Below, in pieces: positions 1 through 20,000 of a stretch of 20,000 nucleotides of DNA. The position numbers and the translations under genes were made by a program. Numbering within the stretch: position 1 is the first letter of the stretch; every line of letters starts with the position of its first letter. The stretch comes from Chiloscyllium plagiosum (Eukaryota): assembly GCF_004010195.1 (NCBI RefSeq), contig NC_057757.1, forward strand, positions 7,383,596 to 7,403,595, read 5' to 3'. The notes under the pieces were generated by a model, which was not told the origin of the DNA, made no database searches, and saw only the letters and a program-made list of their open reading frames with translations.

Positions 1-3000
1 CGGCATTTAGGTGATTATATTTCTCGTGTTTCTCTTGCCATGCTGTTTCCAGTGCTTTACTATCATTCTCGTACCGCACTGTGACATCTACAAACGCGAT
101 CTTCTGGTCTTTTCTAAATATGAGATCGGGCTTCCATAGGGAACCGTTTTTGGCAAATAGCCTGGGCTCCACGTACGATGTCCAGCCATACTTACTGACT
201 TGCTTCTGCAACTGGTCAGCGATCTTGTTATGGCGTTTTATTCGAGCATTTTTCACGAAAGGGCAGCATCCTGAGATGTGTGATATGGTCTCGTTTGCCA
301 TCTCACACCTTCGGCATAGTTTGGTTCGGTTTGGCCTTCCTCTAGATTGTGTGGCTCTTGTCGGGTATAGATTAAACCACGAGAGCATGCTGCTTATGAA
401 TCTAGAGGATTTTTGTTGTACTCCGGCTTTTGTCCAAGAATTAGAGATCTTGTCATCTCTAAAGTACTGGATGCCTTCCCCTTGACATTCCAGCTTTTGC
501 CATTTTTCGAATTCCCACTCCACCCAGCCAGCATACCTCGCGTTTGCCTCCTGGAGTGCAGGCATGATGCCTTGGACGGCGGTCATCGGGTCGATTTTCC
601 CTTCGCCGCTGCTGCAGTTACTGGGTTGGAAATTTTCAATTTCTTTGAGGACCTTGAGCTCGCGCAGTCCCGCAACGGTCTTTGTGTTGCTCTCACCTTT
701 ATATTGAAAGAGGCCCGAATGACCACACCACTGGACATGTCTGGTGCCTCACATTTGTGAACAATCGCGGATGGGATTTGCACCTCCAGTTTTGGGACGC
801 CTGGACCGCCGTTCCTGTTGCTAGCGTATAGCACTCCGTCTGCGATATGAGGTGGTAGGTGTAGGAATTCTTTGGTGGCGTTGCGGATTATTTGGTCCAG
901 CTTTGTGAGAGTAGCCTGTGACGCTTCTGTCAGGATCAGATGGAAGTACAATTGGGGGATGACATGTATCTTTAGGAGCTCCAGCCGTTGTCGTGGTCGG
1001 AGAGGTGCTGCCTGTATTCTTAAGCTTCTCCTCCCAGTCCCCTTCTGCCACACCTGCCCATGGATCGATCCGGGCACCCAGGTATTTCTCTGTGTCACCT
1101 GGGGGTATGTGGGCTATGGCTTCGTCCCGCAGCTTCCAGTTTGCGAAGTGATTGTACGAAAAGGTCTTCCTTTTAAAAGTGAAGTGGAATCCCTTCGTCT
1201 TCGCTGTGTTAATACTGAGGCCTGGATGGTCACAGTATTTCTGGAGCAGCTTCAGTTTCCTAGCCATACCAGTGTGTGAGTCGCTTAGAAGGGCGATGTC
1301 ATCCGCGAAGGCCAAAGTTGACTCTTCTGCCACCCAGGGGCATGGCGACCCCTGAGTTAGCCCTCTCCAGAGAGCACACCAAAGCGATGTTAAATAATAT
1401 TGGTAAGAGTGGGTCGCCCTGCTTTATGCCCCTCTCGATAGTTATTGGGTTAAGTTTCCATTCCCTTCCACCACTATTGTGTTGCCAGTGTATAAGTCTT
1501 CGATGAGACTTACAAAGGCTTTGGGCAGTTTCACTCTTTGCAAAGATTTGATCAATAGCATGTGCCCAACCGAGTCAAACGCTTTTACTAGATCGACAAA
1601 GACAACCGCGAGGCCCTTACGATTGTACTTTGCTCCCTTGATGATGTTTTCGAGGACCACAATGTTTTCATTGCATCCGGGAGTGGCTGCTAGGAATCCC
1701 TTTTGCCTGGGGTTTATCTCGACTGTTTCACTCAGGCGTTTAGCCATTGTTTTCGTGAACAGCCAGAGCAGCATTGGACCGATGGTTATTGGCCGCCAGT
1801 TAGCAATGCTTTTCAAGTGTTCCTTATCCTCGCACTTAGGAATCAGGACCGTTCGACTCTTTTTTAGTGAATCAGGGATCATGCTTGACTTTAGCCATAA
1901 GGAGAAGAGGCGGGTTAGACGGGTTTCCTCCTGCTCATGGAGTGTTCTTATGTCCTGCAGTTTCAGGCCGTCTGGTCCGGCGGCACTGTTCTCGTCTATC
2001 CCCTTGATGGCCGCTTCAAGCTCCTCTACCTCTATGGGTTTCATCAAGGACCCGTCATCGACTTTGCCAGTGTATGGGGCATACTTATTTATGTTTGATT
2101 TCTTATTTGGTGCTGACAGTTTCTCACGGAAACATGACTCCACTTCCTCTCTTGATAGAGGACAAGCAGATGAGGTCGGCGCCCCCATGATCTCGCGAGC
2201 TAGTTGACGCTGGTTGGATTTGTAAAGCTGCTGTGTTGCTCTAAATTGCGCCTTACATGCTGCCCACCATGTTTTGGCTCCGGTATTGCTGCCGGGCCTT
2301 TTGTCTTTCTGGGCCCGATCTTTCTGGGGCCTCTTGTGTTTGCCCTGTCTTTTCCTACTATTCATTAGTAGGTCGGTAATACTCTCCACTAGTCCGATTC
2401 CAAGGGCAAGCGTGTCCAGGTCATTCCTCGCGCTCAAAAGCTCCTCAGCTTGTGTAAGCTGGTCATCTACGTCCCGATGTTTAGGGATCGAAGCCGGTGT
2501 TTTTCGGCTGGCTCTTTGGCGCTGGGCTTGGTCGTCGGAATTTCCCTGGACACTCTCTGCCTCAGAATCGTGCGAGTCTATACCCGTCGTTGGCTCGCTG
2601 ATGTTCTTGACCTCCGTCGGGGTGTTTGCCAGGAGCCTGCGCTTGTCTGAGATTTGCTTTGGTGTTTTGGTTTTCAGGGTGCTAGCGATGGATTTGTTTA
2701 TAAACTTGCATCCTGAAAATCTCACCTCTAATTCCCTCAGGAGTGCCACCTCCTCCCGTGACCATACGCGGTCGCTTCTCCCAGGTTTGCCCTTGACTTT
2801 GGGTGCCGGTTTGAGACGTCTCTCGTTTCGTAGAACCGGGTGTCTGTGCCTCTCGTGTTGACCAAGGCCTGATTGTGTTGGTCACATGCGCTGCATGTAA
2901 AGTCCTCAGTTGGGGGTTGTTTCACTCCTTCGCATTTTGGGTAATGGCAGGCTATTGAGTGGTATTCTCCTGCCTTATTGCAGCGTGAACATCTTGTTCG

Positions 3001-3599
3001 GATGTTCTTTATTCCGTGCACTTTAGGCACATGGGTCTTAAACATGCTCACCGTGGGGAAGAGGGTGTTGCAGTCCTTGCAGAACAGCCCATTGACGGGA
3101 TAGTGGATGATTACCTCCGAGACAGATGTTCTGTCACATACTGGCTCGATAACAACTCCTTCCATGAAGGCAGTTGCATCATCTGTTTCCTCGCCAGTCT
3201 CATTCATAGTCTTTTTTGTGTCTGTGCCCTGCTTTATATCTCGATAACTTTTGTTGTAGAAGGTTTGGGTGGTTATGCTTATCTCAACCACAGGGTGGGC
3301 TGCCCTTACAGTGCCTTCTTCAACGTTATCTTTGTTATTCGTTACAGGGTGAGCCGGCTCCCTGAGAGGGGTGACCAGTCTCAGCTCCATGTAAGGTAGG
3401 AGGTAACGTCTCAAGGTCTGGATGAGATGGACCTTGTTGCAGGTTTTATACATGTACAACCTAATGACTTGTCACAGCTCTCGGTTGTGGACGAGGCTGC
3501 GGGGAGGTTGTTTTTCTGGGACACTTCCCAGCCGGACTGCTCCGTTGAAAATGGAAGACTCATACTGGTTTTTTGAGAGCTGGTCAGTCTAGACCACAT
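1..3599 (-). pseudogene. Disrupted R2 polyprotein ORF (ZF-Myb-RT-CCHC-RLE)
   Basis: Stitched from ORFs 2737..3459, 1442..2749 (frame open upstream to about 2878), about 1320-1450 (IERGIKQGDPLLPILFNIAL), 821..1333, 583..1098, and an unlisted frame from about 700 to 1 (..WQKLECQGEG..LCRRCEMANETISHISGCCPFVKNARIKRHNKI..WKPDLIF..VDVTVRYE..EKHEKY). Frameshifts near 2880, 1450, 1320, 1020 and 700. The start is uncertain: the first ATG after the ribozyme is at 3597-3599 and would need another shift near 3420-3460. Confidence 0.9.
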
Positions 3600-3618
3600 C
3601 CGTCTTGTACTTTTTCTG

Positions 3619-3776
3619 ATCGTTTGGTCACCCAACATCCAGGATTGCTGGGTTTACCGGCGGGGCCAGCGGGGAGGCACGACACACACTATGCGCCAAA
3701 AATACATGAAAACGTCATAGTCGGCAACTATGCCTCCTTGACCAAGGCAAGAAAGAGAGTCATAGTTACTCCCGCC
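3619..3776 (-). ncRNA. HDV-like self-cleaving ribozyme at the R2 5' end
   Basis: Manual fold of the minus strand: P1 GGCGGG(3776-3771)/CCCGCC(3664-3659); P2 GUCGU(3683-3679)/ACGAU(3623-3619); P3 GCC/GGC; L3 UCCCCGCU; P1.1 GG(3658-3657) pairing with CC in L3; P4 ACCCAGCA/UGUUGGGU; J4/2 GACCAA containing the candidate catalytic C. The elements occur in the correct nested double-pseudoknot order. Confidence 0.9.
3753..3776 (-). rRNA. 24-nt 28S rDNA fragment (R2 upstream target sequence, positions -28 to -5); not an rRNA gene
   Basis: The minus strand reads GGCGGGAGTAACTATGACTCTCTT, identical to the conserved 28S sequence preceding the AAGG/TAGC R2 insertion site. No further rDNA similarity is recognisable beyond 3776. 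Confidence 0.93.
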
Positions 3777-5584
3777 AATGATGAGGTTCCAGCTTCCTCC
3801 CTGCTATCTCTCTCTCACTCATCACTGGATATGTTTGATCACACTGCAATAACTTGTGCTCCTCACGCTGCAATATCTATCAATCAGGATCGGGGAGAAG
3901 TGTTGCCTGTGGGTGATGTGTAATTCCATCCCAGTTTTCAAGCTGGTGTCTGGTCATGGCTTTGATGTTGTCTGAACTTTGATACTGTTTTTCAACTGTG
4001 ATGACCTGTCCTAGCTTCCCCATTTGTTACAATTCCAGATTAAAGTTTTCAAGCCATTAAACTCCTGAGTGAGATGAAGTGGCTACTTTTGATTATAGGC
4101 CTCCTCCCTTCAACCTTTGCAAGGAATTTCTTTTGGAATGATCTTTTTCTCCGAGACCCAAAATGACCTGAGGATTTGAAAGGTGCGAATTTTATCAGGA
4201 TTCCTTGAATCAGCAAAAAGATTGAGGTTATTCATTACTAAATTCGAAAATGTATCATGTGATATTGCACATATGCACAGTTTAGAAATATAAAGTAGGT
4301 CTAAGGGCTGTGGTAGATAGCACGTTTTAGGAATGACCACGAGACACAGAGAATACCTCAAGATGATAAGCCTTTAGCTGCAAACAACAGCTATGGCCAT
4401 CACAGCAGATGACCCTGAAAGCCTGTGAACTGTGAGCGTACTCTAATGTTTATGCTCTTCTAAAAACCACACTCCATCCCTGTTACATTAGCATAACCAA
4501 TCGCACTAAGCCTACGTTATATCCCCTTTAAACAATCAGATTCTGCCACAATTGTCTTCTGGATTGCTCCAGACCCTCACGTTGTGCGTGGTCATCTTTA
4601 TTCACCTTTTTTCACCTGACAGGCTGTAGTCACGCAAGACTGAACCAAACATGCAACCCAGATCTTACACTTACGGAACGTCTCAACATGTATTACTTTG
4701 AAGTTATATATTCATATTTACCATTAAAACAAGACACAAGTTATAACTAAGGATAATATAGATATGGTCTGAATGCTCATGAAGGACAGGTAGTTAAATC
4801 TCATGATCCTTGCAATGGAGGTTACCAGCAGAAATGGCATTGGCAGGTGTGCTGTCGATTTTGAGATTCTTGGCTTTGGAAGTTGATTCCAATTCTTTCG
4901 CCCTGTTTCCTTTCACAAGTGGCAGACCGGCAGCACTCAGTGAGCAAAACGTCTTTTCCTGTTTTATAACTTGCAGTGCAGTGGTGTTTAAATCACAGTT
5001 TTCAGAACTGTCACCTTCGCAGTACGCACAAGTACACACACGAATATCTCAGGCCAGTAATATGCACAGAATCGTGCTGCAGCCTGTATTAAAGGCATGT
5101 TATTTTTTAATATTTCTGGAAAACTAAAACACGAAAGTTCACACGAGATGTTTCTTGGTCATATCTCTGCTTTTGTTTTAAGTTTCCCTGAAACACTTTT
5201 GCTGCAATATTCTATTGCCCTCACAAAATATTTTATTGGATAATGACTAAATGTACATGTGCAGCCACTTTTTTGTTTTTCAGTAGATTTCTTTTGAAAA
5301 GTTAACCCATCAACATGACAATGCCCAACACTGACCAAATCACAGGTCTCCATTGTCTCTCCCAAATACACGAAACTTGAGCATCCAAACATTTCTCACT
5401 GAGACTCAGGTCCTCAGACATGGCAACCCTCAAACAAACATCTGTCACCTCTAAACTGTCCATCCTTTGGGCCAGTCCCACAGCTCTTCATTCCCCTGAG
5501 AGAAATTCATAAACAAGGAACAAGAATAGCCTCTCAGCAATTCTAGCTTGATCTGCCATTCCATAAGATCATGGTTGATATTAA

Positions 5585-6870
5585 CCTCATCTCTAGTTAA
5601 GAAGATCACAATCATCCTGGTGCCAAAGAAAATTCGTGCAGCATTCCTCAACAACTACCGCCCAGTGGCTCTGACCCCTGTAATGAGGAAGTGCTTCGTG
5701 AAGTTAGTCATGGCTCACCTCAAGTCAAGCCCACAGCCTGACTTGATCTCTTGCAATTTGCCTGCCATTGCAACAGGTCCACAGCAACAGCCATTATGCT
5801 GGCCCTAACTCATCCCTGGAACACTTGGATAGCATGGATACCAACGTCAGGCTCCTACTTGACTACAGTTCCGCCTTTAACACATAATTCCAAACAAACT
5901 AATCTCCAAACTCCGAGACCTGGGTATCTACTCTACCCTTTGCAACTGGATCCTCGACTCCCCGCAATCAGTGAGAATAGGCAACAACAATTCCTTCACG
6001 ATAATCCTCAACACTCACATCCCACAAGGCTGTGCACTCAGCCCTTACTGTACTCGACTGTACACCCGGGATTGTGTGGCCATATTTCGTTCTCACTCCA
6101 TCTACAAGTTTGCTGATCACACCACAATTGTGGGCTGGATCTCAAACAATGACGAGACAGATCGCAAGAAAGGCTAGAGTGCTTGATGGTGCGGTGGAAG
6201 GATAACAATCTCTTCCACAACATGAGCAAAATTAAAGAGCTGGTCATTGAAATCAGGAATTGGGGAGGAGGACATGCTCCTCTCTACATCGGTGGTGTTG
6301 CGGTGGATATGGTCAATAGTGTCTGTTACTAAGAGTGATGCTCACCACCAATCTCTCCTGGTCCATGTTATGGTCAAGAAAGCACAACAAAGCTTCTACT
6401 TTCTCAGGAGGCAAGGGGAATTTAACGTGTTTGCAAAGATTTGCACCAACTTTTGTTGACAGCCTTCGGTCTGGATGCATCACGGTTTGGTATGGCAACC
6501 ACTCTTCCCAGGATCATAAGAAACCACAGAGAGTTTGAAGACAGCCCAGTCTATCATTAAAGCCAGCCTCCCATTCATTGACTCCATCTTTAGTTATCGC
6601 TGCCTCAATAAGGTAGCCAACACAATCCTTTCCAATTTTTCCATTGGGCAGAACATACATCAACATAACCACGTGCACCAACAGATTCAAGAACAGCTTC
6701 ATCCCCGCTGTCATCCGACGTCTGAACAGACTTCTCAAATTTTAAATTTAAATGTTGTTCTCACTCTTTCTGCACTCTGCAGCTGTGTCATTGTATTCCT
6801 CACTCTGTTCTATTCGTCTAAAGCACTTTGTATGGCATGGCATGGTCTGCCTGTCCCACACGTTCATCCT
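5585..6870 (+). mobile_element. Rex1/Babar-like LINE, 5'-truncated, degenerate RT and 3' end
   Basis: Fragmented RT motifs [54 protein letters not shown], and a tail like ACCAACAGATTCAAGAACAGCTTC. Confidence 0.85.
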
Positions 6871-6949
6871 GGAGTTCAGTTGTTAGTGGCGTACCGCATG
6901 TATTTGTTTTGGGGCCATTGCTGTTGTCATTTTTTATAAGTGACCTGGT

Positions 6950-7846
6950 TGTTTCGTAAGTTTGCGGATGATGCAAAGGTCGGGGGAGTCATGGATCATG
7001 CTGAAGAATGCTGGAGGTTACCGAGGGACATAGATAATCTGCTGAGCCGGATTGAGAGGTGGCAAATAGAATTTAAAGTGGAAAAGTGTGAGGTGATTCA
7101 CCTTGGAAGGCGCAACAGGAATAACGAGCATTGAGCTAATGGTAAGACTTTTGGTAGATGAGCAGAGAGATCTCGGTGTCCATGTACATAGATCCCTGAA
7201 AGTGACCACCAAGGTTGTTAGGGTTATGAAGAATACATTTTGTGTGTTAGCTTTTAATGGTAGAGGGATGGAATTTCGGAGCCACAAGGCCATGCTGCAG
7301 GTGTAATAAACTCTAGTGCAGCTGCACATGGAGTATTGCATGCAATTCTTGCCACCGCATTATCAGAAGGATATGGAAGCTTTGGAAAGGGTTCAGAGGA
7401 GATTTACTGGCATGTTGCCTGGTATGCAGGGAAGATCTTAAGAGGAAAGGCTGAGAGACTTGAGGTTGTTTCGTTAGAGAGAAGAGGTTTTAGAGGTGAC
7501 TTAATTGAGACATATAAGATAATCGGGGGTTAAATAGAGTGGACAATAAGAGCCTTTTTTACTCAGATGATGATAGCTCGCACGAGGGGACATGGCTTTA
7601 AATTGAGGGTTGATCAATATAGGGCAGATGTCAGAGGCAGTTTCTTAGAGAAGAGAAGGGGCATGGAATGCATTGCTTGTAACAGTAGTAGACTCGCCAA
7701 CATTAAGGACATTTAAAAGGTCATTGGATAAACATTTGGATGTTAATGGAATAGTGTACGATAGATAGTCTTCAGATTGGTTCCACAGGTGAACGCAACA
7801 TCGAAGGCTAAAGGGCCTGTACTATGCTGTAATATTCTATGTTCTA
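6950..7846 (+). mobile_element. CR1-type LINE 3' fragment
   Basis: KFADDAKVGG..WQIEFKVEKCEVIHLGR, QRDLGVHVH, SLERRGFRGDLIETYKI; ends in AAGGGCCTGT...TTCTATGTTCTA. Confidence 0.9.
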
Positions 7847-7884
7847 AAACAAATCTTTTCACTGTGCCCAGGTACATGTTCTTA

Positions 7885-8270
7885 ATTTATTTGTTTTGTG
7901 AAATGTGGATGACAGTGGCTGGGCCCAACATTTATTACCCATTCCTAGTTGTCCTTAAAAAGGTAGGGGTGAGCTCCCTTCTTGAACAATTGAAGTCCAC
8001 ATGTTGCAGGTAGACCCACAATGCTATTAAGGAGAGAATTCCAGGATTTTGACCCAGTGACAGTGAAGTAAAGGAGATATATGTCCGAGTCAGAATGGTG
8101 AGTGGCTTGAAGGGGAGCTTGCAGTGAGTGGTGTTCCCGTGTATCTGCTGGCCTTGTCCTTCTATATAGAAGTAGTCGTGGCTTTGGAAGGTGCTGTCTG
8201 AGGATCCTTGGTGAAGTTCTGCAGTGCGTCTTGTAGATAGTGCACACTGATGTTACTGAGCGTCGTTGTT
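7885..8270 (-). mobile_element. CR1-clade LINE 3' end (shares its tail with the Deu-SINE-like elements)
   Basis: Minus ORF RRSVTSVCTIYKTHC..GSKSWNSL..FKKGAH resembles a LINE ORF2 C-terminus. The tail GGGTAATAAATGTTGGGCCCAGC..CCACAT resembles the tail at 8805-8872. Confidence 0.75.
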
Positions 8271-8319
8271 TGGGGAGAGTGAAAAGTATGGAAAGGGAGA
8301 CCGTGAAACTGCTGGATTG

Positions 8320-8775
8320 ACGTGAAAAGCAAATTTGGTTCCCACTGCCCTTCAAGGTGTATATCCCGTTACCTTCCCAGTTTGGCCCATGTGTGACTCC
8401 AGAATCTCGACAAAGTGACTGACTTGTTTTCTTACTGCCCCTTCAAGCTGCAATGGAAACATTAAACAGGAATAAAACCAAATCCTCACCCGATGTCGAC
8501 CCAAATCCCAGAAACAGAGAACACTTCCCTGGCACTGCCCTCCTCACTTGTACAATCACTGGCTGAATTGGCCCATTGGATTGCTCATGCAACAGCCTGA
8601 TGTAGTCAGGCTGTCCGAATCACACCTTACAGACAATGTGCCAAGCTCCTTCATAACCCATCCTGGCAAATCCTTTAACACCAGCCTGATAAACACACCA
8701 CTGGTGGACATGGCAGTGTGTTATACAGGAGGGAGTTCACAATATTGACTCCAGATTGCATGGGGTCATAGAGTT
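8320..8775 (+). mobile_element. LINE 5' fragment: Deu-SINE-like core followed by the N-terminus of an APE endonuclease
   Basis: CATGTGTGACTCCAGA core shared with the SINEs at 8805-9155 and 10905-11270, followed by QQPDVVRLSESHLTDNVP..HPG (APE-like DxxxLxExxL motif). Confidence 0.6.
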
Positions 8776-8804
8776 TTGACAGCACGATCCACTGTATCTT
8801 TTCC

Positions 8805-9155
8805 TTTCTTCATTCAGAGGATGTGGATTTTGCCAAGGCCGGCCAGCGTTTATTGGCCATCCTTAATTGCCCGGGAACAGCTAAGATCCAATTGTATTTA
8901 TATCCGTCTGGACTCACATGTAGGTCAGACCAAGTAAGGACATCTCCTTCGCTGATGACATGGAGGACCAGATGGGGTCTTCCAACAACCAGGAACAGTT
9001 TTATGGTTACCAGAATTTTATCGGTACTTTTTTGGAAAAGATTGAATTCAGATTTCACCCTGTATCATGGTAAGATTCAGGGTTTAGTCTCTAAAATATT
9101 ACTTGATTCTCTGGAATGATAATCCAGTAACAGCACCAGAAGACAACCACCTCCC
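8805..9155 (-). mobile_element. tRNA-derived Deu-SINE-like element (SacSINE1-like)
   Basis: Minus strand: GGGGAGGTGG.. head, CCATCTGGT..CCTTACTTGGTCTGACCTACATGTGAGTCCAGAC core, GGGCAATTAAGGATGGCCAATAAA tail. Confidence 0.75.
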
Positions 9156-9169
9156 CTTCAGAATGGACT

Positions 9170-9500
9170 GATCATCAAACATCTATTCTCATCCAACTCT
9201 GCAGCATTGACCTGTAACCATGAATACCTTGTTATTTTAAATCCTCATCTAAGTCCTATTTGAATGGATTAAGGTACCCTTCTTCTACCATTCTTTTAGA
9301 CAACGAGTTCTAGATATCCACAACATTCTCAGTGAAAACAATTTTCCTCAAATCATCAAACCTTCTTTCTTTTTATCTTCAATCTGTGCCTCCAGATCAT
9401 TGATCACTTTATTGAAGGGTAACATTTCTCACTATGAACCATGGCTAGAGTTATATTGTAGATCCAAATTAGACCCCTAAGCCTACTCTACTATAACGAA
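9170..9500 (-). mobile_element. Old CR1-type LINE 3' fragment
   Basis: Minus strand GAGGAAAATTGTTTTCACTGAGAATGTTGTG..AGAACTCG resembles the 3' regions of the other CR1 copies in the window. Confidence 0.55.
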
Positions 9501-9524
9501 ATCTCGAGACTTACACAATTAATG

Positions 9525-10250
9525 TTCCGGTCCTGGGAGTGTTGTTGAGCAGAAAGACCTCAGGGTTCAGGTACATAGCCCTTTCAAAGTTGTATCACAG
9601 GTAGACAGGGTGGTAAAGAAGGTGTTTAGGAACCTTGTCTTCATGATTCAGACCATCGAGTATCGGAATTGGAATGGCATTTTGGATGTTCGTGAGCCAC
9701 TTTTGAAATACTGTGTGCTGTTCTGGTCACCCTGCTATGGGAAGGAGATTATTAAATTGGGCAAGATGCAGCAAAGGTTTATTTGGACATTACAGGGGCC
9801 ACAGGGTTTGAGCTATAATGAAAGGCTGAATAGGCGTTCACCTTTCCCCCTGGAGAGCAGAAGGGTGCGGGTGGACCCCACAGAGGTCTATGAAAAGTCA
9901 TGAGGGGGGCATAGTTAAGTTAAAGAGCAAAAGTCTTTTTCCCGAGACTGGGAGCGTTCAAACTAAAACGAACAGGTTTGAATTTAGGGAGGAGAGATTT
10001 AAAATTGAATGAGAGGGCAACTTCTTCACACAGAGGGTGGTGCATGTGTGAAATGAACTGCCAAAGAAAGGATGAGGGGCAGATCTAGTCACAACATTTA
10101 AAAGACATTTTGATAGGCACTAGAAATGGAAAGGTTTGGAGAGATGTGGGTCGATGGCAGTTAAATCTGACTAGTTTAGTTTGAGAAATATGGTCAGCAT
10201 AGAGGATTTGGACTGAAGGGTCGATTTCCATACTGTATGACTCTCTGACT
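9525..10250 (+). mobile_element. CR1-type LINE 3' fragment
   Basis: EQKDLRVQVH, PLLKYCVLFWSP, LSYNERL..LESRRVRVD..EVY; ends GGACTGAAGGG..CTGTATGACTCTCTGACT. Confidence 0.88.
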
Positions 10251-10904
10251 TAGCAAAAACGTGTCCAGCATTTCCCGTAACCTAACATTGCCACGAAGCC
10301 AGGAAATAGAGTAAAATTTGTGACGCCTTCCTTTCACACACTTAAACACAGTTGTATCTCGGTTTAGATTCAATATAAGTCCTTTAGTTCATTGACCTGG
10401 AGAATGCAAGGGTAGTTCCGCCATAGATTTCTCATATTAAATAATTTCAATCTTTAAAAATGTTTTTTTTCAATCTGTCTTTTCCTCTCAATACTTCGTT
10501 CACAGTACCTTATTTAACAAGATAGTCTCAATTTTAATGCACATTTTATGTTACACTCTCATTGACAACTGGCTGTCTTAATGAGGCTGACAAGTGTTTG
10601 TCCTATTCACAAGGGTCAGCATCTTGGTTGTCACACATAGGGTCAAGTTCAGTTCAAGTCACAATCAAAATCAATGACCAAAGCTCAGAAACCTCCACTA
10701 CGAAGCTAACTTCCGAATTCCAATCTCGCGATCACTGACTGCCACAGTGGGATCTAAACTCCTGCCTTAAAGTTGCCCTGGGCCCTTCCAATAAAATGAC
10801 ACAACATTGCCATGAATGCTTTGAAATTTTATTTTGTCGTCTCCGATTTAAAACAAGTAAACTCAGGAATATCCAATTCTTAACATCGCATTGACACGTT
10901 CTGT

Positions 10905-11270
10905 CTGGTGGCACAGTAATAATGTCACTGGGCTGGAAACACCACAGCAGGTTAACCATTTGAAGGAAAAAGATTCAAATCTCAATGAATGCAGGTGGTG
11001 AAATTCGAATTCAGAAAAAAAAATCCAGCTTCGTGATGCCCATGTCACTATTGGCATGAGAAACGCATCTGATTCACTGGTGCCCTTCAGGAAAGGAAAT
11101 ATGTCGCCTTTTCCCAGGCTGGGCTCCACGTGATTCCAGACGAACCAGTGTGTGGTTGAATCTGAACTGCCTTCTGAAATTGCCTGTGCGAGCCTCTCAG
11201 TTGTCTCATACCCAGAGAAATTCAGGATGGGTAAGATATGCTGACCAATCAGTGACTCCCACAACTCAGC
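10905..11270 (+). mobile_element. tRNA-derived Deu-SINE-like element (SacSINE1-like), diverged
   Basis: TGGCACAGTAATA A-box-like and GATTCAAATC B-box-like motifs, core CATCTGATTCACTGGTGCCCTTCAGGAAAGGAAAT..CACGTGATTCCAGAC, tail GGATGGGTAAGATATGCTG. Confidence 0.72.
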
Positions 11271-11799
11271 TACAAAATAAACCTTGCCTTGCCATTGGCT
11301 GAATGTCAAGGTGAGTTGTCTGGACTGGAGGTGTCAGGTTTCTTTGCCATCCCAAATAAATGGGAGTAAACTCTATTCAAGATGTTGGGATGAGGGCACA
11401 GAATTATTCTAGTATACAGGGAAGAAACTCAACACCTTGAGTCCACACTGGCTTTCTAGACAGCAATGCAGTCAGCGTTCATGACCCACTCCATATGTTT
11501 GATTGACCAGCTTATTTCCTTCAGGTCCCTATGCAACACCCATTCGGATATGTTTCATGATTGCTGCTTTCACCATCCATTGAGGCAAGAAGCCCATGCA
11601 TTACCACACATCCATAATTATTCTTCAAAACACTTAAATTGTCCCACTTGGTCCTATTCTTATCTGCTAATGCGAATTACTGTGTCTCTCTTACCCTCAT
11701 TATGTTGCTCACCTCTTTCAAATCTCTGCTCGAACTTTTTCATTTCAAGAGAAACTGTTGGAACCATTTCAATCGAGCCTTACACCCAAAATCTCCCAC

Positions 11800-13050
11800 T
11801 GCTGGAACGAGACCTGGGTATCTCTCGTACATAGGTCACTGACACTGAGCATGCAGGTGCAATAGGCAGTGAGGAAGGCAAATGGGATATTGATCTTCCG
11901 AAGGAGCGGATTGGAGTACAGGAGCAGAGATGTCTTGCTGTAATTGGACAGGGTTTTGGTGAGACTGCTACTGGAGTACCGTGTGCAGTATCACAGGAAG
12001 GCCGTTCTGGTGATGGAGGGAGTGCAATGAATGGTTACCAGACTCACCCCTGGGATGACAGGTCTGATGTATGAAGAGAGACTGTATTGGTTAAAATTAC
12101 GTCCACTGGAACTTTGAAGAGTTATTTGGTACAGATTTCAATTTTTAAAAAAAACTCAGGAAATTAGACCAGGACCAGATGGGACAAACACAGGAAGATG
12201 TTCTTGATCACGGTAGACTCTGGAAAAGTGTATCACTGTCTAAGAATACCGGGTAGACCATTTAGGGTTGACATGAGGAGAAATATTTTCACCCAGTTAG
12301 TGGAGTGCCTATGGAAGTCTGTACCACAGAAGGTGGATGAGGTCTCAACATTGAATATTTTCAAGAAACATAGAAACATTGAAGACAGCAGCAGAGAGGT
12401 CCATTCGGCCCTTCAAGCCTGCCCCACCATTCATCACGATCGTGGCTAATTGTCCAATTCAATAGTCTAATCCTGCTTTCTTCACATAACCATTGATCCC
12501 ATTGCCCCAAGTGCTATAATTAGCTACCTCATGAACGCATTCAATGTTTTGGCACCAACTGCTTCCTATGGTAATGAATTCCACAGGCTCCCCACTCTTT
12601 GGGTGAAGATAGGTCTTCACCCGAAATTTTTATACTGTGACCCCTGGTTCTGGACACACCCACCATCGAGAACACCCTCCCTGCATCTATCCTGTCGAGT
12701 CTTGTTCGAATTCTGTAAGTATCTATGAAATCCCCCCCCTCTCACTCGTTGGAACTCCAGCGAAAACAATCCTAACCTCGTCCATCTCTCCTCATCCGTC
12801 AGGCCCACCATGCCCGGAAACAGCCCGGGAAACCTTCGCCTCACTCCCTCAAGAGCAAGACAATCCTCCCTCAGAAAAGGAGAACCAAACCTGCACACCG
12901 TATTCAAGGTAGGAAAGAGTGAGATATACTTCGGGTCAATGTGACAAAGGGCATGAGAGGACGAAGATGGATGATCAGGCAAGACCATTTTGAATGGGGT
13001 AGCAGGTTCAAAAAGGGCCGAATGTCCTCCTACTGCTCCTATGCTCTACA
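11800..13050 (+). mobile_element. CR1-type LINE 3' fragment interrupted by an antisense CR1 (host parts about 11800-12365 and 12910-13050)
   Basis: RDLG, LEYRVQ and GRPFRVDMRRNIFTQLVECLWKSVPQKV motifs. The 3' tail resumes at 12910 and ends GGGCCGAATGTCCTCCTACTGCTCCTATGCTCTA. Confidence 0.82.
12366..12910 (-). mobile_element. CR1-type LINE 3' fragment, nested
   Basis: Minus ORF SPFLREDCLALEGVRRRF..EERWTRLGLFSLEFQRVRG. Its 3' tail (AAACATAGAAACA on +) lies at 12366. Confidence 0.88.
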
Positions 13051-13384
13051 GGTTAAGGGCCAGCAGCATGCAGAGCAAGAAAAGTCAGCCAGCACAGACT
13101 ACAGATTCTTGCCCCCACTTCCTTCCTCTGGCGAGTAGGTGTGGAGTGGGTGGGGATGGGGGAGGGGGAACATACGATTGGGTCATAATTAACATTGTTT
13201 TCCCCCCCCTCCCTCATGACATGGAAAAAGTGGTGTCCCTATTATATGGACTGTAACCTTTCAACAAAATGGCTTAGTACTCTAAAGGACAATAAATGAT
13301 CTCCTTGCTATAAATGCACGCGTAAATTTACTAAGACGTGGGTGACAAATTTGGAGTACTTTAGGCTTATAATCATCGACAAAC

Positions 13385-13430
13385 AAACACATAGAACATA
13401 GAACATAGAAGAATACAGCGCAGTACAGGC
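13385..13430 (-). mobile_element. Very short CR1/SINE 3' tail
   Basis: (ACATAGA)3 AGAATACAGCGCAGTACAGGC is the reverse complement of GCCTGTACTGCGCTGTA..(TTCTATG)n, the same tail type as 7815-7846. Confidence 0.75.
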
Positions 13431-13498
13431 ATCCCACCCCACCCCCTCCCCACCCCCTCCCCACCCCCAAAGTCTGTTCTGCCGTTTGGTCAGATCAT

Positions 13499-13628
13499 TC
13501 TGAAGAAGGGTTACACCTGAAACGTGGACTTGTGCACCTCCTGATGCTGCCTAGCTTGCTGTGTTCTTCCAGCCTCCTACCTATCCACTTTAGATTCCAG
13601 CATCTGCAGGGTTTTTTTTTTGTTTCTA
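13499..13628 (+). mobile_element. Penelope-like element terminal-repeat fragment with a 14-bp target-site duplication
   Basis: CTGAAGAAGGG..GAAACG..CCTGATGCTGCC..GCTGTGTTCTTCCAGC..TCCAGCATCTGCAG, flanked by TTTGGT(C/A)AGATCAT at 13485-13498 and 13629-13642. Confidence 0.78.
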
Positions 13629-14811
13629 TTTGGTAAGATCATAGCTTATCTGTTTGTGCTTCACATTCTCAGTTTACCTTTTATTTCCTTTGCAGTCAAC
13701 AAATCTTTCTAACTGTTGCTCGAAGAAGATTCTATGACAAACCCCCAACCACACAATCGCCTCCTGATCAGATCGAATTGTGTGCATAACCATCAGTGAA
13801 AACAAAAATTGGCCCCTCTCTTAAATTTTTAAACAGTGTCCTGCAGCAACACCCAACTGCTCATTCTGCACTGACGCAAGACAAAATGTCCTTTCCATGT
13901 GCACCTTGTTAAACTATTTTGGATCTGATGTGCTTTGAGTGATTTGACACATTTTGCTTCGGCTCAGAGCCACATTAGAAAGGTACATTAGGGAGCATTC
14001 ATTTCTTAGAGGAGAAAGTGAGGACTGCAGATGCTGGAGATCAGAAAAGGTACATTAGGGAGCATTCATTTCTTAGTCTATTTATGGAAAGATGAAGAGG
14101 TGGTTTTGTATTTCTCATCTTAACAGTGAGGACTGCGACTGACCATATCTTCTCTCTGAACTGCAGAGCCATTGATCAGGATCATAGCTGATGTTCTATC
14201 CCATTGCCACATGCCTGCCCATTGCCTGGAAAAGCCCTGGACTGAATTGAAATTCTGATCTCGCGGCAATCCAGTTCCACTATAAAATCTACAGGTAAGG
14301 CAGGAAAAGTGGGAAATACCTGCCATTTCAGATAGCATTGATTTGGAAAAAAAGAGTCAGCTTTTCAGACTGATGTCAGTCATCCGCACTTTATTACAAA
14401 TCTTATCTCTGATCAAATTGAGAGCCCCCGCTCCCATTAGTTCCACAGTAGAGATTGGTGGGTTTCTCCATAATTATTTTTCTTTGGGTTTTGTTGGAAC
14501 TGAACTGAGCTTTTGAGTTACACATTTTTGTTTTTTGGAGATCAGTTCATGAATTGCAGCATCTGCAGTTTTTTTTTGCCTCTATTTGGTAAGATCATAG
14601 CTTATCTGTTTTTATATTCTAACGTCCCAGTTTACCTTTCATTTCCTTTGCAGACAAATCTTTCTAACTGTTGCTCGAAAAATATTCAGTGGCAAACCCT
14701 CAACCACACAATCGCCTCCTGACCAGATCAAAGTGTGCACAACCATCAGTGAAAACAGAAATTGGCCCCTCTCTGTAATTTTAAAACAGTGCCCCACCAC
14801 AACACCCAACC
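13598..14811 (+). repeat. Diverged direct duplication of about 260 bp (13598-13858 and 14557-14811)
   Basis: Shared collinear blocks CAGCATCTGCAG-T(n), CTATTTGGTAAGATCATAGCTTATCTGTTT, ACAAATCTTTCTAACTGTTGCTCGAA, CAACCACACAATCGCCTCCTGA, AACCATCAGTGAAAACA, CAACACCCAAC. Confidence 0.92.
13979..14076. repeat. Perfect 31-bp direct repeat flanking a 36-bp Penelope-like end fragment (minus)
   Basis: AAAGGTACATTAGGGAGCATTCATTTCTTAG at 13979-14009 and 14046-14076. The insert contains CTGCAGATGCTGGA, the reverse complement of the Penelope-like end near 13600. Confidence 0.92.
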
Positions 14812-14922
14812 GAAGAGCAAGCATTAAATTAAGTCAATTTTTTGAATGCACTGAATCAGACGGACTGAGCATGCACTTTCCTCGCCTCTGGCAATGGTAG
14901 GGTATGGAATGTGAGCTGGTAT

Positions 14923-15530
14923 TTAGTTCTCAGATTTCAAACCCTTCAATCTGTTGCAAGATTTAATGATTCGCTTCATCGAATTCTTCAGCTCATCTCT
15001 AAACTTAGCCTGGATCACAGCGTAAACGCATGTGTTTGAACAGGAGCTGAGCACCTGCAGCATCTTGGCTTTGGAATCTGTGATAAAGCCAGGGTCATTG
15101 TAGGAGGAGTAATATCGGGTGTGTGTAAATATTGCACGCAACCTGGGTCACCCACACATCACAAAACTGCCTGATATACTGAAGAGCAAAATGATGGACT
15201 TCCATTGCTTCTCCATCTCTGCATCCTTGTGTTTCTCTCCAATTCTTTGCCCACGGAGACCCCTGCAGATTTGACTGCTCACTAAAACACGCCTGACAGC
15301 ACATTGAATAGCATGAAGAAAGAATGGCACACAAGGGGTTAAAATGTAGTTGATCATTTCAAAGGCAGCCCACGCAGGGGAAGTGAAAGAAGTGGATTTA
15401 TGGATCCAACCCCTTGGAATATTGTCCATAATGTACCGTGGCTCATATATAAAGTACCAGGGTAGAGATTCCAATTCCCAGAAATACTGCTGCAGTTTTT
15501 CTCATTGCAAAACTTTGTTTTCACCTTGCT
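14923..15530 (-). pseudogene. GPR139/GPR142-like GPCR pseudogene (ICL2 to C-terminus; N-terminal half missing, frameshifted)
   Basis: Collinear with the 17589-19384 gene: KVKTKFCNEK vs KLKRKYCTRK; PWYFIYEP vs PFYFILQP; ILTPCVPF vs ILTPFLAF; GLRGQ..DAEMEKQWKSIILLFSISGSF vs GLRGQ..DPEIESRRKSIILLFTISGSF; LSSCSNTCVYAVIQAKFRDELK vs MSCCTNTFIYAVTQSRFREQLE. Confidence 0.92.
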
Positions 15531-15842
15531 GCTTAAATGAATTATTGCTACTCTGCAAGGTAAACTGAATCCAGAGACACAGATTAATTCTCTTGCTGGA
15601 GATTCCCATTAAAATCGCAAACTTTGATACTCTAAGGGCATTGGCATCTGTCCTTCTGTTTGAGGACAATGCCCACTGAACTGAGCTGCAGATGTTTGGT
15701 TGCATGGAGCAGGATATTGCTTAATTTGATGGGAACTATAGAGTTAAACGTCTGACAGTCAGTTCGGGAAGGAAATGTTTAGAAGTCAGTCTTTGCTCAT
15801 CTTAGGATTTATTCGCGAGGTGAAGAATTATTGACCTATTTT

Positions 15843-16157
15843 GGGGCTGCACGGTGGCTCAGCTACCTCACAGCACCAGGGTCCCGGTTCGATTCCAGCT
15901 TTGGGCCAGTATCTGTATGGAATTTCCACGTTCTCCCCGGGTCTGGGTGGGTTTCCTCAAGTTTCCTCCCACAGTCCAACGATGTGCAGGTCAGGTGAAT
16001 TGGCCATGCTAAATTGCCTGCAGTGATAGGTGCATTAGTCAAGGGTTAATATAGGGGAATGGGTCAACTTGGGTTGCCCTTCAGCGGGTCGGTGTGGACT
16101 TGCTGGGCCTAAGGACCTGTTTCCACACTGTAGGGAATCTAATCTAATCTAATCAAT
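15843..16157 (+). mobile_element. HE1/V-SINE-like tRNA-derived SINE
   Basis: A box GGTGGCTCAG, B box GGTTCGATTCC, V-domain-like CACGTTCTCCCC..GTGGGTTTCCT..CTCCCACAGTCCAA..GGTGAATTGGCCATGCTAAATTG, (AATCT)n tail. Confidence 0.9.
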
Positions 16158-16159
16158 CA

Positions 16160-16600
16160 CTTTTAATAACGCAGCAATCCTGCACCCTCTGCCTATCCTC
16201 CCTACAGTATGGATATCCTTGAAAATTTCCTTCCCAGCCCAGATTCCCTTGCAGCCACATTTCTGGGATACCCACAGCATTGCCCCACCCAATTCCAATC
16301 TATGCTACAATCTCATTTTCCTTGCTTTGTGTGCCGTATGCATTTAAGTGCAACAGCCTCATTCCTGTGTTGACTACGCCCCTTCTCTTGTTGTCCCCTT
16401 GTCTGCTGTCCCTGAAGTTTACTCGGTGTCCTAACACCTGTTCTGGAAATGCTCCTAAACTCTGCTGAGCACTCCAACCTCGAACATTTTCCATAATGTT
16501 CCATGCAACTGAAGGCCCCTTCCCATTACTATTTAGCTTCAAGCCCTATCCACAGATAAAGTGATGTGATTCGCATGGACTCTGTTTCCAGCATGATTCA
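16160..16600 (-). mobile_element. CR1-type LINE fragment: start of the ORF2 APE endonuclease
   Basis: Minus translation MRLLHLNAYGTQSKENEIVA*IGIG..AVGIPEMWLQ resembles the LNARS..K..EL..D.VGITETWL APE motifs. Confidence 0.72.
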
Positions 16601-16739
16601 GGATAAGCTATTGAGCTCGGATGGGTCAGCACCCGATGGAATGTTTCAACATTCAAGGCTACAGGCCTCACTTGGTACATGAGACTCAATTGATGGGCTG
16701 AAGGGCCACTTTTGTGCTGCATGATTGCATAACCACAAT

Positions 16740-16920
16740 CCTAAATGTCATCCTCCTTATTTTTAGAAGGGTGCTCCCTGGTTGTAGACTCCTGAGGCAG
16801 GTAAAACATCATTACCCTGCATTCACCCGACATCCACCGCCTGGTCTATTTCTTGAACTATTTTGGAACTTTCCCTGAAATTATCTCCCATTCATGAAAC
16901 TCGAGAGATTACAGGCTTGG
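16740..16920 (-). mobile_element. Old CR1-type fragment
   Basis: CCCTGGTTGTAGACTCC..AAACATC..CCCTGCAT..AAACTCGAGAGA resembles 12640-12770. Confidence 0.5.
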
Positions 16921-16924
16921 TTTA

Positions 16925-17196
16925 TACTGGTGCTTCAGAGGGCCAGAAACCTAGTTTCGATTCCAGCATGTGACGACTGTCTCTGTGCAGTGTGCACGTT
17001 CTCCCCGTGTCCACGTGTGTTTCTTCCCACAGTCAAATGATGAATTAGCCATGCTTTGGTATCCATGGATGGATAGGTTGGGTGCAGAGGTCATGGGAGG
17101 TATAGGCTTATTGGATAAGTGGGTGGGATGCTCTTCAGAGAGTCGGTGTGAACTTTTGGGTCGAATGGCCTGTTACACACGGTAGGGATTCTATGG
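16925..17196 (+). mobile_element. Second HE1/V-SINE-like element, diverged
   Basis: TTCGATTCCAGC, GCACGTTCTCCCCGTGTC, TTCCCACAGTC, GTCGGTGTGAACT..GGGTCGAATGGCCTGTT..TAGGGATTCTATG. Confidence 0.82.
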
Positions 17197-17440
17197 TTTT
17201 CTTCAGCTCAGGATCTGTGTATCTCCTGTGCTAAGACCAGCTTTGAACCCTCACTCAGTGTCCCATAATCCTGCCTGAGACTCTTGACCCTGTCCAGACA
17301 TCAACCACCACCCCCCAACTCCCTCAGGGGAAATGTAGACAGCAGACTGATCCAAAATGTATCAAAGACATTTTTGATAAACATCAAATTACACAAGAGC
17401 GTTTCCAGTCTCTGCATGATTTTGATTTCTTTTGGGAAAG

Positions 17441-17446
17441 TTTATT
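17441..17446 (-). terminator. Putative polyadenylation signal of the GPCR gene
   Basis: AATAAA on the minus strand about 145 nt downstream of the stop codon. Confidence 0.4.
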
Positions 17447-17588
17447 TCTTCATTGACCAGAGCTGGAAATGTAAACAGTGCAGGCGGGGTTGAGATTGTG
17501 GCTGCTGTTCCTTGTCCTCCCCAGCAGGGGTCATCATGCTCCCATTTCCATCTAGTGCTCCAGCCAACAGCTCTTGTCCAATGGCACA

Positions 17589-18592
17589 CTACTGTTTCAC
17601 TTGTGTCTGTTGGGAGTCTGGTGTAGCTATTACATTGAAGGACTGGGAAAAAATAAAAATGGTCCCCATCGCTATGTGCCTCTTAGCTATTTTGCTTCTT
17701 AAGTAACTGAATGATCCAGTAACCGGATATTTCATTGTGCTTTCGAGCTGCTCTCTGAACCTAGACTGTGTGACTGCATAAATGAATGTGTTTGTGCAGC
17801 AACTCATATTCCGCAGCATAAACCCAACTTGTTGAAGTATATATTCAGAATCATTGTAATCTCCGGGATAAGTTGCTGTTATAATATAGTATAAGAAATC
17901 TATGACATTTACTAACCAAAGAACAATGAAGCTGCCGGAAATGGTGAACAGTAAAATGATAGACTTCCTTCTACTCTCTATCTCTGGGTCTCTTTGATTC
18001 TCTGCCTTGCTTTGACCCCTCAGTCCCTTACGGATCCGATTGGTCACTAAAATGTGTCTGATGGTCAAACAGTTGAATAACAAAATCAAAGCGAATGCGA
18101 GAAATGGGGTTAAAATTGTATCAAACCAGTCAAAACCCAGCCACCCAGGGTCTGTATAATAACTTGACTTTGGGTAACAGTCCCAGGGTACATTATTGAT
18201 TATCCATCCAGGTTGAAGGATAAAGTAGAATGGGACATTTTTTAAACAGAGTAAGATGTAGATTGTTGCTAGAACTACAGATGCAGTTTTTCTAGTGCAA
18301 TATTTTCTTTTCAGCTTTTGGCAACAAATGGCTACAAATCTATCAAAGGAGAAAGCGATGGTGAACCAGACAGAATAGTCCGTTGCTGCTCGAAGCAGGA
18401 CATAATTAACACTACACACAGCGGTTAGGTCCAGGAAGGTTCCTGGGAAGTAATAGTAATTGATCCGCCACAGTATGACCTCAGCAATAATGACCAGGAG
18501 ATCTGCCATTGCCATGGCCAGCAGATAGCGAGTGGTGCAGATCGAGAGGCCACATGTTCTCCTGGATAGTATCACAATTGCAATCAAGTTAA
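17589..18592 (-). CDS. Class A (rhodopsin-like) GPCR, GPR139/GPR142-like, exon 2 (end of TM1 to C-terminus); spliced protein 356 aa
   Basis: Acceptor TTTTTCCTTGCAG (AG at 18594-18593) followed by (G)TT AAC. Hydrophobic TM segments, LAMAMADL (TM2), TM3 Cys and ECL2 Cys, FDRFVAIC, TM5 ILTPF, TM7 SCCTNTFIY, helix 8 FREQL. No internal stop. Confidence 0.93.
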
Positions 18593-19317
18593 CTGCAAGG
18601 AAAAATAGGGAAAAGAGACTGAAAATTAATCGATTAAACATTCTGCTGAGCCAGACAGGGGTCCAGCACAAAAGAAATCAGCATGTGCCAAGTTCAGTGT
18701 ATATACCAAAAATAAAAATATGCAAACCTGATCACAGTCCCAGCTCCATCTCACTGACAGTTAGGTTCAATAGAGTCAGGGCATGGAGTAATTGGCAACA
18801 TCTCCCACTGAGGCCGGGTTATGAATTTGAATATCTGAATTGGTTTGATTGTCTCTGATTTAAGTTTTCTTCCATTGAACACAGGGGCTGCTGGCTTTCC
18901 AAGACCTTTGTAAAAGGATCACTGGACAGAGCTGAAGACAGAAGATAAGCCACTCCAGGGTAAAGCTTGCAACCTTGGAAAATCTCTTCACCTCTCCCCC
19001 ATCCATCTATTCCCATGGACTGTCAGATACACTGATACGGAATACACCAATGTAGTGTATGGGACCCCCACAAATTAGACAACTATCCTCCCTCACCCAT
19101 ATAAAAGTCAGATAACGTAGAATCGGACGATGCAAAATAGAGATATATTTTTCCTTGAGACAATTACTTTTAACAATGGGAAGGGAACAATGATGGGCTA
19201 ATTGGGCACCTATAGAGTGGCAAGCATTAAATAAGCGCACATCGACATCAGTCAGAATAATACCAAAGAACAGTTCACAGTCCAATTTAAACAACCTCCA
19301 CAGGTACAGTCACTCAC

Positions 19318-19384
19318 CAGGAACTCCAATGACAGCAAGGATCAGGTAATATATTTCAGCAACTCTGGAAAATGTTTCACGCAT
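19318..19384 (-). CDS. GPCR exon 1 (MRETFSRVAEIYYLILAVIGVP plus 1 nt)
   Basis: AAAATG start at 19384; 67 nt ending at the donor G/GTGAGT. A phase-1 splice gives in-frame IGVP-VNL (TM1 GxxxN motif) across a 725-nt intron. Confidence 0.92.
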
Positions 19385-19467
19385 TTTCAGTGTGAAAAAT
19401 AGTACCTGTCTTGCTGCTGGTAATCTCACAGTCTTACATCTGAGATGATAGACTCCCATTCATTCAA

Positions 19468-19473
19468 TTTATA
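19468..19473 (-). promoter_or_regulatory. Putative TATA box of the GPCR gene
   Basis: GTATAAAT on the minus strand about 85 nt upstream of the ATG. Confidence 0.5.
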
Positions 19474-19797
19474 CACTGTGGAAATATCACGGGAATGCTG
19501 AGGTTGTAGTATTGGTCTAATTCAATTTTCTTTTTACTTGAGCAAACAGATTGTGACATCGTGTGAAGTCAATGCTGTCATTGAACAGATGTGTTTATGA
19601 GAATCTGCAATTGGAACTCTCCAAGGGCTTAAGAGTTGTGAATCATATTAATGCAATAATGAATTGAGCTAGTTCTTCCTGTCACCAACAGTCCTAACCC
19701 TCACTATTATGTTGTTACACTGACATCCCACACCTACCTGATAGGGTCACAGGTATTAGATTCAGTGGATGATAGCCAAGTTTGGTACCCATGGGGA

Positions 19798-20000
19798 TGG
19801 AGACCAATCTCACTGTTGAATGCAGATTACAAAATTCTGTCAAAGGTAATCGCCAACCGGGTCAGGTCTGCTCTGGGGTCGGTGATTCACCCTGACCAAA
19901 CCTGTGCTGTGCCGGGCAGGAAGATCGCTGAGAGTCTCGCACTCCTCAGAGATACGATCGCCTACGTGCAGGACAGAAGGGTTGGACACCTGCCTGATCA
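19798..20000 (+). mobile_element. Tx1/L1-clade LINE RT fragment, 5'-truncated, runs off the window
   Basis: WRPISLLNADYKILSKVIANRVRSALGSVIHPDQTCAVPGRKIAESLALLRDTIAYVQDR. Confidence 0.9.

Follow-up and report, generated by a model that had tools for sequence, protein, structure and literature searches.

The window, a 20,000-nucleotide stretch of the genome of the shark Chiloscyllium plagiosum, contains a dead, full-length copy of an R2 retrotransposon that lies outside the ribosomal genes. This copy probably arose by the off-target insertion of a ribozyme-processed RNA from a master lineage in the ribosomal DNA (rDNA) that is now unseen. The element is 4261 bp long and lies on the minus strand, covering window positions 1 to 3776 and another 485 bp to the left of the window. 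An initial annotation had given its extent as 1 to 3800; the 5' boundary at 3776/3777 stands, and the left end has to be moved outward. The element begins at 3776 with the sequence GGCGGGAGTAACTATGACTCTCTT, and its 3' end (...GAGTGTTCCAAAATAG) was placed at C48:7383111, where the alignment of 20 sister copies stops. Instead of the canonical 28S insertion (...TTAAGG/TAGCC...), both flanks are non-rDNA, with just 24 nt of 28S sequence upstream and at most TAGC downstream. The right-hand flank is ordinary nuclear DNA, as first annotated, and carries an open frame of 362 aa for a rhodopsin-type GPCR at 17589 to 18677 (minus strand). BLAST with the 3 kb around the 28S site recovered a 24-nt match at 3753 to 3776 (100%), and the sole other hit in the window below an E value of 0.01 was a weak match (67%, 181 nt, 9972 to 10151) to the far downstream end of the probe.

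Both junctions are real. In the X3 run, contigs span the 5' junction, with 101 nt inside the element, 271 nt outside, and 2 differences, and also the 3' junction, with 33 nt inside; the 5' junction is covered by contigs from runs of two studies and the 3' junction by one. A misassembly at 3776/3777, which the initial annotation had named as a possible refutation, is thereby set aside. It has also been considered that the copy is an rDNA orphon, a piece of R2-inserted rDNA displaced by recombination. The genome does hold 37 matches to 28S −128 to −1 that end near the R2 site, many of them on chromosome-scale contigs, but the 28S sequence bordering this copy is limited to the few bases given above, and the start of the element coincides with a predicted ribozyme cut rather than with a random break. 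Displaced rDNA or an assembly artefact is largely refuted as an explanation, and we regard either as extremely unlikely. An orthologous empty site for the window insertion was looked for and not found.

The element encodes a decayed R2 protein, and its first assignment to the R2-A type was borne out. The Pfam model RVT_1 matched in two pieces (E values of 1.6e-09 and 3.9e-07), and the reverse transcriptase (RT) domain, placed at 1148 to 1807 (minus strand) from these pieces together with translations and tblastn frames, retains the FADD motif and carries two compensating frameshifts around the QGDPL motif. The best matches among solved structures were A-clade R2 proteins (R2Tg 9dou, 9nl2, and 9nl3; E values of 1.7e-69 to 1.6e-61), whereas the match to R2Bm was far weaker (1.3e-24); phmmer alignments to R2Tg, 9nl2, and 9nl3 covered the RT and C terminus with E values of 1e-69 to 1e-50. 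The C-terminal region, with a CCHC zinc knuckle and a restriction-like endonuclease, lies at 1 to 448 (minus strand; phmmer to A-clade R2 C termini, E value of 4.5e-54), and the end of the open reading frame (ORF) and the 3' untranslated region (UTR) fall within the 485 bp to the left of the window. At the N terminus, at 2872 to 3087 (minus strand), phmmer aligned the translation to zinc fingers ZnF3 and ZnF2 and the start (CxxC) of ZnF1 (R2Tg residues 212 to 303; 9nl2 residues 3 to 84). ZnF1 is interrupted by a frame break; the frame changes somewhere from about nt 896 to 1037 of the element, and the H..H half is readable in the next frame. A Myb-like DNA-binding motif (WSREEVALLRELE...KQISDKRR; 2626 to 2764, minus strand), read in the translation with no Pfam basis, sits within a stretch aligned to 9nl2 residues 87 to 541. 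The protein is of the three-zinc-finger A-clade type and not of the one-finger type, and its ORF, broken as it is, follows the A-clade plan of N-terminal zinc fingers and Myb, RT, CCHC, and restriction-like endonuclease. The same order in a single ORF (ZnF3-ZnF2-ZnF1, Myb, RT, CCHC, restriction-like endonuclease) has been described for A-clade vertebrate R2s (R2Tg of zebra finch, PDB 9dou; Chondrichthyes R2s 2026, PMC13188248), which are the best sequence matches of the window element and whose described 3' ends abut the TAG of 28S, as here. In contrast to those elements, the window copy is outside rDNA and broken, and its pieces are about 30 to 40% identical to bird R2s; its nearest proteins are from sharks (59% identity, catshark, and 40%).

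Over its first 24 nt (3753 to 3776, minus strand), the element is identical at 24/24 positions to −28 to −5 of the 28S gene of the same genome, as found in uninserted 28S copies (...gggtaaacGGCGGGAGTAACTATGACTCTCTTaaggtagccaaatgcc), and the AAGG at −4 to −1 is missing, both as initially annotated. Exact matches to the 24-mer number 12 in 3.56 Gb, against none for the reversed control. The loss of AAGG is shared with three sister copies (C22, C32, and C93132). Across the genome, at least 43 matches to the 5' UTR and at least 42 to the 3' end are scattered over the chromosomes. The census of 5' ends that the initial annotation had proposed covered 34, and 16 start in the −28 register (9 with exact GGCGGG and 7 with one transition); the others included 6 within 3 nt of −28, 10 that were truncated or ambiguous, and 1 that starts at an internal near-copy of the 28S leader carried by one subfamily, the flanks being unrelated in every one of these cases. 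One copy (C13:76042082) extends into 28S from −167 to −12, that is, 139 nt further upstream, and another (C7:90779326) is adjoined at its 3' end by 15 nt of downstream 28S from +1 (TAGCCAAATGCCTCA), which indicates that the family was cotranscribed with 28S. By a hand tally, the 3' junctions read TAG in 19/35 cases, TAGC in 7, and TAGCC in 2, so that the length of the 28S tail differs between copies. The family also includes several 28S/R2 junction types (AAGG kept, AAGG lost, a 10-bp loss, and duplications), as expected from different rDNA insertions.

The register of these starts is that of a predicted self-cleaving ribozyme. Element nt 1 to 171 (window 3606 to 3776, minus strand) are predicted, from a 19-copy alignment, to fold into a hepatitis delta virus (HDV)-like structure of 44 pairs in 7 helices, a nested double pseudoknot with P1, P1.1, P2, P3, and P4 in canonical order. 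In this model P1 is formed by nt 1 to 6 (GGCGGG, window 3771 to 3776) with nt 113 to 118 (P1', CCCGCC), which predicts cleavage exactly before the first G. A hairpin in J1/2 (nt 8 to 16 with 45 to 53) and an outer P2 (nt 71 to 79 with 162 to 171) precede the HDV-like core at nt 94 to 158, read as GCCTCCCCGCTGGC+CCCGCC+GG, which would comprise P2 (nt 94 to 98 with 154 to 158), P3 (nt 99 to 101 with 110 to 112), L3 (nt 102 to 109), P1.1 (nt 103 to 104 with 119 to 120), P4 (nt 124 to 133 with 138 to 147), and J4/2 (GACCAA, nt 148 to 153) with the putative catalytic C; the P3-L3-P3'-P1'-P1.1 segment is GCC TCCCCGCT GGC CCCGCC GG. Pairing holds in 91.5% of 720 cells over the 19 copies, compared with 36 to 51% when the partners are slid by 1 to 3 columns. 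Pair 141/161 of P4 is U-A in 8 rows and C-G in 4. Covariation was limited. Five pairs changed on both sides, a number reached by 331/500 shuffles and thus no higher than in shuffles, and the covariation score was 0.141 versus 0.125, reached by 6/500 shuffles; each copy is a decaying fossil, and all come from one lineage. No match to the Rfam HDV, CPEB3, or drz families was found in the window (E value up to 1) or at six short-form loci (E value up to 10), which is weak evidence because the Rfam models capture the long J1/2 and the pseudoknots poorly.

Position −28 is the commonest P1 start reported for HDV-like R2 ribozymes (Eickbush, Burke and Eickbush 2013, PMC3774820). As described there for ribozymes cleaving at −28, P1 in the shark family is built from 28S −28 to −22 pairing with R2 sequence just after P3/L3, and J1/2 is likewise long and variable, with 0 to about 60 extra nt among the shark subfamilies. 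Whereas the R2 ribozymes of that study were assayed (PMC3774820), the shark cleavage site, immediately 5' of P1, is deduced from where dispersed copies in the genome begin, 16 of the 34 being in that register. Since the ribozyme lies wholly inside the element, any read-through transcript that includes a dispersed copy could in principle undergo processing.

The sites of insertion also point back to 28S. The upstream target flank of the window copy (−1 to −28; 3777 to 3804, minus strand) has GGGAG at −25 to −21 (3797 to 3801), a register shared with 28S, and then a pyrimidine-rich stretch, and agrees with 28S at 15/28 in-register positions, a value reached by 23/32,392 control 28-mers from the window flank; its −20 position is G, not the strongly conserved T. 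Gapped or generic local alignment of this flank, or of the LINE site described below, to the 28S target was not significant. GGGAGTA-like motifs recur about 20 to 25 bp upstream of the insertion sites of the family. In a test designed after the motif had been seen, although 28S and the published logo dictate the motif itself, at least 6/7 positions of GGGAGTA were matched at −35 to −10 in 7/22 non-LINE flanks, against a shuffle mean of 1.08 (0/2000 reaching 7), 0/22 reverse complements, and 5/108 far-upstream windows. The in-register match of 19 sites to 28S over −25 to −19 is weak (48/133 cells; 37 to 47 in slid registers). Off-target insertions of R2Tg in human cells yielded a logo with a 28S match at about −19 to −25 (GGGAGTA) and 4 to 5 nt of 3' homology (TAG...) (PMC12222951). 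The shark sites fit this logo, with a GGGAGTA-type match and TAG, and share the pyrimidine-rich and then T/A-rich stretch just upstream (PMC12222951). Compared with those laboratory events, the shark insertions are natural, germ line, full length, and spread over evolutionary time, and their signal is weaker, with positions scattered by several bases (PMC12222951). The sites look near-cognate to the 28S target, and we infer that their choice was guided by the R2 protein.

Fifteen copies lie at one site of an abundant LINE, where insertions recur within a few bases at a TAG-containing position. This LINE has at least 2214 first-look candidates, and its matches at 94 to 97% identity, in a genome full of active-looking LINEs, might suggest that a processed R2 transcript was inserted in trans by the machinery of another LINE, as for processed pseudogenes. 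However, the 3' end of the element has no poly(A) or LINE-type tail and ends CAAAATAG like a canonical R2/28S junction; together with the upstream GGGAGTA enrichment and the recurrent LINE site, this indicates target recognition by R2 itself and leaves insertion in trans very unlikely. The LINE site raises a further, speculative scenario, distinctly improbable in our estimate, in which a vertebrate R2 lineage has acquired a second, self-renewing niche at a 28S-like site (GGGAGTA, ~20 nt, TAG) in the RT-coding region of an abundant LINE. Such a lineage could persist outside rDNA because the ribozyme, including its 28S-derived P1 strand, is present in every copy and would free the RNA from any read-through.

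Intact 28S genes of the assembly yielded no copy of the family. Of seven 28S sites with the exact 24-mer, three are empty and four are occupied by another R2 family, only 40 to 58% identical in protein to that of the window; the only in-28S candidate for the window family is a 60-nt 3' fragment on contig C99392. It is possible, though unlikely, that the lineage left rDNA, with 28 nt derived from 28S serving as its own 5' end and as P1 of the ribozyme, and spread from dispersed copies such as those at the LINE site, like R2NS. The genome-wide number of copies, their accumulation in the LINE, and the self-contained ribozyme, in addition to the missing master, would favor this reading, which is the loss of 28S specificity that the initial annotation had offered as an alternative. 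Against it, the sites resemble the 28S target, and the 17 full-length copies form a ladder-like tree of dead offshoots, in which inner branches are short and end branches measure 0.037 to 0.092, so that even the youngest are still about 0.04 long (0.043 for the window copy, which has decayed by about 4% and is broken in at least 5 places). Frames were checked in 10 full-length copies, and every one is broken. The additional 28S sequence on either side of single copies, the variable 3' tails, and the several junction types likewise argue against it, as does the fact that no promoter of its own is known for R2 (Eickbush 2013, PMC3774820).

The R2NS families, non-target-specific R2s of planaria and liver fluke (Kojima et al. 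2016, PMC5035012) are also R2-clade elements at non-rDNA sites, and their copies are reported to be >98% identical to the consensus and without target preference (PMC5035012). The shark family does not consist of young copies that are nearly the same and lie at unrelated sites without any link to 28S; its copies are old and broken, with 28S tags at both ends and 28S-like sites. Occasional R1 and R2 copies outside rDNA have been reported in Drosophila (Stage and Eickbush 2009, PMC2718515), where full-length melanogaster-type R1 copies outside rDNA carry 7 to 28 bp of upstream 28S, the mark of a cotranscript (PMC2718515). The Drosophila R2 copies described are few and often incomplete, and their RNA retains no 28S leader, whereas the shark has dozens, many full length and with a fixed −28 start (PMC2718515).

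We therefore favor the origin proposed in the initial annotation, in which the RNA of an rDNA master, once processed by the ribozyme, was reverse transcribed as far as its first nucleotide and integrated off target; the predicted ribozyme, the 16/34 starts, and the 28S tags support it. The master would have been an A-clade R2 in a 28S gene, cotranscribed with rRNA, whose 5' UTR and 28S bases from −28 would fold into the HDV-like ribozyme and be cut just before G(−28), so that the mature RNA would begin GGCGGGAGTAAC... The R2 protein would then nick a near-cognate non-rDNA site and prime reverse transcription there, copying of the RNA would run through to its first base, and the end of the cDNA would be joined to upstream DNA without the usual 28S annealing. 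The outcome would be a full-length element with 28S −28 to −5 as its first 24 bases, the absence of AAGG being a 4-bp junction deletion inherited from the master. With no polymerase I promoter upstream, the window copy would have been unable to serve as a source from the start.

R2 serves as the model for site-specific retrotransposons, and efforts are under way to engineer A-clade R2 proteins for gene insertion. The genome of this shark is a natural archive of the outcome when R2 misses its target: the full-length copies preserve the 5' end that the template RNA had in vivo, at 28S −28, and the dispersed copies show that 5' joining can do without 28S homology and mark which genomic sequences serve as near-cognate sites. 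The agreement with ribozyme biochemistry and with laboratory off-target maps confirms current models rather than overturning them. A full census could yield an evolutionary-scale off-target logo for A-clade R2.

The element lies on the minus strand of the window (C48:7383596-7403595 of the 3.56-Gb assembly), begins with GGCGGGAGTAACTATGACTCTCTT at window position 3776 and continues beyond the left window edge. The DNA to the left of the window was read, as the initial annotation had proposed, and comparison of this flank with 20 sister copies placed the 3' end (...GAGTGTTCCAAAATAG, followed by cattgtg) 485 bp outside the window, for a total length of 4261 bp. A minisatellite-like, G-rich stretch of ~500 bp (GGGAGTGAGGG... 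units; 6980-7500 of locus L011) lies just left of this end and adjoins the insertion site. In this assembly, 28S genes lacking an insertion have the sequence ...gggtaaacGGCGGGAGTAACTATGACTCTCTTaagg/tagccaaatgcctcgtcatc, which identifies the first 24 element bases as exactly 28S -28 to -5, counted upstream from the R2 insertion site, with AAGG absent. When 3 kb spanning the 28S site was compared with the entire window by BLAST, the 24-nt match was recovered, and the sole further match with E <0.01 was weak (67% over 181 nt, window 9972-10151) and involved the far downstream part of the probe. To the right of the element the DNA is ordinary, and an open 7tm_1 frame lies at a distance of 13.8 kb. 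The start at 28S -28 to -5, the lack of AAGG and the ordinary 5' flank had thus all been described correctly from the sequence at the outset. The distant frame, at window 17589-18677 (-), encodes 362 amino acids in apparently a single exon and fits the rhodopsin-family GPCR model 7tm_1 (E 3e-20).

Both junctions of the element are real. Logan contigs from four runs were aligned to the element with 500 bp on either side, and at least 31 letters inside the element were required for a junction call. The 5' junction is spanned by a 372-nt contig of run X3 (101 nt inside, 271 outside, 2 differences) and the 3' junction by a 1338-nt contig of the same run (33 nt inside). The initial annotation had named a misassembled 3776/3777 junction as grounds for rejecting its reading, and the spanning contig shows that this is not the case; that the element is a misassembly, an orphon or a product of trans-mobilization is unlikely. 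A contig from run X1, a separate study, extends 29 nt into the element, which falls below the threshold and is a hint only.

The element encodes an A-clade R2 protein. Pfam RVT_1 was found in its translation as two pieces. Among PDB entries, the A-clade R2 proteins (R2Tg 9dou, 9nl2, and 9nl3) align with its reverse transcriptase (RT) and C-terminal pieces at E values of 1.7e-69 to 8e-51, compared with a weaker match to silkmoth R2Bm (E 1e-24 to 5e-13). The N terminus aligns with ZnF3, ZnF2, and the start of ZnF1 of R2Tg. The closest database proteins are from sharks (59% and 40% identity), with bird R2s next at ~32%. The reading frame is broken in at least five places, one inside ZnF1, two around the RT QGDPL motif and two in the second half, and the copy is therefore dead.

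Genome searches, in which 40 candidates were scored per search so that counts are lower bounds, found at least 43 matches to the 5' untranslated region (UTR) and at least 42 to the 3' end on many chromosomes (68-94% identity), and at least 10 other full-length copies. Twelve exact copies of the 24-mer exist in the genome (reversed control, 0): 5 occurrences head copies of this R2 family, 3 lie in empty 28S sites, and 4 lie in 28S sites holding a different R2 family whose protein is just 40-58% identical to that of the window element. This second family occupies the canonical site, flanked by 28S both upstream and downstream, at L063 (C26:15863273-15872000) and on contigs C89898 (L064) and C100838 (L046).

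The tally of 5' starts across the assembly, which had been suggested as a check, showed that 16 of the 34 ends read are in the -28 register with unrelated DNA upstream; 9 of these carry an exact GGCGGG and 7 a single transition, such as GGCAGG or GGTGGG. A further 6/34 fall within 3 nt of -28, 10/34 are truncated, rearranged or too degraded for assignment, one has its start at an internal near-copy of the leader, and one continues upstream into 28S. The sequence after the leader varies by subfamily, with AAGG kept in some and lost in the window's group of four, while in an older short form 28S -12 is joined directly to GTTTTGACGTATTTTTGG; such variants are what different rDNA insertions produce. 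In one subfamily (L057-L059 and L068, on C27, C24, C25, and contig C97677) an internal near-copy of the leader (GGCGGGAGTAACTCTGAC) directly follows 28S ...TTAAGG, and the C97677 copy starts at this near-copy, an indication that a second site could be used for cleavage. A third R2-like 5' region (L086, contig C13761) consists of 28S -24 to -5, a partial repeat of it and then an unrelated UTR, which reappears as loose ends at position 4669 of locus L067 in runs X1 and X3.

Downstream of the leader, element nt 99-120 read GCC TCCCCGCT GGC CCCGCC GG, which we interpret as the P3-L3-P3'-P1'-P1.1 core of an HDV-like ribozyme. P1' (CCCGCC) is complementary to element nt 1-6 (GGCGGG). With P2 (nt 94-98 with 154-158) and an outer P2 extension, P4 (nt 124-133 with 138-147), and a J4/2 of GACCAA, the predicted fold is the canonical nested double pseudoknot. 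Over a 19-copy alignment, 91.5% of 720 cells are paired, versus 36-51% when the partners are slid by 1-3 columns. The P4 pair 141/161 is U-A in some copies and C-G in others; apart from this pair, covariation in the alignment was no better than in shuffles, and no Rfam ribozyme family was matched in the window (E up to 1) or in six short-form 5' ends (E up to 10), so the fold rests on the pairing and on likeness to published R2 ribozymes. The Rfam matches obtained were chance ones (CRISPR-DR24, Ms_IGR-8, and SNORA73). R2 ribozymes cleave 5' of P1, and the commonest P1 start described by Eickbush et al. (2013, PMC3774820) is 28 bp before the R2 site; accordingly, the predicted 5' end of the RNA would be recorded in the dispersed copies. 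The ribozyme core of the second family is ACC TCCTCGT GGT TCCCCCT GG; its P1' pairs with 28S -28 to -22 only with a C-C mismatch, or perfectly with a G-run at the junction in L063.

Fifteen copies are inserted within a few bases of one another in the RT-coding sequence of a different LINE (between ...VVPLFKKGSRDNPGNYR and PVSLTSVVGK...), as seen in 11 of 35 3' flanks and 8 of 34 5' flanks; one of them is apparently in the opposite orientation. Intact copies of this LINE, which has at least 2214 first-look candidates in the genome, read GGGGAGTAGAGACAACCCTGGTAATTA/TAGACCAGTGAGCC. The site has GGGAGTA one base off the 28S register, then a pyrimidine-rich and an A/T-rich stretch, and TAG at +1 to +3; 6-8 bp of target are missing at the 5' junction. 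At L074 (C5:91327746-91328246) a short-form copy adjoins the hot spot reversed, a few bases from the forward insertions, and the 3' end of this copy (C5:91327956) was absent at the expected place, where the stretch read holds LINE only. At non-LINE sites, at least 6/7 of GGGAGTA occurs inside -35 to -10 in 7/22 flanks in a test devised once the motif had already been noticed (shuffle mean, 1.08, with 0/2000 reaching 7; reverse complements, 0/22; far-upstream windows, 5/108). The window flank has GGGAG at -25 to -21, with G rather than T at -20, and 15/28 in-register matches to 28S, a level reached by 23/32,392 control 28-mers. The position-by-position signal is weak, as no clear peak emerged when 19 non-LINE flanks were compared with 28S in register, and generic local alignment of the 28S target was not significant against either the LINE site (score 7, reached by 789/2488 control windows) or the window flank (score 6, reached by 1394/4616). 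The upstream GGGAGTA-like motifs and TAG fit the off-target logo of R2Tg in human cells (PMC12222951), which combines a 28S match at -19 to -25 with 4-5 nt of 3' homology.

We next consider where the RNA came from. Assembled occupied 28S sites hold the other R2 family, and the family of the window element was not found in any intact 28S gene of the assembly, which would favor a lineage resident outside rDNA. Because rDNA assembles poorly and is turned over by recombination, however, this absence is weak evidence. The sole hint of 28S residence is a 60-nt R2 3' fragment, of uncertain family, in 28S on contig C99392. Against an independent lineage, frames are broken in 10/10 copies checked, and 17 full-length copies form a ladder in a maximum-likelihood tree, with end branches falling from 0.07-0.09 in the short form to 0.037-0.043 in the window's group, a pattern that would befit one evolving master lineage shedding dead offshoots. 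In addition, two copies carry 28S tags. At C13:76042082 the short-form 5' UTR is preceded by 28S -167 to -12 (88.6% over 158 nt), either as an uncleaved co-transcript or as an orphon, and at C7:90779326 TAGCCAAATGCCTCA directly follows the 3' end. A hand tally of 35 distinct 3' junctions, with three identical loci entered once, found CAAAA followed by T in 35/35, TA in 29/35, TAG in 19/35, TAGC in 7/35, and TAGCC in 2/35. We therefore regard an escape from rDNA as rather improbable. Three 3' ends with their flanking repeat (L093-L095; C28:50226447, C17:28867415, and C1:68876090) are letter-identical over 161 nt on three chromosomes and may represent either a very recent duplication or a composite repeat into which an R2 tail was captured. 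A search with the 128 nt of 28S that precede the R2 site gave 37 genome matches, of which many lie on chromosome-scale contigs at 77-98% identity and end between -17 and -1, as dispersed 28S fragments broken at or near the R2 site; four fragments ending near it adjoin the other R2 family (one), unrelated sequence (two), and the 60-nt R2 3' fragment (one).

The reading first proposed, an off-target insertion of ribozyme-processed RNA from an rDNA-resident master, is well supported by the -28 starts, the P1 pairing, and the 28S tags at both ends. Neither the R2 element nor its R2-type ribozyme is new in kind; R2 was reported in sharks in 2026 (PMC13188248), and a comparable 28S leader has been published for Drosophila R1 copies outside rDNA (PMC2718515). 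The literature searched on R2 ribozymes, target specificity, and non-rDNA insertions yielded no dispersed vertebrate R2 copies starting at -28, and the family-wide leader and the LINE hot spot appear to be undescribed there. An empty orthologous site was not found among the Logan contigs, in which organism C ends 2 nt inside the element and organism B, with 9 differences, extends 23 nt inside, again a hint below the 31-letter threshold. It is well supported that the window element is an old (~4% diverged), dead, full-length off-target insertion of ribozyme-processed A-clade R2 RNA, one of dozens, and should the organism B contig be borne out, the insertion would be older than the split of two species.
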